The translations under genes and the position numbers were made by a program. From contig CAZWEM010000002.1 in the NCBI GenBank assembly GCA_964632315.1, positions 1 through 64,000 on the forward strand: a DNA stretch of 64,000 bases, in the 5' to 3' direction. Below the pieces are notes generated by a model that was given only the letters and a program-made list of their open reading frames with translations, made no database searches and was not told the DNA's origin. Origin of the DNA: an uncultured archaeon (GTDB lineage: Archaea; Asgardarchaeota; Lokiarchaeia; Sigyniarchaeales; SOKP01). Positions 1 through 64,000 of this stretch are shown here, one piece after another (the stretch's first letter is position 1; the number at the start of each line of letters is the position of its first letter).

Positions 1-112
1 GTTTAATTTAAATAAGTTTTTAATAATATTATACAAAGTAAAGTATTTAAATTTCCAAGAGTGAAGTATTGAATTAACTTCCAATAAATAAACTATCGAG
101 TAATTTTCGATC

Positions 113-517
113 ATGAAAGAGGATAATGAAAGCTTGATCATAGAAAATGAAATGCACACTTGGCATTGCCTTAAGCATGATGATATTCGCAATTGTATAG
201 ATGAATGCAGAGTTCAAATGGTTCTAAATTTATTTGGGAAAAAATATATCATGCCCATAATAAGACTTTTACTTATCCACAAAAAAATGAGATTTAATGA
301 GATTTTGGCATCTATTGGAGGAAGTCCTAAGACTATAACCTCACGATTACGCGCATTAGAAAAGCATGGATTGGTTACTCGAACCGTGTTTAAAGAGATA
401 CCTATTCGAGTGGAATATGCATTAACTGAGCGAGGGATAGCTTTAGAAGACATATTTCAAAGAGTTTCTGAATGGGCTTTGCAGTTAAAGCCTAATCAAA
501 TTAAAGCTGATCTTTAA
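113..517 (+). CDS. HxlR-family winged-helix transcriptional regulator
   Basis: C...VLNLFGKKY...RFNEI...SPKTITSRLRALE.HGLV.R...EIPIRVEYALTERG is the HxlR pattern. Confidence 0.9.
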   Translation: MKEDNESLIIENEMHTWHCLKHDDIRNCIDECRVQMVLNLFGKKYIMPIIRLLLIHKKMRFNEILASIGGSPKTITSRLRALEKHGLVTRTVFKEIPIRVEYALTERGIALEDIFQRVSEWALQLKPNQIKADL

Positions 518-718
518 TCTCAATCATCCGATCCATACTTCTCGATGTTATGCTTGATAAGATAAGCGTGAAAATAACAATTTTTAAAAATTTTTATATA
601 AGCTAAATTATCCGGAGCATTTGGAAATTTAGGTGAATTATTAGAAATCATTATTAACCAAGAAATTTAAGTTTATTTATCCAATAATAGTTGCTCATTT
701 GAATTTTTGTGATGAATA

Positions 719-1555
719 ATGTTATCTGATAAGCCTATTTTATCAATTCTTTTTTTAATTGCTACTAATTTGATAATACTCGTTGTTGCTAACGCCATTT
801 CTCTATTAATTCCCGCTATTAATCAAATTGCTTCTCAAGTCATCCAAATCATCATTAAATTCCTATTTTGGTGCATATTAGTGTTTGTAATTGTACCTTT
901 TGGCTATAGGCTTCCAAAGAAATACGAAACGTTCAGAGGTTATGTAGGAGGGATACGTTTAACGACATATAAGCCTTTTTCAAGGATATTATTTTATACC
1001 ATAAGTTGTTATTGTATTTTTGTTATCTTTCAACTTATTGGTTCGCTAATCTATGGTCAATATGAATTCAATATTTCTCGAGTGATTCCACCTCAAACTT
1101 TTGCTCTGTTAGACTTTAATGCAGGCTTATTTGAGGAAATTATGTTTCGCGGGATAATTTTAACCTTATTATTGAGCCATTTTACAGAGAAAAAATCGCT
1201 ATGGATTTCTGCTCTATTTTTTGGAGTTGTTCATTATGCAAATTTACTTGAGGAATTCAATTATGAATTTATCCTCTATACAACTGCTCAAGTTGCATGG
1301 GCAATTGGAATGGGTCTTTTATGGGGGTATTTAGTCATTAAAACGAACTCTCTGGTACCGGGCATCATCTTACATTATTTAAGCAATGCACTTGATTCAC
1401 TATGGCTTTACATACCAACATCATCCATTGAAATAGCCTTAATTTATAAGTTATCATTTGCAAAATTTATCCCGATCATCATATCAATCCTTTGGATCGC
1501 ATTTATTTCAAATAGATCAAAAAAAGCGAACTCTAACAGCTTTCATAAATTCTGA
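719..1555 (+). CDS. CPBP/CAAX (Abi) family intramembrane metalloprotease
   Basis: EEIMFRG, FGVVHY and HYLSN motifs in a multi-TM protein. Confidence 0.9.
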   Translation: MLSDKPILSILFLIATNLIILVVANAISLLIPAINQIASQVIQIIIKFLFWCILVFVIVPFGYRLPKKYETFRGYVGGIRLTTYKPFSRILFYTISCYCIFVIFQLIGSLIYGQYEFNISRVIPPQTFALLDFNAGLFEEIMFRGIILTLLLSHFTEKKSLWISALFFGVVHYANLLEEFNYEFILYTTAQVAWAIGMGLLWGYLVIKTNSLVPGIILHYLSNALDSLWLYIPTSSIEIALIYKLSFAKFIPIIISILWIAFISNRSKKANSNSFHKF

Positions 1556-1800
1556 AATTTATGAAATAGTTAAATCAGTGAAAGGTAAAATAAGAATTGA
1601 TGTGAAAAAATCAACAAAAATTCGAAAATAGTTTAATTCCATTATTAAACCTCACTTCATAGGATCATGTTTTATTAAGTCTATTTTGGAAAATCACCGT
1701 TTTAGTTGTTTTGACAAAAGTGTTTAAAATTCTTGGTTGTTTATTGTTTTAATAATATCCAATAAAAGTATTTTTTATCTAAAATTAAAAGTTAAGAAAG

Positions 1801-2316
1801 GTGAGAAAATTGGGAAAAGGTGGAACTGTTTTAGGAATTATTGGAATACTAATTGGTGCGAGTGGTTTAATTTTTGGAATTTGGATTTGGAGTTCAGGTC
1901 TAAACAATACTAATCTAAATAAAGTTTACTATAGTGAAAATGACGGTCCTTTTTCTATAACTCCTGAGACTACAATATTAGAAATTCCAAACCTTAATGT
2001 TTCATTTTCTTTAGGCTCGGTAGTTTCAGTTTATTTATCTTTTACGTGTCACGCATCAATCGCAGCAACTACGGGGCTAACTAATGCTTTCTTTTTCTTT
2101 GCCATTGATGGTGTAAATTTCGAGACTATATACAATAGAGTTGGAACTCAAAATGGAGGTTCTACTACTATATATTATTTTGCAGTTCACTTGCAACATG
2201 TAATAGAAAACATGGCTGCTGGAAGTCATAATGTCACTGTTAAAGTTTCAAAAGATCACGCATTCGATTGTGAGCTCTCTAAAATGACGCTTTGCGCTCA
2301 AAGTTTTATTCCCTAA
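1801..2316 (+). CDS. Membrane-anchored or secreted protein with a Gly-rich N-terminal TM and a predicted beta-rich domain
   Basis: GTG start; GTVLGIIGILIGASGLIFG hydrophobic segment; same architecture as 12824..13402. Confidence 0.7.
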   Translation: MRKLGKGGTVLGIIGILIGASGLIFGIWIWSSGLNNTNLNKVYYSENDGPFSITPETTILEIPNLNVSFSLGSVVSVYLSFTCHASIAATTGLTNAFFFFAIDGVNFETIYNRVGTQNGGSTTIYYFAVHLQHVIENMAAGSHNVTVKVSKDHAFDCELSKMTLCAQSFIP

Positions 2317-2442
2317 ATGACTCATTATCTAAATTCCCTTTTTTTTTATTAGAATAATTCTAAATATCCTTACTGAAAAAAATCACCATCTGGATATCAG
2401 TTATTTCAAATAAATCATCAAAAATTCAAACGTGATTTGCGT

Positions 2443-2865
2443 CTACCCAAGAAAAATCGCAAACGGATACAAAATCAAATTGTCGATAATAAATTCCACG
2501 ATCACGATTAAGAAGAGAATTATTACATTATCTCGCTTGTTTTCTTTATGGAAGGCTTTAAACAGAAGATATCCAATATAAAGATTAATAAAAAATGATA
2601 TGAGAAAAGCCAAGATTAAATAAATTAGAAAAACCCATGAAGTGAGTAGAGATAATGGAAAAAAGTATACCTGATAGATTAAATCTAAAACAAATAATAA
2701 TGCAAAAAGAATAAGATTCCAAGAAATTATAAGATAAAGGTCAGTTTTAACACTGTAGGTCCATCCTTTCTTTTTTTCCATCCATCGGAGCAGAAGAACT
2801 CCGATTAGTATGAACGTGATGAGTCTTATTACTGAATATATAAAATCTATATCAATTCCCTCCAT
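2443..2865 (-). CDS. Hypothetical membrane protein (about 4 TM)
   Basis: Hydrophobic ORF 27 bp downstream of 2893..4272 on the same strand. Confidence 0.7.
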   Translation of the reverse strand: MEGIDIDFIYSVIRLITFILIGVLLLRWMEKKKGWTYSVKTDLYLIISWNLILFALLFVLDLIYQVYFFPLSLLTSWVFLIYLILAFLISFFINLYIGYLLFKAFHKENKRDNVIILFLIVIVEFIIDNLILYPFAIFLG

Positions 2866-2892
2866 ATCTATTAAATTATTTAATTCACCTTT

Positions 2893-4272
2893 TTAAGGAG
2901 ATTTTACCCCCTTATACGTGCATTTAATGGTATAAAGTGCGAATAACAATAATAAACTTTCAAATGCAAGCATGAAAATCAATTGAATGACCCAGAGCAT
3001 ATCCAAAGATATCAATCCGAGCTGGAATGAGTATCTATTGGATAAGATTCCAAATAGGTAAAGGAACATAGCTCCTGAACTGATGGAACCTAAAGTTACT
3101 GATAAGAGTCGGTTTAGCCTAAATTTAAACCAATAAGCATTAAAATCTTCTGAATCATTAAACTGAGTAAGGATTCTTTGAAATACGTCTTTATTTCTAA
3201 TCTTAAATAAACTATATGAAATAAGTAAAAAGGGTATTAAGTAGGAGATAATTGAATCAACTTGCAAAACCGATGTTCCACGAGTAAAGAAGTCCACGAG
3301 AAAAATGAAACTTAATACACACAAATACATAATAGCGTACGATAGTAACATGATATACCTATTTTTGGTCAATTTAATATGAAACCAAGTGGGATCTCCT
3401 TTCTCTATTTTAATATTTTTTTCTCTTTTTTTTAGAAAATAACTGAAACTCAAGAATGATGATGAGCCAATTAAAATAATGATGACATTTATAAAGTCAT
3501 TTAATTGAAAGATATTCTTTGTTTGAGGGTATAATTCAAACAAGATGGGTATATCAGTAAATATGACGAATAGATGTGCAATTAACCTTAATAAATAGAG
3601 AATAAGTATTACAAATGAGATAATAAAGATGAATACCCCCAAATTGCTTGCAGTTCTTACTTGATTAGCAGGAGATTTTTTTCCTCTTCTCGTTGCAATG
3701 ACACTATATAAGCACACGATAAAAAATAATCCATCAAGAATAAAAGGTGCACTGTTTAATAAAACTTCATTATAATAAAAGGAATAGTTACCTACAGGGA
3801 TGAATAGAAGGTGGTTATAGAAATCCATGAATGGATCCAAATTAATTCCTAATATCCTTATAATGAGAAAGGGAATTCCCATTATTGACAAACTAAAAAT
3901 AAAAATTGCTTGGCCATGACTTAACTTTAAACCAAACCATTTGACAATTCTGTCTTGGGGGATACTATTGGATTTCTGGGCGCCCTCCCCCCTTAATCCT
4001 GGTATTAACCTCCAAACAGTAATGAAACTTAGGATGAAAAAAAAGCTATACAATATGATGTTAGCGATAGTAGGGACAAGTTGGTAATATAAATAATCAA
4101 TAAATAAGCTTTGAATCAAATTACCAAATATCTCTCCCCCTAAAAAAGGTGGTATCAAAAATAGTCCTATCAATGCGAACAATAAAATAATAATACCTTG
4201 AGCTTGATTGAGTTCAAATCGAAATAAAGTAATTGCTTGATTATCTTGCTTCAAATCATAATCATCTAGCAT
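2893..4272 (-). CDS. Polytopic membrane protein with internal WFxxxL repeats
   Basis: Repeated LFRFELNQAQ / WFGLKLSHGQ / WFHIKLTKNR / WFKFRLNRLL before TM segments; paralog of 18311..19768. Confidence 0.75.
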   Translation of the reverse strand: MLDDYDLKQDNQAITLFRFELNQAQGIIILLFALIGLFLIPPFLGGEIFGNLIQSLFIDYLYYQLVPTIANIILYSFFFILSFITVWRLIPGLRGEGAQKSNSIPQDRIVKWFGLKLSHGQAIFIFSLSIMGIPFLIIRILGINLDPFMDFYNHLLFIPVGNYSFYYNEVLLNSAPFILDGLFFIVCLYSVIATRRGKKSPANQVRTASNLGVFIFIISFVILILYLLRLIAHLFVIFTDIPILFELYPQTKNIFQLNDFINVIIILIGSSSFLSFSYFLKKREKNIKIEKGDPTWFHIKLTKNRYIMLLSYAIMYLCVLSFIFLVDFFTRGTSVLQVDSIISYLIPFLLISYSLFKIRNKDVFQRILTQFNDSEDFNAYWFKFRLNRLLSVTLGSISSGAMFLYLFGILSNRYSFQLGLISLDMLWVIQLIFMLAFESLLLLFALYTIKCTYKGVKSP

Positions 4273-4477
4273 GTATAGTCATCCTTATTTTGTACATTTG
4301 GTATTTAAGAATAGTATATTCGAAATTTGTTTATAAAGCTACTCAACAACATGATGCTTTAAATGACAATGATCTTGTCTTTTATAGCATGATTAGTGAT
4401 AAATCATAATAAAGACTAAAAACCATAGATATAACATATATAAATAGAAATATTTCCATGACAAATTTCCGATTAAA

Positions 4478-4942
4478 ATGAAATCATTTAATGAATTATC
4501 ACAGAAATATGGGTTGGATGACTTCGAATCTGAATTTAGATTGAAGGGTCATCAGAAAGTAGATTTTTATAATGACTTGCTCAACATGTTAAGCACAATT
4601 TGCAGGCTTTTTGACATTCTTAGTACCACTTTTTCATTACGGGCGGATCAAGTTCTAATGAGTTTGGCAAAACTACAAAGTACTGAGGAAATCATAACTA
4701 AGACAGATATAATGAACAGTTTAGACCTAGATCGTCGTGAAAAACTACTTCATGCTTTCGATACCCTAAAAGATCTTAATCTGATTAAAATCCATAAAAA
4801 AACGAGTAAATTTCACATGGTAAAACTAAATGAAGAAGATAATCCAGATTTTAAATTATTTCGGGAAATAGTGGAAAAATTTTGGACCTCTCCTCAGGAG
4901 GAGAAGGAAAAAATAGAACGATGGAGGGAAGGAAATGAATAA
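4478..4942 (+). CDS. Hypothetical protein with a probable winged-helix domain
   Basis: ITKTDIMNSL...LLHAFDTLKDLNLIKI..wing-like segment. Confidence 0.6.
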   Translation: MKSFNELSQKYGLDDFESEFRLKGHQKVDFYNDLLNMLSTICRLFDILSTTFSLRADQVLMSLAKLQSTEEIITKTDIMNSLDLDRREKLLHAFDTLKDLNLIKIHKKTSKFHMVKLNEEDNPDFKLFREIVEKFWTSPQEEKEKIERWREGNE

Positions 4943-5777
4943 TACTGAAGATTTGAGTGACCTTGACGAGAACGATCAAGATTCTCTCCATTTAATTGCT
5001 AACATTAAAGAAGAATTTGTAAAAAAATTGCTGAAAAATTGTTTAATCTTCGGGATTTTAGGTATCTTATTGGTAAGTTCTCTGTTTTTAAGGTTTATTG
5101 TATTAAATGATGTATTTCAAGTTATAATCATTTTAATTAATATATTTCTCGCTATTTTCTTTGTCATTGAATATATTACCTTATTTACTTATCGTAAAAT
5201 GTCACCGAGTTTAATTTCTTTCCTTATTCACGAATTAGATCCATTGGGATATAAAGTAGAAAAGAAATTTCATCATAAGCTACGAAATTTCTTCATTTTC
5301 ACTCCCTATTTTATATTCATTTTACTTATAAATATCAGATTATCGTTTATTGCGAACGATTTGGTTATTTCTGTTTTATTGAGAATTTTTATAATATATA
5401 TCCTAATTTTTTTAATCATTCCGATAATAACGGGAAGATTAAATGATTACCTTGTTATTTACTTACCATCAGGTTATTATATTGCCATCTTTTTGAAAAT
5501 AGATTTGTTCAAGCATAGATTTCTCGATTCTAATCTTATTAAAGTTACCATGAAATCAAGTCAATTATTCTCGGGAGGGAATGATCAGAAACTAGAAAGA
5601 TTTAGAGATATTAATGAAAAACGGAGGTTAAAAAAATCAAGTAAACTTGAAAGAAAGAGTATCAAATTTAACCCTAAATATTATTTTAATGAGACATCCA
5701 CAATAATTAATTATAAGGATCGATTTATTAATATCGTGTCAGCTATTAGAGAGTGGGACCAATGTAATGAACATTAA
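4935..5777 (+). CDS. Hypothetical membrane protein
   Basis: Four hydrophobic segments; overlaps the upstream gene by 8 bp. Confidence 0.7.
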   Translation: MNNTEDLSDLDENDQDSLHLIANIKEEFVKKLLKNCLIFGILGILLVSSLFLRFIVLNDVFQVIIILINIFLAIFFVIEYITLFTYRKMSPSLISFLIHELDPLGYKVEKKFHHKLRNFFIFTPYFIFILLINIRLSFIANDLVISVLLRIFIIYILIFLIIPIITGRLNDYLVIYLPSGYYIAIFLKIDLFKHRFLDSNLIKVTMKSSQLFSGGNDQKLERFRDINEKRRLKKSSKLERKSIKFNPKYYFNETSTIINYKDRFINIVSAIREWDQCNEH

Positions 5778-5912
5778 TAATTCTAACCATGAATGAATCT
5801 AATTGTTCTTAATTTTGGAATGAAAGTATGATCAAAAACGTGTAAAAAAAAGTGAGATGATCATTGGGATAGCTTTAAACCATTCCTTTATATTTTCATT
5901 AACAATTAAGCT

Positions 5913-6350
5913 TCAATGGAACTCTATAACTTTTCTAACTTCACTCAAAAGGAGCACTAATCCTACAAATGTTCCATTCATTATAAGGAACAATGGAAAG
6001 TTATAAATAAAAATTTGCGTTCTTAGTCCAGCATTGCTCATGAACTCTAATCCTCCTCCAGATAATTCAAAATAAAAAATATTCGATCCGTAAAAATAGT
6101 GAGGTGGAAACACAGCGGATGTTGAGATTCCCCAGGATAAGGTTAGAGGATAAGATAAAGGTAGAAATCCTGAAACATCCCCATAAGTTTTTGGGGAATC
6201 AGTGATAGTTATGGAGAGAGTTGTAATAATGAGGATTAATAAAAATTGAAATAGTATCTTGAAACTTAATCTAAGAGGATACTTAATTCGGTGGAGCCAG
6301 CGCTCGGAATAAATCCATAATAGCATGCCAAGGATTGCACTCAAAAACAT
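5913..6350 (-). CDS. Membrane protein, tandem paralog A
   Basis: Shares YGDVSxFLPLSYPLTLSWGIS and PLFLIMNGT with 6574..7044. Confidence 0.8.
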   Translation of the reverse strand: MFLSAILGMLLWIYSERWLHRIKYPLRLSFKILFQFLLILIITTLSITITDSPKTYGDVSGFLPLSYPLTLSWGISTSAVFPPHYFYGSNIFYFELSGGGLEFMSNAGLRTQIFIYNFPLFLIMNGTFVGLVLLLSEVRKVIEFH

Positions 6351-6573
6351 CAGATATCCACATCAAATGCAAACCAAAGTATATATAAAAAACTTATTAT
6401 TAGGAGTAGGGGAAAGATCACGGAGGATCCTCATTTTTCGATTTTATTCTAGTTCCAAGTGAATTCTTAAAAAACAAAAATTCATAGTGATTTATTGCAA
6501 ATAAACTGGTGAAGATTCTTTATTTTCCATAATTTTTCATGTTTATTTTTATTAAAGCAAGTCCCAATGAGAC

Positions 6574-7044
6574 TCAGAGTTTCTGATTATTTGGCATTGT
6601 CTTTATCCAATGAGATTTTAAAAACTTCTTAAATTCGCTCAAAAGAAGCACAAATCCAACAATGGTTCCATTCATAATGAGGAATAATGGAAGGTTATCG
6701 ATAAAGATTTGAACTCTTAATCCAAAGTCATTCATGTAATTCAAACCTCTTCCGGACATCTCAAACCAATAAATATTTCGGGTGTAATAATGGTATGGTG
6801 GAAATACTAAGAAATTTGAAATGCCCCATGACAAGGTTAGTGGATATGATAAGGGTAAGAACTGTGAAACATCTCCATACGATTCTGGGGAAATAACTAT
6901 GGTGGTGGAGAGTATTGAAATAACCATGACTAATGAAAATTGAATAAACAACATTATACCTAATTTAAATGGATATTTGAATCGATAGAACCAGCGTTCA
7001 GAATAAACCCATAGAAACAAGCATAAGCCGGCACTTAAAAACAT
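6574..7044 (-). CDS. Membrane protein, tandem paralog B
   Basis: Colinear with 5913..6350. Confidence 0.8.
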   Translation of the reverse strand: MFLSAGLCLFLWVYSERWFYRFKYPFKLGIMLFIQFSLVMVISILSTTIVISPESYGDVSQFLPLSYPLTLSWGISNFLVFPPYHYYTRNIYWFEMSGRGLNYMNDFGLRVQIFIDNLPLFLIMNGTIVGFVLLLSEFKKFLKSHWIKTMPNNQKL

Positions 7045-7180
7045 GAAATCATCTCATCATTGATTAACCAAAGTATAAATATATATCTTATTCTCTGTTA
7101 TTCTTGGATATAAACACAGATCACAAATTTCTCTATTTTCAATGTAATTTTCTTGGAAACTTGGAATCACTAAACTTGTT

Positions 7181-7209
7181 AGTAAAGAATAAAAGTAAAG
7201 AATTCTTTA
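7181..7209. promoter_or_regulatory. Putative vapBC autoregulatory operator
   Basis: Direct repeat AGTAAAGAAT (7181, 7194) overlapping the perfect palindrome TAAAGAATTCTTTA (7196-7209), just upstream of the antitoxin. Confidence 0.5.
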
Positions 7210-7227
7210 TGATATTGTAATACTTAA

Positions 7228-7476
7228 TTGAGAGTGAAATATTTGATAGTAGGAACGTCATTAATAAGTGAAAAAGGGCAAATTACCATTCCTAAAGAAA
7301 TTAGAGACAAGTTAGGAATTGTTCAAGGTGATCGTCTAGTTTTTGATTTGAGAGGGGATACCATTATTGTTAAGAAAGTAAGCAGCACTAATCTTTCAGA
7401 GATATTGGATAATCAGAAAGCCTGGTCAAAATCAAGTATAGAATTTCAAAAAGAGCTAAGAGAAGAATGGGAATGA
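7228..7476 (+). CDS. vapB: AbrB/MazE/SpoVT-family antitoxin
   Basis: ISEKGQITIPKEIRDKLGIVQGDRL motif; overlaps the PIN gene. Confidence 0.9.
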   Translation: MRVKYLIVGTSLISEKGQITIPKEIRDKLGIVQGDRLVFDLRGDTIIVKKVSSTNLSEILDNQKAWSKSSIEFQKELREEWE

Positions 7477-7919
7477 AATTAGCAGTAGATACAAACATTT
7501 TCTTAAATGTAAAAAATAAAGAAGAGCCCTTTTATGAATTTTCAAAAGCAATTTTGGCTACAATAGATGACCAAGATACCAAATATCAAGCAATAGTTTC
7601 AATTATCGTCATAACTGAATTATCGATTGGTTATTATATTAACAACGAGATATTGGAAAAGAATCAATTTCTTTCTGGGCTTTATTCAAATAAAAAATAT
7701 AAAATTTTAGATTTGAATCGAGATCTAGCTGACAAATCTGCAGAAATACGCTCTAAGATTAGTTTGAAGTTGCCTGATTGTATAATTCTCGCCTCAGCTT
7801 TAATTGAAAACGCGGAAGTGATTATCACAAACGATTCTGGTTTTGATAGAGCTAGAGAATTGATAAAAGTTTATAATTCACAAGAATTTTTCGAGGAATA
7901 CATTCAAGGAGAAAATTAG
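7467..7919 (+). CDS. vapC: PIN-domain (VapC) toxin
   Basis: VDTNIF, TEL, LPDCIILASA, ITNDSGF acidic PIN motifs. Confidence 0.9.
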   Translation: MGMKLAVDTNIFLNVKNKEEPFYEFSKAILATIDDQDTKYQAIVSIIVITELSIGYYINNEILEKNQFLSGLYSNKKYKILDLNRDLADKSAEIRSKISLKLPDCIILASALIENAEVIITNDSGFDRARELIKVYNSQEFFEEYIQGEN

Positions 7920-8080
7920 AAATAGGTTCGAATTGGATCATATTTCAGGTCATTATAGTTTTGCAAGCTATAACTACTTGAATATTTTAACATTTTGTAC
8001 CAAACTTTTCCAATTTTATACTTCTCGATACAATCCATATTTTCTTGAAACAGTTATATTAGTGAAAATTCAAATAAGTA

Positions 8081-10261
8081 TTGATGCGAAAAGAAACAAG
8101 AAATGAACGCAGAAAACCTAAGATGAAAAATCTCGTACATCTAATTCTATACTTTTTTTTCATCATTGGAGTTTACACTACGACGACATTTTTCTTTAGT
8201 TTCATTGGGCTTATTATAGGTCTCGTTTATTTTGTATTTATTCCCGATAGACTGATAAAACAGCTAGGTATTTTATTATCGTTGACTGCTGCAATAAGCA
8301 CAATAATTATCATGACCATGGCACGATCAAATGCTTCTGGAGCTCCAGCAGTGTCAACAGTATATATTGCTCTCATACTTGGACCTGCTACTATAGTAGC
8401 TTATTCAATAGGTTTCATAATTTGGAGAAAAATAACGAGAAAAAGAAAAATTTCTCTCCCAATTTTTACAAGAGTTAAGGGATTTAATAAAAAATTATCT
8501 AAAAACACTAAAAGGACATTGAAAATTCTTTTCATTTTGATACCTAGCATTTCTTGGGGGAGCGTAAACATGGATCTTAGCGTGATGATTGACAATGAAG
8601 CTCGCTTAATATGGGTTCATGCTCCTTCTACGGCCCAAATTGGATCACTCATCAAGGTAGATGTAGAAGCATGGGACGCTTATGAACGACTAAGCGCAAC
8701 ATATAAGGGTACGGTTGATTTTTCCATGACATCCTATAACTTATCGAATTTTGTTTTATTAAATGACGTTAACACGACCCTTCCTAACACGTATACATTC
8801 ACGGGACAAACTTTTGGTTCAGATACTGCCTACGAAATACGTGATGGTAAGGATAACGGATTACATTCTTTTAATTTGAGGATCAATACAATCGGCCTTC
8901 ACTATCTTTTAATTTCTGATTCTTTTACTGGAAATACCTATTGGAGTAATCCAATATTTGTCAATAATTATACAAATAATCGAGATCAAATTTACTGGGG
9001 GGATATTCATGGTCATTCTGGGTTCTCTGATGGTTCTGGAAGTCCTGAGCATCATTATTATTATGCAAAGAATGTTGCGTGTTTAGACTTCAATGCTTTA
9101 ACGGATCACGGAGAATTAGCGGGACTTATCATCGGGGGATTAGACCATTTAGAGAAAACTACTAATGAAGCGTATGAGCCAGGAAGTTTCGTCACTTTTC
9201 CCGGAATTGAATGGACGAACACACAGACAGGGCATTACACGTGCATATTTTCTGGAGATAAGTTAATCAAGCAACCCGTGTTATCGTACATGGTCATACC
9301 AAGAATCCAGCAATTATGGAATGCATTAGATGAATTTACTGCGATTACTGGTTGCAAAGCTTTAGCATTACCTCATCACACTACCAAGGAAGAATACATT
9401 CAAGACTGGACTTTAATTAATCCTAAATACGTTAAAATTGCAGAAGTGTGTTCTACTCACGGTGAATGTTTATTTGAGCAGCGAGACCCTTATAACTATG
9501 TAGGATGTGGGGATCCGCCCCCAGACTTTACTTATGGATCGGCAATCATGGACGCATTTAAGATGGGATGTAAAATGACATTATATGCATCAAGTGATCA
9601 ACATGACGGTCATCCAGGACATTCCTTAAGTCATACAAATGCGTATATTGGTCATCAAAGTCCTTTGACCATTTGGCCTAATCGAGTTGATTTACCATAT
9701 CCGGGTGGATTAACCGCAGTATTTGCATCCAATCTAACCAGAGAATCAATATTCTCAGGATTATATGATCAACGAATCTATGCGAGTTCAGATCATGGTC
9801 GTCCCTTTCTCTCTTTCAGCATCAATGGTACTCGTGTTGGGGGCAATTCAACACTTTTTCTAACGAATCCCACCGTGCATCGAGAATTAAACATTCTTTT
9901 TGCCCAAGATGGCGCTCCTGCAGCTAACAAACGACCTAATGCTGCAAGAGTTACTTCAGATTGGCAGCCAAATTGGAAAGCTCGAATAGAAATTTTTAAA
10001 AATGGGATTTTATATTATAATCAAGTTATTGATACCCCAATTGCTAATATTACACTTTTAGACACGGATTTGATTACAGGTACATCTTTTACAGATCATT
10101 GCATACGAAAATCAGATGGAAACTATTATATTAATAATTACAGTGACACTCCGATCGATCCAAATCTTTTAACTACGGGTGGAGCAGATTTTTATGTACT
10201 CCGGATTGTCGGGGATAATGGCCGATATTGCTACGCAGGACCAATATGGGTCGAATGTTAG
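8081..10261 (+). CDS. Membrane-anchored PHP/DUF3604-like metallohydrolase
   Basis: N-terminal TMs; WGDIHGHSGFSDG, LTDH, GIEWT, PHH, SSDQHDGHPG; real start probably ATG at 8123. Confidence 0.8.
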   Translation: MMRKETRNERRKPKMKNLVHLILYFFFIIGVYTTTTFFFSFIGLIIGLVYFVFIPDRLIKQLGILLSLTAAISTIIIMTMARSNASGAPAVSTVYIALILGPATIVAYSIGFIIWRKITRKRKISLPIFTRVKGFNKKLSKNTKRTLKILFILIPSISWGSVNMDLSVMIDNEARLIWVHAPSTAQIGSLIKVDVEAWDAYERLSATYKGTVDFSMTSYNLSNFVLLNDVNTTLPNTYTFTGQTFGSDTAYEIRDGKDNGLHSFNLRINTIGLHYLLISDSFTGNTYWSNPIFVNNYTNNRDQIYWGDIHGHSGFSDGSGSPEHHYYYAKNVACLDFNALTDHGELAGLIIGGLDHLEKTTNEAYEPGSFVTFPGIEWTNTQTGHYTCIFSGDKLIKQPVLSYMVIPRIQQLWNALDEFTAITGCKALALPHHTTKEEYIQDWTLINPKYVKIAEVCSTHGECLFEQRDPYNYVGCGDPPPDFTYGSAIMDAFKMGCKMTLYASSDQHDGHPGHSLSHTNAYIGHQSPLTIWPNRVDLPYPGGLTAVFASNLTRESIFSGLYDQRIYASSDHGRPFLSFSINGTRVGGNSTLFLTNPTVHRELNILFAQDGAPAANKRPNAARVTSDWQPNWKARIEIFKNGILYYNQVIDTPIANITLLDTDLITGTSFTDHCIRKSDGNYYINNYSDTPIDPNLLTTGGADFYVLRIVGDNGRYCYAGPIWVEC

Positions 10262-10415
10262 CATTTTTTGAAATAAAGAATTTTTTAAGAAGAATAAATA
10301 ATAATTTTCAAAATGACTACATGATGATCCAAAGACTATAATAACATGAGAATTATTATACAAAAAGGAAAGAAAGAGTTATTTGAAACAAGTTTAAAAA
10401 AAATTAACATTTGGA

Positions 10416-12494
10416 GTGTTGATTCTAAATATGGAGTATCGGGATGATGATTCATTTGATTTGAAAGATCTTGAGAATGAAGCGAATGAGAAGGAAAGAC
10501 TTGAGCAAGAAAAAATAGAAAGAGAGCGACTTGAGAGGGAAAGGCTCGAGCAAGAGAGATTAGAAAGAGAAAGAATTGAAAGAGAACGACTTGAAAGAGA
10601 ACGGCTTGAAAAAGAGCGATTTGAACAATTAAAAATGGAGAGCAAAGTATATCCGAATTACTCGCTTTTCATGATCCCGAGTTGGAGTGATTTGTTAGGT
10701 TATCCCACCTTAGGTACATATGTTAATCATCCTGTTTCAAGGATAGAGGCAGATCCCGTGATATTTTTTAGTAGTTATGATTATTCAATTGAGACTCCTA
10801 AGGGAACACTTCATTACTTGTTTGGATTGGGTTATCACTTCCTTAAGTTCGAATTAGAATCGGGCAAATACGTGACTGATAATCGGATTCTCACTGGTTT
10901 AGTGTTGTCCGATTTTGCATATGATCTAATGGCTACTTCCACCAATATCACTTTAGAGGAGGATCGTGAAGTAGTTATAGCAGAAAAAGCAGTTAAAGTC
11001 CCCGTTGATCTATCAAATAAATCAGAAGATCACTTAACTTTTATTAAGGGAGCGTTAATGCGAAACGTATTCATTCCCCATAAAGCCATATTTTTAGAGA
11101 TGATGGATCGAATTTCTAATGATGATTCATATGATGTTTCCACTGATGGTCATAAGATCTTAAGTGCGCATAAGGAGTTTTTTAACAAAATATTAGTATC
11201 AGAAAAAATGACCTCCTCATCTTCGTTTCTGAATCCGACCGCAGGAATAGAAGGGATACAGGTTAATGCAGATAATCTTTTAGGAGAAACGATATCCTCC
11301 ATAAATCTTGAAATAATTGCGGAAAGTATAAATGTCCTTAAACAAGTTTATTCTAATCTTGAGTTTGATCCGATGTCCCTCTTTTCTATTTTAGAAAAAG
11401 CAGCTCCATTGTTAAGTTCGGTTGCCTCACGGACTAGTTCAGAGCAAATGACCACGCAATCTAAAGGAACGATTAAAAATTCGATTTTTGTATCAGCTGA
11501 AGATCGTTTATATGAGTTTAGCAATTGGCCAGTAGAATTTGTCAGAAAGGCAAAAATTGAACCTAAACCATTACCAAAACTCGTTGAAGAACCCTCAGTC
11601 ATTACTGATACATTGGATCAAGTTGATATTAAAAGTCCTGAATTTAATACCGTAGTAGCGAGGGAAATGGAACCAGAAGCATTTGAGCTAGATAAATTAA
11701 AATCTGAAACTGTTGAATTTAAACCATTACCACCTCCACCAGAAGCAGATATTAAGAAAATTCTCCTTTATTTAAAGAAAGTGATCGAGGAAGATTATGA
11801 GATGCGATCTATCGGCCAAGCCTTTGAACTTGCAAGGGAAGTCGCTAGGCAAATGGGTGTGAGCGCCACCACGTTTCATCAGGCAAAAATTTGGGAAATG
11901 AGCAAATATGCCAACATTTATATCAAGAAAGAATCTGGTTTAGGATTACCAATAAAAGAAAAAGGGGATTTAATTCGGAAAGTGAATGAATGGCAATTTG
12001 AAATCGAGGAACGGGAACGATTGGAAAGAGAGCGATTAGAGCAAGAGAGATTAGAGAAAGAAAGAATAGAAAGATTAGAACGGGAAAGAATTGAAAGAGA
12101 ACGTTTGGATAGGGAAAGGAAAGAGAGAGAACGCCTGGAACAAATTCGCCTAGAAAAGGAGAGATTGGCTCAGGAACAATTAGAAAAAGAACGTTTAGCG
12201 AAAATTGAGAAAGAAAAACAAGAAACACTAAGATTAGAACGAGAGAGATTGGCAGAGATTGAGAGAAAAAAACAGGAAGAACTAAGGATAGAGAGAGAAC
12301 ATTTAGAGAAAGAAAAAGCGGAGTTAGAAGCAATTGAAAGAGAAAAGCTAGAACTTAAAAGATTAAAGAAGGAAAGAAAACAAAAAGAAAAAGAAGCCAA
12401 AAAAGAAGCTAAAAGATTAAAAAAATTGGAAAAACAAAAAAAAAAGCTTGAAAAAAAGAAACTAAAAGAGCAAGAAAAACTTAAGAAGCTTTAA
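10416..12494 (+). CDS. Protein with N- and C-terminal E/R/K-rich pentad repeats around a globular core
   Basis: (ERERL/EQERL/EKERI)n arrays, PLPPPPE linker, Lys-rich tail; likely start ATG 10431. Confidence 0.8.
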   Translation: MLILNMEYRDDDSFDLKDLENEANEKERLEQEKIERERLERERLEQERLERERIERERLERERLEKERFEQLKMESKVYPNYSLFMIPSWSDLLGYPTLGTYVNHPVSRIEADPVIFFSSYDYSIETPKGTLHYLFGLGYHFLKFELESGKYVTDNRILTGLVLSDFAYDLMATSTNITLEEDREVVIAEKAVKVPVDLSNKSEDHLTFIKGALMRNVFIPHKAIFLEMMDRISNDDSYDVSTDGHKILSAHKEFFNKILVSEKMTSSSSFLNPTAGIEGIQVNADNLLGETISSINLEIIAESINVLKQVYSNLEFDPMSLFSILEKAAPLLSSVASRTSSEQMTTQSKGTIKNSIFVSAEDRLYEFSNWPVEFVRKAKIEPKPLPKLVEEPSVITDTLDQVDIKSPEFNTVVAREMEPEAFELDKLKSETVEFKPLPPPPEADIKKILLYLKKVIEEDYEMRSIGQAFELAREVARQMGVSATTFHQAKIWEMSKYANIYIKKESGLGLPIKEKGDLIRKVNEWQFEIEERERLERERLEQERLEKERIERLERERIERERLDRERKERERLEQIRLEKERLAQEQLEKERLAKIEKEKQETLRLERERLAEIERKKQEELRIEREHLEKEKAELEAIEREKLELKRLKKERKQKEKEAKKEAKRLKKLEKQKKKLEKKKLKEQEKLKKL
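10490..10625 (+). repeat. Degenerate 15-bp coding tandem repeat (ERERL), N-terminal array
   Basis: Units such as GAAAGAGAACGACTT / GAAAGAGAACGGCTT; boundaries approximate. Confidence 0.8.
12006..12260 (+). repeat. Degenerate 15-bp coding tandem repeat (ERERL), C-terminal array
   Basis: Same peptide repeat with different synonymous codons; boundaries approximate. Confidence 0.75.
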
Positions 12495-12823
12495 TTATTA
12501 CATTTTTGGACTTATTCCTACTTATATTTCAAATTATTGATTGATATGTTAAAGATAGACGGACAAACTATGCTAAAAGACGAAATTCAACCACTTAATC
12601 GAACTTGGATTCAATGAATTTATATAGCATCAGAGCGATACTAATCATTACTTTGATCTTCATAATTCTTATTTAATTAACAGAAATATCAGATCTGTCG
12701 CTATATCTTTTGCAATAAAGCTGCAAGTTGTCTATCATTTTATTTTATAGAGAGCAATTTTTTATATTTAAATTTGCATGGTTCCCTATAACTAGTTTAA
12801 AAAATTATTAAAAGGAGTGAAAA

Positions 12824-13402
12824 ATGTCAGGAAAATCAATAATAGGAGCAATGATTGGTAGTATACTTATAACCTTAGGAATAATTTGGGGTTTAGGTTT
12901 TATTGGCTTTTTCCCAGGAGTAGATACAAAAAATACTTTAATCCAAACAAGATATGGAGAATGGAACTCTCCTGCATTCATATTTGATAATCAGCTTTCA
13001 TATATTAAAATGACAGATACAGAATTAAATGTTACCACAAGTGGTAATTCAAGATTACTCGTGAGCTTTTCAGCAATGTCAATCATGACCTTAGATGCTG
13101 CGTTTACATTTAGAGCGGGATATAATGTTTCATTGCTCGTAGAAAAAGCAGGAAACAGGACCATACAAGTGGATTATTATGATGGTGGAGCGGCTTACGG
13201 GTCGATTAGACAAATTTCAATGGATCTTTACATTAATTACTTAACTCCAAAATTACCAACTGGTACTTATACAGTTAATGTATTCTGGAAATCAGGATTT
13301 GATGCAACGGGATCAACAAATTCTTTAAGTGTCGCTCATATGGGAGGAGCATCAGACTATAACTTTACAAGAACTCTCTTGGTACAAGAATTAAGGGTTT
13401 AA
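12824..13402 (+). CDS. Membrane-anchored or secreted protein, probable paralog of 1801..2316
   Basis: AGGAG RBS; Gly-rich TM; LNVT..LLVSFS..GTYTVNV..TLLVQ pattern. Confidence 0.75.
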   Translation: MSGKSIIGAMIGSILITLGIIWGLGFIGFFPGVDTKNTLIQTRYGEWNSPAFIFDNQLSYIKMTDTELNVTTSGNSRLLVSFSAMSIMTLDAAFTFRAGYNVSLLVEKAGNRTIQVDYYDGGAAYGSIRQISMDLYINYLTPKLPTGTYTVNVFWKSGFDATGSTNSLSVAHMGGASDYNFTRTLLVQELRV

Positions 13403-13466
13403 AATATAAAATTTTTAATTTAATTTTTTTTAGTCTTCTAATTTCTTATGGTTTAAAGAAATAAAT

Positions 13467-14279
13467 TTAATTTTCATTTTCACTGACTTCCATATAAGAT
13501 CTAGCGATTTGGGTGACTTTTTTCAGTGATACAAGTCGAGTGATAAATGCTTGGAATTTATTGATGAAACCTGGAATCACTACTCTTTTTCCTTTCAGCA
13601 AGCCTTTATATCCAATTTTAGCGACTTTTTCTGCGGACATGACATTTCCCTCCATTATTTTAATATCTTCCATGTCCGCAACTTCATGAAATTCAGTTTT
13701 TGTGGCTCCTGGACAGAGGCAAGTGACGGAAACTCCTGTATCTTTAAGTTCTTCTCCAATAGCAAGCGACATGCTCAAAACGTATGCTTTTGTAGCGCAA
13801 TAAAGAGCATTGAGGGGGGCAGCAACGATAGATGCAATGGATCCCATGTTTAATATCTTTCCAGATCCTCGTTCGATCATTTCTGGTAAGAATAATTTAG
13901 TAAGATGAGCTAGTGCTATACAATTAACTTTAATCATGCTAACTTCTTTCTCAAAGTTAGTTTCATAGAAGTTTCCATATACAGCAAACCCTGCATCATT
14001 AATTAAAACATCCACACTAATACCTGCTTGTTTTACGTTATTATATATTTCTTTTGATGAATTTAATTGGGAGAGGTCTTTCGGGATAATCATAGATTTC
14101 GTTCCCTACTCTCTATTTAAGGAATCTGCCAATTCTCTTAATCGGTCTTCGGGAAGTGCTATGATAATTGAATCATAGCCATCTTTGGCAAATAGTTTAG
14201 CGAATTCTCTACCAATACCACTTGATGCTCCTGTAATTAAAGCGGTTTTAACTTCATCTTTTAATATGATTTTAGCCAT
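13467..14279 (-). pseudogene. Short-chain dehydrogenase/reductase interrupted by one in-frame TAG (14106-14108)
   Basis: TGASSGIG half and INDAG...YCATK half are in the same frame: LNRE*GTKSMIIPKDLS. Confidence 0.75.
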
Positions 14280-14451
14280 TTTTTCACCAAAATTATTCAA
14301 TACTCCAAATTAGATTGGTTCTTATAAAAGCTTAAGGCTTAAAATATCTTTAAAAAAAAAAGCCTTTATGTCATAGCTGATTAATAAGAAACATTTATAG
14401 GAAACCTAGCCTATATTAATACTATCTTAAATTAAATCAAAACAAACAATA

Positions 14452-15039
14452 ATGGATATTTCTCAAGATACTGAAAATAAAGCAAAGATTCAAGAACCAA
14501 ATATTAAAGTTGGTCTTACTCATTATTATTGCGGAGATGGTAAGGGAAAGACGACTACCCTACTTGGATTAATTGTAAGGGCATTAGGACACGGTCTTAG
14601 ACCCATTCTAATACAGTTTCTCAAGCGTCATAAGGGGTATGATGGGAATTTTTTTATGGGAGAAGTTAACTTTCTTGAAAATTTTATTGAAATCAAACAA
14701 TTTGGAAGTGGTCGCTTTTTAGTCAATTCGAACCTCAATGATCCTGATGAAATTGAAACTGCTCAAAAAGGTTTTGATTATGCCTTTCAAGCAATTAAGT
14801 CCAAGGATTATGATATGGTTGCGCTAGATGAGGTGGTAACTGCTGTATCACTAAATTTAATCCAATTAGATGATCTGGTAGATTTAATTCAGAACAAGCC
14901 TACCAATCTCGAATTAATAATCACGGGAATGATGTATTATAAAAAATTGAAACAGGTTTCCGATTACGTCATTTCTTTCAATTCCATTTCCCATCCTTAT
15001 AATAGGGGGATTATGGCAAGAAAGGGGATAGATTATTAA
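14452..15039 (+). CDS. cobO: Cob(I)alamin adenosyltransferase, CobO/BtuR type
   Basis: GDGKGKTT, IQFLK, LDE, ELIITG, HPY..GI.ARKGIDY. Confidence 0.92.
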   Translation: MDISQDTENKAKIQEPNIKVGLTHYYCGDGKGKTTTLLGLIVRALGHGLRPILIQFLKRHKGYDGNFFMGEVNFLENFIEIKQFGSGRFLVNSNLNDPDEIETAQKGFDYAFQAIKSKDYDMVALDEVVTAVSLNLIQLDDLVDLIQNKPTNLELIITGMMYYKKLKQVSDYVISFNSISHPYNRGIMARKGIDY

Positions 15040-15163
15040 TATTGAAATTACTTTAGGATTGGCAGAGAAAGTAGCAGTTTTGATCTAATAAATCAAACTG
15101 TAAAATCGCCTAATTATGTCATGTAATTTTACTTTTTAGAGATTGATTCTTTATACGAACAAA

Positions 15164-16339
15164 TCATTGCAAACGATTAACTTTTCCACTTTTAACGATA
15201 TATCGGTCTTTCAATATATTAGGATTTTCGCTTATTGTTTTTATTACCTGTCGTTGGAGATTTTTTGCATTTTCAAGTATTTTAAATGAAGGAGACTCCC
15301 CTATTGCCATTTGAGCTAATTCAGTGACATAAAATGACTTGATATCCTTTTCAGTAGCATATTTAGATAATGTTGTGAGGCAGCCAGTACAAATATGAGA
15401 AACAATCTCTGCACCTACGCTCTCTGCTTCTAAAATCCTCTTTTTAGCGATAGTTGCTGCCAGAGATTGATTTCCTATAGAAAGAGGGGCTCCACAACAT
15501 AGGGAGTGCTCTTTATTGTGTTTCATCTCCACAACTTCTGCTCCTATAATTTCAAGAAATTCACGTGGTCCATTGTATATTTTTCTATCTAAATTTCTCC
15601 AAGGACAAGGGTCTTGAAACGTAATTCTTTCATGAATTTTATTTTTAATGTTTAATTTACCCTCATGGTATTGTTCTATCAAATAATCAATGATAGTTTG
15701 TCCTTCTACAGAAAAATTATCTATAATTGAAGGATACACTCCTCGAATCATCGCATCACAACCAGGACAAAAAGTGATTAGCTTTTCTACTCCAAGATTC
15801 TTAAACTTTTCATTAAGCGTCAATCCATATATTCGGGATTCATCGTCACCGAAACAAGAGTGTACAAAACCGCCACAACAGTACTTCATTCCGCCTAAAA
15901 TTGGAAGATCTTTGAGTAAAGTCGTTTTGGCAAGATCCGGAAAGCAGTAGGGAATAGCACATCCTACATAGTACATCATCTCGCTTTTCGGAGGTTGTTC
16001 ATATTTGAGTAAATCTACTTTTTTTTCTTCCCTATCAATTTCTAAACCAATGTCCATTAAATTATGGGACATTTCTTCCATGATTATTGAAGTACATCTA
16101 ACACCATTCTCACTATAATTCTTTAACCGTATTTCTCTTATGAGATCATATGGATTAGATCCTGTTGGGCAGATTATATTACAATATGAACAGCTAGCAC
16201 AGTTTTTTAGAATTTTTCGTGAGTCTCGTGTCTCGATCATTTTATCAATTTCCTTCTTAGCTCTCTCATCTGATAAATGCAAAAATGGACATTCTTCTAG
16301 ACACGTACCACACCGCTGACAAGTTTGTTCGTTAAACAA
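15164..16339 (-). CDS. Fe-S oxidoreductase with ferredoxin and two CCG domains (HdrD/GlcF-like)
   Basis: CQRCGTCLEECP, CASCSYCNIICP, YCCGG, QDPC, LCCGA, CTGC. Confidence 0.85.
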   Translation of the reverse strand: MFNEQTCQRCGTCLEECPFLHLSDERAKKEIDKMIETRDSRKILKNCASCSYCNIICPTGSNPYDLIREIRLKNYSENGVRCTSIIMEEMSHNLMDIGLEIDREEKKVDLLKYEQPPKSEMMYYVGCAIPYCFPDLAKTTLLKDLPILGGMKYCCGGFVHSCFGDDESRIYGLTLNEKFKNLGVEKLITFCPGCDAMIRGVYPSIIDNFSVEGQTIIDYLIEQYHEGKLNIKNKIHERITFQDPCPWRNLDRKIYNGPREFLEIIGAEVVEMKHNKEHSLCCGAPLSIGNQSLAATIAKKRILEAESVGAEIVSHICTGCLTTLSKYATEKDIKSFYVTELAQMAIGESPSFKILENAKNLQRQVIKTISENPNILKDRYIVKSGKVNRLQ

Positions 16340-16490
16340 GTTAATTAACTTCCATAGTTTTGAGTTGATTTTTATGAATAATATTAATATTGTAGACTAA
16401 TTATATTAAATTTAATGGTGGAACTTTATCCTCAAATGAAGAAAGAAAAATAAAGCTTTAATTAGGGAAAAAAAGGGAAAATTAGCAAAT

Positions 16491-17438
16491 TCAAAGGGTA
16501 ATTACTACATTTCCAGTTTTATTACCTTTTTCAACATATTGATGTGCTTCAGTGATTTGACTTAAAGAATATCTTTTATCAATTATTGGTTTTAATTTAT
16601 TCCTTTCAATAAGATCTTTTATAAAAAGCAAATTTTCAGCAGTTTCCCGTGCTAAGCCTTTTTTAGTTGATACAAATTTTCCGTCAGGTGTTAATGCTTT
16701 TTTACACTTTGATAACGTGGTTTTTCCAGCCACATCAAATATGAGATCATACTTTAATCCACTTTCAGTAAAATCCTCTTTTGTATAATCTATCACGTTA
16801 TCCGCTTCTAAGGATTCGACTAACTCAAGGTTACTTGTACTACACACCCCCGTTACGTCTGCCCCAAAATACTTTGCAAGCTGAACTGCAAAAATACCAA
16901 CTGATCCAGAAGCTCCATTGATGAGGACTTTTTGTCCAGCCTGGATGATTCCTTTACGAAGGAAAAAGAGGGCTGTATTTGCTCCAAATGGAATTGATGC
17001 AGCTTCTTCAAATGTTACATTATCTGGCATCACTGCAACAGCTTCATCTTCAGCCATAGTTATATATTCAGCATTGGCTCCAAATTTCATTCCAGTAGAA
17101 GCAAAGACCTTGTCACCGATGCTAAATCGTGAAGCTTTCTCACTTATTGCCTCGATTTCTCCGGCGAGTTCAGACCCTAATATTAACTTGTCTGGTCTTT
17201 TAACACCATACATAATCCGCATGATTAGCCAAAATAGAGTTTGATTCTTGAAACTTCGAAGAGAAACATCTCCCGAGGTAACTGTGGTTGCATGTACTTT
17301 AATTAATATTTCATTTTCCTTTGGAATGGGCTTTTCTATTTCTCGTATTTCAATAAAGTCCGGAGATCTAGATTTAGCATATACTACTGCTTTCATGTAC
17401 TTTTTTTTATAATCAGTTTCAGGTCTTTCTTTCTTCAT
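16491..17438 (-). CDS. NAD(P)-dependent MDR family oxidoreductase (quinone reductase-like)
   Basis: GSELAGEIE, INGASGSVGIFAVQLAK, IDYTKEDF; no catalytic Zn GHE motif. Confidence 0.9.
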   Translation of the reverse strand: MKKERPETDYKKKYMKAVVYAKSRSPDFIEIREIEKPIPKENEILIKVHATTVTSGDVSLRSFKNQTLFWLIMRIMYGVKRPDKLILGSELAGEIEAISEKASRFSIGDKVFASTGMKFGANAEYITMAEDEAVAVMPDNVTFEEAASIPFGANTALFFLRKGIIQAGQKVLINGASGSVGIFAVQLAKYFGADVTGVCSTSNLELVESLEADNVIDYTKEDFTESGLKYDLIFDVAGKTTLSKCKKALTPDGKFVSTKKGLARETAENLLFIKDLIERNKLKPIIDKRYSLSQITEAHQYVEKGNKTGNVVITL

Positions 17439-17559
17439 AATTTCAGTAATTTCATATCACCTTTATCAAATTCGATTTATTTAAAATTAAATAGTGGCTT
17501 CAAACTACAAAAAAGCGCAGTAAGAAGCTTTTTAAAATTATTCTGCAGTGTTAAATAAA

Positions 17560-18060
17560 CTAGGTACTCGGTAAGGGTAATTCTAGAAAAAGTTTCTTAC
17601 CTTTCTTTGTATATTCTACAACTCCTAACTGTTTCAGAAAATTTAATGAATCGTCTACTTCTCGTCCCTCTACAAGTTTACCATCTACCACGCGCCAAAT
17701 GAATACCATCTCCATTTTTACCTTCTTACCAGTAGGAGGGAGAGGCACTCCAAAAAGATTCCATTCACCCGTATGAGTACCCGTAGCAACAACGCGAACC
17801 CACACATTCTCACCTTCAGCAATCATTTCTTCTATGTTTTCATACCAATCTGGAAAACCGTTGAAAGCGAGGGTAAACAATCTCTTGAAATTTTCTCTTC
17901 CTTCTTGTTGATGGGTATGATCAATATAATCAGGCACCACTAATTCCTCGAAAATATCTAGATTTCTACTATTATAGGCATCAATAAATTTACGTACGGT
18001 CGCTTTATTCTTCTCCGATAAATCTCCAAATTCTTGTTCTGTACTTTTCGATTTAATCAT
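17560..18060 (-). CDS. SnoaL-like/ester cyclase family protein
   Basis: NKATVRKF, FPD..IEEMIAEGE.V, GTHTG...PPTGK. Confidence 0.9.
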   Translation of the reverse strand: MIKSKSTEQEFGDLSEKNKATVRKFIDAYNSRNLDIFEELVVPDYIDHTHQQEGRENFKRLFTLAFNGFPDWYENIEEMIAEGENVWVRVVATGTHTGEWNLFGVPLPPTGKKVKMEMVFIWRVVDGKLVEGREVDDSLNFLKQLGVVEYTKKGKKLFLELPLPST

Positions 18061-18310
18061 TTTTAATCACATAATTTAAATTTTTTTAGACTTGGATCTA
18101 AAAAAAATTGCTGATTTAAGGGTTCTTACTTGGAGCTATTAAAGAGAAGGTGAATTCCCTTTTATTATAAAAACAGATGGCAGTTTTATTTTTAATTTAT
18201 AAATTTGAGTAAATGAATCATTATTTTATTCATTTAGATTCAAATTTAGGTAATTTCTGTGATTTTTAAAATAAATTAGAAGATAGGAATAATGTTATAA
18301 AAATAAGAGA

Positions 18311-19768
18311 TTAGATAGAGTGATCTGAGTTGTATGCTTCATTTTTAATGATTTTCGTTCTTTTACGCAATTTTTGAACAAAATAAAATTTTGCGATGTT
18401 ATAACAACAAAACACGGAAATCGCCACGATTAGAATTGCTAACAGTAAGTTATCAAAAAAAACATAGACCCCACCAAAAGGATCTGATAAATAGGGAAAG
18501 AGGGCGTATAAATAGACTAATAAAAAGATTAATTGAGCAAGTGATATCCAAAAAAGAATTATCGCATAACTTTTAATTTTGACATGCAACCCCATCCATA
18601 TTTCATCAATCTCTAACTCAATTTCTTTTAACCCTCTTTCCAAGCGTTGCCTGCCAATAAGGCAATAAAAGATTATGAAAAATGGGATGCTAAATAATAA
18701 TAAGTTAAAGAATATAGAAATTAGGGAAATGAAGGTGGTTTCAACGTAGGCTTGAGGACCCATTATGAAATATAAGAATTGAGCAAAGAAAAAATAATTA
18801 GGATAGACATCCTTAAATATCACTAGATTTGTTGTGAAGCCAATGAAGACGATAACAAATACAAAAATAAATCCTAAAAGCACAACTAAACTGATTTTTG
18901 ATGATTTTGTCTTCTTCCCCGTAACTGCAGCTGGTTCGGTGCTTGAAATAGAGATTTGTTTATAATGAGGCTTAAATGTTTTTCTTAAAAATGAAAAACT
19001 CGCAAGATTTGTGCTAATAAGTAAGACAAGAAGAATAGTAATCAAGTCATCTAGACTCATAGAGACATAGAGAAGTGTCAATAATTTAAAAATCATGAGT
19101 ATTACGAACATTAGTGAAACAATAAAGGTTATCACGGTTGACGTTGGATGATGCCATTCTAATTCTACCCGAGATCTCTTACTACTTATTTTGGTTGTTA
19201 CAATGGAGTAGAGAAAAATAATAAAAATAGTAAGATGCATCCATGCGAAAAATGCTCTTTGGATATTTCTATTCGAGTCTGGAAAAAGGGCGCTGAAAAA
19301 TATTGAATAAGGAAAGACTTCTAAACCGCGAATAAAGGAGGATGAAATCCAAATGATACCAATTAGTGAAAGCAAGAAGATCAGAATTGATTGGAAATGA
19401 TTTAATTTGAATCCAAACCAGTGAGTCATTTGATCTTGAGAGGAAGGGTGTTTGAAGATTGACTTATTTTTATTCTTTATTATTTTCAGTATCGTATAGA
19501 GACATAATATAAAAAAACTAAGATACATCATAATGGTAACTATTGAACTTTTAAGATCATCAACCAAATAATAAATGGTATACCATGCGGGATGAGCAAT
19601 ATGAGCAGGAATTGAATAAAAAAGCGCATCTAATAGCTCATTTATGCCTACTAACAAACCAAAAGGGATATTTAATAATCCAATAAACGCTAACACGAGT
19701 AATAAAGCAGATTGCAAATGGTTTAACTCAAAACCAAACCAAGTAGCTTTAATTTCCATTTGATTCAC
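18311..19768 (-). CDS. Polytopic membrane protein with WFGFxLNHxQ repeats
   Basis: TWFGFELNHLQS and HWFGFKLNHFQS; paralog of 2893..4272. Confidence 0.75.
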   Translation of the reverse strand: MNQMEIKATWFGFELNHLQSALLLVLAFIGLLNIPFGLLVGINELLDALFYSIPAHIAHPAWYTIYYLVDDLKSSIVTIMMYLSFFILCLYTILKIIKNKNKSIFKHPSSQDQMTHWFGFKLNHFQSILIFLLSLIGIIWISSSFIRGLEVFPYSIFFSALFPDSNRNIQRAFFAWMHLTIFIIFLYSIVTTKISSKRSRVELEWHHPTSTVITFIVSLMFVILMIFKLLTLLYVSMSLDDLITILLVLLISTNLASFSFLRKTFKPHYKQISISSTEPAAVTGKKTKSSKISLVVLLGFIFVFVIVFIGFTTNLVIFKDVYPNYFFFAQFLYFIMGPQAYVETTFISLISIFFNLLLFSIPFFIIFYCLIGRQRLERGLKEIELEIDEIWMGLHVKIKSYAIILFWISLAQLIFLLVYLYALFPYLSDPFGGVYVFFDNLLLAILIVAISVFCCYNIAKFYFVQKLRKRTKIIKNEAYNSDHSI

Positions 19769-20316
19769 ATTTTTGTCTTTAAGGTACTATAGGTTAATTA
19801 GTTTATATAAAGTTTTGCCTATTTGTGTTTATCCAGAAACTTGATTAGAGAAAAATTTGGTTTAAAGACCAATATTCAATATCAAGAAGCTAAATAACCA
19901 TTATTATTCTTAATATAGATATATAGATATACAATAAAAAGCTTTATACGATGGCTGTTTATTTACACGAGAATAAAATTAACTTCGACAATTATAAAAT
20001 ATGTATCAAAATTTAAGAGGGTCTCAGAAGTTATTTTTCATTCTTCCTCAAAATCTCGTGCTGTGATTAACTTACAAATGGAATTGCTAAGTTGAGAAAA
20101 TAATACATATCTTCAGTACAGGAGTATATTTCGGAACATTCTCTTCCTTGAAATTCTTTTTCTACATTCATCTTATTAACCTCATGTAATAATTGTAATT
20201 TATCCTTAAGCTGCATAATAAATATTTTTAAAGTTCGGGTAATATTTCATGAAAGAATAACCCAAGATGGATTTACAAGTAAAAGAAAGGCAAGGAAATT
20301 ACTTACAAAGAATTAG

Positions 20317-20934
20317 TTACGATTTTTCTTCTATAGCTTTTTTAATCGCACGATCAAAAACTTCATATGGTTGAGCACCAAAAATGAGTTTATTATCGAT
20401 AATAAAAGCAGGAACTCCATTTATTCCGTTAGCTCTTATTTCTCTCAGAGATTTTTGTAAAGCTTTACGGGATTCATCTGTTTCTAAAAATGATTCTATT
20501 TCCTTCTTATCCATTCCAATAGATTCTGCAAGATCTAGTAGTAATTTTCTATTTCCTATATCTCTTCCTTGTAACCAATAGGTGTCTAATACCAACTTGT
20601 GAAATTCGTCAAATTTTCCTTTTTTCCGAGCAAATTCCGATATAGAAAGGGCTAAATGGGAATTAGAAAGTTTATCAGAAAATTTAAGCGGTATTCCATC
20701 CTCATCCGCCAGACGTTTAACATTAGCGAATGCTCTTTCTAAATACCCTTCAGGAAAGGATAAATCATCTGTTAATGCTCCCTCTTTTGGTGTTTCGGGA
20801 TGGATTTCGAAAGGCCTCCATTCCACATCAAGATCATACTTTCTCTTGAGTTGCTCCATCCGATGATATCCAATGTAGCAAAATGGACAAATGTAATCAG
20901 AATAAGCAATAACTTTTAATTTGGCTTGAGTCAT
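20317..20934 (-). CDS. DsbA/FrnE-family oxidoreductase
   Basis: SDYICPFCYIG, WRPFEIHPE, GINGVP, GAQP. Confidence 0.92.
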   Translation of the reverse strand: MTQAKLKVIAYSDYICPFCYIGYHRMEQLKRKYDLDVEWRPFEIHPETPKEGALTDDLSFPEGYLERAFANVKRLADEDGIPLKFSDKLSNSHLALSISEFARKKGKFDEFHKLVLDTYWLQGRDIGNRKLLLDLAESIGMDKKEIESFLETDESRKALQKSLREIRANGINGVPAFIIDNKLIFGAQPYEVFDRAIKKAIEEKS

Positions 20935-21095
20935 TGGTAGGTTGAGGAAAAGTGCTTGGATTTAATACTTTTGTGCGAAAAAATATTAGGAAATTTGTCA
21001 TTTACTTTATTTTTCATAAAGTTTTAGAGGATTTCTTTTAAGTAGTAAAAAAGTAATTGAAATAGTTGCTCATGGTACGCTTTCCATTAATCTTA

Positions 21096-21437
21096 TTAAG
21101 TCATTTGACTGAAAAGTGCTTGGAACTCTTCCTTTACATTAGTAAGTCCTAAATCCTCAAGTAAACTAGTTGCTCGCTTGCTTAAAGAATAAAATGATCT
21201 TGGTTCTGAACGTTTATACTCTACTCGTTTTTCATTCTTTATGAATTCTTTCTCCTTTAAGACATTGAGGTGATAATTTAGATTATTATCCGGAACTGAT
21301 GGAAGTAATTCTTTTAATTGACTAAATGAAAGCTTTTTTTTACTTGCTAATAAAGTGAGCAATATTTTATATCGCGTCTTCTCAGATATAATTTCAAGAT
21401 CTTTTCTCATTTTTTCATATTTTTGGGGTGTTTCCAA
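21096..21437 (-). CDS. ArsR-like winged-helix regulator
   Basis: TRYKILLTL..LSFSQL..NLNYHLNVLKEKEFI..YSLS. Confidence 0.8.
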   Translation of the reverse strand: METPQKYEKMRKDLEIISEKTRYKILLTLLASKKKLSFSQLKELLPSVPDNNLNYHLNVLKEKEFIKNEKRVEYKRSEPRSFYSLSKRATSLLEDLGLTNVKEEFQALFSQMT

Positions 21438-21515
21438 ATCTTCTCACCCTTCACTTTTATATTTAATATTTTATTAATTCTCATGTTAAATAGGGGTTTA
21501 GGATATTTATATTTA

Positions 21516-21533
21516 ACTCAATCATCATTGAGT
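21516..21533. promoter_or_regulatory. Inverted repeat ACTCAAT-N4-ATTGAGT, putative operator in a divergent promoter
   Basis: Perfect 7-bp arms beside a TTTATATTT box, between the ArsR-like gene and 21608. Confidence 0.5.
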
Positions 21534-21607
21534 CAAATCATTTTGGAATATAATAATTTATTAGATAAAAAGTTTTAAAACCTAAAAAAATTAATTTTAA
21601 GACTAAA

Positions 21608-22099
21608 ATGGAGCATTCGCATAAAGAGACTTGGGAAGAATTTTTGGATGAATTCATCAATGTATTTTCAATTTTTGACCTTTTAAAACATAAAATCTTT
21701 ATCTGTGGGTCCTATAATGAGGAAAATTTTCCAAGATTACTTCAAATCAAGGAGATCATCAATAATAGAGAAAATTCTGTTAGTTTTTTTGAAAAAGAAT
21801 TTAGAAGAACACATAATGAAAATCTAATCCTTAAATTCGATTTAATTGCAAAATTTTCTGACGAGATAATAATGGTTATAGAGCATGATAAAGGAGGTCA
21901 GATGATAGAAATGGGAATAATTTTAGCTGTTCCGGAATTTCATCATAAAACAAAAGTTTTCGTGCTCAAGAACGTAGATATGACTCACGTGCTTGAAAAA
22001 GGAGGATTATTAAATCCTTTTTTTACGGTTAATACAAATTTATTTTATTACGCTAATCCTGAAGAATTAAAAACGCTCATTTCAAAAAATTATTTCTAA
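21608..22099 (+). CDS. Hypothetical protein, nucleoside 2-deoxyribosyltransferase/TIR-like fold
   Basis: KIFICGS...SDEIIMV..GGQMIEMG pattern. Confidence 0.5.
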   Translation: MEHSHKETWEEFLDEFINVFSIFDLLKHKIFICGSYNEENFPRLLQIKEIINNRENSVSFFEKEFRRTHNENLILKFDLIAKFSDEIIMVIEHDKGGQMIEMGIILAVPEFHHKTKVFVLKNVDMTHVLEKGGLLNPFFTVNTNLFYYANPEELKTLISKNYF

Positions 22100-22218
22100 A
22101 TTCTTAGAGTGAAAATAATCCATATTTGATAATTACTTTTATATATCTAAAAATTTACATTATATTAATTCAGGAATATGGGATTCGTAATGCAATACAT
22201 GAGGGAGGATGAGTTTAT

Positions 22219-22848
22219 TTGGTTATTTCATTGATCAATTTCATAATTTTAATAATTTCTTTTGTTATTATGGGCTATACCTATATAATAAGCATTCAAC
22301 CAATGAAAAGAACAGAAAAGAAAGGAGAAAGAGCTTGGAAAGAATGTAAGACATATCGTTCGATAGGAGGGGTTTTTGAATTCGTATCCGTAATTAACAT
22401 GATTATATGGATTTGGTATCCTCTCCCCATTGTTGGTGAGTGGAAGATTAATGAAGATATTTGGGTTGGGATTATTATTGGACTCGCTATATTGATACCT
22501 GGACTATTTCTTGTTATTAAAGGAGTAATGGATGCAGGATCCGAAACACTTTCTCCATCTAAAGATACTAAAATGTATGGAGGAATATATAAGTATATTA
22601 GACATCCTCAAACACTGGGTGAGTTTCCGATGTTTGTTGCTATTAGCTTCATGCTTAATTCATGGTTCTTAGTTGTTCTTTCTGCTGTTTATATCATAGT
22701 GTATATCCCAATCATGATGTATTTTGAGGAGAAAGATCTCACGCGACGTTTTGGGGATAAATATCTTGAATATAAAAAACAGACAGGAGCCCTCTTTCCA
22801 AAAATATCAAATAGTAAACAAAGTAAAATGAGAGATGAGGGAGTTTGA
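22219..22848 (+). CDS. ICMT/PEMT-like membrane methyltransferase
   Basis: GIYKYIRHPQ, EEKDL..RFGDKY.EYKKQT. Confidence 0.85.
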   Translation: MVISLINFIILIISFVIMGYTYIISIQPMKRTEKKGERAWKECKTYRSIGGVFEFVSVINMIIWIWYPLPIVGEWKINEDIWVGIIIGLAILIPGLFLVIKGVMDAGSETLSPSKDTKMYGGIYKYIRHPQTLGEFPMFVAISFMLNSWFLVVLSAVYIIVYIPIMMYFEEKDLTRRFGDKYLEYKKQTGALFPKISNSKQSKMRDEGV

Positions 22849-23273
22849 CTGGCATTAGAAAGAACAAATGGTTATATATCGGTGCAATTTCTTTAATGAT
22901 ATATGCTATAATTGAAATAATTGATTGTATTACTTTCTTTTTAATAATTTTAAGCGTTGTTCCAAATTTTTCAGTGGATTTGTATCTTGCTTTTCCTGAA
23001 ATAAAACAATTATTCGTGTCTCAACCGATCTATTTAATGCCCATGGTTTTAAGTTTTACTTCAATGAGAGCTGTTGCCACGGTTGGACTCTTTAAGAACC
23101 GATTGTGGGGTTTTTGGGTTGGAATTTTAAGTTTAACCATGACCATGATCTGGGATATTATAATCATTCCGATTGGTTTCTTTGAACTCCTTGGTTGTGT
23201 CTTTATTTCAATAGTCCTTTTAATTGGCTATTTTGGAGATAAACTAATAATTAACGATTTAGAGATGAAATAA
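22845..23273 (+). CDS. Hypothetical membrane protein
   Basis: Four TMs; coupled to both neighbours. Confidence 0.7.
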   Translation: MTGIRKNKWLYIGAISLMIYAIIEIIDCITFFLIILSVVPNFSVDLYLAFPEIKQLFVSQPIYLMPMVLSFTSMRAVATVGLFKNRLWGFWVGILSLTMTMIWDIIIIPIGFFELLGCVFISIVLLIGYFGDKLIINDLEMK

Positions 23274-23806
23274 TGAAGAAAAAGGGGAAAATTACTACAC
23301 CTCAATTTGAATATGTTGAAAATGAAGTTAGAAAAGAGATCTTTGGTATTCTGAGTACCATAGACCAAGATGGAAAATCGCATTCTACTGGTATTATTTA
23401 TGCCATTTCTCCTCCAAGATCTAATTTCTCACTTTATATATTAACCGATAGAACGTATAAGAAGGTTAGAAATATACAGCATAATTCTTCCGTGTCGTTT
23501 GTCATTCCTTTTCCCCATTATTTACTTAGGTTCATTCCTTCCTCATGCGTTCAGTTCCAAGGTACCGCCAAAATACTCCCTTTTGAAGATTCAGAAGCAC
23601 AGCTGTCGTTTAAAATGGGAAAAAAAATGCTCAAAATGAATATAGAACAAGCAATTAAGGATAATCAAAACGGTGAAAATATTGTGTTTATCAAAATAAT
23701 CCCCAACCCGAAAATTTTTTGCTATGGATTAGGTATAAGCTTGATGCAACTTCGGAAAAATGTCGAAATTGGGAGTTACAGTGTTACAATTCCAAGGGGA
23801 AGATAA
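23273..23806 (+). CDS. Pyridoxamine 5'-phosphate oxidase-like (FMN/F420 split-barrel) protein
   Basis: GILSTIDQDGKSH, KKVRNIQHNSSVS, VQFQGTA. Confidence 0.8.
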   Translation: MKKKGKITTPQFEYVENEVRKEIFGILSTIDQDGKSHSTGIIYAISPPRSNFSLYILTDRTYKKVRNIQHNSSVSFVIPFPHYLLRFIPSSCVQFQGTAKILPFEDSEAQLSFKMGKKMLKMNIEQAIKDNQNGENIVFIKIIPNPKIFCYGLGISLMQLRKNVEIGSYSVTIPRGR

Positions 23807-23922
23807 GAAAAGTAAGTCCCAAATATTTTTTTCATCAATTTTCTTAGCTACATCTTTAATGTTAATTTCAAAAATCACATAGAATTCTCATTTAAGACGA
23901 AAAATTAAAAAGATTAAAAAAT

Positions 23923-24570
23923 CTAAAGTTTAGATTCTTCCTCAACATTAATCGCATCAGCTTTTTGTCCAACTTCAGTGATTGAGTCAAGAATTTTTTT
24001 ATGGAACACGGTTTCGATGTCAACCATGCTTTTTATAACCTTTTGCATTGTTTCCAATTTTTCTTTATTGAATGCTTCTGTTGCCGTCTTTACATCGGCC
24101 TCTTCTTTGTTAGCATTATCTTTAGCTGTTTTTAGCTCCGTTTCAGCATTTTCTATCTCATTTGGTTTAAGCTTTTCTGGTGGTTTGCTCTGAACTTTGC
24201 TCAAATGTTTCTCAGCTTTTTCAAGTTCCTTGGAAGCTTTTTGAGCTTCACTTTGTTCAGTATTGAGTTTTTGTAAGCTAACTATAAGCCCTTGTAAAGG
24301 AGCTATATATTCTTCACGAAGCCGCTTGACTTTTTCTGTGCTTTCTTTTTCAATAATGTCAAAAGTTGATGCTAATGAACTGATAGCTTGCCCTAAGGAT
24401 GGGGTCTCCGATTCTGCATATGTTTCTAATGCACCAATGGTTTTTTTTACCTCTTTTGTGACATTTTCTACTGCATTAATGTATTGATTACTTCCCTTGA
24501 TTAATTCATCAATCTGATTGCTTGTCATTCCTAAAGCATTAGACAAATTATCCATAAATTTTTTAAACAT
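23923..24570 (-). CDS. BAR-domain-like helical protein resembling FAM92/CIBAR
   Basis: YAESETPSL, VKRL..EYIAPL, IENAETEL, IETVFHKKILD resemble recalled FAM92A motifs; AAGGTG RBS. Confidence 0.7.
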   Translation of the reverse strand: MFKKFMDNLSNALGMTSNQIDELIKGSNQYINAVENVTKEVKKTIGALETYAESETPSLGQAISSLASTFDIIEKESTEKVKRLREEYIAPLQGLIVSLQKLNTEQSEAQKASKELEKAEKHLSKVQSKPPEKLKPNEIENAETELKTAKDNANKEEADVKTATEAFNKEKLETMQKVIKSMVDIETVFHKKILDSITEVGQKADAINVEEESKL

Positions 24571-24779
24571 TTTATTACACCTTTTTTAAATTTCTAGATT
24601 AATATTACTGAGGAGTTTAAATTCTTGATCTTTATAGAAATTTAACAAAATAACATGTAATAATTTTTTCAAACAATCAGAAGCGAATATATATCTATTA
24701 AATAAAAAAAAATTAGAATAGTTTGCTAAAAAGTCAGTATAATTTTGTGGTTTTATGAATATTCTTCGTTATTCTCGTC

Positions 24780-25097
24780 CTAAGATGATGAACCTGATGA
24801 ACCTGAAGACATCAAATTTACTAAGGATTCAGAGGTTATTACGGAATCGCATTTTGAACATGAGTGCAACACTACGGGCAATGCTCCAATTTTGTCTAAA
24901 TAGCGATCTACAAACTTTAAGGTATATTTCGCAATTCTTTTTATCATTTTTCCCCCAATTGGGACAACTTCTGCTTGAATATCTATGAAATTCTCATAAG
25001 TTTTCATGATGTCATCCTTAAACTTATCATCAATGGGAGTTGGGCTAATTTCAAGCCTTAATTCTAACTCTTCTTTACAATACGGACATTTCGGCAT
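24780..25097 (-). CDS. Split zinc-ribbon protein
   Basis: MPKCPYC ... CSKC with a long helical insert; Ser/Gly tail. Confidence 0.7.
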   Translation of the reverse strand: MPKCPYCKEELELRLEISPTPIDDKFKDDIMKTYENFIDIQAEVVPIGGKMIKRIAKYTLKFVDRYLDKIGALPVVLHSCSKCDSVITSESLVNLMSSGSSGSSS

Positions 25098-25330
25098 TTT
25101 AATTCACATTACATTATTTTAATTATTGAATATCTGAAATATAGGTATCATTCTATTTAAACGGTAGATCAATTTCTTTTTGCGCGCATTTCTATCAAAA
25201 ATTTAATATTCCATTAGCCTCTTAGCATTTCTCTTTATCGATGATAAAAAATTTGCTCGCAACTATTGCTAAATGATTGTTTAGTATAAATAAGATAAAA
25301 AAATCATTTTGATATTTCTTAAAGGGGAGG

Positions 25331-26113
25331 TTATAGTCCACTAAGGATAACCCAATCTGATGGATCAGAATTACTGAAATCATATCCTAATGAAGCAGAA
25401 TAAGCAATCTGCTCTTCACTTTTTATCATCATCGATCGATTGCTGATTCCTCTTGCTTGATAATTGGAAAGAAGAGTATCTGTTATCAACTGAAACCAAG
25501 ATATTACGGTATTAGATCGATAGATCGCAATATCAGTATTACACCCTTCTCTGCAATCACAATACCCTATCCATTGACCCTGATTTAATTCTTGACCTAA
25601 TGAAAGCCCCGTAGGCTCAATATTAACATGAAAGAATATAAAGGTTATGCTGGGATGTTCGATTGATTGGAGATGAACTTGCTGACCTCTTATCGTCCCA
25701 TCACTCAATATATGTTGCTCCCATTCGATTTTAATGACTTTTGTACGTACAGGAGAATAGACTTTGATAGTATCATTTGTAGATCCATAAGCGATTAGGG
25801 GATCAAAATAATGCTTATCTGAAGTAGGATTTTCATCTCCCGGATACCCATGCCCGATAGTTGAATGAAACTTGCTTATGGAGCCAATGTATTCTAAATC
25901 GATCCAATCATTTTCTACAAATTGCGGGATTGGCCCCGCTGAATCTAATAATGATGGTAAAAATAAGAACCCTAATATTCCTACAGTGCTCCCGATAACA
26001 ATAATTGTGATTATAATAATTACTAGCTTTTTTTTCTTCAAGTTTTGTCCCTTTTTATTTGAAAATATATGATTAATATTCTGATAATACAAGAAATATA
26101 AAAATATATTCAA
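25331..26113 (-). CDS. Membrane-anchored extracellular protein, possibly M23/hybrid-motif-like
   Basis: KKKK plus TM anchor (true start probably nearer 26038); SDKHYF, VYSP, FFHV, GQWIG. Confidence 0.6.
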   Translation of the reverse strand: MNIFLYFLYYQNINHIFSNKKGQNLKKKKLVIIIITIIVIGSTVGILGFLFLPSLLDSAGPIPQFVENDWIDLEYIGSISKFHSTIGHGYPGDENPTSDKHYFDPLIAYGSTNDTIKVYSPVRTKVIKIEWEQHILSDGTIRGQQVHLQSIEHPSITFIFFHVNIEPTGLSLGQELNQGQWIGYCDCREGCNTDIAIYRSNTVISWFQLITDTLLSNYQARGISNRSMMIKSEEQIAYSASLGYDFSNSDPSDWVILSGL

Positions 26114-26273
26114 ATGAATAGATTTGACTCTCTAAATTGAGAATAAAAAATAAAAAGTAATTAAAGGCTGAACTAAAAAGTATATTAATTGTTATGAATG
26201 AATACCAAATGAACATGGGGCTTAAAATAAGTCTATTTGTATTTGTCCTCTCTATAGTAAAGATGATAGAGAT

Positions 26274-26450
26274 ATGGTATATATAAAATCTCAAGACATG
26301 TGGTATTGTACAAAATGTCAAGATAAAGGTGATATTTGTTCTCCTTGGATGAAAAGTGAAGAAAAAAATCCTAATCGTGGATTCATCAAAGCAGCTAAAA
26401 AAAGACAAAAATCAGAACGGATAAAAAATAAGAGCAATACCAAACAATAG
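26274..26450 (+). CDS. Small (58 aa) or degenerate Zn-ribbon-like ORF
   Basis: MVYIKSQDMWYCTKCQ...; an in-frame CICPLY lies upstream but a TAA precedes it. Confidence 0.35.
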   Translation: MVYIKSQDMWYCTKCQDKGDICSPWMKSEEKNPNRGFIKAAKKRQKSERIKNKSNTKQ

Positions 26451-26494
26451 AAAGAGTATATTTACCAGATTAACTGGATCATAGAGAAGATTGA

Positions 26495-26902
26495 TTAAAC
26501 GCGCCTTCCGCGGTGACCGCCTTTTCTACGGCAATGGTCGTGTGAGCGCGGAGTGACTTCTTCAATCCGTCCGACTCGTAAACCTGCTCGGGCGAGTGCT
26601 CGGATACAAGCTTGAGCGCCTGGGCCGGGTGTTTGAGCCTTATTCCCTCCAGGGGCCCTGACCTTAATATGAATGCCTCGAATTCCTTTATCTCGTAAAT
26701 CATTTGCGACTCGGAAACCGCATTGCATTGCAGCATAAGGATTGGATTCATCCCGGTCAGCTTTTACTACCATTCCACCTGAACACTTGGAGAATGTTTC
26801 CGCTCCACTGAGATCAGTGGCTGTCACGATTGTATTATTATACGAGCTAAAGATGTGTACGATAGCCCATTTTTCGGAATCTTGCTTACTCATGTTATTC
26901 AC
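26495..26902 (-). CDS. rps11: 30S ribosomal protein S11 (uS11)
   Basis: [33 protein letters not shown]. Confidence 0.98.
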
Positions 26903-26905
26903 TCA

Positions 26906-27403
26906 TTATTCTTTTGCTTGAATAAAAGGACTACTTGGAGCATATCTGATAAAGTCTTCATCTTCTTTCAGTACGATATGGGATGGAGCGTTAATGATCT
27001 TATCACCGATTGCGATATGTTTGTGGATTATTCTCTGTCGTGCTTCATAGACGGTTTTAGCTAAACCCTTTTCAAACACGAGAGTTTGCAGTCTTCTTTT
27101 TAATATGTCTTCAATTGAAATTAATAATACATCATCAAATGCCGCTTCCGGACCTAACACTCCAACTCTAGCTAGCTTTTTGATAAGTTCTTGCTGAACT
27201 ATCGCTGCTTCCTCATCGGGTAATTTTCGAGACTCTCGAGCCAGCTTACGCCAATTAGCAAGCATGGTTCGCATTTTCCAGAATTCACGCTTGTTTCGCA
27301 ATCCATATTTTCCGATGTATTCCAGTTCTTCCATTATCCTCTCTTTAATGTATGGATGCTTTGGTTTCTTAAACTTTTTTTTTAAACGACGTGGATCTCC
27401 CAT
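26906..27403 (-). CDS. rps4: 30S ribosomal protein S4 (uS4)
   Basis: MGDP, YGLRNKRE, RRLQT, ARQ.I.H.HI. Confidence 0.98.
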   Translation of the reverse strand: MGDPRRLKKKFKKPKHPYIKERIMEELEYIGKYGLRNKREFWKMRTMLANWRKLARESRKLPDEEAAIVQQELIKKLARVGVLGPEAAFDDVLLISIEDILKRRLQTLVFEKGLAKTVYEARQRIIHKHIAIGDKIINAPSHIVLKEDEDFIRYAPSSPFIQAKE

Positions 27404-27421
27404 CTTTCTTCACTTTTTGTA

Positions 27422-27919
27422 TTACTTTTTTTCGGCTTTCTTAATAAGTTTTTTACGCACTACTCCTATTACTAATCCATGGCGTCCTGTACTTCTAGTT
27501 CTTTGACCTCGTACTTTTAGTCCCAACCTATGACGAATACCTTTATAACTACGAATCCTTTTCATTCGATCAATGTCCTGCTTTACCTGGAGATCTAACC
27601 GATTTCCGAGGAAATGCAGATTCTCTCCGGTCCTGAAGTCTTTCTTTCGGTTGACCATCCACGCTGGGACGCCATGAGCAACAGGGTCTATTAGAATTTC
27701 TTCGATTTCATTCAAGTCTTTTTCAGCCATGGCTCCTATACGTGATCTCGGATCAACTTCGAGGATTTTTACAACTGCTTGGGCAATTCGTCTTCCAACA
27801 CCTCTAATTTGAGTTAATCCTTGTTCCACTAATGCATTCCCATCTACTTGGGATCGCAATTTCCTAAAAAAGACTTTTTCACGGAAATTTTTTGGTCGAA
27901 CAACGGGTAATGTAGTCAT
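27422..27919 (-). CDS. rps13: 30S ribosomal protein S13 (uS13)
   Basis: IRGVGRR, WMVNR.KD, SYKGIRH..GLKVRGQRT. Confidence 0.98.
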   Translation of the reverse strand: MTTLPVVRPKNFREKVFFRKLRSQVDGNALVEQGLTQIRGVGRRIAQAVVKILEVDPRSRIGAMAEKDLNEIEEILIDPVAHGVPAWMVNRKKDFRTGENLHFLGNRLDLQVKQDIDRMKRIRSYKGIRHRLGLKVRGQRTRSTGRHGLVIGVVRKKLIKKAEKK

Positions 27920-27994
27920 TTTTATTCAATATATTTCGATTTAGTTATTGTTTTTAATGTGAAATTTAATATTAATTTTGTGGTTTTTGGAAAG

Positions 27995-28030
27995 CCTTAA
28001 CTTAATTTAGGCGGTTTGTTTAAGTTAGGG
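27995..28030. promoter_or_regulatory. 11-bp inverted repeat upstream of rps13
   Basis: CCTTAACTTAA-N14-TTAAGTTAGGG next to a TTTAAA box at 28035-28040. Confidence 0.45.
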
Positions 28031-28097
28031 TAAGTTTAAAAACAGATAAGCACCCAGAAAGTTCAAAGTTGGAATGATAAAAAATTGATTGTGATAC

Positions 28098-29582
28098 TTA
28101 ATAATATGGTACTCTTTGTTTCTTGGTTAAGCGAGCATTGATATGATTTTTACATTTGGTTTTTTTTGATTTTGCAACTCTTTCCAAAAGAGGTAAGCCA
28201 GGTTTAACATCTTCTAATTTTTTTGATTCGATTAATCCTTCTTTAATAAGTTCTTCATACAATTCTTTACCTTTAGTGGTTCTAATCAAAATTGTATTCC
28301 ATCCTGCAGAAGATCCAATCGATCCTACGGAAATATCTGCACATTCAGAGGTTAAATCATAACATAATTCACAATCGGGTCTTGCTAGATGGGTGATTTC
28401 TTTCATTGGAATTGATAATTCTTCACCAGAATGTGTAAAGATAATAAATTTTCCCTTGTTGATATCAGCTTTTTTAATATCTTGAGATTTAACATTAAGT
28501 ATTTCACAGATTTTTAGAAATCCTTCTTTGAACGGGAATGATTCCATGCAAAAGATTCCTATTCGATAGCATACTTCTTTTAATCGGGGATGGTTAAAGT
28601 CGTAAATTCTTGATTTTAAAAGTGCTTGCATCTGACAAGGTACCCCAACAATCGCAATCTTTTTATCATTTATAGTTCGGTCATTTAACAAGCTTAAATT
28701 CGGATTATTTACATATTTAGTTCCCGCGCATGAAAGAGCTTCTTCAGTAGATTTAATTTTAAAGGGTATTGGTTTCCAAGCTTCTTCACTCATCCTTGCT
28801 CCAAGTGCGATGTCGATCTTATCATGATCCAACAAATAGTACAAGCAAGTAGTCGTTATCCCTCCATCCTGGCATATTTCTTTAATCGCTGATATTTTGG
28901 TGCGAGCAGAATAAGCTTCTATAAAGTGTCCGAATTTATCAACTTGATGGGGCTTATCTTCTTGAGAGATGGTCATGTGGAGCAATTCAGTTGGTAAAAT
29001 CGTCCTAGGACAGACTAAATAGCATAATCCACATTTTATGCATAAATCTTCGTTTATTGCTCCAAAGCCATTAATCATTGCAATGCATTTCATGGGACAG
29101 ACTGCAACACACATTCCGCAACCCGAACAGACTTTCGCATCAAAGATGACTTTAACAGGTTCATATACATTTTTTAAACGATCTGGATCTAAGTTTATCG
29201 CTTGCACGTTAATCTCTTTCAAATAAAGGTTATCGCTTCCATCGTTAGTAAAGATTTTATCGAAGGTTACAAGTTTTTCATGATTTAGCAGTTCTAGTAA
29301 GTAGAAAACGAGATTCAGTTGAATTAATTTTTTTTGTGCAAATTCTTTTAGAATCTTGAATTCTTGAATAGGTTTGTGTTTGATTAAATCAAATAACTCA
29401 TATTTTAGTTGCTCTAAATCAAACATATTAAAGAGAAGATCATAATATTCTTCTTCAGAATAAATTTCTCTAGCGATGATGTCTTCCTTGGCATCAATTA
29501 AAGCCCGGATTCTATATGAATCTAGGGTATCTTTAACAACTTTCAGAAATTCCCATGTTATTGGTTTCTCGTTATCCGTCAT
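28098..29582 (-). CDS. F420-dependent oxidoreductase beta subunit (FrhB/FpoF-like) with 2x[4Fe-4S] domain and N-terminal extension
   Basis: CSGCGMCVAVCP, CIKCGLCYLVCP, QDGG, GTKY, VGVPCQ, IGIFCMESF, ADISVGSIGS, GWNT. Confidence 0.92.
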   Translation of the reverse strand: MTDNEKPITWEFLKVVKDTLDSYRIRALIDAKEDIIAREIYSEEEYYDLLFNMFDLEQLKYELFDLIKHKPIQEFKILKEFAQKKLIQLNLVFYLLELLNHEKLVTFDKIFTNDGSDNLYLKEINVQAINLDPDRLKNVYEPVKVIFDAKVCSGCGMCVAVCPMKCIAMINGFGAINEDLCIKCGLCYLVCPRTILPTELLHMTISQEDKPHQVDKFGHFIEAYSARTKISAIKEICQDGGITTTCLYYLLDHDKIDIALGARMSEEAWKPIPFKIKSTEEALSCAGTKYVNNPNLSLLNDRTINDKKIAIVGVPCQMQALLKSRIYDFNHPRLKEVCYRIGIFCMESFPFKEGFLKICEILNVKSQDIKKADINKGKFIIFTHSGEELSIPMKEITHLARPDCELCYDLTSECADISVGSIGSSAGWNTILIRTTKGKELYEELIKEGLIESKKLEDVKPGLPLLERVAKSKKTKCKNHINARLTKKQRVPYY

Positions 29583-29652
29583 TTAAATTCAATATAACAT
29601 GTATTATATCAATAAATATTTTATACATCAACCGACTGCCCACGCAATGGAC

Positions 29653-29693
29653 ATGTTGCTTTTCAACCACTATGGTTTATTTGAAAAGTTCAT
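29653..29693 (-). promoter_or_regulatory. Candidate SECIS element overlapping the mvhD stop codon
   Basis: mRNA AUGA-A-CUUUUCAA-AUAAA-CCA-UAG-UGG-UUGAAAAG-CAA-CAU: perfect 8-bp helix, unpaired AAA, apical mini-stem; 3' side reads AA, not GA. Confidence 0.55.
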
Positions 29694-30126
29694 TCAAGGT
29701 CGGTTTAATTTTCTTTTTTGGGAGTGGAGGCAATGCATTAATTTTTCCTGTTATATCATTTACAGATTTCACGAAATTATCAACTTCTGCGGCAGCACAG
29801 AAATACTGTTGGATCCTCTCTTCACTGATACCTAGATGAGAAAAAATTCTTTTTAAAAATAAGACATGTTTGTTCGTATTCATGTTAGCCCGACCATAAT
29901 CGCATTCCCCCTCGTGACAAGAGATTATAGCAACACCATCAGCTCCATTCAAGAAACTCTCCATGATTAGATGAAGTCCAATTCTTCCAGTACATTTAAC
30001 GCGAATTAAATGAAATTCTGTAGAATATGATTTCCTCGTAGTACCAGTAAGGTCTGCCACCGAATATCCTCACTTCTCACAACCAAATGCAATTATCTTT
30101 CTGCTTCCATTACTAATGCTACTCAT
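29677..30126 (-). CDS. mvhD: MvhD/VhuD selenoprotein, 149 aa, Sec19
   Basis: ATG 30126; KIIAFGCEK-TGA(30070-30072)-GYSVADLTG in frame with RVKCTGR, GADGV, CHEGEC. Confidence 0.92.
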
Positions 30127-30131
30127 TTAGT

Positions 30132-32129
30132 TTATTCCTCCATTATTTCTCGGATAGATTGAATTTGGGGTTCAAATCCCCCTAGCCCCTTGATTTCTTC
30201 TTCAAATTGATCGTCTCGATAATATTTCAGATCAATTGCTCGTGCTGGACAAGATGTTACGCAAGTACCACATCCTTTACATTTTAACTCATTCACACTC
30301 GCAATATTGTTCTCTGCAACGGTGATTGCATTGAATTCACAGATTTTTTCGCATCTACGACACCCTACACAAAGGTCTTGATTCACTTCAGCAATGATTA
30401 ATTCTTGTCGAAGGATATCATTTGATAACAAGGTTGCTGCCTTGCTTGCAGCACCTAAAGCAGACGAAACGGAATAGGGAATATTTTTGGGACCTGAAGC
30501 ACATCCACATATATAAATTCCATTATCTTTTGTTTCAACAGGTTTAAGACACCCATGAACTTCAGATAAGAAATTATTCGGTCCTCTACTTAGACCCATT
30601 ATTTCAGATATTTCTTTTGTTCCTTTAGAAGGTACTATCCCTGTTGATAACACGACTAAATCAAATTCTTTCTTTGTGACTCCATCTTCCATTGCAGTAT
30701 CAAAATATAATACCATTTTTCCATTTTCATCTAGTTTTATATCACCCGGTATACCTTTTATAAAATTTATTCCTTGACCACGAATTTTTCGATAGTATTC
30801 TTCGTTTCCTTTATCCCAGGTGCGTATATCAATATAGAAAATGGTGATTTCCATATTTGGATACTCTTGCTTGAGAAGTTGAGCATTCTTTAAGGCTACA
30901 TTACAACACACAGCACTGCAATAAGAATTTCCCCTTAAGGTACGTGAACCAACACACTGGATCATTGCAACATTTTGAGGAGATTTACCAGTCGAGATTT
31001 GATACACGTGTCCACTTGTAGGACCGATTGGACTAAGCATTCGTTCTAATTCTATTTGGGTTATTACATCTGGATAGAATCCATATTTATATTCATTGGA
31101 TTCGATAATTTGATATTCATCCCAACCAGTAGCAATTATAATAGCACCGACTTTAATATCGATTAATTGTTCTTTTTGTTCAAAATCGACAGCTTCAGCA
31201 GGACAATTTCTTTCACAATTTTTACATTCTATACAAACCTCTCGGTCAATAACGGCATATTTAGGAACGGCTTGAGGGAATGGGATGTAAATGGCGCCTC
31301 GATCACCGATTCCCCTATTAAATTCATCAGGGACTTTAATTGGACACTTAATCGTGCATAAACCACATCCAGTGCATTTATTTTCATTAACATATCTTGG
31401 CTTTTTTTTAATTTTCACGTTATATTCTCCTGTAACTCCTTTAAAATCTGTTATTTCTGAATAAGTTAATAAGGTAATGTTAGGATGCTTTGCGGCATTT
31501 ACCATGATCGGAGCCAATACTCAAATACCACAATCGTCCGTTGGGAATATACGATCAAGCTGAGCCATTTTTCCTCCAATAGTGGGTTCTTTTTCAACCA
31601 AATATACTTCAATGCCTTGATTTGCGAGATCTAATGCGGCATTCATTCCGGCGATACCAGCTCCTACAACTAAGGCAGTTTTAGTAATGGGAATTTCCTT
31701 AAAAGGAATAGATTCAAGTTCTCGTGCTCGATTTACCCCGGCTAATATTAGTCGTTGAGCTTTCTTTGTTGCTTCATCTTTATCACCTTGATGGACGAAC
31801 GAGCATTGTTCTCTTAAATTCACCATTTGAAAATAGTAGGGACTCAATCCTGCTTCAGTTAAAACTGCACGATAAGTTGGTTCGTGAATTTTTGGAGTAC
31901 AAGCAGCCACTACTATTCTATTTAAATCCTGTTCAAGTATGTCATTCTTTATTTGTTGTTGCCCAGGATCACTACAAGTAAATTTATTCATCCTAGCAAT
32001 AACTACATTTGGTAAAGTTTCAGCGAAATCCCTTAAAGCAGCACAATCAACATATAATCCGATATTAACGCCTCACTCACACACATAAACTCCAATTCTA
32101 ATTTGCTCAATGGTCTGTTTATCAGACAA
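30132..32129 (-). CDS. hdrA: Heterodisulfide reductase subunit A selenoprotein, 665 aa, Sec19 and Sec203
   Basis: AGGTGA RBS and TTG 32129; IGVYVCE-TGA(32073-32075)-GVNI; FPTDDCGI-TGA(31521-31523)-VLAP; all segments in one frame; GAGIAG, QCVGSR, YCSAVCC. Confidence 0.93.
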
Positions 32130-32393
32130 TTAATTCACCTTTTTGTAGATTCACCAATATACTAATAATTAATGAAATTAGATGCTAATTCTTAATATCT
32201 TAGGTATGTGAATAGATGAAACAATTTATTTTTTCTGTTTAAATCAGATCAATGATCAATTTCGTAACTCAAATGATCCATATGATTTTACCTATATCTA
32301 AAATCTAATTAAATTCATCACATTTAATCAAACGAAAAAATAAATGAAGTTGAATCTTTAATTACTTGAATAAATGATCCATACGTATAGCAT

Positions 32394-32579
32394 ATGTCAG
32401 TAAATAACGAGAAGATTAAAGAAGAATTTGCAAAAGAATTCATGAATGAAGAAGGATTAAAGGGTAAGGCAAAAAGGTTAAAGATCATGCGCATAATTGA
32501 CATGGTTGGATACGATAAAAGAAAGATACGTAATGCGTTACTAAGATCGGATATAGCTGAAAAAATCTCTCATGATTAA
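32394..32579 (+). CDS. Small hypothetical protein
   Basis: 61-aa ORF with typical composition upstream of serS. Confidence 0.6.
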   Translation: MSVNNEKIKEEFAKEFMNEEGLKGKAKRLKIMRIIDMVGYDKRKIRNALLRSDIAEKISHD

Positions 32580-32672
32580 TGGTAAACTTAATCCCGCACC
32601 ATCAATTATTTATCATAATTATTTTAAAATATGCAAAATTAATGCCATCAATAATTTGAGAATGAAGTAAAA

Positions 32673-33968
32673 TTGCTTGATATTGAACTGTTCCGGAATA
32701 AATTGGATAAAATTATTGAATCTGAAAAGAAGAGATTTAAAGATCCCTCCCATGCTAAAAAAGTGGCTGATTTAGATGTTAAATGGAGAGAAAACCTAAA
32801 GAAAGTGGAAGATTTAAACCGAAAAAGGAAAAAACTCTCCATAAAAATCGGTGAACTTGCTAAAACGGGGAAATCAGCCAATATTAATCCATTAAAGGAA
32901 GAAGCTAAGAAAATTAAAGAAAAGATTGACTTATTAAAAACTGAACGAGATAATTATCTCCTCGAGAGGGACAAATATAGATACTTAGTGGGAAATATTT
33001 TGCATGAATCGGTTCCTAAGGCAGAAACAGAAGAAGGGAATGAAATAGTAAGAACTGTAGGGAAGTTACCTGATTTTGACTTTAAACCCGCCTCCCATGT
33101 AGAACTAATAGAGTTAATTGACGGCGCAGATACTAGTAAGGCTTCGCAAATCTCCGGTTCACGGTTCTTTTTCCTGAAAGGAGATATCGTCTTGTTAAAT
33201 TTAGCATTACTCAGGTTTGCACTGGATAAGTTAATTGATTTGGGATACTTGCCCATATGGACTCCCTTTTTCTTGAAGTATGATATAATAGAAGCGGCTG
33301 CAGAATTAGCTGATTTCGAAGAACAGCTATATAAAATTCAGGATGAAGACTTATATATGATTGCTACTTCTGAGCAAAGTATAGCAGCTTATCATTATGA
33401 TGAAATAATTGATCCTAGTCGATTACCATTGAAATATGCAGGAATATCATCATGTTTTAGAAGAGAAGTTGGTTCCCATGGAAAGGATACTTTAGGAATT
33501 TTTAGAGTTCATCAATTTGAAAAGGTAGAGCAATTTATCTTTTGCAAACCAGATGAATCTTGGAATCTCCATGATGAACTACTTTCTAATGCAGAATCAA
33601 TATTTCAAGAGTTAGAAATTCCTTATCGAATAGTCAACATCGCTTCGGGAGAACTAAATGATAATGCTGCAAAGAAATACGATTTAGAAGGATGGTTTCC
33701 CGCATCTGAAAACTACCGCGAATTAGTATCTTGTAGCAATTGCACGGATTATCAAGCTAGAAAGTTAAAGATTAGAATGGGAACCGTTGGGTCACAAGAA
33801 CAAAAAGAAATGGTCCATACACTGAATTCTACTGCGATTGCAGTTGAAAGAACAATATGTTGCATTCTTGAGAATAATCAAAATAAGGACCATTCTATCA
33901 ATATCCCTAAAGTACTTCAAAAATACATGAATGGAAAAAAAATTATTAACCCTACAATATTAGAGTAA
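32673..33968 (+). CDS. serS: Serine--tRNA ligase (standard type)
   Basis: MLDI..FR, ATSEQ, CFRRE.GSHG.DT.GIFRVHQFEKVEQF, ELVSCSNCTDYQAR, HTLN. Confidence 0.98.
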   Translation: MLDIELFRNKLDKIIESEKKRFKDPSHAKKVADLDVKWRENLKKVEDLNRKRKKLSIKIGELAKTGKSANINPLKEEAKKIKEKIDLLKTERDNYLLERDKYRYLVGNILHESVPKAETEEGNEIVRTVGKLPDFDFKPASHVELIELIDGADTSKASQISGSRFFFLKGDIVLLNLALLRFALDKLIDLGYLPIWTPFFLKYDIIEAAAELADFEEQLYKIQDEDLYMIATSEQSIAAYHYDEIIDPSRLPLKYAGISSCFRREVGSHGKDTLGIFRVHQFEKVEQFIFCKPDESWNLHDELLSNAESIFQELEIPYRIVNIASGELNDNAAKKYDLEGWFPASENYRELVSCSNCTDYQARKLKIRMGTVGSQEQKEMVHTLNSTAIAVERTICCILENNQNKDHSINIPKVLQKYMNGKKIINPTILE

Positions 33969-33977
33969 TTATATAAA

Positions 33978-35210
33978 ATGACAGAAGTATCAATAGAAGA
34001 ATTTGAAGATTTTTATAAAGAAAGGCTTGATGATCTATTCTTCAAGATTAAACGAGCTGTTGGAAAACTCATTTCTGACGTAAAAGGAGGATTAGTTGAG
34101 ATTAAAAAATGTACTGATCACTTTATAGAAGCAGGTGAGGATAAAGTTGATAATAAAGCTCAAAGATCGTTACATTTTTTTTCCGATAAAATTAAAAAAG
34201 AAATCGATGAAATCGAATTACCTGAAGATGAAATTACATATGATAACACTCTTGAGTTATTAAACTCAATCAAAAGACTATTTAACAACATTAATGAAGT
34301 CGCCCGAAAATCATTACCAAAGTTTAAGTCTGAGGTCCAAACAGAGATTAAGGAACTAAATTATTTTACCAGGAAATTGAGCAAGAAACAAGCAACTTTG
34401 GAGCAATTCATGAGAAAAAAATACACTGAACTTAAAGAGGCAGAATACTTATTAAATAAATTACCTAAAATGTTTGCATTAAGAGATAATATAGAAAATT
34501 CTAAGCGAGATTTAGATCAATTCGAACAAGAATTAGCAGAACGTAAGAAAAATGAAGAAGCACTGAATGCAAGGCTTGTAACTTTGGAAAAAAACGATCT
34601 CTTTAGAAAACTAGAAGAAGAAAGAGATAGATTGTTCAAATTGAAAATAAATATAAATGATCAACTGGGTTTTAAAAAAGCTTTAAAGAAAATGAAATTT
34701 AATTTGGAAAAGGGAGAAATTCATGTTTCAAATGTGGATCTGAATTATATCAGAGATTTTTTAAAGGACTCTATCAGGACGTTAGCACAAGAAAGCAGTG
34801 ACTTAATTAAGTTCTCGAGTCTCTTGGTTCAATTACGTCGTATTTTAGAAGAGAACAAATTAAATTTAAAAGCAGATACAAAAGAGAAAACCATTGAGCA
34901 GATTAATATGATTTTTGATACTAAACAGATCTATGACGACATTGAGACTGTAAGGAAAATTAACGAGAACATTATTCAAATTGAAAAAGAAATTGAAGAG
35001 GCAGGATTAGCGACTAAATTAGAAAATATAAAAAATGAGATTTCTGCAAATGCCGTCAAATTAGAGCATCTAGAAAGTGATTTAGAACGGAAGAATAAAG
35101 ACTACATGAGACATTTAAATTCTTTAAAAGAAGAAAGAGAAGAGTTCCAGAGTTTAATTTCAGATGTTTTAAATGAGGATGTCAAGCTTACAATCTCATT
35201 TTCATTCTAA
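33978..35210 (+). CDS. Long coiled-coil hypothetical protein
   Basis: E/K/L-rich heptads throughout; 9 bp after serS. Confidence 0.75.
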   Translation: MTEVSIEEFEDFYKERLDDLFFKIKRAVGKLISDVKGGLVEIKKCTDHFIEAGEDKVDNKAQRSLHFFSDKIKKEIDEIELPEDEITYDNTLELLNSIKRLFNNINEVARKSLPKFKSEVQTEIKELNYFTRKLSKKQATLEQFMRKKYTELKEAEYLLNKLPKMFALRDNIENSKRDLDQFEQELAERKKNEEALNARLVTLEKNDLFRKLEEERDRLFKLKININDQLGFKKALKKMKFNLEKGEIHVSNVDLNYIRDFLKDSIRTLAQESSDLIKFSSLLVQLRRILEENKLNLKADTKEKTIEQINMIFDTKQIYDDIETVRKINENIIQIEKEIEEAGLATKLENIKNEISANAVKLEHLESDLERKNKDYMRHLNSLKEEREEFQSLISDVLNEDVKLTISFSF

Positions 35211-35948
35211 AGGGGAATCTATTTCTTTTATTTCTAAATCACGATTATCATTTATATCTTTTTTGAGCAAGGCTAATTTTAAATTATTCTTCAAAAATTT
35301 GAAGGTATGTGTTTCATTCATATTTAACGCTTTAAGGTATTCATATGCTAAAACTAAATCCTGCTTGATATCAATATCAAATCCCGAGCGAAAGGAATCA
35401 TATATTACAAATTTTAATTTTTTCAATTTTGCTTCGTTCACTAAAGCAAATAATGAAGGGATTGTTGGATGGGAAAAAAAAGTAGAAATAATATCAGGCG
35501 GAGATCGCCCTAGTATAGAGACACCACCTGAATGAATTGCGGGACAGATTACTATTTGATGATTTTTAAGAAGGGAAGATAGTTCAATAAAATTGACACG
35601 ATTGATGAGGATAACATCACAAAAAGCAAGGGTTGTTTTTGTAGCGTCATGTTTTTTCATTGCGATATCATTAAAAACCTCAATTACCTCATCGAAGGTC
35701 TTGTTTGAGTTTGCTTTATCTTCTTTAATGGGAATTAATCCGAATTCTTCCGCTAATTCCAGAATTTCGGGACTGGTGCAATAAACTAACTTATTTTCAA
35801 ACGCCTTTACCGTCGATACCTTTAAAGCAAAATCTTTAAATAAAGAAATTGTGAAATTTTTTAATTGTTCTTCTGTAAACACTGATTTTAATCGAGATTT
35901 TGCTCTTGGAAGAGGTGATACTGGAATTAATAGGCTATTCATAATCAA
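35202..35948 (-). CDS. cofC: 2-phospho-L-lactate/PEP guanylyltransferase (F420 biosynthesis)
   Basis: LIPV..L.RAKSRL, D..LI, P...GG, FDIDIKQDL. Confidence 0.8.
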   Translation of the reverse strand: MIMNSLLIPVSPLPRAKSRLKSVFTEEQLKNFTISLFKDFALKVSTVKAFENKLVYCTSPEILELAEEFGLIPIKEDKANSNKTFDEVIEVFNDIAMKKHDATKTTLAFCDVILINRVNFIELSSLLKNHQIVICPAIHSGGVSILGRSPPDIISTFFSHPTIPSLFALVNEAKLKKLKFVIYDSFRSGFDIDIKQDLVLAYEYLKALNMNETHTFKFLKNNLKLALLKKDINDNRDLEIKEIDSPLE

Positions 35949-36011
35949 TTATCTGATAGAATGAAAAAAATAATAAAAAGACATTCAAATGTTCGAAATT
36001 AAAATAATTTT

Positions 36012-36578
36012 TTATTTCAAGTTATTTAGTATTAAAATTGAGAGTGCTTCAAAACAAGCATTTACATTCTTATTTAACTTAGCTGAGGTTTCAAAATAAT
36101 TAATACCATACTGATCAATCAATTGTTCTATCTCATCAGCGTCAACTTTCTTTTCTAAATCTGATTTATTCCCTATAACGATGTACGGTACTTCTCCACT
36201 TAATTCTCTTAATTTCTGAACCCAGAAATCTACTTGTTTAAAAGTTGCTATATCATCCAAGCTAAAAATTACCATAGCTCCAACTGCTTGAACAAAATAA
36301 TACTCATTAGCAAATAGATTCTGTTCTTGTCCACCGATATCCCAGAAGTAAAGTTTAAATCCCTTTTCTTTTATGTCTTTAGTTATATGAGGGTTCTTGA
36401 GGTTTAATCTATCGATGACATTCTTCAAATCAACTTCTTTTATTAGAAAATTAGCACCTACTGTCTGGTGATATTCTGGGCTGAATTTGTCATCTACATA
36501 ACGTGCCAAGAGGCTGGTTTTGCCCACTGAAGGTGCTCCAAGAAGCACGACCTTCCCACGGTAACTAATCTTTACCAC
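36012..36578 (-). CDS. Rab-like small GTPase (Ras superfamily)
   Basis: G1 GAPSVGKTS, G2 TVGANF, G3 WDIGGQE, G4 NKSD, G5 ETSAK. Confidence 0.93.
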   Translation of the reverse strand: MVKISYRGKVVLLGAPSVGKTSLLARYVDDKFSPEYHQTVGANFLIKEVDLKNVIDRLNLKNPHITKDIKEKGFKLYFWDIGGQEQNLFANEYYFVQAVGAMVIFSLDDIATFKQVDFWVQKLRELSGEVPYIVIGNKSDLEKKVDADEIEQLIDQYGINYFETSAKLNKNVNACFEALSILILNNLK

Positions 36579-36645
36579 CCTAGATTTATAATAATATGCA
36601 AATCTTTTTTTGATTTAAATTTAATTTATTTTCTATTTAAACGAA

Positions 36646-37497
36646 CTATGAATACGGTGCTTTTTTTGATGTAAGTTGAATTTCTTTCGTTTCTGAACTA
36701 ATGAAATGTCTAAATAAATGTTCATATCCCGTTAGCTGATTCCGCTTTCCATTTTCCATCCAGAGCCCAGAAGTGTATTCGGGAGCCTCTTTTACTTGAT
36801 CTAGAGTCGTAAGTAAGAATTCATCGTCTGTGATGATCAAACCAAATGGTATCACACTGTCCCCTTCAATAGAATGGATTTTTACATTCATTTTCAATAA
36901 TTTCTTTATTTCCTCTTTTAATGCGTCAAAATACTTTAATGCTAACACGATTTGAATATCAGAGGAAAATTTTTTATTCCAGATCTCCTTTAAAAGCCAT
37001 TCATATCCTCCCAATTCATCCATGAGTAAGTCTGGTGTAATGATAAAGAAAATGCGAGATTCAGCATTATTAATTAAATCTTTTATTTTTTTTCGAATCT
37101 TATCGCTACTATTAATCGACCAAACTCTTGGACCTGATTCTTCTTGCTCAACCTCTAATTCTCCTAAAGATTTCTCGATCAGCATGCTTTCATTAATTTT
37201 TTGCTTGTAATCTTCTCGAATTACCTTAAAAATTTTTTCAATTGGAATAATTTGATAATTTGCTCCTCTCTTTACCGGTTCTTTTTGGATAAATCCTCGC
37301 TCCATCAACCTATTCAAACTATCATATACGCGAGCACGATCTACCCCAGAGTATCTAGCGATGTCTGCGGGACTAAGGATTTTGTATTTCGAAAGAGTTA
37401 GCAACACTTTAGAATCATTTTTTGTAAATCCTAATGATTGTAAACCTTCCTCAATATCATCTTCGTCGTATTTTTCCAGTTCATCTTCAGTGCTCAA
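36646..37497 (-). CDS. TrmB-family transcriptional regulator
   Basis: LGFT..DSKV, S.V.RARVYD.L.RL..RGFI plus a PLD-like effector domain. Confidence 0.9.
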   Translation of the reverse strand: MSTEDELEKYDEDDIEEGLQSLGFTKNDSKVLLTLSKYKILSPADIARYSGVDRARVYDSLNRLMERGFIQKEPVKRGANYQIIPIEKIFKVIREDYKQKINESMLIEKSLGELEVEQEESGPRVWSINSSDKIRKKIKDLINNAESRIFFIITPDLLMDELGGYEWLLKEIWNKKFSSDIQIVLALKYFDALKEEIKKLLKMNVKIHSIEGDSVIPFGLIITDDEFLLTTLDQVKEAPEYTSGLWMENGKRNQLTGYEHLFRHFISSETKEIQLTSKKAPYS

Positions 37498-37919
37498 TCT
37501 CAGATTCCAACTCGTGGTCCTTTTCTTTCTTAAATATCTTATTATAGATATAATATTTTAATTTTTGTTTCATTATTTTTGATTTTGAGATTTTAGAAAC
37601 TTGTTAAATGCTTAATAAATTCTTGAGAAGCATAAAAAGTAATGAAAGTTCTAATTATATCTGCCACAGTGTAAAATAGCATTGTCAGAAAAATATTATT
37701 ATCTTTTTAATAAAAAAAAAAAAATTATTTTTATAGTGGTATTTTGTCGGTTCGAGTATTTTTAGCACATTTTAGATCCAAAAAATTCTATCAATAAGAT
37801 TTACAAGATCCCTATTTCGAACCATAACATTTATATAATAGAAATTCGTAGATATTATTAATTATAAATCTATTTTAAAATAGTATTATCTTGAAAATAA
37901 AATTGTGGAGGAATAAAAA

Positions 37920-38153
37920 ATGGCTAAAAAGAAACCAGCACCAAAGAAAGCTGAATCTTACATTGCTAAAGCTCCAATAAGAAGATTAATGAAAAAAGAA
38001 GGAGCCGACTTAGTAGCTGCTGAGGCGCTGGATAAATTAATTGGATTTCTTGAGTCAAAAGCGGCTGAAGTAACCAAAGAAGCTCATAAAATCTGCAAAG
38101 CTGAAAAGCGTAAGCGGATTTCTGCTGCTGATATTAGAAATGCAACAAGATAA
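37920..38153 (+). CDS. Archaeal histone (HMf fold) with Lys/Pro-rich N-terminal tail
   Basis: IAKAPIRRLMKKEGA..V...A...L...KRKRISAADI; GGAGG RBS. Confidence 0.92.
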   Translation: MAKKKPAPKKAESYIAKAPIRRLMKKEGADLVAAEALDKLIGFLESKAAEVTKEAHKICKAEKRKRISAADIRNATR

Positions 38154-38195
38154 AGTAGCAATAACTTTAATTGAAAATTTTTTTTTATCTCTTAT

Positions 38196-38717
38196 TTATT
38201 TTCGTTCAAAAAACTCCTTATTTAGGAAAAGCGAGATATTTTCTTCTAACTTTTTCTTAACAGCTTTTAATCCTTCTGGTAGAACTCTTGTTTTTCCGAC
38301 GATATCAATGAATCCCAGTTCTGATCCATATCTCGGTACTACATGAAAATGAAGGTGTTCAATACTGCCCCCAGCAACTTTCCCTTCATTCATACCAATA
38401 TTGTATCCAATTGGATTGTAAAGTTTATCTAGTAATAGTTGTAACCCTTGGATGGCTTTCGTGATATGCATTATCTCATCTTGAGTTAATTCGAGGAACC
38501 TGAGAATATGTCTATTTGGTATAACCATTAAATGACCGGGATTGTATGGATAAAGATTAAGAGAGATGAATAATATCTCATCTTGGTATATTTTGAGTAC
38601 AACGACCCGTTCATCATCATCTCTTACTCCGCATAAAATACACTTAATGTTAGGTCGCTTTTTGCCCTGTACATACTCTAACTTTCCTAAAGCCTGGAGC
38701 CAGTCATTGAAAACCAT
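38196..38717 (-). CDS. HIT-family nucleotide hydrolase (FHIT/Ap4A phosphorylase-like)
   Basis: CILC, NLYPYNPGHLMV.P.RH, HLHFHVVPR. Confidence 0.93.
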   Translation of the reverse strand: MVFNDWLQALGKLEYVQGKKRPNIKCILCGVRDDDERVVVLKIYQDEILFISLNLYPYNPGHLMVIPNRHILRFLELTQDEIMHITKAIQGLQLLLDKLYNPIGYNIGMNEGKVAGGSIEHLHFHVVPRYGSELGFIDIVGKTRVLPEGLKAVKKKLEENISLFLNKEFFERK

Positions 38718-38735
38718 AATGTCTAATCTTCGTAT

Positions 38736-39278
38736 TTATGAATAAAGAGAATAATCAGATCCCGAAAAATCTCGGGCTTTTTCAAGGTCCTCGGGGGTGA
38801 TTTTCCCCTCACAATATTCTGCGAGGATCATATTGCTATAAACCATAGCGTTAAAAACTCGACGTACACGTTTAAAAAAGGAATCTTTTGAGAGAATATT
38901 TGTCTTTGAAATATAAATTTGTTCCGTTATTTCATAACGGAAGTTTTTAATGTCAATTCGGTATAATACATCTTTCATTAAGAAGTGTTTTCTTATATCC
39001 ATGAAAAATTGATTTTTTTTGTTTTGTTCTAACGAGTTAAGAGCAGTGACGTGTGGGGGTGAAATTTGAGTTCCAATTGATAAAATAAGAAGATCTTTTT
39101 TTTTAGGTTTAAATACTACCATCGCTTTTCCAATAGGTCTACCTAATGGATCTTTTCCGGGTGGAAAAATGAATTGAAATCCAAAATCCAATTTTTCATC
39201 CGGAATCTTATTTGGTTGCAAATTCTCGTCTGAAAGATATTCTAAAATAGTATACTTGGTCTTATTATTATCAGTCAT
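38736..39278 (-). CDS. DUF2299-like archaeal protein
   Basis: I.EYL.DE.L, VFKPK..D.L, LSKDSFF pattern. Confidence 0.6.
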   Translation of the reverse strand: MTDNNKTKYTILEYLSDENLQPNKIPDEKLDFGFQFIFPPGKDPLGRPIGKAMVVFKPKKKDLLILSIGTQISPPHVTALNSLEQNKKNQFFMDIRKHFLMKDVLYRIDIKNFRYEITEQIYISKTNILSKDSFFKRVRRVFNAMVYSNMILAEYCEGKITPEDLEKARDFSGSDYSLYS

Positions 39279-39308
39279 TTTTTATTTGCCGACTCAGATT
39301 TTAATATA

Positions 39309-39671
39309 TTAATATTTTCCTCTTGGTCTTACTTGGGGTTGTACTCCAGCATCTTTTAATTTTTGGATATTTTTTTCTAATTCTTCGGTTGGAGTACAAA
39401 ATATTACTTTTAATGAGTCATAATTTATGAATAATGCTCCCACAATCCCTAAACCTAATAGTTCATTATTATTACCCAGGAAAGTATGATCAATATCCAT
39501 TTTTATTGCTTTTATGCCATCTTCCAATTCTACTAATCTTGGCTGGCAAGCAGTAAATCCTATACCCCTATTTTGAATTAAATAGTTCATAAGAGCATAA
39601 TCTAATTCATCATTTATTTCTCCAGCATCTTGGAGAATTCGTGCAATTTTAGGGGATTTTTCAAGGGACAT
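39309..39671 (-). CDS. Hypothetical protein
   Basis: ORF within a minus-strand run; normal composition. Confidence 0.7.
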   Translation of the reverse strand: MSLEKSPKIARILQDAGEINDELDYALMNYLIQNRGIGFTACQPRLVELEDGIKAIKMDIDHTFLGNNNELLGLGIVGALFINYDSLKVIFCTPTEELEKNIQKLKDAGVQPQVRPRGKY

Positions 39672-39695
39672 GAATCTAATAAAAAAAATGATTTT

Positions 39696-39953
39696 TTATG
39701 ATCTATTATCTATCTGAACCCGATCAACACTGTGTAAAGCACAATTCATATCTTCTAAAGCATTTTTAATATTTGTTAAGTTTAAATCGCCGTTTCCTTT
39801 AATAGTTAGAAACACAGATGTAGTTTTCTGGTCTATTTCATCCGTTTTAATTTGTACGAAGGTAACTCCCTCTATTTCCATTATAACTTGCGCTAGTTCC
39901 CAGTTATCCGGTTGATGTGGTTTCAAGACATCGAGATCATATTCAATTCTCAC
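39696..39953 (-). CDS. DUF211 family protein
   Basis: LDVLKPHQP...EID..T....I.G...HSVD. Confidence 0.88.
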   Translation of the reverse strand: MRIEYDLDVLKPHQPDNWELAQVIMEIEGVTFVQIKTDEIDQKTTSVFLTIKGNGDLNLTNIKNALEDMNCALHSVDRVQIDNRS

Positions 39954-40047
39954 TTATTTCCCTCCTATAAAGACTACTATTATATTTTAAAAATAAATAA
40001 ATTTGAATTATATAATTTATAATTTATTTTTAATTGTAATGTAAACG

Positions 40048-40734
40048 TTATAAAATTTTCTGGAGTTCTTCAATCAATTTTAAAGGAATTCCGTCTAATG
40101 GGATGATAGAATTTGCTTTTTTAAATAGTTCATCTTGGAAAACTCGAGAGATGGGAGTTTTGATACCTATCGATTTTGCTCCAATATTTAAAGCTGCTTC
40201 GATATCCTTACTTGAATCCCCAATTACTATAATTTCATAGGGGCTTACTTTCAAAGCTTCACAAATGTAATTAAGGTGATCGGGATGGGGCTTTAGCATG
40301 GCTACGTTATCTCTACCAGCTATTATTTCGAAATAATGTATTATTCCCGCTTTTTCCAGGGATAATTTTGCATTTCGGAAGGTGTTAAATGTAAATATGG
40401 CTTGTTTAAGCCCTATCTGCTCGATAAACTCTAACACTTTTTCAATACCTGTAATCAGCGAAGCTTCAAGCGCTGCTTTTTCTTCAATTTCAACCACTGC
40501 GTTATTTACATCAGTAATTATTTCTCTAATTTCATCCTGGTTTTTTCCTATTTCTCTAAGTATGTCTTGAGAATTATTAATCAAGTCAAATGTACTTAAC
40601 TGCGTTCTAAAAAATTCTCTGGAGACTCCCTTTTCTTTTAAAAGTTTGATTACTATTCTTCTAGCTCTAAGTGAATCAATTTTAAAATTGATTAATGTAC
40701 CATCAAGATCCCATACAATTGCTTTGACCCACAT
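40048..40734 (-). CDS. HAD-superfamily hydrolase (phosphoglycolate phosphatase-like)
   Basis: WDLDGTL, KPHP, IGDS..DI. Confidence 0.92.
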   Translation of the reverse strand: MWVKAIVWDLDGTLINFKIDSLRARRIVIKLLKEKGVSREFFRTQLSTFDLINNSQDILREIGKNQDEIREIITDVNNAVVEIEEKAALEASLITGIEKVLEFIEQIGLKQAIFTFNTFRNAKLSLEKAGIIHYFEIIAGRDNVAMLKPHPDHLNYICEALKVSPYEIIVIGDSSKDIEAALNIGAKSIGIKTPISRVFQDELFKKANSIIPLDGIPLKLIEELQKIL

Positions 40735-40740
40735 TTTTAT

Positions 40741-41313
40741 TCAATATTCAAGATTAGTATAAATTGGACCTTTCGGAGTTAATTGCGATTTTTTAAGTTT
40801 GATGCCAGTGACTGAAAACGGTCCAAAATACGTGTTCTTATTCGTTTCGATTAGATTTTTCAAAGAACTAAAATTTTTATAATTTATTTTTTCTTTCCTT
40901 AGTCTTCCAATAGTTAAATGAGGTTCAAATTTGGTCCTCTTATCTTTTTTAATTTCTAATTTAGTATAGAGAAGTTCCTCCAATTTATCTTTTGCATCTT
41001 GAATAATTTGAACATTTCCCCTTACCTTTGTCCAAATAACGGAGTATTTTCTGAATTGTCCAACACCTTTAAGTTCATAACTATAGTTTTTATCTGGGAA
41101 ATATTTTGCATTTATTTCATTCATCAGGATAGAATAAATTTTGGGCGCAAGTTGCTCGGGAATGTTTCCCAAGAACTTGATTGTTAGGTGTAGGTTTTCA
41201 GGTTCAACCAATTTAATTTTAGATTGGTTTTGTTTAAGACGATCGCAAAAGTCTTGGATTTTTTCTATAGTACTATCATCTTTTAATTCAATAGCTAAAA
41301 AACTTCTAATCAT
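40741..41313 (-). CDS. thpR: RNA 2',3'-cyclic phosphodiesterase
   Basis: RSFLAI, NLHLTIKFLG, PHLTIGR, S.LTPKGPIY. Confidence 0.93.
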   Translation of the reverse strand: MIRSFLAIELKDDSTIEKIQDFCDRLKQNQSKIKLVEPENLHLTIKFLGNIPEQLAPKIYSILMNEINAKYFPDKNYSYELKGVGQFRKYSVIWTKVRGNVQIIQDAKDKLEELLYTKLEIKKDKRTKFEPHLTIGRLRKEKINYKNFSSLKNLIETNKNTYFGPFSVTGIKLKKSQLTPKGPIYTNLEY

Positions 41314-41411
41314 TTTCCATATCAGCCTTATTTTTCCAATAATTTATTATTTTCCATTCACGGTCAAATAGACTTTAGGTTTCATTATCCCATTAAAAAT
41401 ATAAAATATAG

Positions 41412-42374
41412 CTATCTTTTTATTTCTCCGGGCAAGTAAAAGGGATATTGTTTCTTGAATACTTTTGTCTTCAAAAATCGGTCAAATTTGCGTACACTTT
41501 GGAAGATCTCCCACATTTGAGCATCGCTATCATAATATTTTCTAACTTCTTCAAAATTAATTGGTTCAATTTCGAACTCATTTGCCTCTTCCGCAAAAAA
41601 GTTATTCACCAGTCTTAATAATGCTGGTATCAATTCTGGTTTTTGCTCCTTGAAGAAATTTGCCACGAGATCAATAGTGACCTTCTTCCAGTCATAATAC
41701 CTTCCGACTGTTTCTTCAAGAAACAATGCTTTCAATAACCATCTTAAAAATGATGGGGCACTTTTTAATAGTAGTTCTGCTTGCATGGACTCAGCTCCGT
41801 TTACTCGAAGCATCGGAGTACTTGTATCTAAATAACATAATTTAGTATTTTCATCAATTTTTGGATCATCCGGATTAAAATTGATAACAGAAAAATTAGA
41901 TATTTGCCCATCTAATCCCAGGTCAAGTCTCTTATTTTTTCGATTGTAATCCCATACTTTTTTCATTTCTCTCATTACTAAATGAACCAGCAATAAAATA
42001 TCATCATTTTTTAAAACGTGAATTACACGGTTTCCTATCGAATTATAAGGAACTTGTTCTTGAACACAATAAAATTGAATGTTCCCTGAATCGTCGAAAA
42101 ACCAAGTTACTCCATAATCGGGTAGTGTCAATTTGACTTCATCTTTTAAAATTCGATTATATTCATTATAGGCCCACGTGTGTCTTTTAACTTGCTCTTC
42201 GGAATCAAAAATAGGTATCCTTTTGTAGGCAAGTTTAGAAGGATCACCTACTAACTCAAAGACCATACTAATCTCTCCATAACCAAGTATTTTAATTGGA
42301 ATTATACCCTCTTCAGGGTGAACTGTATCAATATTTTTTTCAAACTTTTTTAATAATTCAATATCAATATTCAT
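41412..42374 (-). CDS. DUF6206-like protein, probable atypical kinase fold
   Basis: LGYGEIS, AYKR, GLDGQISNF, YLDTSTP. Confidence 0.65.
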   Translation of the reverse strand: MNIDIELLKKFEKNIDTVHPEEGIIPIKILGYGEISMVFELVGDPSKLAYKRIPIFDSEEQVKRHTWAYNEYNRILKDEVKLTLPDYGVTWFFDDSGNIQFYCVQEQVPYNSIGNRVIHVLKNDDILLLVHLVMREMKKVWDYNRKNKRLDLGLDGQISNFSVINFNPDDPKIDENTKLCYLDTSTPMLRVNGAESMQAELLLKSAPSFLRWLLKALFLEETVGRYYDWKKVTIDLVANFFKEQKPELIPALLRLVNNFFAEEANEFEIEPINFEEVRKYYDSDAQMWEIFQSVRKFDRFLKTKVFKKQYPFYLPGEIKR

Positions 42375-42467
42375 GGTTGATCCACTTTATTTGCGATACA
42401 ATAAAATAGATTTAATTTTTCAAAAATATAAAATTAATTACCTTAATTTAGAAGCAAGTCATGAAGA

Positions 42468-44000
42468 GTGAGAATTTTATTGAATTTAAATAAATTGAAG
42501 GTTTTGTCTAATGAAGATCTTGATGAGATTAATAATACGACAATGAATCTTTTGGAAAGTGTAGGAATTCGAGTTAAATCTGTAGAGACAAGAAGATTTT
42601 TAAAAGAAAAAGGAGCAATTATCAATGGGGTTGACGAAGCTCAAGTTAAATTTCCTAATTGGTTAGTAAAGGAAAGTCTAAGCCAGGTACCTAAAAATTT
42701 TTCGCTATGGGGGCCTGATGGATCCTATAAAATGACGATCGACACAGATTCTATCCATTTTGGGACATTTGGAGCCGCAGTAAACATGTATGATCCTATT
42801 AAAAAAAAAAAGATTAGAAAAGCAACTCTTTATGATACAATTGAACATATTAAAGTTTCAAATACGTTAGAAAATATTGATTGCTCTCACATGGATGTGT
42901 GGCCAAGTGATGTTCCTTTCACAGAATTACACTGCCATACCATAAAAGGATGGGCAAATAACAGTTATAAACCCTATGGAATGAGTTGTTTTGGTAAGAT
43001 AGCAAGTCAAGACATGATTAATTTAGTTTCAATAATAGTAGGTGGTTCAGAAGAAGCAATAAAAAAACCAAGGCTAATTGGAGTTTTCAATCCGACATCA
43101 CCGTTAAGATTAGAAAAAATTCAATTGAATGGTTTAACTGTCTTCGCAAGGAATCAACAACCATTGTTGATAAGTGCTGCCGCAAGTGCAGGATCTACAG
43201 CTCCAGTAACATTAGCGGGTGTTCTTACACAAGCCAACATGGAAGTACTTTCAGGCATCATTCTCGCTCAACTATTAAGTCCTGGAACTCCAGTTTTGTA
43301 TGGATCCACTAACACGATCATGGATCCCATAACAGGTAACAATGCTTATGGGGCGATTGAAATGACGTTACTAACAATAGCTAGTGCTCAACTCGCAAGA
43401 TTCTACCAAATTCCCTCCAAAGGTTCAGGGGCATTAACAGATTCTAAAATCTTCGATATGCAGAATGGTATAGAAAGGATTATGGGGCTTTCAGCAGCTA
43501 TAAATGCGGGACATAATTACATCACTTGCGCGGGTACCTATGAATCTTCCTTGTCAGAAGCATTAGAATTGCTAGTAATTGATGATGAATTAATTGGAAT
43601 GTTGAAAAGAGAAAAACTAGGAATTGAAGTTAGTGAAAACACTTTAGCTAGTGCAGAAATAACAAGCGCATTCAATTTGAAGAAAAATTATCTCGGAACC
43701 AAACATTCTGTTAAAAATACGAGAAAAGAAATTTTTATCCCAAAATTAATGAATAGAGAAAAAAGAGGGCGCTGGTTGAGATCTGGTTCGAATAACATTT
43801 TTAAAGTTGCACAAGAGAAGGTAAAAGATATTTTAAGCACCTATGAAAGCCCAAATCTTCCATCATCGATTAATAAAGCATTAGATGAATATATTAAACA
43901 AGTTTCTAAGCGTACTTTAGAAGATTATGCTAAATTGGAAGGTTTAAACGATACCCAAGATCCAAAAAACATAGGAAGTTTACAGTTTAACAATCAATAA
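42468..44000 (+). CDS. mttB: MttB-superfamily methyltransferase (non-pyrrolysine)
   Basis: NPTSPL, GSTAPVTLAG.L.Q...E.L.G, PG.PV.YG, TDSK..D.Q.G.E; no internal TAG. Confidence 0.9.
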   Translation: MRILLNLNKLKVLSNEDLDEINNTTMNLLESVGIRVKSVETRRFLKEKGAIINGVDEAQVKFPNWLVKESLSQVPKNFSLWGPDGSYKMTIDTDSIHFGTFGAAVNMYDPIKKKKIRKATLYDTIEHIKVSNTLENIDCSHMDVWPSDVPFTELHCHTIKGWANNSYKPYGMSCFGKIASQDMINLVSIIVGGSEEAIKKPRLIGVFNPTSPLRLEKIQLNGLTVFARNQQPLLISAAASAGSTAPVTLAGVLTQANMEVLSGIILAQLLSPGTPVLYGSTNTIMDPITGNNAYGAIEMTLLTIASAQLARFYQIPSKGSGALTDSKIFDMQNGIERIMGLSAAINAGHNYITCAGTYESSLSEALELLVIDDELIGMLKREKLGIEVSENTLASAEITSAFNLKKNYLGTKHSVKNTRKEIFIPKLMNREKRGRWLRSGSNNIFKVAQEKVKDILSTYESPNLPSSINKALDEYIKQVSKRTLEDYAKLEGLNDTQDPKNIGSLQFNNQ

Positions 44001-45037
44001 ATTCCGATTTTTTCATTTAATGTCTTAGCGACAGCTAAATTACGGCTTGCCATTTCAATTGGCTCCCAGGGCCATTCACATCCAGCTGCATAAATATAGT
44101 GACCGTTTGGTTTTCCATCTCGAAGAGTTTTTTCTACCTCTTTCATTACATCGTCAATAGAATAACTAGAACTTCCTAATATTTGCGTGTTTGTATTACC
44201 TCTGAGACAATTTTTATTTTGTAGTTTTTCTTTTGCCATTCTTAGATTTACTTGATAATCCAAATCTAGAATCGCTGCGTCAGTACTAGAAACTAGTTTA
44301 AGCATATCTCGTCCTTCCTTATCGACTGTTGAGTTATCCCCACATATATGATATAAAACGGGCACATCCTTTTGTATAAAATGAAAGAGGGCTCTTGTTG
44401 CATCTAAGCAACACAACTCATATCTTTTTGGACCAATTTGCGAAATTGCTGAATCTCCCGCGCCAATTATGTCTGCTCCTGCTTCTATTTGTAATTTAGC
44501 AAATTCTTTTTGAATTGGGATTATTCGTTGAATTAAGTTTTTAATTTTTTTATCCCAATCTTCGTATCTACATAATTTTAACACGTTAACGAGATCAAAT
44601 AAGCAACATATTTCAGCGAATGGTGCTTCTATCCATCCAACTATGCATTGAGTTCCACCAACCATTTCAGAAAGTAACTTGACAGAATTTACTCGATTTT
44701 GAATTCTTATATTAGAGAGTAATTCTGGTTCTTCTATAGCATCAAAATCTGTAATACTTAAGGGTTTTTTTGCAATAGGTGTATGACTAGACCAATCAAT
44801 TTCAACCCCCCATGCATTTGCTTCTCGATATGCATCAGTAGATACATTCACGTGATCGATGCCAAAAAAATCTGCACACTTAATTTGAGCTTTTGCAAGT
44901 ACTGTAGGATTTTGGCAATATTCATGGTTATAATCTACATTCATCAAACTTGCCGCTAAGTGCATAATGAATGGATGGAAGGGAATTTTTTCGGGAACTC
45001 CATTTATTGCTGAGAATGTTAAATCTTTTGAATTCAT
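43994..45037 (-). CDS. Uroporphyrinogen decarboxylase-fold MtbA/MtaA/CmuA-like methyltransferase
   Basis: EA.AWG, EAPF, QIEAGAD.I..GD, HICGD, GN, AGCE. Confidence 0.85.
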   Translation of the reverse strand: MNSKDLTFSAINGVPEKIPFHPFIMHLAASLMNVDYNHEYCQNPTVLAKAQIKCADFFGIDHVNVSTDAYREANAWGVEIDWSSHTPIAKKPLSITDFDAIEEPELLSNIRIQNRVNSVKLLSEMVGGTQCIVGWIEAPFAEICCLFDLVNVLKLCRYEDWDKKIKNLIQRIIPIQKEFAKLQIEAGADIIGAGDSAISQIGPKRYELCCLDATRALFHFIQKDVPVLYHICGDNSTVDKEGRDMLKLVSSTDAAILDLDYQVNLRMAKEKLQNKNCLRGNTNTQILGSSSYSIDDVMKEVEKTLRDGKPNGHYIYAAGCEWPWEPIEMASRNLAVAKTLNEKIGIY

Positions 45038-45165
45038 CAGGGATTGTAAAGATCAATTATATTTTGAAATTCTATATTAATACTGACTTAAATTATTTTT
45101 TAAGAATCTTTTTTTTCAGTACTTAATTTTGTTCCTACAAGCTAAACAATAAAGGAGATTATGTC

Positions 45166-47199
45166 ATGAAATTTTCAAGTAATATGAGTCAAGAGGAAAG
45201 AATGGATTTTACTGATAAAGCGTTGAAAGATCTCAGCTTAAAAGAAAAGATTCATTTAATGTCTGGTCACGGATTCATAAAGTACTTACTGCTTGATATG
45301 GGATTTGGAAAAAGAGCTTTTCCAGCAGGGGGAGTTAAGAGATTAGGAATTCCTCCCTTTAAATTTACAGATGGGCCACGAGGTGTCATAATTCCTGGTT
45401 CTACATGTTTTCCAGTCTCAATGGCTAGAGCCGCAAGTTGGGATCTGGATCTTGAGGAGAAAGTCGGAGATATAATAGGAAAAGAAATCCGAGCACATGG
45501 AGGTAATCTTTTTGGAGGTGTTTGTATCAATATATTGAGACATCCAGCAGGAGGACGTGCTCAAGAGACTTATGGAGAAGACCAATATTTGTTAGGTGAG
45601 TTTGGAGCCGCTTTAGTTCGTGGTGTCCAGAAACATAACGTCATGGCAACTGTAAAGCATTATGCAGCCAATAACATGGAAAATGCACGATTCAAGATAA
45701 ATGTTAAAATGGATGAGAGAACATTAAGAGAAGTCTATTTACCCCATTTTAAACGATGCATCGATGCAGGGTGTGCTACGGTAATGTCTGCATATAATAA
45801 GGTTCGAGGAGAACATTGTGGACACAATCCTTACCTTTTAAGGACTATTCTGAAACAAGATTGGGGATTCAAAGGTTTTGTTCACTCAGATTGGATATAT
45901 GGATTAAAAGACACTCTGAAAGGGATTAGGGGAGGATTAGATGTAGAGATGCCCATGGGGAGATTTTATGGAAAAAAGCTATTAAAAGCCGTAAAAAATG
46001 GTGAAGTTCCCATAGAATTAATAGATGACGCAGCAAGAAGGATAATACGTACCACATTGAAATATACTAACAAGGGAGATGATGATAAATATCCTAAAGA
46101 TTTAATTGCAAGTGAAGCACATGTCAAATTAGCTCGTAGAGCTGCTGAGGAGAGCATGGTCTTACTGAAAAATGAAGATTCAATTCTGCCATTTAATCTC
46201 AACAACATAAAAAAATTAGCGATAATCGGGAGGTTAGCTGACTTAAAAAATACAGGAGATCACGGCAGTAGCAACGTGAAACAGGATAATATTATAACTC
46301 ATTTAAGCGGAATACTAGATTTTTGCAAAGGAAAAGTTGAAATTACCTATAATGAGGGCAATGATGAAGAAAGCTTGAAAGAAGCAGTTACGAATGCAGA
46401 TGCAGTAGTTATAGTTGTTGGTTATACTCATGAGGATGAAGGAGAGTATATCAAAATGTTTGGAAGAGAGGTTGGTGGTGACAGAGATAATCTGGGTTTG
46501 CATACTGAGGATGTGAGGTTAATCAATGCAATTGCTGAATTAAACAATAAAATAGTAGTGGTTCTTGTGGGAGGCTCTGCGATAATGATGGAAGAATGGA
46601 AATCGAAGGTTAATGCAATTTTAATGGCATGGTATTCGGGAATGGAAGGAGGAAATGCTTTAGCGCACATTTTATTTGGAAAAGTGAATCCAAGCGGTAA
46701 ATTACCATTCACCATCCCAAAGGATCCAAACCATTTACCATACTTCGATAAAAATGCCGATGAAATAGAATATGGATATTACCACGGTTATGCGTTATTC
46801 GAAAAGCAAAATATAGAACCCGCATTTCCGTTTGGATTTGGATTGAGTTATACTGATTTTGAATATCAAAATCTAAAAGTAGAAAAAAATGAGAATCAAA
46901 TAGTAGTAAAGTTCACTGTAAAGAACGTTGGTTCAGTGGAAGGAGATGAAATTATCCAAGCATATATGGGCTTTGAAAATTCTAAAATAGATCGTCCATT
47001 AAAACTCCTTAAAGGATTTATTAGAATTAATTTAAATCCAAATGAAGAGAAGGAAGTAGTTATTCGAATAGATAAGAATAATCTAAGATGGTATAATCCT
47101 GAAACAAAAGAATGGGAGTTTGAAAATATGGAATATTCAGTTCACGTAGGTGGATCTTCCAAAACAGAGGATCTTTTAACAGAGAAAATATCGCTATAA
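45166..47199 (+). CDS. Glycoside hydrolase family 3 (beta-glucosidase)
   Basis: TDGPRG, GRAQETYGED, KHYAAN, HSDW, VLLKN, FPFGFGLSY, Fn3-like C-terminus; no signal peptide. Confidence 0.95.
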   Translation: MKFSSNMSQEERMDFTDKALKDLSLKEKIHLMSGHGFIKYLLLDMGFGKRAFPAGGVKRLGIPPFKFTDGPRGVIIPGSTCFPVSMARAASWDLDLEEKVGDIIGKEIRAHGGNLFGGVCINILRHPAGGRAQETYGEDQYLLGEFGAALVRGVQKHNVMATVKHYAANNMENARFKINVKMDERTLREVYLPHFKRCIDAGCATVMSAYNKVRGEHCGHNPYLLRTILKQDWGFKGFVHSDWIYGLKDTLKGIRGGLDVEMPMGRFYGKKLLKAVKNGEVPIELIDDAARRIIRTTLKYTNKGDDDKYPKDLIASEAHVKLARRAAEESMVLLKNEDSILPFNLNNIKKLAIIGRLADLKNTGDHGSSNVKQDNIITHLSGILDFCKGKVEITYNEGNDEESLKEAVTNADAVVIVVGYTHEDEGEYIKMFGREVGGDRDNLGLHTEDVRLINAIAELNNKIVVVLVGGSAIMMEEWKSKVNAILMAWYSGMEGGNALAHILFGKVNPSGKLPFTIPKDPNHLPYFDKNADEIEYGYYHGYALFEKQNIEPAFPFGFGLSYTDFEYQNLKVEKNENQIVVKFTVKNVGSVEGDEIIQAYMGFENSKIDRPLKLLKGFIRINLNPNEEKEVVIRIDKNNLRWYNPETKEWEFENMEYSVHVGGSSKTEDLLTEKISL

Positions 47200-47203
47200 C
47201 TTT

Positions 47204-48391
47204 TTATCTAATAATTTTTTGTTGCTTTAAGAATTCTTCAAGATCCTCCAGATTTTTTTTAAAATTATATCCAAATGCATTAATTCCAGATAAGATTTGA
47301 TTTCCAACAACAACAGCTTTTTGCTTAATGGATATTGGATTTCCATTTATATCTTGATAAGCAATAGGGATTTTGGTCTCTGTAATCCCCCATAATAATA
47401 TTAAACCTGATGGTTCGAGAGTGCAAAAGTAATAATCATCAAGAATTTTGAGGATATTTTGAATTTCACTTGCGTTAAAATTTTTTGTAGAAGACAATTG
47501 GATACCATGGCCTAAAGCTAGCAAAACTCCTTCATCTAATTCATGTATTTGACTTATTTTATCCATGTATTCAATTTCAATAAGACTCCCACGAAGTTGA
47601 CTAATATTGTCTTCCATCATTCTTTGAGTAGCACCAGACTGCCAACCTACATATAGTTTTGTTTTATTTTGGGGATCTACATACGATAAATCGGCGGGAT
47701 GCGTATCATTAACATGAGGAGGTGCATTCTTTTGGTGAGAAAACATACAACGGCAAAATTGGAAATTATAACCCCTCGCAGATGCTATATCTGTTGGATA
47801 TCTTACTTTTTCTGCAATTTTCTCGCCTAAGATTTTATGAAAGCCATTTTGACGAATGTTAAACCTGTTTGCTATATCTTCCAAATTAATATCTTTCTCT
47901 TTCTCTGGAGGATACCAATAGCGTGTTGCTCTAATCGGATTTTCTTCATTTTGGTCAACATTTTCATGGTACCAATCATTAAAATCTAAGTTGATATTGG
48001 CTACTTTAAATCGTTTTGCGATTTCAGGACCATTACATCCATGTTCACGAGATTTATTAGATACAATTCCCTGGAGTATTATCGGAGGTTTACTTAGATA
48101 ACTCTTTACTTTCTGATATTGTTCAGCTTGAAATCTACCTGTTGAAAAACTACCTGAACCAAAAATAAGATTAGTTACGGGACGGTCTTGGCTTACGGGT
48201 ACTAAAGGTTTTATTCGTGATCCCAATTTTTTACCAATTTCTTCCCAAACATCCATGCAGATGGCTCGTAACTCTATGGGAGATATTTTCGTCCAAATTT
48301 TATTCGCTAAGCGATGAATGGAATCAGTATTTTGCTGGCTATCCAGTTCAACTTGGTTTAATAACTCTTCATAAGACACAATATGCACCAA
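47204..48391 (-). CDS. Divergent formyltransferase-fold (PurN-like) protein
   Basis: IFGSGSFS, IVSNK, DIASARGY, NDTHPADL, LDEG in PurN motif order. Confidence 0.55.
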   Translation of the reverse strand: MVHIVSYEELLNQVELDSQQNTDSIHRLANKIWTKISPIELRAICMDVWEEIGKKLGSRIKPLVPVSQDRPVTNLIFGSGSFSTGRFQAEQYQKVKSYLSKPPIILQGIVSNKSREHGCNGPEIAKRFKVANINLDFNDWYHENVDQNEENPIRATRYWYPPEKEKDINLEDIANRFNIRQNGFHKILGEKIAEKVRYPTDIASARGYNFQFCRCMFSHQKNAPPHVNDTHPADLSYVDPQNKTKLYVGWQSGATQRMMEDNISQLRGSLIEIEYMDKISQIHELDEGVLLALGHGIQLSSTKNFNASEIQNILKILDDYYFCTLEPSGLILLWGITETKIPIAYQDINGNPISIKQKAVVVGNQILSGINAFGYNFKKNLEDLEEFLKQQKIIR

Positions 48392-48423
48392 TAAAATTGG
48401 TTATTGCATTTGAGGATATTATT

Positions 48424-48888
48424 TTATTTGTTTTTTTTCCTCTTCATAGTTTGTTGAAATTCGATGTAAACTCCTAATTGATCATAAGTATCAATATAAG
48501 CCACCTTTTGTACACCTGCGGTCAATCCTTGATGAACGATCTCAAAACCTTTATCCGTATACTTTTTAACTAACGCATCCACATCTTCCACATATACACC
48601 AAAATGATGTAACCCCTCTTTTCCAGCATCGATGAACTCTTTGAAAATACAATCTCCCTTAACATGTTCTATTAATTCAATCTGGACGTTCAAACTTCTG
48701 CTAAAACCAATATTAGTTTGTATAGTGGTTTCTTTCCCTCGGTAAAGATATGGTGTTGGTTTATTTTCTAAAAACGCAAACTTAGGTAGATCCAACTGTT
48801 CTTCAAGAATTCTAGCTTGCTTCTTAATATCTTTATAGACATAGCCAAGTTGGTTTATTTTTAAATTTCCAAGATCTATTTGCTCCAT
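48424..48888 (-). CDS. VOC-family protein (methylmalonyl-CoA epimerase-like)
   Basis: QLGYV, QIELIE, EGLHHFG.YV.D, IEF. Confidence 0.88.
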   Translation of the reverse strand: MEQIDLGNLKINQLGYVYKDIKKQARILEEQLDLPKFAFLENKPTPYLYRGKETTIQTNIGFSRSLNVQIELIEHVKGDCIFKEFIDAGKEGLHHFGVYVEDVDALVKKYTDKGFEIVHQGLTAGVQKVAYIDTYDQLGVYIEFQQTMKRKKNK

Positions 48889-49052
48889 TAATCAAAACCT
48901 AAAATATTAGTCTGATAAAAGCATAGAATTAATGATAAGTTAAAAGTTTATAAATTAGTACGATTAAGAAATGGCAAAACTAAATATTTTATGGCAATAA
49001 AGAAAATATAAATAATAAATAGTAATACTAAAAACATATTTTAGGAATAAGT

Positions 49053-49868
49053 ATGGCAAGACCATTATGGTTCGTGAAACTCTTAGAAAAAACATTTCCT
49101 AATGTTAGATTCATCGCGAAATTAACCAGAATCCCCATAATAGGAAAATTTATAGATATTTTCCTATTTCAAGATGATGAAATCATATATTTACCTAAAG
49201 ACAATGTCATTCCCGTTAATGTTAACCTTGAAAATAAAGGAGATTTAGTATTGCCAACCAGTATTTTGGAACACTTCATTAATAAGGCAAAATCTCACTG
49301 GATAATGAATTTCTGTATTTGCCGTGAATCAATGCAATGCAAGGATTATCCAATCAACCTTGGATGTCTCTTTCTTGGGGAAGCAGTTCATGAAATTAAC
49401 CCTGAATTAGGCCGTTTAGTCTCAAAGGAAGAAGCACTTGAACACGTGAGAAAATGCAGCGAAGCTGGTTTGGTTCACATGATCGGGAGAAATTTATTAG
49501 ATAAGCAATGGCTCGGTGTCAAAGATGGAAAAAAGCTTCTGAGTATATGTAACTGCGACCCATGTTGTTGTCTTTGGAGAGTATCTCCCATGCTATCTCA
49601 AAAAATAGGAAAAAAAATACAAAAAATCGACGGCGTGGAAGTACGAATAAATGATAATTGCATTGGTTGTGGTACGTGTACTGAGGGAATTTGCTTTGTT
49701 GATGCAATCAGAATTGAAAATGAGCAAGCCCAGATATCGGAAGAATGCAGAGGATGCGGTAGGTGTGTCGAAATATGTCCACAAGGAGCTATTGAATTCA
49801 AGATTAATGATGAAACCTACATTTCCCGAGCAATCAAGCAAATTGAAAAAATTATTGATGTGTCTTAA
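49053..49868 (+). CDS. 4Fe-4S dicluster domain protein
   Basis: CICR, GCL, ICNCDPCCC, CIGCGTC, CRGCGRCVEICP. Confidence 0.88.
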   Translation: MARPLWFVKLLEKTFPNVRFIAKLTRIPIIGKFIDIFLFQDDEIIYLPKDNVIPVNVNLENKGDLVLPTSILEHFINKAKSHWIMNFCICRESMQCKDYPINLGCLFLGEAVHEINPELGRLVSKEEALEHVRKCSEAGLVHMIGRNLLDKQWLGVKDGKKLLSICNCDPCCCLWRVSPMLSQKIGKKIQKIDGVEVRINDNCIGCGTCTEGICFVDAIRIENEQAQISEECRGCGRCVEICPQGAIEFKINDETYISRAIKQIEKIIDVS

Positions 49869-49869
49869 A

Positions 49870-50988
49870 ATGAAGTTGGAAAAGTTCAAGTTAGAAGATT
49901 TTTTTGAAAAATATGAATTTAAGGTTAGGTATTTGCTCTGTGCTTCAGATTGTGAATCATTTACAATTGGAGAACTTCTAGATTTAGAAGATAATGCAGA
50001 CTTAAGATTAAAGCAACATTGGTTAGGGTATACAGAGTCTCCAGGGAGCCCCACACTCCGACTTGAGATATCAAAACTGTATCATAATATTGACCCCGAG
50101 GATATTATTGTATTTTCAGGAGCTGAAGAAGGAATATTCGTATTCATGAATGTTTATCTAAATGCGGGGGATCACGTGATCGTTCAGGAACCAGCATATC
50201 AATCACTTTTTGAGGTGGCAAATGCCTTAGGATGCGAAATAACACAATGGAGCATGAATTATGAGCAAGATTGGGAGCTTGATATAGAGTTCTTAGAAAA
50301 TAATATTAAGGAAAATACAAAATGCTTAATTCTTAATTTTCCCCACAGCCCTACTGGGTACTTACCCTCAAAAAAGAAGTATGATGAAATTGTCAAGATA
50401 GCAAAGGAAAGAAACGTAGCGATCTTTTCTGATGAAGTATATCGCTTTCTTGAGCTTGATCCGGGTGATGAACTTCCCCCGATGTGTGATGTATATAGCA
50501 AAGGAATTTCTTTAGGGGTGATGTCTAAATCTTTTGGATTAGCTGGCTTACGTGTCGGATGGATTGCTTCCAAAGAGAAACCATTATTGAGAAATCTCTT
50601 ATCTTTAAAAAACTACACGACTATATGTAATAGTGCTCCAAGTGAGTTTTTAGCGATGTTAGCATTGAGGAACAAGAAGCCAATCCTTGAAAGGAATAGA
50701 GAATTGATCAAAACAAATTTAAAATTATTAGAGGATTTTTTCAATGAACATGAAAATGTTTTCTCTTGGGTCAAACCAAAGGGTGGATCTGTTGCATTCC
50801 CTAAATTACTCATTGATGATGATGTGGATCGGTTTTGTCGAGATCTACTTGATGCTAAAGGAGTTTTACTCATGCCAGGTACCATTTTTAATTACAAAAA
50901 CCCACATTTTCGAATAGGTTTTGGTCGAAAAAATATGCCTATTGCAATACAACACTTTGATAACTACATTGCAGAAAACTATGATTAA
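49870..50988 (+). CDS. PLP-dependent class I/II aminotransferase
   Basis: Start ATG 49870 (MKLEKFKLE); GAEEG, NFPHSPTG, SDEVY, SKSFGLAGLRVGW. Confidence 0.92.
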   Translation: MKLEKFKLEDFFEKYEFKVRYLLCASDCESFTIGELLDLEDNADLRLKQHWLGYTESPGSPTLRLEISKLYHNIDPEDIIVFSGAEEGIFVFMNVYLNAGDHVIVQEPAYQSLFEVANALGCEITQWSMNYEQDWELDIEFLENNIKENTKCLILNFPHSPTGYLPSKKKYDEIVKIAKERNVAIFSDEVYRFLELDPGDELPPMCDVYSKGISLGVMSKSFGLAGLRVGWIASKEKPLLRNLLSLKNYTTICNSAPSEFLAMLALRNKKPILERNRELIKTNLKLLEDFFNEHENVFSWVKPKGGSVAFPKLLIDDDVDRFCRDLLDAKGVLLMPGTIFNYKNPHFRIGFGRKNMPIAIQHFDNYIAENYD

Positions 50989-51260
50989 TGAATACTAAAA
51001 CTATATAGGTAAGGAAACTCTTTTTTACTAAATACTGGGTTAATTTTTAGTAATTATTACTTCAAAATATTCGATATTGAAGATTTTTTCATCTGTTTAA
51101 AAGATGGATTTTTGATACTTGTATCAAATCTAATTTTTTCTATTGAGGTGGGGTATTTAATTATTTTAATGAATATTCCCGCTCATAAAGTTTTCAACAA
51201 TCTAAAAAGAGAATATGAGTAGGTCATGCCCATAAAAACAAATGAAGGATTTAAGCAAAA

Positions 51261-52688
51261 ATGATAAAAGGAACAAAAAGATGGACCGGAACGGTCAAAT
51301 GGTATGATGAAAAGAAAGGGTTTGGATTTATAACACTTGATAGTGATGGTAGGGATATTTTTTTACACCGCACAGCACTTCAATCAAATGGGTATAATAA
51401 TGTTAGTAATGGTGATAGCCTTACATTCACAATTCAAGAACAGAAGAAAGGCTTTGCCGCTCTTGAAGTAAAGCGGAAAAAAACAGAAGATGATTTAGAA
51501 TTTTCAAAATCGGAAGTCAAAATGTCATTGCAATATAATCAAACTGAAAGTGATGTAAGTTTTGATGATCTTAACTTAGACCCTAAGATTTTACTTGCAA
51601 TAAGAGATTCAGGTTATAAAGTTCCGACACCAATTCAAGCTCATACAATTCCTATTATATTGGAGGAAAAAGATGTATTAGGTTGTGCTCAAACAGGAAC
51701 AGGTAAAACTGCTGCTTATGCTTTTCCTATCTTGCAGCGATTGATTGTAAAAAACGACAACAACATAAAAAAAAGCCGTAAAATAAGTGTTTTAGTTGTT
51801 GCTCCTACAAGGGAACTTGCGATTCAAATAAAAAACAGCTTCAGGGTTTACGGAAAATATACTGGATTAAAAAGTATTGTGGTTTATGGAGGAGTTAGCC
51901 AAAATCCTCAAGTGAAAAAACTAAAACAAGGCGTGGATATTTTGGTTGCAACCCCCGGTAGATTGCTCGATTTGATGAGACAGGGTCATATAAACTTAAG
52001 TCATATTGAGGTTTTTGTTTTAGATGAGGGTGATAGAATGCTAGATATGGGTTTCATCCATGATATTCGTTCTATCATCAAGTACATTCCTAAAAAAAAC
52101 CGACAGACACTTCTTTTCTCTGCTACAATACCACATGAAGTTATAAAACTAGCTAATAGTATTCTGAATGAACCAATAAAAATAGAAATATCACCAGATC
52201 AACCAACCTTGGAGATTATTAAACAAACTGTATTTTTAATCACCAAAAAGAAAAAAGAAATATTATTAGAGAAATTACTTAAAGATAAATCGATTACAAG
52301 AGCATTAGTTTTTATACGTACAAAACATAACACCAATCGAGTTGTTAAGCGCCTAAAAAGGAAGGGAATTCAAACTGATGCTATACATGGGAATAAATCA
52401 CAAACTGCACGTCAACAGGCGCTTCAAAGCTTTCGTACTGGAAAGACTAGGGTCTTAGTAGCAACAGATGTCGCATCTCGTGGAATCGATGTAGATGATA
52501 TCTCTCATGTTATCCAATTTGATTTACCTGATGAACCAAAAACCTACATACATCGAATTGGGAGGACAGCAAGAGCAGGTGCAGGTGGTGTAGCTTATAG
52601 TTTTTGTGAGGAAAATCAAAAACAGAAGTTAAAAGAAATCGAAAAGTTAATTCGAATGCGATTAAAATTAGTAAGAAATTATGTCTAA
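51261..52688 (+). CDS. Cold-shock domain fused to an RhlE-type DEAD-box RNA helicase
   Basis: GTVKWY..KKGFGFI, DIFLH; Q motif PTPIQ, AQTGTGKT, PTRELA, TPGRL, DEGD, SAT, HRIGRTAR. Confidence 0.92.
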   Translation: MIKGTKRWTGTVKWYDEKKGFGFITLDSDGRDIFLHRTALQSNGYNNVSNGDSLTFTIQEQKKGFAALEVKRKKTEDDLEFSKSEVKMSLQYNQTESDVSFDDLNLDPKILLAIRDSGYKVPTPIQAHTIPIILEEKDVLGCAQTGTGKTAAYAFPILQRLIVKNDNNIKKSRKISVLVVAPTRELAIQIKNSFRVYGKYTGLKSIVVYGGVSQNPQVKKLKQGVDILVATPGRLLDLMRQGHINLSHIEVFVLDEGDRMLDMGFIHDIRSIIKYIPKKNRQTLLFSATIPHEVIKLANSILNEPIKIEISPDQPTLEIIKQTVFLITKKKKEILLEKLLKDKSITRALVFIRTKHNTNRVVKRLKRKGIQTDAIHGNKSQTARQQALQSFRTGKTRVLVATDVASRGIDVDDISHVIQFDLPDEPKTYIHRIGRTARAGAGGVAYSFCEENQKQKLKEIEKLIRMRLKLVRNYV

Positions 52689-52776
52689 ATTCCTCTTTTT
52701 AAAGAAGTCCTAACCATATTTCAGGTTTTTTATTTTTAAAAAATAATCTTTACAAAATAAAAAAGAGAAAAACGAG

Positions 52777-53664
52777 TTAAATTGAAATTCCATTCATTTT
52801 CGCTAAAACTTTGTACAAACCTTGAGTTCCAAGATTTTCTAATCCTAAGGCTGTTGCCGAGATGTAGAATTGATATGCTAATGCTAAACCAGGTAAAGAT
52901 AAATTCATGGATTTCGCCTCTTTTAGAGCAATTCCCATGTCTTTAATGAAATGCTTAATAAAAAATCCAGGATCGAAATTATTATCAACAATACGAGGCC
53001 CAAGATTATTAATTGACCAACACCCAGCAGCTCCTTTTCCAATAACGTCGATCACTTCATTGAGGTCATTTCCTGCCTTGTAAGCATATAAGAGAGATTC
53101 AACTACTCCGATCATCGTAGATGCTATTAAAATTTGATTACTCATTTTCGTGTGTTGTCCTGCTCCTGCCTTTCCCATATACGCAATATTTTTTCCCATT
53201 AATTCGAATAGTGGAAAAATTTTATCATAAGTCTCTTTATCTCCGCCTGACATAATGGCTAATGTTGCATTCTTAGCTCCAACATCACCACCAGAAACAG
53301 GTGCATCCACGGAAGATACTCCTTTCTTTTTTGCTTCTTCATAAATCTTTTGGGCGAGTGAGGGTTCCGAAGTGGTCATATCTACTATAATATCTCCCTC
53401 TTTTACCCCTTTCAAAATACCTTTCTCTCCTAAATATACCTCTTCAACATCATTAGGAAATCCCACAATAGTGAATACTATATCGCTATTTTGGGCAACT
53501 TCCATGGGGTTTGAAAACCACTTGGCTCCTTTATTAATTAGCTCAAGAGCTTTTTCCTTTGTTCGATTGTATACTGAAACTTCATGACCAGCATCGATGA
53601 GATGTGCACACATCGATTTACCCATTACTCCCGTTCCAACCCAACCAATCTTCATTATCATCAA
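52777..53664 (-). CDS. 3-hydroxyisobutyrate/2-hydroxy-3-oxopropionate dehydrogenase family
   Basis: GTGVMG, DAPVSGGDVGA, GQHTK..NQ, F.KD. Confidence 0.92.
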   Translation of the reverse strand: MMIMKIGWVGTGVMGKSMCAHLIDAGHEVSVYNRTKEKALELINKGAKWFSNPMEVAQNSDIVFTIVGFPNDVEEVYLGEKGILKGVKEGDIIVDMTTSEPSLAQKIYEEAKKKGVSSVDAPVSGGDVGAKNATLAIMSGGDKETYDKIFPLFELMGKNIAYMGKAGAGQHTKMSNQILIASTMIGVVESLLYAYKAGNDLNEVIDVIGKGAAGCWSINNLGPRIVDNNFDPGFFIKHFIKDMGIALKEAKSMNLSLPGLALAYQFYISATALGLENLGTQGLYKVLAKMNGISI

Positions 53665-53787
53665 AATTAAATAAGTATGTTTTTAATATAATGAATTTAG
53701 AATGGTTTGTAAATTTTATTCATAACATATTGAATAGTTCTCAAATTCGTGGTGATTACCCAGAAAAAGTGTATTAGAATAAGATGG

Positions 53788-55241
53788 TTAGGATTCCCAA
53801 AAAATATTACCTTTTTTTACATTATCGAGTCTGGTACGGTGTTTTAAGGCAGATACCGCTTGAACTGCTTCCTTTATGGAATGGAAGACAGGTATGTAAG
53901 CTAATTCTAATGATTCAATGATCATCTCATATTTCGTGACATATGGTATAAAGCATACAACAGGCTTCTTCTTCGATGCTACGATGTTTGCGATTCTTCT
54001 TCCAATTTGGAATGATATGTTGGGAGGGTAAGGAAGCAGTAGTAAGATGATACATTCAATTCTTTCAATATCAGAGAGATAACGAATCATTTCCTCGATA
54101 TCTGTATCGAGTACCGACCCAGTTAAATCAATAGGATTATTAAATGAAGCAATATCTCGGGCAACGGGATTCATCAATTCCTTCATTTCTGTTTTTTCTT
54201 CCTTAGTAAAATCTACACGATTTAGTCCATATGTTTTGAGCATATCAGCAGCTATTACTCCATGACCTCCTGAGACGGAGAGGATAACTACATCTCCATA
54301 GGTGACGACATTATCTCCAAAAGGATTCTTGCGATGGGAAAGCACATCAAATACTTTCAAACACGTTAATAACTCGCGCTCGGAATGGGGCTGGATGACT
54401 AAATTTTGCCGTAATGCAGCATATTGTATTTTATAGTTACCCGCAAGACTAGCAGTGTGAGAGAGAGTTGCAACCTTTCCTTCTCTGGTTATCCCTCCAA
54501 AAAATGTAATGACCGTGTCTTCAGATTCCCGTGCAAACTTTAGAAATTCTCTAGCATGACCTTCTTTAAATCCTTCCAAATAAAAAGCAATATTTGAAGT
54601 ATCGGGATCAACCTTGCTAAAGTATTCCAGAAGCATGACCTCATCCACAACGGCCCGATTACCAATTGATACCGCAGTTGAGACACCAATGTTACGTTCC
54701 TTGAACTTAACGAAGAATTGATCCACTAGTACCCCACCTGATTGAGATATAAGTGCTACAGAACCTTTGGGAGGTCTAGTTATTCTTTCGGTTGGCAAAA
54801 ATATCGTATCAACTAATGGAGGTGCATAGACACCAAGACAATTAGGTCCAAGTACGGCAATATCATTTTCAAAAGCAACTTTTTCTAATTTATCTTGTCG
54901 TTTTCTTCCTTTTATCCCAATTTCAGCAAAGCCACCTCCAATAATAACTGCCGAGGGAATATTAAGATCTGCGCATTGTTGTATATAATCTAAAGTGTCA
55001 TCAGCTCCAACTGCAATCACGAGGAGATCGGGGATTTCTGGTAAAGCGTCTAATCGTTCATATAGTGCTATCCCTTCAATTTCTCCCCCTGTAGGATAGA
55101 TGCCATAAACCTTTACTTGCATCTCAAATTCATTTTTAAGCATTACGATCCTGCCAGGACTTAAATGATTCTTTTTGGAAATTCCCACCACGGCCATTGA
55201 TTTTGGCTTGAAGAGTTTTCCTAGCTCGATTTTGCGTTCAT
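53788..55241 (-). CDS. acdA: ADP-forming acyl-CoA synthetase alpha subunit, apparent 1-nt frameshift at the extreme N-terminus
   Basis: LFKPKSMAVVG, GPNCLG, SQSGG, SHTASLAG (phospho-His), NPIDL; ATG 55241 is out of frame with the body. Confidence 0.8.
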
Positions 55242-55349
55242 CTCTTTATTTGAATTATGCTGGTAAAAAATATAATTATTAGTTCAATAAAAGTCAAAGC
55301 AATCTTTATTAATAATGATGAGAAATAACATCATCTCATATTAAATTAT

Positions 55350-56759
55350 GTGATAATAATGGCAGAAAATTCAAAAAGAAATGAAAAAGGATTTTCTTAT
55401 AAAAAAGCTATCAGTTATAGCGTAGGTCAACTCTCAGATATTGCTTCCTATCAAGCGTTCACATTTTTAACGTTTACGTATTACTTTGCGGTGGTTGGAA
55501 TTGACATTATCTTTATATCAATAGGGTTTATCATATGGTCCTTTTGGAATAGCTTTAACGATACCTTAATCGGATATCTTTCGGATAGGACGCATACCCG
55601 CTGGGGTAGAAGGATTCCTTGGATCATGTTTTCCCTAATTCCAATTGCTTTAATGATGGTGCTTCTATTTACTCCTCCCTATATTTTTGGTTTGACTGGT
55701 GAGGCAATAAATTTTACGTATTTCATGATTATCATCATACTTTTTGAACTATTTTTTACGATGTATGATATCAACTTCACCTCTTTATATCCTGATATCT
55801 TTCTCACGGAAGAAGAAAGAACGAAAGGAAACAATGTAAGGCAAATATTTGCTATTTTCGGGTTGATAGCTGCATTTCTGCTTCCTGGAATTTTCATTTC
55901 GAACTATACTAATCCTCAACCGGGGGAGTATCCCATGTTTGGGATTGTTGTTGCAATTATTGTAGTCGCTGCTGGTGTGCTCTTCTTAATTTTTTCCCCT
56001 AGAGGAAGAACAGAATTTAGAGATGATTATAAAGGAGCACCGAGTTTTTTTAACAATCTTAAAATTTGCATAAAAAGCAAGAGTTTCATTCGCTATATTC
56101 CAGCTGAAATAGCAAATTGGTTCGTATATGGAATGTTACCGACCATTGTTCCTATTTACGGCCAATTCGTCTTAGGTTTTACTGATCCTTTCATGATCTC
56201 TTTACTATTAGGAGTGACATTTTTATCTGCTGCTTTGTTCATGACAATCCTTTGGAAGCCCGTCGTTCAAAAATTGAAACCAAGGAAATCATGGTTGATT
56301 TCTATGACTATCTGGATCATAACGCTAATTCCATTGTTCTTTTTAGGATCACACATGGAATTATTCGCATTTATCGTATTTTTCTTGATTGGAATCGGCT
56401 TATCAGGTTCACTTTACATAATAGATATCATTATAGCGGATATCGTAGATGAAGATGAGGTGAACACGGGTACACGAAGAGAGGGTGGGTATTACGGCGT
56501 TAATATATTCTTTCAAAGATTTGCTACCGTTTTTGTGTTTTTAATTATCGGCCCCGTATTTTTAATTGCTAATTGGGGAGAATTCAATCCAATCACCATC
56601 CCCACATTTAGTATTCGAAGCTTAATGGTCATCTATCCTTCGATTGCATTAGTAATTGCCTTGATTGCTATTTACTTTTATCCCTTGGATAATGAAAGGT
56701 TAAGACAAGTAAAACAACAGAGGGATGAAATCCATCAAACTAAAATTTCAAAAATCTAA
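55350..56759 (+). CDS. GPH/MelB-like MFS sugar-cation symporter
   Basis: WNSFND.LIG.LSDRT.TRWGRR.PW, ADIVDEDE..TG.RREG.Y. Confidence 0.92.
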   Translation: MIIMAENSKRNEKGFSYKKAISYSVGQLSDIASYQAFTFLTFTYYFAVVGIDIIFISIGFIIWSFWNSFNDTLIGYLSDRTHTRWGRRIPWIMFSLIPIALMMVLLFTPPYIFGLTGEAINFTYFMIIIILFELFFTMYDINFTSLYPDIFLTEEERTKGNNVRQIFAIFGLIAAFLLPGIFISNYTNPQPGEYPMFGIVVAIIVVAAGVLFLIFSPRGRTEFRDDYKGAPSFFNNLKICIKSKSFIRYIPAEIANWFVYGMLPTIVPIYGQFVLGFTDPFMISLLLGVTFLSAALFMTILWKPVVQKLKPRKSWLISMTIWIITLIPLFFLGSHMELFAFIVFFLIGIGLSGSLYIIDIIIADIVDEDEVNTGTRREGGYYGVNIFFQRFATVFVFLIIGPVFLIANWGEFNPITIPTFSIRSLMVIYPSIALVIALIAIYFYPLDNERLRQVKQQRDEIHQTKISKI

Positions 56760-56809
56760 TTTTCTTTTTTTTGGAAATTTATTTATTTTATACTTCTTGA
56801 AATTATGTT

Positions 56810-57598
56810 ATGAGTAATGAGAACTTACGATCGGTCTCAGTTAATAAGAATAATGAAGCTAAATTTTACAGTTATATAAAGGACAATTTTTCAGAATTCT
56901 TCTTTTTCCACGTGGATTATGCTCAATATCCAGAAGATACTGATGTCTACATGGCTATAGATGAAAAAGAAGATATCCACGGGTTATTATTAATATGGAA
57001 GGGTCGAAGATTTCAGTTAAGAGGATCAGCTGATAATATAGAACTGTTACTTAATAACAAGAAAATAAATCCAATATCGATAACTGGATTTGAAGCCCAT
57101 AAAAAATTAATAGCGAAATATTTCCCAGATTATACAAAAGAAACTGCCATGTACCGAATGGAAATGGATAGAGAAGATCATAAAGATTACGAGAAATATC
57201 CATTTGAAGTTTTATCAGATTCACATAAAGAAGAGATCGCTCACTTTATGAATGTTACTGATCCAGTCTATTGGGGTTCTCGCCAACCTGAAGACATCAC
57301 CATTGATGAGAATAACATTATTTATGGTATTTTTGAAAATAATAGGCTAATTTCCTTTACTAGTTTTTGGAAGTATGAAAAAGTAGGATATATTACCATA
57401 GTAGGGACCCATCCAGATTATTGGAATAAAGGATACGCAAGTTCATTAGTCTCTAGTGCATTAAAATATCTTTTCCAAGAAAGAGAAAAGTGTCTCATCA
57501 CAGTGAGAGTTAAGAACCCTCCAGCGATTCATGTTTACGAGAAATTAGGATTTAGGATCCAAAATACTCAGTATCAATTTGAAAAAGAAAATATTTAA
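56810..57598 (+). CDS. GNAT acetyltransferase (FR47-like C-terminal domain)
   Basis: VGTHPDYWNKGYAS, N.PA..VYEKLGF. Confidence 0.9.
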   Translation: MSNENLRSVSVNKNNEAKFYSYIKDNFSEFFFFHVDYAQYPEDTDVYMAIDEKEDIHGLLLIWKGRRFQLRGSADNIELLLNNKKINPISITGFEAHKKLIAKYFPDYTKETAMYRMEMDREDHKDYEKYPFEVLSDSHKEEIAHFMNVTDPVYWGSRQPEDITIDENNIIYGIFENNRLISFTSFWKYEKVGYITIVGTHPDYWNKGYASSLVSSALKYLFQEREKCLITVRVKNPPAIHVYEKLGFRIQNTQYQFEKENI

Positions 57599-57656
57599 TC
57601 TTTATTTAGTTTATAGTTGAATTAGATTTTAATCTTAAAATTAGTAATGAAGAATC

Positions 57657-59048
57657 ATGAGTAAAAAAGAAAGAAGTTCAGGACGAAAAGCAATTTTCTA
57701 TAGTTGTGGTCAAATAAGCGATGTGACCGCGTACCAATCCTTTATACTATTAATCTTTACTTTTTATTTTGCTGTCGTGGGGATCGGTACGTGGTGGATG
57801 GTATTGGGATATTCTCTTTGGAGTGTTTGGAATGCGTTTAATGACCCCTTGATGGGATTCATATCTGATAGAACTCATACGAAAATCGGCAGAAGATTAC
57901 CTTATATCATAGGGGCATTCATTCCTTTGGCTATTACAGTTGTGTTTTTATATTATCCTCCCATAAGTTTTGGAGATACAAACCAATTAGCTAACTTCAC
58001 TTACTTTCTCATAATTATCGTCATATTTGAATTGTTTTACACCATTTACAGCTTAAACATGACCTCGTTATTCCCAGAAGTTTTTATGACACAACAAGAA
58101 CGAACGCAAGCCAATAATATAAGGCAAGTTTTTACGATAGTTGGATTAATCTTCGCTTTCATTTTACCTGGTTTGATAATTGACGATTATAGAGATCCAA
58201 ATGACTTACCGCAGTATCAGTTATTTGGAATCATCGCAGCGATTATTATTATTGCCTTTGTATTACCATTCCTTTTCTTCGGCCCCAGAGAAAAATCGGA
58301 ATTCCAACATGACTATCAAAAGGCATTTGGATTTTTCGGAAATATAAAATACTGTTTTAAAAGCAGATCATTTAGATGGTATATCATAGCAGAAACTTGC
58401 GTGTGGTTCGTCTATGGAATGCTTCCCACTATTGTTCCCTTGTATGCTGGAGAAGTGTTAAATGTTATCGGATTCAATACTTCACTACTGTTAGCAACCA
58501 CTTTTTTATCAGCAACCATATTCATCACCTTTCTCTGGAGACCAGTTGTTAGGAAAATTGGGAATCGAAAAGCATGGATCATTTCATTTATCATTTGGAT
58601 CGCTGCTTTATCTGGTACTTTATTTATATCTGAGTTTATTGGCGGTTTAATCGTATTTTTCTTGATTGGCATTGGTTTATCAGGCTCCTTATTTATCATA
58701 GATCTGGTAGTAGCGGATATTGTCGACGAGGATGAACTCAGTACGGGTATGAGGAGAGAAGCAGGATATTATGGAGTAAACGCATTTGTTTTACGGTTCT
58801 CCAACGTGCTTGTAATCCTTGCCATAGGACTCGTATTTTCAGGAACGGAATGGGAAAGTGAATACGTTGCAAATCCGGGTATAAATGTTACCATAGGATT
58901 AAAAATTTTAATGTTTGTGCTTCCCGCGATTGCTTTAGTAATTGCTGCAATAGCAATCTATAAGTATCCTTTACATGGACAAAAACTGAGGGAAATGAAA
59001 GAGCGATTAGACGTATTACATGAAGAAAAACGAGCTAGAACTCCATAA
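57657..59048 (+). CDS. GPH/MelB-like MFS symporter, paralog of 55350..56759
   Basis: WNAFNDPL.G.ISDRT, YGMLPTIVP, ADIVDEDE. Confidence 0.92.
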   Translation: MSKKERSSGRKAIFYSCGQISDVTAYQSFILLIFTFYFAVVGIGTWWMVLGYSLWSVWNAFNDPLMGFISDRTHTKIGRRLPYIIGAFIPLAITVVFLYYPPISFGDTNQLANFTYFLIIIVIFELFYTIYSLNMTSLFPEVFMTQQERTQANNIRQVFTIVGLIFAFILPGLIIDDYRDPNDLPQYQLFGIIAAIIIIAFVLPFLFFGPREKSEFQHDYQKAFGFFGNIKYCFKSRSFRWYIIAETCVWFVYGMLPTIVPLYAGEVLNVIGFNTSLLLATTFLSATIFITFLWRPVVRKIGNRKAWIISFIIWIAALSGTLFISEFIGGLIVFFLIGIGLSGSLFIIDLVVADIVDEDELSTGMRREAGYYGVNAFVLRFSNVLVILAIGLVFSGTEWESEYVANPGINVTIGLKILMFVLPAIALVIAAIAIYKYPLHGQKLREMKERLDVLHEEKRARTP

Positions 59049-59203
59049 AAACTAATTTTTTTCTTTTATATTTCTACAATTTTTTTACAAAATTCAAGGA
59101 TTAAAAATCTTTTCACTTTTCTATCTTCGCAAATAGATTTATATAGTAAACTGGTTGATATTATGTAATTATAGCTTGAAATCTAAAAGTCCTTGGCTAA
59201 AAG

Positions 59204-60025
59204 TTGACACCTAAAATTTCGTGGTCAGAAACTTCACAAATTGATTCAAAAAAAGCTAAAGAAATGGCAGAATACTTTGAAAATCGCTCTCAGTATAAAG
59301 ATCAAAAGAGAGTTAATTATGCATTAAAGAAGTTGTTAAATCCAAAAAACGAAGAGAAAATTTTGGATGTTGGTTGTGGAACAGGCGTTTTGACTCGCTT
59401 AATTGGATCAAGCTTATTTCCAAAAGGATCCATTACTGGAATTGACATATCAAATCACTTTATTGCATTAGCTCGCAATTACGTTCAAGATTTAAAGTAT
59501 AAATCCATCATTAATTTTGATGTTGGAGATGCTGAGAATTTACCTTATCCTGATGAGTATTTTGACGCAACATTTGCAACTCGACTATTAATATATATTC
59601 ACGATCCCCAACATGCTGTTAAAGAGATGAAAAGAGTTGTCAAAGAAAATGGTTGTATAGTATTAGCAGATTGGGATTATGATTCCTTAGTAGTAGATCA
59701 TTTAAATCGTTTAATAACAAGAAAAATAATTCATTGGCGAACAGATAACAAAGATGGGAATAATTGGAGCGGTAGACAACTTTTTCGTTTATTAAAAGAA
59801 CAAGATCTTAAAGATATAATTATAAAGCCTGTAATTACAATCGCAACTGATGATGATAACTCTCTAACCAAGTCCATTTTTGGTGCTGCATCTGGAGCTC
59901 TCGAAGCAGCCATAATTACAGAGAATCAGCATAAAGCATGGATTTCCGAACTTGAGGGAAGGCTTCAGGAAGGAAAATTTTTTGCAAGTATCGTATATTT
60001 TCTTGTAAAAGGGACTAAAGCTTAA
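59204..60025 (+). CDS. Class I SAM-dependent methyltransferase (UbiE-like)
   Basis: LDVGCGTG, GIDIS, GDAENLPY.D..FD, EMKRV.K.NG. Confidence 0.9.
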   Translation: MTPKISWSETSQIDSKKAKEMAEYFENRSQYKDQKRVNYALKKLLNPKNEEKILDVGCGTGVLTRLIGSSLFPKGSITGIDISNHFIALARNYVQDLKYKSIINFDVGDAENLPYPDEYFDATFATRLLIYIHDPQHAVKEMKRVVKENGCIVLADWDYDSLVVDHLNRLITRKIIHWRTDNKDGNNWSGRQLFRLLKEQDLKDIIIKPVITIATDDDNSLTKSIFGAASGALEAAIITENQHKAWISELEGRLQEGKFFASIVYFLVKGTKA

Positions 60026-60041
60026 TTACATAATCATTTAA

Positions 60042-61058
60042 ATGGAAAGAAAAAGGATGAAATATTCAATTGGTATAGGTCTAACAAATAATTGTAATTT
60101 ACACTGTGCTCATTGTTATCGAAATCAAAATGAAATCTCAAATATCACACTCAAACAGATTCAGATATTGTGTGATGCTTTACCCATTCAATCGATTGGA
60201 CTGGGTACTGGTGAGAATATTTTAAACCCAGAATTTTTACAGATCGTTTCCTTTTTATCGGAACAAAACATTAAATTGAGTTTAGCGTCAAATGGGCTCA
60301 CATTAACATCTCTTGCGGAGGATTATCTTCAATTATTCAATGATCTAGAAATATCGATAGATTTTCCAGATAAAGAAAGGCACGACAATTTCAGGGGTCC
60401 AGGTAATTGGGATCTTACCCATCAAGCAATAAAAAAGACTAAGGATTTGGGTATTCCAACGACGATTCTTACAACATTAATGAGTGTAAATTATAAAGAG
60501 ATGGATAAAATGGTAGATCTCGCCAGAAAACACGAGCTTAACTTGCGAGTTAGTGTATGCCAATCAGTCAATTCAAATAAATTTCATTTAAAATATGAAG
60601 AATTTTGGGAAGGATTCCGATTACTCTTTAAGAAAGGTAAATTAATCTCTTGTTCTGAACCCGTGGTCAGAGCAGCTCTTGGACTAAATGATGTTTATTC
60701 ACCCTGTGGACATAAGAGTATTCGAATTAATCCAAAAGGAGAGGTTATACCATGTGTATATTGGGAAGGAATCAATTCAACCACAAATTCTGTACCAAAG
60801 ATCGAGGATCTTAAAGAAATAAGAGAAACCATTTTGAATACATACTATTTCAATTTAGCCCGTGAGATACCTTCTGTAGCTGCTAGTTGTCGATGTCATG
60901 GGGGATGTGCAAGCCGAAGAGCTTTAAGCGGTAATTTGAACTCTCATGATGAATATTGTCCTTGGGTTAGAGGGGATGAGATTGAACTAATTTGGCAGAA
61001 AGCAGATTCACAAGATTTGGTTAGAGTAAATAATAATTGTACTACAATAGTGAACTAA
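60042..61058 (+). CDS. Radical SAM protein with SPASM/Twitch-type C-terminus
   Basis: CNLHCAHC, GEN, SIDF...HD..RG; CG....I.P.G.V.PC, C.C.GGC..R, YCP. Confidence 0.92.
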   Translation: MERKRMKYSIGIGLTNNCNLHCAHCYRNQNEISNITLKQIQILCDALPIQSIGLGTGENILNPEFLQIVSFLSEQNIKLSLASNGLTLTSLAEDYLQLFNDLEISIDFPDKERHDNFRGPGNWDLTHQAIKKTKDLGIPTTILTTLMSVNYKEMDKMVDLARKHELNLRVSVCQSVNSNKFHLKYEEFWEGFRLLFKKGKLISCSEPVVRAALGLNDVYSPCGHKSIRINPKGEVIPCVYWEGINSTTNSVPKIEDLKEIRETILNTYYFNLAREIPSVAASCRCHGGCASRRALSGNLNSHDEYCPWVRGDEIELIWQKADSQDLVRVNNNCTTIVN

Positions 61059-61059
61059 G

Positions 61060-61680
61060 ATGGAAAAAAGCGCAATCATTATCCTCATTCGAAATCCCAT
61101 ATTAGGTTGTGTAAAAACTAGATTAGCAGCAGATATAGGTGATATAAACGCGCTAAACATATATAAATCGCTTCTTCATTATACACAAGACATAACAAGT
61201 AGCATTGCCTCATCTCGTTTATTATTTTATTCGGATTTTATCGATTTCAATGATGATTGGGAAGATACAACATATAAAAAGTATTTACAGTCTGGAAATG
61301 ATTTTGGAGAGAAGATGTTAACCGCATTTAATATTGCTTTAGCCCAACATGAATTAGCTATAATAATAGGGAGCGATTGTTTCGAATTAAACTCCGAAAT
61401 TATTGAACTTGCTTTTGAAAAGTTAAAAAAGTTTGATGTGGTCCTTGGTCCAGCAAAAGATGGGGGTTATTATCTAATGGGATTGAAAAAAGGTTACCCT
61501 GAACTATTTCAAGATAAAAATTGGAGTACAGATTCAGTTTTATCAGAAACTCTCAACACAGTAAAAAACTTAAAGCTGAGTTATTCTCTATTACCACTTC
61601 TTGGTGATATTGATACATTAGAGGATCTCAAGGAATCACAATTATATGAACAACTTGACCTTAAATCCAAAATAACTTGA
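61060..61680 (+). CDS. DUF2064/TIGR04282-type nucleotide-diphospho-sugar transferase-like protein
   Basis: G.VKTRLA, Q.G.DFGEKM, IGSDC, LGPA.DGGYYL.G, WST..V, DIDT.EDL. Confidence 0.9.
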   Translation: MEKSAIIILIRNPILGCVKTRLAADIGDINALNIYKSLLHYTQDITSSIASSRLLFYSDFIDFNDDWEDTTYKKYLQSGNDFGEKMLTAFNIALAQHELAIIIGSDCFELNSEIIELAFEKLKKFDVVLGPAKDGGYYLMGLKKGYPELFQDKNWSTDSVLSETLNTVKNLKLSYSLLPLLGDIDTLEDLKESQLYEQLDLKSKIT

Positions 61681-61701
61681 TTACCCAAAAAGGAAATCAT
61701 C

Positions 61702-62514
61702 TTGAAGAACATCGAAAAAAAATTCATTGATACTCCAAAGATAAGTATTATAATAATAACATTAAATGAAGTAAATACATTAGAAAAATGCTTAAATTCC
61801 TTGAGACAAGCCGCAAAATTTCCAACAAAAAAAAGAAGCATTCCCATTGAAATTATTGTTAGTGATGGAGGATCAACCGATGGAACAATAAAAGTCGCTG
61901 AAAAATTTGCTGATACAATAATTAGAACTTCGCCTAGTCGTTACCTTCAGTGCAATATGGGAGCAAAAATAGCGCGATCCGATAATCTTTTATTTTTGCA
62001 TTCTGATACACTTCTCCCACCAAATTCCTTACTTCGAGTCGTACACTTTCTTAATAATCCAACCTTTATTGGAGGGTCATTTTCAAAAAAATGGGTTTGG
62101 TCGCAAAATTTTAGCCCTTCCAGTTTCATAAAGTTTGCTGTTTTTATCTTTCAAGGTATTGGAAACTTGCTCTCCAGAACTTTTCTGGCATACCCAGCGG
62201 ATAATGGTATATTCATGCGAAAAAAGATCTTTAATAAGTTAAATGGATTTAGTCAAATGTGGATTTGTGAAGGTTTTGATCTTAGTCTTCGAATGAAAAA
62301 ATTTGCACGAAATTTAAGCGTAACGGATAGAAGATTTCACCGTTATAAAAACGGTATTGCCCGTATTTATATTAACCATGTAAGCACTTCAACTCGCCGT
62401 TTCGAGAAATCTGGTTTTTTTCCAACATTATTCAAGTGGATATTCATTCTTTTTCTATGGGGTTTAGGAATGCCCCAAGAAAAATCGAGGCTATTATTTA
62501 AAAAATGGAATTAA
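61702..62514 (+). CDS. GT2 glycosyltransferase, TIGR04283-like
   Basis: ISIII.TLNE, DGGSTDGT, Q.N.GA, FLHSDT, D.GIF.R...F..L.GF, TS.RRF. Confidence 0.85.
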   Translation: MKNIEKKFIDTPKISIIIITLNEVNTLEKCLNSLRQAAKFPTKKRSIPIEIIVSDGGSTDGTIKVAEKFADTIIRTSPSRYLQCNMGAKIARSDNLLFLHSDTLLPPNSLLRVVHFLNNPTFIGGSFSKKWVWSQNFSPSSFIKFAVFIFQGIGNLLSRTFLAYPADNGIFMRKKIFNKLNGFSQMWICEGFDLSLRMKKFARNLSVTDRRFHRYKNGIARIYINHVSTSTRRFEKSGFFPTLFKWIFILFLWGLGMPQEKSRLLFKKWN

Positions 62515-62624
62515 ATCATTACTGCATACATGAGGTTAGACATTAATAGAATTTAATACATAAAATTAAATATCAAAGAGATAAAAGATTTCAATAATTC
62601 AATAAAATTAGAAGTGATAAATGC

Positions 62625-63428
62625 ATGAGTAGTGAGAATAAGGAACAAACAAACTTGGAAGAATCAAAACAAAAGGAACGTACTCGCAATCGATTGGTGG
62701 GACCTGGTCTTGGATTAGTTGCCTTAGGGATAATCTATTTTATATGGTATATCATGCCTTTTTCAATATCGTTTTTAGAAGGAAAACCGCTATATATCCA
62801 TAATTGGGGGTATAGCATTTGTTATCTTACCATAGGGCTAGCGTGGTATCATAAAAGTATAGTAGCGCGTGTAATTGCATTGATACAAGCATCATATCTA
62901 CCTATTTTAGCTTCTGGCTCTGTTGATCCCTTTATCATGGTTTTAATTATATTTATAACTTTAGCAGTTTTTGGAGTTGTGGTCATTATTGAAAGGAGTA
63001 GAGAGAACTTTTACTTCAAAGAGCGACTACAAAAAAGAACGTGGGAATGGCTTAATTTGCATTTACTTGTGGTATCTTGGTTTTTAATTATACATGTAGG
63101 ATTCTTATTTTTAGTCGTACGAACGCCAACTGAGATTTCTCTTTTAGAAGTTGGATATCCCGTTGGGTGGTTGATCTATTATCCACCAGAAATCATCGAA
63201 ATTTCAACGTGGATGTTCGATATAACGATGATCACTTGGGGAATAGTCGCTTTTTACGAACGATTTAAGATGGGATATAATTTTCAGAATAAACCATGGC
63301 CAAGATGGAGTTTTTGGGTAATAGTCATAGCTATGATTCTTGGTATAGTTGGTTTAATAATACAAGCTCTAACTTATGGATTTCAAGTTAATAATATTTT
63401 AGATTTGCTAAATAATGCTTCTAGTTAA
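62625..63428 (+). CDS. Hypothetical polytopic membrane protein
   Basis: About 7 hydrophobic segments. Confidence 0.75.
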   Translation: MSSENKEQTNLEESKQKERTRNRLVGPGLGLVALGIIYFIWYIMPFSISFLEGKPLYIHNWGYSICYLTIGLAWYHKSIVARVIALIQASYLPILASGSVDPFIMVLIIFITLAVFGVVVIIERSRENFYFKERLQKRTWEWLNLHLLVVSWFLIIHVGFLFLVVRTPTEISLLEVGYPVGWLIYYPPEIIEISTWMFDITMITWGIVAFYERFKMGYNFQNKPWPRWSFWVIVIAMILGIVGLIIQALTYGFQVNNILDLLNNASS

Positions 63429-63573
63429 ATATTTAAGCGAATTTTGAATTAAAAAAGAAATTTCTTCAAGTTTCCCTTGAAGAAAAAAGCATAATATTAA
63501 ATTGCCTTTCTTTTTTTCTTTTTAAAAAATTTAGATTCCCTTTTTATAGTTCTAATAACTTTATTTCTCAAAG

Positions 63574-64000
63574 ATGGATATAGAAAAAATCTGGAATGAA
63601 GGGGATTGGACTAAGATGGCACGTGATATGACACGTGCTATTCAAAATTTCCCAAAAGATTCGAAAGTCATCTTGATAGTAAGACATTCCCATAGAAATG
63701 AACCAACTGGTTCAGAAAAGTTATACAAGCTTAAATTAACTCCATTAGGTCATGAAATTGCTAAGAGGTTTGGTGAAGAATTACCTAAAAACAGACCCAT
63801 TCAACTATATCATAGCGTAGTATGGCGATGTCAGGAAACAGCAGAAGATTTCTTAGAAGGTTTTCAGAAAAAATCAGGTAAAGGAGCGATTAAAGGGAGT
63901 TTGAAAGTATTATATGATATAGGTGCTTCACCAAACTTTTTCGATGATTTGTTTAAAGAAAAAGAACCCTTTGATCCAACGCGGTTCTTACATTTATGGG
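63574..64000 (+). CDS. Histidine phosphatase family protein (runs off the window end)
   Basis: MDIEKIW...ILIVRHSHR...LTPLGHE.A..FG...HS...RCQETA; missing from the ORF track because it has no stop in the window. Confidence 0.8.
   Translation, partial: MDIEKIWNEGDWTKMARDMTRAIQNFPKDSKVILIVRHSHRNEPTGSEKLYKLKLTPLGHEIAKRFGEELPKNRPIQLYHSVVWRCQETAEDFLEGFQKKSGKGAIKGSLKVLYDIGASPNFFDDLFKEKEPFDPTRFLHLW

Follow-up and report, generated by a model that had tools for sequence, protein, structure and literature searches.

The stretch of DNA analysed here (the window, 64,000 nt in length) encodes on its minus strand a 215-residue protein, P0001, that is a well-conserved and ordinary member of a known, uncharacterised family of Asgard BAR-domain proteins, with a notable and specific kinship to the eukaryotic CIBAR/FAM92 family. 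This assignment is well supported by Pfam, phmmer, profile and hhalign comparisons as well as by the predicted fold and dimer, which together uphold the stand-alone BAR protein with family-level FAM92/CIBAR kinship that a preliminary description of this DNA had proposed. It is very likely that P0001 has a true BAR fold that is homologous to that of CIBAR.

BAR domains are core tools in eukaryotic membrane remodelling, and the prokaryotic roots of these domains bear on membrane shaping by the Asgard host of eukaryogenesis. P0001 represents a clean, compact, single-copy example of the one archaeal BAR family that is akin, at the level of sequence, to a particular eukaryotic family (CIBAR/FAM92), and it presents residues that can be tested, including four lysines of the tip (K125, K129, K133 and K135) as well as H190 and V37 at the dyad.

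Asgard BAR proteins are already known; therefore, the added value of the present analysis is precision and not discovery. Already in 2015, the report of the first Loki genome described a putative BAR-domain protein in Lokiarchaeum (as cited in PMC4917890), and homologues of P0001 are already named 'BAR domain-containing protein' in NCBI and UniRef, with precomputed Pfam labels that show PF06730. Given these precedents, the novelty attributed to the protein in the preliminary description was overstated. In the open literature, no statement was found on a CIBAR/FAM92-specific kinship of the archaeal BAR family, and no biochemistry or other experiments were found on any archaeal member.

Gene and locus

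The P0001 gene extends from an ATG to a TAG (open reading frame list and translation; Table 1), and the plus-strand frame of 23923-24570 is riddled with stops. The source genome (4.45 Mb, 119 contigs, completeness 99.5%) carries P0001 as a single copy. The P0001 locus also passes the Pfam FAM92 model in a six-frame search of this genome, and no other BAR-type gene was detected in it by PF03114 and PF16746 searches. The Asgard origin of the DNA, as previously described, is confirmed by (i) an archaeal S13-S4-S11 ribosomal protein cluster, which is located in the window 2 kb upstream of the P0001 gene, (ii) homologues at 70-87% identity, which carry the labels Lokiarchaeota or Promethearchaeota, and (iii) the GC content of the gene (0.34), which is equal to that of its flanks.

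Judged by its surroundings in the sequence, the P0001 gene looks monocistronic. The spacer 5' of the gene is intergenic, 209 nt in length and AT-rich, and contains a TATA-like TCTATAAAG, which may be a chance match due to the AT-richness of its surroundings. A scan for promoter and terminator consensus elements gave counts no higher than those of shuffled sequences, the consensus being of a bacterial type that is inapplicable to archaea. None of six neighbour genes (0/6) recurs within 1.5 kb of a homologue in 19 other genomes, and no operon partner of the P0001 gene was found in these neighbourhoods.

Table 1. Features of the P0001 gene and protein by position in the window; the three flanking signals are candidates read from the DNA letters alone.
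Feature	Position	Strand	Evidence and remarks
P0001 CDS, BAR-domain protein	23923..24570	-	TAG stop at 23925-23923; Pfam FAM92, CIBAR1 PDB matches, AF2
Shine-Dalgarno-like GGTG	24578..24581	-	putative; 7 nt 5' of ATG
TATA-like TCTATAAAG	24630..24638	-	tentative; ~60 nt 5' of ATG
T-rich tract, candidate archaeal oligo-T terminator	23898..23922	-	putative; immediately 3' of stop
Residues 1-14 (MFKKFMDNLSNALG), candidate H0-like helix	24529..24570	-	amphipathic extension at the N terminus, with invariant Gly14 as last residue
Helix 1, residues 15-53	24412..24528	-	AF2; in central six-helix bundle, interface 15-56; bears V37, T44 and Y51
Helix 1/helix 2 turn, Y-A-E-S-E-T-P, residues 51-57	24400..24420	-	invariant in close family; equivalent to eukaryotic FAM92 YAxxETP
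Helix 2, residues 57-127, with Pro91	24190..24402	-	AF2; P91 invariant in close family
Basic distal-tip segment, residues 111-136, with conserved S-K-P-x-E-K-L-K-P loop	24163..24240	-	eight Lys, net +4; candidate main lipid-contact site
Helix 3, residues 138-205, with F189-H190 motif at predicted dyad	23956..24159	-	AF2 and dimer model

Sequence relationship to CIBAR/FAM92

The Pfam FAM92 model (PF06730) matches P0001 at 38.2 bits over model positions 20-221 of 225, with a gathering cut-off of 23.6 bits, while BAR_3 matches at 28.9 bits, slightly below its cut-off. The comparison of FAM92 with SNX/Vps5 models that had been suggested as a check is resolved on the side of FAM92; P0001 has no match to Vps5 at E up to 10, and a PX domain is absent. 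Among PDB sequences, phmmer aligns P0001 to CIBAR1/FAM92A (9uhd_A, E 8.3e-12; 8ceg_A, E 5.4e-10) in a single stretch of about residues 12-211. The four FAM92A blocks that the preliminary description had set out (YAATETPHL, VERLEAKVVEPL, ISQAETELQRA and FERQKM...IEMLFHGKALE) are all present in solved CIBAR1 and are colinear with the P0001 blocks to which they were assigned. The Y, A and E of the YAxxETP turn, which aligns to YAATETP of CIBAR1, are conserved in the archaeal and eukaryotic sets. Likewise, P91 occupies the position of a kink proline that is conserved in FAM92A (human P98, mouse P167; PMC12269497), and this column is Pro in 43/53 archaeal and 20/26 eukaryotic rows.

At the profile level, CIBAR1 is the only BAR protein of the PDB that is matched by the profile of 24 close homologues (mean column identity 85%). 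The more diverse, 51-member archaeal profile matches CIBAR1 at E 1e-21 (80 bits), over 50 bits ahead of any other PDB chain; amphiphysin forms the next BAR family (26.7 bits, E 2.6e-5), and IRSp53, SNX5, arfaptin and amphiphysin are all at or below 27 bits. In the reverse direction, a profile of 24 eukaryotic FAM92 BAR domains has Vps5 as its next-best PDB family (34 bits). Alignment of the archaeal to the eukaryotic FAM92 family by hhalign gives a probability of 99.4% (E 1.1e-21) over 202 columns.

The close-family profile was also run exhaustively, as an HMM search, against 1.84 billion representatives and returned 106 matches, including ~70 of archaeal type and ~30 eukaryotic FAM92A/CIBAR1 proteins (from molluscs, an annelid, a bat and a rhizarian transcriptome), and no other named BAR family is among the 106. 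Two giant repeat proteins (5,692 and 1,903 aa) are also matched, each by 17-18 short stretches, and are presumed to be coiled-coil noise. Word-indexed searches with the rhizarian protein (Mataza) and with one divergent FAM92-like protein returned only the queries themselves. Single scans of the 51 wider-family members give roughly equal numbers of matches to BAR_3 (21), FAM92 (20) and BAR (13); thus, the FAM92 kinship rests on the profile-level and reciprocal comparisons. By these profile scores, the archaeal family and eukaryotic CIBAR/FAM92 are each other's closest relatives.

Predicted fold and dimer

The AF2 model of P0001, generated with the family alignment, is all-helical (pLDDT 91.4) with helices at residues 2-53, 57-127 and 138-205, in agreement with the 215-residue all-helical protein of the preliminary description. 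The top Foldseek match of this model is the BAR domain of mouse FAM92A (9uhd; TM 0.89/0.90, rmsd 1.7 Å, identity 21%), followed by human FAM92A1 (8ceg) and then by APPL, SNX1, arfaptin-2, endophilin, ACAP1 and other BAR domains. In total, 63 matches to the PDB are found at E <= 0.001, and the best 50 of these 63 are all BAR, F-BAR or I-BAR domains.

P0001 is predicted to form a homodimer with a score of 0.77, compared to 0.00 for the best of three controls; the mark for this score is reached by 20/30 proteins solved as one-chain pairs and by 1/23 proteins solved as single chains. At least 98% of contacts are shared between the dimer runs, and the partner pLDDT is at least 88. The predicted dimer is symmetric and antiparallel, with an interface composed of residues 15-70 and 165-215, and its contact of lowest error is H190-H190, located on the dyad. 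Since FAM92A dimers are already solved, this pass may partly reflect the memory of, or likeness to, a known complex. The FAM92A dimer is broken by mutations of mouse L113, L120, Y127, F256, I257 and H264 (PMC12269497). In the phmmer alignment, V37, T44, Y51, M182, V183 and H190 of P0001 align to human L44, L51, Y58, F187, I188 and H195, and the interface predicted for P0001 maps onto the mutationally defined dimer interface of FAM92A. Dimerization of P0001 as modelled is considered likely. A search outcome of generic coiled-coil matches only and a monomeric model had been named in advance as findings that would speak against the BAR assignment, and BAR-specific matches and a dimer model were obtained instead.

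Candidate membrane-binding features

FAM92A binds lipids via basic clusters on its concave face (PMC12269497, PMC11266426), and a homodimer with a basic concave face was anticipated for P0001. The anticipated symmetric, antiparallel dimer is recovered by prediction and the tip cluster is conserved, whereas the central cluster is absent and P0001 is acidic (net charge -7, pI 5.19). The tip segment (residues 111-136) is the most positive 25-aa window of P0001 and is +4 to +7 in 24/24 close homologues. R132/R134/R136 of the FAM92A tip cluster align to K125/Q127/K129, with basic residues retained at 2/3 positions; in the same order, basic residues occupy these columns in 92%, 53% and 79% of the archaeal rows, compared with 96%, 73% and 81% of the eukaryotic rows. 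By contrast, R39, K40, R43, R45 and K47 of the central helix-1 cluster of FAM92A align to N32, A33, N36, T38 and E40 of P0001 (0/5 retained), and these columns are seldom basic across the archaeal family. The helix-2 cluster of FAM92A (K107/K109/R110) is retained at 1/3 positions. An entirely basic concave face is unsupported, as the central cluster of FAM92A is lost in the archaeal family, while contact of P0001 with membranes via the lysine-rich tips is plausible from the conservation of these residues. FAM92A prefers phosphoinositide-/cardiolipin-containing membranes, from which the ether-lipid membranes of archaea differ.

Residues 1-14 had been likened to the H0 helix of N-BAR proteins. 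The segment is indeed amphipathic (hydrophobic moment 0.57, mean hydrophobicity 0.09), but internal windows of P0001 score as high or higher (0.60-0.67) and, while G14 is invariant, a 4-residue indel (deletion) is present in many homologues. In the AF2 model, the first 10 residues have a pLDDT of 73, and residues 1-14 are outside the predicted dimer interface, which begins at residue 15. FAM92A1 is described as being without an extra N-terminal helix (PMC11266426). An H0 role of residues 1-14 in membrane insertion is, thus far, only plausible.

Distribution and evolution

A wide profile of the family has matches in 63/400 genomes sampled across the phylum. The clear matches are all in the order or class of the source organism, and outside Lokiarchaeia this profile finds one marginal match only (E 8.8e-4) in the 400 genomes. 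Within the genus, the gene is present in 11/41 genomes. A direct search, in which all candidates were scored, found no homologue in five congeneric genomes that are 99-100% complete. In the neighbourhood comparison, the genes that flank the P0001 locus sit on separate contigs in five congeners. As the gene is absent from five such complete congeners, it is dispensable; P0001 is an accessory gene that is carried by only some members of the genus.

The archaeal family is divergent, with at least about 60 archaeal-type representatives that extend down to roughly 21% identity. In an unrooted maximum-likelihood tree (IQ-TREE, LG+C20, quick search), one branch (SH-aLRT 100; ~1.5 substitutions per site) divides the 62 archaeal domains from the 26 eukaryotic ones, and no archaeal rows are nested within the eukaryotic FAM92 rows or the reverse. 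From this unrooted tree, the archaeal family is placed as sister to, and not as a member of, the eukaryotic FAM92 clade. The phylogeny with eukaryotic BAR proteins that had been called for in the preliminary description thus provides one clean split but does not position the archaeal family within the eukaryotic clade.

These relationships are compatible with an ancient common origin of the archaeal family and eukaryotic FAM92. Vertical descent and ancient transfer are inseparable here, as the tree is unrooted and the family is not found in other Asgard classes. The presence of the family alone is no proof of vertical inheritance by LECA, since the family is Lokiarchaeia-restricted, patchy and without conserved neighbours. 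A far-reaching scenario, which is judged quite unlikely, derives both the Lokiarchaeial family and eukaryotic CIBAR by vertical descent from a single Asgard BAR protein, one that was already at work on actin-filled protrusions and shaped their necks or bases via membrane contacts of its tips. If this were true, the ciliary-base membrane module, and perhaps the whole BAR superfamily, would go back to Asgard protrusion biology, and the absence of the family in the other Asgard classes searched would represent loss.

Proposed function and alternatives

The best overall explanation, which is probably correct, is that P0001 is a dimeric CIBAR-related BAR protein that senses or stabilises curvature by tip-mediated contacts in the archaeal cell. 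P0001 would be a cytoplasmic, stand-alone classical BAR-domain protein of a Lokiarchaeia-specific family, with a chain of three long helices. Two chains are predicted to pair in antiparallel orientation, with helix 1, the beginning of helix 2 and the last part of helix 3 in contact, to form a six-helix-bundle dimer with H190 on the dyad. The dimer may bind curved membrane mainly by its two conserved lysine-rich tips (residues 111-136), possibly assisted by the N-terminal amphipathic segment, and may sense or stabilise curvature at sites such as protrusion necks, branch points or constrictions. The gene would be transcribed alone, without a conserved gene partner. Considered separately, membrane binding or curvature sensing is slightly favoured as the function of P0001, with the acidity of the protein, the lost central basic cluster and the accessory distribution as the chief caveats. 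The role in protrusions or vesicles that the preliminary description had put forward is an inference.

An alternative that retains the BAR fold and dimer is that P0001 serves mainly as a protein-protein scaffold rather than as a membrane-curvature module, with small GTPases or the Lokiactin cytoskeleton as examples of what it might bind. The net charge of -7 and the loss of the central basic cluster of FAM92A are consistent with such a role, as are the arfaptin and APPL structures among the fold matches, the BAR domains of which bind small GTPases. In the same direction, two BAR-domain proteins were detected, below significance, in a Lokiactin co-immunoprecipitation from L. ossiferum, in a 2026 study of the motility of this organism (PMC13716822). 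However, no charged feature is better conserved across archaea and eukaryotes than the lysine-rich tip, the counterpart of a lipid site that was defined by experiment in FAM92A, and the single-domain subfamily has neither a conserved neighbour gene nor a fused partner domain. A mainly scaffolding P0001 is considered unlikely, although scaffold and membrane roles are mutually compatible and not exclusive.

Two further explanations, which concern the origin of the likeness to FAM92, were rejected. P0001 could be a generic three-helix coiled coil with a BAR likeness that is compositional and unrelated to FAM92 specifically, in keeping with its K/E-rich helical sequence, its weak Pfam matches to many coiled-coil families (all E > 0.001) and the about equal frequency at which single wider-family members match BAR_3, BAR and FAM92. 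The profile and fold results rule this out and reduce its probability to a negligible level: the full-length colinearity includes the YAxxETP turn, the kink proline, the FH motif and the basic residues of the tip, and the >50-bit lead of CIBAR1 over other PDB chains is accompanied by the hhalign probability of 99.4% and the TM of 0.89 to FAM92A. Alternatively, the gene could stem from recent transfer from a eukaryote or from eukaryotic contamination, either of which would suit a family that is confined to one Asgard class, is patchy within genera and has non-archaeal relatives that are eukaryotic only. Locus context, GC content, family diversity and the tree rule out such a source, which is accorded a very low probability; the archaeal S13-S4-S11 cluster is 2 kb away, the GC content is that of the flanks, the same protein is also on record from a 166,733-bp contig, and the at least about 60 archaeal-type members (to roughly 21% identity) are separated from the eukaryotic domains by a single branch of ~1.5 substitutions per site (SH-aLRT 100; 26 versus 62 rows) without nesting. 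A dimeric BAR protein of archaeal context and CIBAR kinship is, by comparison, the preferred reading of P0001.

Comparison with known systems

The BAR domain-containing proteins previously noted in Asgard archaea, including the 2015 Lokiarchaeum protein and UYP47554.1 of Ca. L. ossiferum, are of the same family as P0001, and the family profile finds the Ca. L. ossiferum protein with an E of 1.3e-47. This protein and several of its relatives carry two BAR domains in tandem on one chain of about 450-550 aa, whereas P0001 is the single-domain form. The 467-aa protein P0176 is, by Pfam, a fusion of HEAT repeats with a BAR domain and not a tandem BAR protein.

'Vps5-BAR' homologues are described in Asgard archaea, with Vps28 as their fusion partner in the case of Thorarchaeia (Eme et al. 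2023, PMC10307638). These are likewise Asgard proteins of the BAR superfamily, and 1/51 wider-family members of the P0001 family matches Pfam Vps5 (E 9e-8). By contrast, the Vps28 fusion is not seen for the P0001 family, the profile of which found essentially nothing outside Lokiarchaeia. Searches of 301 Asgard genomes with PF09325 gave sub-threshold matches only, with none in the source genome of P0001.

P0001 is similar to the N-BAR proteins amphiphysin and endophilin in its classical BAR fold (Foldseek TM 0.67-0.77) and its short amphipathic N-terminal segment. The sequence relation to these proteins is at the superfamily level only (<= 26.7 bits), and P0001 is devoid of SH3 or other effector domains.

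CIBAR1/FAM92A is a eukaryotic membrane-bender of cilia and mitochondria. Archaea are not known to have cilia; the host of P0001 has neither a cilium nor a mitochondrion, and a search of its genome (completeness 99.5%) for Chibby (CBY1/CBY3, PF14645), the partner of CIBAR, gave no match up to an E of 1. P0001 also differs from CIBAR in that it is without a C-terminal extension (the eukaryotic rows are 224-430 aa), is acidic and has not kept the central concave basic cluster of FAM92A. With CIBAR1/FAM92A and CIBAR2/FAM92B (PF06730; 8ceg, 9uhd), P0001 has in common the ~210-residue, three-helix BAR monomer (TM 0.89, 21% identity) and, with CIBAR1, the YAxxETP turn, the kink proline, the FH motif and the basic residues of the tip.

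Genomic context and distribution of the BAR gene

The genes that surround the BAR gene of the window are listed, together with tandem loci of related proteins, in the table below. The neighboring 105-aa open reading frame has no Pfam match; its product carries CPYC and CSKC pairs, which are zinc-ribbon-like, and ends in a C-terminal SSGSSGSSS tail. The DNA of this reading frame is ~77% identical in congeners, where it resides on contigs unrelated to those that carry their BAR gene.

Neighbors of the BAR gene and loci encoding multiple BAR units
Feature	Location	Strand	Description
105-aa ORF	window 24780-25097	-	directly upstream of the BAR gene, same strand
Three-gene group	window 22219-23806	+	tightly packed or overlapping; convergent with the BAR gene
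Group member	within 22219-23806	+	PEMT/ICMT-like membrane methyltransferase
Group member	within 22219-23806	+	142-aa multi-pass membrane protein, no family
Group member	within 22219-23806	+	PNPOx-like flavoprotein
Adjacent BAR-family matches	G310:C3:39006-41398		three, divergent, side by side
Double-BAR locus L043	G315:C1:4484000-4485800		protein P0140
Further double-BAR locus	G315:C1:2539875-2541236		
Tandem double-BAR proteins	G089, G213, G314, G285		further genomes

Within the genus, the BAR gene looks accessory yet strongly conserved, as it is present in only 11 of the 41 congeners of the window's genome and retains 70-87% identity wherever it occurs. The genomes in which the gene was not found include five that are 99-100% complete (G371, G376, G252, G267 and G264).

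Fusion and tandem forms of the BAR family

P0176, a 467-aa metagenomic representative of archaeal type, joins N-terminal HEAT repeats (HEAT_2, E 1e-39) to a C-terminal BAR domain (residues 231-452) that belongs to the Lokiarchaeial family; a HEAT-BAR fusion of this kind was found in none of the other family members examined. The metagenomic P0206 (321 aa) has PEGA- and PD40-like parts at its N-terminus, while its last ~86 residues match the C-terminal third of the BAR-family profile; this protein may be a fragment fusion or else an assembly artefact. In G310, a genome from a sister order within the same class, the adjacent triplet of BAR-family matches is a local tandem expansion, and a fourth match is located elsewhere in this genome.

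Sister-family relatives, including that of Ca. Lokiarchaeum ossiferum, harbor two BAR units in a single chain of ~450-550 aa. In the AlphaFold2 model of the L. ossiferum protein (P0140), the two units are separated by a low-confidence linker of ~20 residues, and either half matches the BAR domain of FAM92A (TMt 0.92). The confidence of the model over its 451 residues (pLDDT 86.6, pTM 0.76) suggests that the two predicted units pack as an intramolecular pseudo-dimer.

Divergent FAM92-type proteins of eukaryotes

Two divergent FAM92-type proteins, P0222 from the transcriptome of the rhizarian Mataza sp. D1 (MMETSP/EukProt) and P0240 from Logan, sit on long basal branches of the eukaryotic clade in the tree. 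As one of these basal proteins (P0222) is rhizarian, its transcriptome-derived sequence, which may instead be a contaminant, hints that FAM92 may be older than Metazoa.

Follow-up and report, generated by a model that had tools for sequence, protein, structure and literature searches.

A conserved FrhB-like gene beside an hdrA-mvhD pair with three probable selenocysteine codons in a Loki-type archaeon: a candidate F420-linked HdrA module

The central feature of this locus is a three-gene cluster in which an hdrA-mvhD pair, very probably encoding selenocysteine (Sec) at three in-frame UGA codons as judged from sequence comparison, is accompanied by a conserved F420-type partner gene. The cluster lies on the minus strand of a 64-kb stretch of DNA (the window), in the order hdrA, mvhD, FrhB-like gene, with a divergent SerRS gene on one side and rps13-rps4-rps11 on the other. 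The host is an uncultured Promethearchaeota (Loki-type Asgard) archaeon. The Sec reading of Loki hdrA-mvhD genes is not new and was published in 2016; only the partner gene is newly described here, and we found no description of the hdrA-mvhD-frhB linkage in Loki in the literature. An earlier note on this DNA had stated that the open reading frame (ORF) track splits the locus, and translation of the window bears this out: with TGA read through, hdrA and mvhD yield uninterrupted proteins of 665 and 149 amino acids. Pfam and NCBIfam agree on their HdrA-type and FlpD/MvhD identities.

The hdrA gene (30132–32129, minus strand) starts with TTG, 5 nt downstream of a Shine-Dalgarno (SD)-like AGGTGA read directly from the sequence (32135–32140, minus strand), and ends with TAA (30134–30132). 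This start position is common to 62 orthologues (ATG in 37, TTG in 24, GTG in 1), 58 of which have an SD-like motif within 15 nt of it. HdrA matches the solved chains 9sfi_A and 5odc_A over its full length (residues 11–648 and 8–649, respectively; E about 1e-213), with 9sfi the best PDB match at 715 bits. Its four-domain architecture is complete, comprising the FAD motif, the Cys cluster of the thioredoxin-reductase domain and the inserted and C-terminal 2×[4Fe-4S] domains. The best NCBIfam model for both HdrA and MvhD is HdrA2, to which they align collinearly at positions 1–640 and 646–773 of 777. HdrA reaches neither NCBIfam cut-off (HdrA2, 852 bits against 1100; HdrA, 604 against 1400), and the protein is a relative of methanogen HdrA/HdrA2 rather than an equivalog.

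The first UGA of hdrA, codon 19 (32073–32075, minus strand; VYVCE-U-GVNI), falls in the N-terminal CxC motif (V-C-E-U-G), in place of its second Cys, and aligns with Cys in VCYCG of 9sfi_A. The second, codon 203 (31521–31523, minus strand; DDCGI-U-VLAP), occupies the canonical HdrA Sec site, equivalent to Cys197/Sec197 (for the role of this residue, see PMC9012536 and PMC13518236), and aligns with X (Sec) in PTDDCAMXILAP of 9sfi_A. The mvhD gene (FlpD/VhuD family; 29677–30126, minus strand) starts with ATG 5 nt past the hdrA stop, with GGAGG upstream, and ends with TAA (29679–29677). It matches PF02662 at 125 bits (cut-off 22.3) and has the conserved Cys set. Its UGA, codon 19 (30070–30072, minus strand; GCEK-U-GYS), stands at the second Cys of CxxC, matched in 9sw2_D and 5odc_D by the final Cys of CNWC. 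All three TGAs, as had been claimed, fall in conserved Cys columns, matching Cys or Sec of solved HdrA and MvhD chains. Cys70 of the window protein corresponds to the second Sec site of VhuD, where 62 orthologues have TGA and 11 have Cys.

That the three TGAs are true stops, in decayed genes or through assembly errors, or that they reflect a genome-wide change of code, is highly improbable. The split ORF track and nothing further speaks for true stops, and TGA terminates 8 of the 47 long ORFs in the window, on which ground we reject a code change. Among 80 related Promethearchaeota (Loki) MAG loci, TGA19 and TGA203 are both kept in all 62 hdrA orthologues aligned from residue 1, as is the mvhD TGA19 in 73/73 orthologues from Promethearchaeota (Loki) MAGs; synteny is kept as well, and the protein is conserved on both sides of each codon. 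In contigs from four independent salt-marsh metagenome studies the three codons carry no variant letter, although coverage of the mvhD codon is good for just two of these runs; the contigs differ from the window at nearby sites, yet agree at the TGAs. The genome (estimated contamination 8.6%) also encodes the Sec machinery that the earlier note proposed as a check. tRNA-Sec (61.3 bits, called by ARAGORN too) is adjoined by SepSecS (470 bits). A PSTK-like gene (158 bits) and a SelB-like gene (237 bits, on the window's contig) score under the curated cut-offs but are still the expected best matches, and there are two Sec-SelD genes with one TGA each. The UGAs would be decoded by an archaeal/eukaryal-type pathway through tRNA-Sec, PSTK, SepSecS, SelD and SelB. 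The main consequence of reading these codons as Sec is for annotation: gene callers split or truncate hdrA and mvhD in every Loki MAG.

A single eukaryote-like SECIS follows the second gene and straddles the mvhD stop. Its core (29656–29693, minus strand), located by pattern scan, comprises AUGA, a 9-pair stem whose first pair is A.C, a 14-nt apical loop (AUAAACCAUAGUGG) that holds the mvhD stop, and AA. Trained on 49 orthologous elements, with that of the window left out, the covariance model R1 matches 29650–29699 on the minus strand at 32 bits (E 5.7e-5), the sole significant match in 64 kb. Elements of the same type are found at 71 of 75 loci, and their stem covaries across orthologues. 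The core is part of an extended fold with a three-helix junction (29630–29705, minus strand; RNAfold MFE −22.8 kcal/mol, z −2.34). Helix I of this fold (CCGAC/GUCGG here; relatives have CCGAA/UUCGG) is nearly invariant, helix II forms the kink-turn arm, and an extra 5-bp hairpin in the 3′ half of the SECIS internal loop has compensatory changes at three of its five pairs; over 54 orthologues, 93.6% of cells pair.

The window element departs from its 71 relatives in its apical loop (14 nt, against 10–11 nt, or 13 in one) and in having AA rather than GA. In addition, the usual mvhD stop, a TAG just 5′ of the SECIS AUGA, is TTG here (29696–29694), so that the mvhD frame runs six codons further, to the UAA in the apical loop. 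Translated codons enter the SECIS loop in the window, in contrast to the 71 relatives, and ribosomes of this species would be translating part of the SECIS. The contigs listed from all four metagenome runs cover 29650–29699, with no other letter reported at the TTG or the loop insert. This one kink-turn SECIS over the mvhD end would direct three UGAs in two cistrons, about 0.4, 1.8 and 2.4 kb away, and the locus would thus offer a natural case of a eukaryote-like SECIS acting over 0.4–2.4 kb.

Mariotti et al. (2016, PMC4989117) report that Loki HdrA contains as many as four Sec, drawn from five positions, and invariably neighbours a Sec-VhuD with which it shares one SECIS; its stop codon is other than UGA. 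Both the N-terminal CxU site and the occurrence of several Sec in one HdrA, which the earlier note called less familiar, are already covered in that paper. In the present genome the N-terminal Sec site occurs in all four Sec-type HdrA genes. The window resembles the published Asgard HdrA-VhuD (FrhD/MvhD) pairs in its multi-Sec HdrA, with the canonical site near residue 200 among the Sec positions, and in the Sec-VhuD directly 3′ on the same strand, after a 5-nt spacer and a TAA hdrA stop. The single AUGA...A-rich-loop...GA/AA element after the second gene likewise resembles lokiSECIS, described with a 9-bp stem and a loop of about 11 nt, and the AUGA_AA variant is known for Lokiarchaeia hdrA/frhD (Mariotti et al., 2016; Asgard selenoproteome, 2024, PMC11227280). 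Unlike the published pairs, the window MvhD has one Sec, with Cys at the second site, and its frame stops inside the SECIS. Neither the three-helix junction nor an FrhB-like gene beyond the SECIS is mentioned in the accessible parts of PMC4989117 or PMC11227280. [quoted passage not shown] That HdrA differs in having one Sec, a euryarchaeal GAA_A-type SECIS per gene and a hydrogenase partner.

The third gene (28098–29582, minus strand) encodes 494 amino acids from an ATG without an SD, in contrast to hdrA and mvhD, and contains no in-frame TGA. Residues 1–135 form a helical and winged-helix domain with no Pfam match, residues 146–200 a 2×[4Fe-4S] domain and residues 215–490 an FrhB/FdhB FAD/F420 core. 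Its earlier description as an FrhB type with a ferredoxin domain is upheld by Pfam and NCBIfam, with matches to FrhB_FdhB_N (63 bits) and FrhB_FdhB_C (136 bits), two 4Fe-4S motifs, and 271.2 bits against NF006807 (cut-off 269). We rejected its assignment as FrhB of the Frh hydrogenase or FpoF of Fpo: the NCBIfam equivalog scores are missed (TIGR03289, 236 bits against 331.5; FpoF, 174 against 475) and no hydrogenase or Fpo genes adjoin it in the locus neighbourhood. Cysteines 316, 345, 404 and 407 are invariant and, by alignment to FrhB, are putative ligands of the FrhB [4Fe-4S] cluster. The core finds its best match in the F420-reducing hydrogenase beta subunit (phmmer E 2e-58), with weak matches to ElpB/FdhB (E 3e-18 and 1e-7), placing the protein nearer FrhB and FpoF than the ElpB/FdhB subunits that dock on MvhD-HdrA.

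The ferredoxin domain and core together are matched best, in structure and in sequence, by the F420-reducing subunits of Ca. Ethanoperedens Fmd/CODH (8rja_E, 8riu_B; Foldseek E 1e-26, TM about 0.8 on target) and FrhB of Frh (3zfs_C, 6qgr_B). In these enzymes FrhB modules are plug-in F420 ports for Fe-S enzymes, but they lack the 135-residue N-terminal winged-helix domain and are not partnered with HdrA-MvhD. The genome contains CofD, CofH (with a probable CofG beside it) and a CofC-like gene, and F420-dependent Mtd too. By analogy, the FrhB-like protein may plausibly serve as an F420-linked entry point for electrons.

The many HdrA modules of Asgard archaea, the closest prokaryotic relatives of eukaryotes, work without methanogenesis, and the conserved triplet is a compact, testable candidate for linking F420, ferredoxin and a third couple. 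On balance, and with some reserve, we lean towards a composite reading: an F420-linked bifurcating HdrA with Sec-read hdrA and mvhD, the FrhB-like protein as electron module and a partner encoded elsewhere. HdrA would be a full-length flavin-based bifurcation-type protein, MvhD its [2Fe-2S] connector and the FrhB-like protein an electron-input or electron-output module. Hydride would be exchanged between F420H2 and the FAD of the FrhB-like protein, and electrons would pass through its [4Fe-4S] clusters to MvhD and the HdrA flavin. HdrA would couple to ferredoxin via its shuttle cluster and inserted ferredoxin domain, and through its thioredoxin-reductase-domain cluster to an HdrC/B-like partner, whose disulfide substrate we leave unspecified because the host is not a methanogen. 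Points that count against the composite are that frhB may be a separate transcript, that HdrA lies under the NCBIfam cut-offs, that no high-potential-branch partner has been identified and that the window SECIS departs from its relatives' form.

Known systems make it plausible, by analogy, that an HdrA module could be fed by F420H2. In Elp-Hdr of Methanothermobacter marburgensis, FdhB-like ElpB and MvhD-like ElpC feed F420H2 electrons to HdrA (PMC12350162; PDB 8rvu/8rvv). FdhAB-MvhD-HdrABC of Methanospirillum hungatei (PDB 7bkb) is a second precedent. Both reduce CoM-S-S-CoB and combine HdrBC with an FdhA/ElpA scaffold and an FdhB-type subunit whose ferredoxin domain is C-terminal. The Loki protein is instead FrhB/FpoF-like, with an N-terminal ferredoxin and winged-helix domain and no ElpA; the host, taken as a non-methanogen, would have no Mcr/CoM-CoB context. 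The weak ElpB/FdhB match and the lack of an FdhA/ElpA-like scaffold gene in the cluster set the locus apart from the Elp-Hdr/Fdh-Hdr type, and also count against the composite reading. Korarchaeia hdrA-mvhD-frhB clusters (PMC10667645), ANME HdrA-FrhB/FdhB clusters (PMC9012536) and HdrA2B2C2 of Methanosarcina acetivorans share a gene triplet or a fused HdrA-MvhD and a proposed F420 link, but are Cys proteins without SECIS from other phyla; all except HdrA2B2C2 are genomic proposals only.

More tentatively, and with doubt, we suggest that the lineage-restricted winged-helix N terminus of the Loki-specific FrhB-like protein docks on Sec-MvhD/HdrA without an FdhA/ElpA scaffold. The result would be a hydrogenase-independent bifurcating or confurcating enzyme, driven by F420H2 or reducing F420, which a non-methanogen would use with a high-potential partner, disulfide or other. 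Sec19 (N-terminal domain) and Sec203 (partner protomer) would both act at the same shuttle [4Fe-4S] cluster beside the bifurcating flavin.

The strongest alternative to the composite reading, less probable but a real possibility, is a non-bifurcating ferredoxin:F420 oxidoreductase: HdrA would oxidise ferredoxin, MvhD relay the electrons and the FrhB-like protein reduce F420 for the H4MPT Wood-Ljungdahl pathway, with no HdrBC. This has been proposed for the same triplet in Korarchaeia (PMC10667645). It fits the presence of Mtd and the lack, throughout the genome, of a Frh-type hydrogenase beside any FrhB homologue. A domain search of the flanks found, as the earlier note had stated, no adjacent hdrB/hdrC or hydrogenase gene, and none of about 100 loci has adjacent hdrBC. 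However, in Methanothermobacter and Methanococcus hdrA and hdrCB are also separate transcription units, and the present genome holds about 25 CCG-domain (HdrB/D-like) genes, some beside Cys-type hdrA elsewhere; adjacency is therefore not to be expected, and the further claim of a complex without HdrBC is unsupported. HdrA moreover retains all domains of a bifurcating HdrA and keeps C-x13-C-x3-CC, which we take to be the thioredoxin-reductase-domain cluster motif that feeds HdrC, and in a paralogous hdrA-mvhD-frhB cluster on contig C52 the triplet is followed by an HdrC/B-like fusion.

It is unlikely that frhB is tied to the pair merely by conserved position and is expressed from a promoter of its own, with Sec-HdrA-MvhD working instead with an Mvh-type [NiFe] hydrogenase or another donor encoded elsewhere. 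Whether frhB shares a transcript with the pair is uncertain: the SECIS, on this view the terminus of the hdrA-mvhD message, separates mvhD from frhB, and no SD precedes frhB. The A/T-rich, TATA-like spacer ahead of the frhB start is 73 nt long counted from the SECIS core and 47 nt counted from the extended fold (50–124 nt across loci). The three genes are contiguous at 65 of 67 loci with enough flank, but gene order is fixed over the whole block from SerRS to rps13, which makes linkage by itself weak evidence. Against a mere neighbour, an FrhB/FdhB-family gene follows three of the four Sec-type hdrA-mvhD pairs in the genome, at unrelated loci, and the linkage recurs at orthologous pairs in two other families of the order. 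Two [NiFe] hydrogenase genes do lie elsewhere in the genome, but the one on C7 has its own Cys-type hdrA-mvhD.

The minus strand between 32129 and 28098 carries three co-oriented genes when TGA is read as selenocysteine (Sec). The first, hdrA, runs from a TTG at 32129 to a TAA at 30132, with AGGTGA read in the sequence five bases upstream of the start, and encodes 665 amino acids with TGA at codons 19 and 203. The second, mvhD, starts at an ATG at 30126, 5 nt past the end of hdrA and preceded by GGAGG, and ends at a TAA at 29677 (149 amino acids, TGA at codon 19). The third gene, free of in-frame TGA, extends from an ATG at 29582 to a TAA at 28098 (494 amino acids). Pfam and NCBIfam models identify the products as a full-length HdrA (top model HdrA2, 852 bits, under its cut-off of 1100), an MvhD/FlpD protein (PF02662, 125 bits) and a FrhB_FdhB_N+C protein with two 4Fe-4S motifs (NF006807, 271 bits versus a cut-off of 269), referred to here as FrhB-like. 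The downstream flank is rps13-rps4-rps11. On the other side lies a divergent seryl-tRNA synthetase gene (32673-33968, plus strand), a conserved neighbor in 48 of 80 related loci. Seryl-tRNA synthetase also loads tRNA-Sec with serine, and its adjacency to selenoprotein genes probably reflects frozen synteny and not function.

All three TGA codons fall on Cys or Sec columns in alignments to solved HdrA and MvhD chains, as the earlier note had proposed. HdrA codon 19 aligns to the second Cys of VCYCG, codon 203 to the X (Sec) of 9sfi_A within PTDDCAMXILAP, and MvhD codon 19 to the second Cys of CNWC. The conservation expected of genuine Sec codons was found in two orthologue sets that gave the same result, 19 loci of relatives from a genome search and 80 loci of named Promethearchaeota MAGs: TGA19 and TGA203 are present in all hdrA genes aligned from residue 1 (62/62), TGA19 in all mvhD orthologues (73/73), and protein identity of 70–80% carries on past the TGAs. 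A search for alternative letters at the three codons returned no difference from the window in contigs from four salt-marsh metagenome studies, in which nearby sites do differ; the mvhD codon is well covered in only two of these four runs. TGA is the ordinary stop of 8 of the 47 long ORFs in the window. Considered together, these data exclude gene decay, sequence error and a code change for practical purposes. Relatives have an additional Sec site at HdrA position 305, in the CxxCxxU of an inserted ferredoxin domain, and at MvhD position 70, where the window has Cys, 62 relatives carry TGA and 11 carry Cys. One paralogue in the window's own genome has a further Sec at the Cys of AACTP.

That genome (4.45 Mb, 119 contigs) encodes the Sec machinery for which the earlier note had proposed a search. 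A tRNA-Sec scores 61 bits, over the Rfam cut-off, and is also called by ARAGORN (anticodon TCA); SepSecS adjoins it and a SelB-like factor lies 3 kb away. A PSTK-like gene is present, as are two selD genes with one in-frame TGA apiece.

Earlier work has already described the selenoprotein pair, together with its SECIS, in these archaea. As previously observed (Mariotti et al., 2016; PMC4989117), the multi-Sec HdrA of Loki, with as many as four Sec at five positions, is always in tandem with Sec-VhuD, a single shared lokiSECIS follows the second gene, and the hdrA stop is never UGA. This arrangement has been extended to hundreds of Asgard MAGs, with an AUGA_AA variant listed for Lokiarchaeia hdrA/frhD (PMC11227280). 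The selenoprotein part of the cluster is therefore a further example of the published arrangement, including the N-terminal Sec site, which the earlier note had called less familiar and which all four Sec-type HdrA genes of the genome carry. The cluster is a variant in having a conserved FrhB-like partner that brings an N-terminal domain of its own, and a species-specific overlap of SECIS and stop codon.

Our literature search found no description of hdrA-mvhD linkage to an FrhB-like gene for Loki. The anticipated synteny is kept in related loci, with hdrA-mvhD-frhB contiguous in 65 of the 67 that have enough upstream DNA, and two further families of the order share the linkage. Three loci that seem to break it, some of them with shorter flanks, were rejected as counter-examples, being explained by a scaffold gap (L091) or by inserted genes (L129 and L134, both loci of related MAGs). 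The latter two have 2–3 extra genes between mvhD and frhB (e.g., 190 and 376 amino acids), which may be a mobile element. An FrhB/FdhB-family gene follows three of the window genome's four Sec-type hdrA-mvhD pairs, at unrelated loci; on contig C9 it has an FdhB-like form. A paralogous cluster on contig C52 (8000-21500; L177) comprises hdrA (3 Sec), mvhD (2 Sec), a SECIS and two FrhB genes, and continues with an HdrC/B-like fusion, a 1047-amino-acid fused double HdrA, a second, Cys-type mvhD and a URO-D-like gene.

The FrhB-like protein consists of a conserved N-terminal domain of ∼135 amino acids belonging to no Pfam family, a 2x[4Fe-4S] domain and the FrhB core, in that order. AlphaFold2 predicts the N-terminal domain as helices followed by a winged helix (pLDDT 84 overall, 85–90 in the domain). 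An Atlas search with this domain gave winged-helix leads only, all sub-threshold, and a word-seeded search of limited sensitivity with the N-terminal 140 amino acids matched solely Loki proteins of the same architecture, which is not proof of restriction. The FrhB-like protein is matched best by FrhB of F420-reducing hydrogenases (E 2e-58) and by the Fmd and CODH subunits, likewise F420-reducing, of Ca. Ethanoperedens (8rja_E, 8riu_B); ElpB and FdhB match far less well.

The genome also encodes CofD, the F420-dependent Mtd and CofH, next to which is a probable CofG. At 35202-35948 (minus strand), 3 kb from hdrA, is a CofC-like gene of the 2-phospho-L-lactate guanylyltransferase family, which belongs to F420 biosynthesis; Mer was not found with model TIGR03555. 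Judged by its CofD, CofH, Mtd and CofC-like genes, the organism can be predicted to make and use F420. In Elp-Hdr an FdhB-like subunit, ElpB, oxidizes F420H2 and, with the MvhD-like ElpC, supplies the electrons to HdrA (PMC12350162), in Korarchaeia the same triplet has been proposed as a ferredoxin:F420 oxidoreductase (PMC10667645), and HdrA-FrhB/FdhB clusters have been discussed for ANME (PMC9012536); because of these precedents, an F420-linked role would be reasonable for the FrhB-like protein. Sec203 of the window HdrA corresponds to Cys197 of HdrA, a ligand, in the crystal structure, of the N-terminal-domain cluster of the partner protomer (PMC9012536), and the M. maripaludis cryo-EM map has a Cys-Sec bridge between FAD and that shuttle cluster (PMC13518236). 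Sec19 is within the HdrA N-terminal domain, the same domain as the shuttle cluster.

We lean, by a little, toward a model in which the FrhB-like protein and MvhD would form an F420-coupled input/output arm attached to a bifurcation-type HdrA, whose high-potential partner would be encoded away from the cluster. The window HdrA retains all four domains, including the motif C-x13-C-x3-CC, which, from published structures, we take to hold the cluster passing electrons to HdrC. The earlier note's observation of read-through genes and Sec sites stands, and its interpretation is partly borne out. "Without HdrBC" cannot be concluded from the locus, because in classical methanogens hdrA is not linked to hdrCB and ∼25 CCG-domain genes are present in the genome, those adjoining hdrA sitting by Cys-type copies. 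An HdrD/GlcF-like fusion (4Fe-4S dicluster and CCG domain, 391 amino acids) lies 12 kb from the cluster at 15164-16339 (minus strand), adjoining a Zn-dependent alcohol dehydrogenase and a SnoaL-like protein, with no evidence for partnership with the window HdrA. A non-bifurcating ferredoxin:F420 oxidoreductase of three subunits, the role proposed for the same triplet in Korarchaeia (PMC10667645), is a possible but less probable alternative to the bifurcating arm. That hdrA-mvhD and frhB are mere neighbors, with frhB on its own promoter, would suit the SECIS preceding frhB, the lack of a Shine-Dalgarno sequence there and the A/T-rich spacer ahead of it, and appears unlikely.

hdrA lacks its own 3′ UTR, and a single Loki-type SECIS overlies the end of mvhD. 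Its core (29693-29656, minus strand) comprises AUGA, a 9-pair stem (first pair A.C), an apical loop and AA. An Rfam search of 27300-32700 at a permissive threshold returned no SECIS family and two chance matches. Of 75 related loci, 71 have this element in the corresponding position; there the apical loop is 11 nt long (AAAAAUNNUAG), and the element closes with AA (62 elements) or GA (9). A covariance model trained on 49 related elements, leaving out that of the window, matches the window SECIS with 32 bits (E 5.7e-5) as the sole significant match in 64 kb; genome-wide it finds six sites, including those 3′ of two other Sec mvhD genes. Alignment of 54 related loci and an RNAfold prediction for the window (−22.8 kcal/mol, z −2.3) place the element in a three-helix junction (29705-29630, minus strand), of which we found no mention in the text of PMC4989117 or PMC11227280. 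The lower helix that closes the SECIS is CCGAA/UUCGG in relatives and CCGAC/GUCGG in the window, a compensatory change, and an extra 5-bp hairpin (ACCCN-NNGCN-NGGGU) in the 3′ half of the internal loop covaries at three of its five pairs. Compensatory changes occur at all nine stem pairs of the related elements, where the pairing percentages of helix II, the kink-turn arm with this stem, are inflated and partly built in because elements were chosen by a pattern demanding 8 or more of the 9 pairs; that pattern placed no demand on the lower helix (helix I) or the extra hairpin (hairpin 3).

The usual mvhD stop is a TAG directly before A-AUGA. In the window (29677-29696 region, minus strand) TTG replaces it, and the mvhD frame therefore enters the SECIS by six codons, crossing the 5′ arm and ending at a UAA in the apical loop. 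This loop has a 3-nt insert (UGG) that is absent from 71 related elements and permits a small extra stem. For both the TTG and the insert, no other letter or indel was reported in four independent runs, each of which has listed contigs covering the element.

The strongest genome-wide match to the SECIS model (53 bits; contig C3, 40525-40571, minus strand) is directly 3′ of a 62-amino-acid ORF (L169:1550-1738, minus strand) with one predicted membrane helix, a C-terminal ...GGGGUGC... and no Pfam family, a candidate small membrane selenoprotein. Two more matches, of 29 and 30 bits (C14:57645-57691 and C8:107363-107408, both minus strand), are 3′ of ORFs (L174:1556-2029 and L173:1556-1876, both minus strand) that belong to no Pfam family and have in-frame TGA, one with two adjacent TGA codons (...VHADUUADN...) and the other with ...SSESULLSFC....
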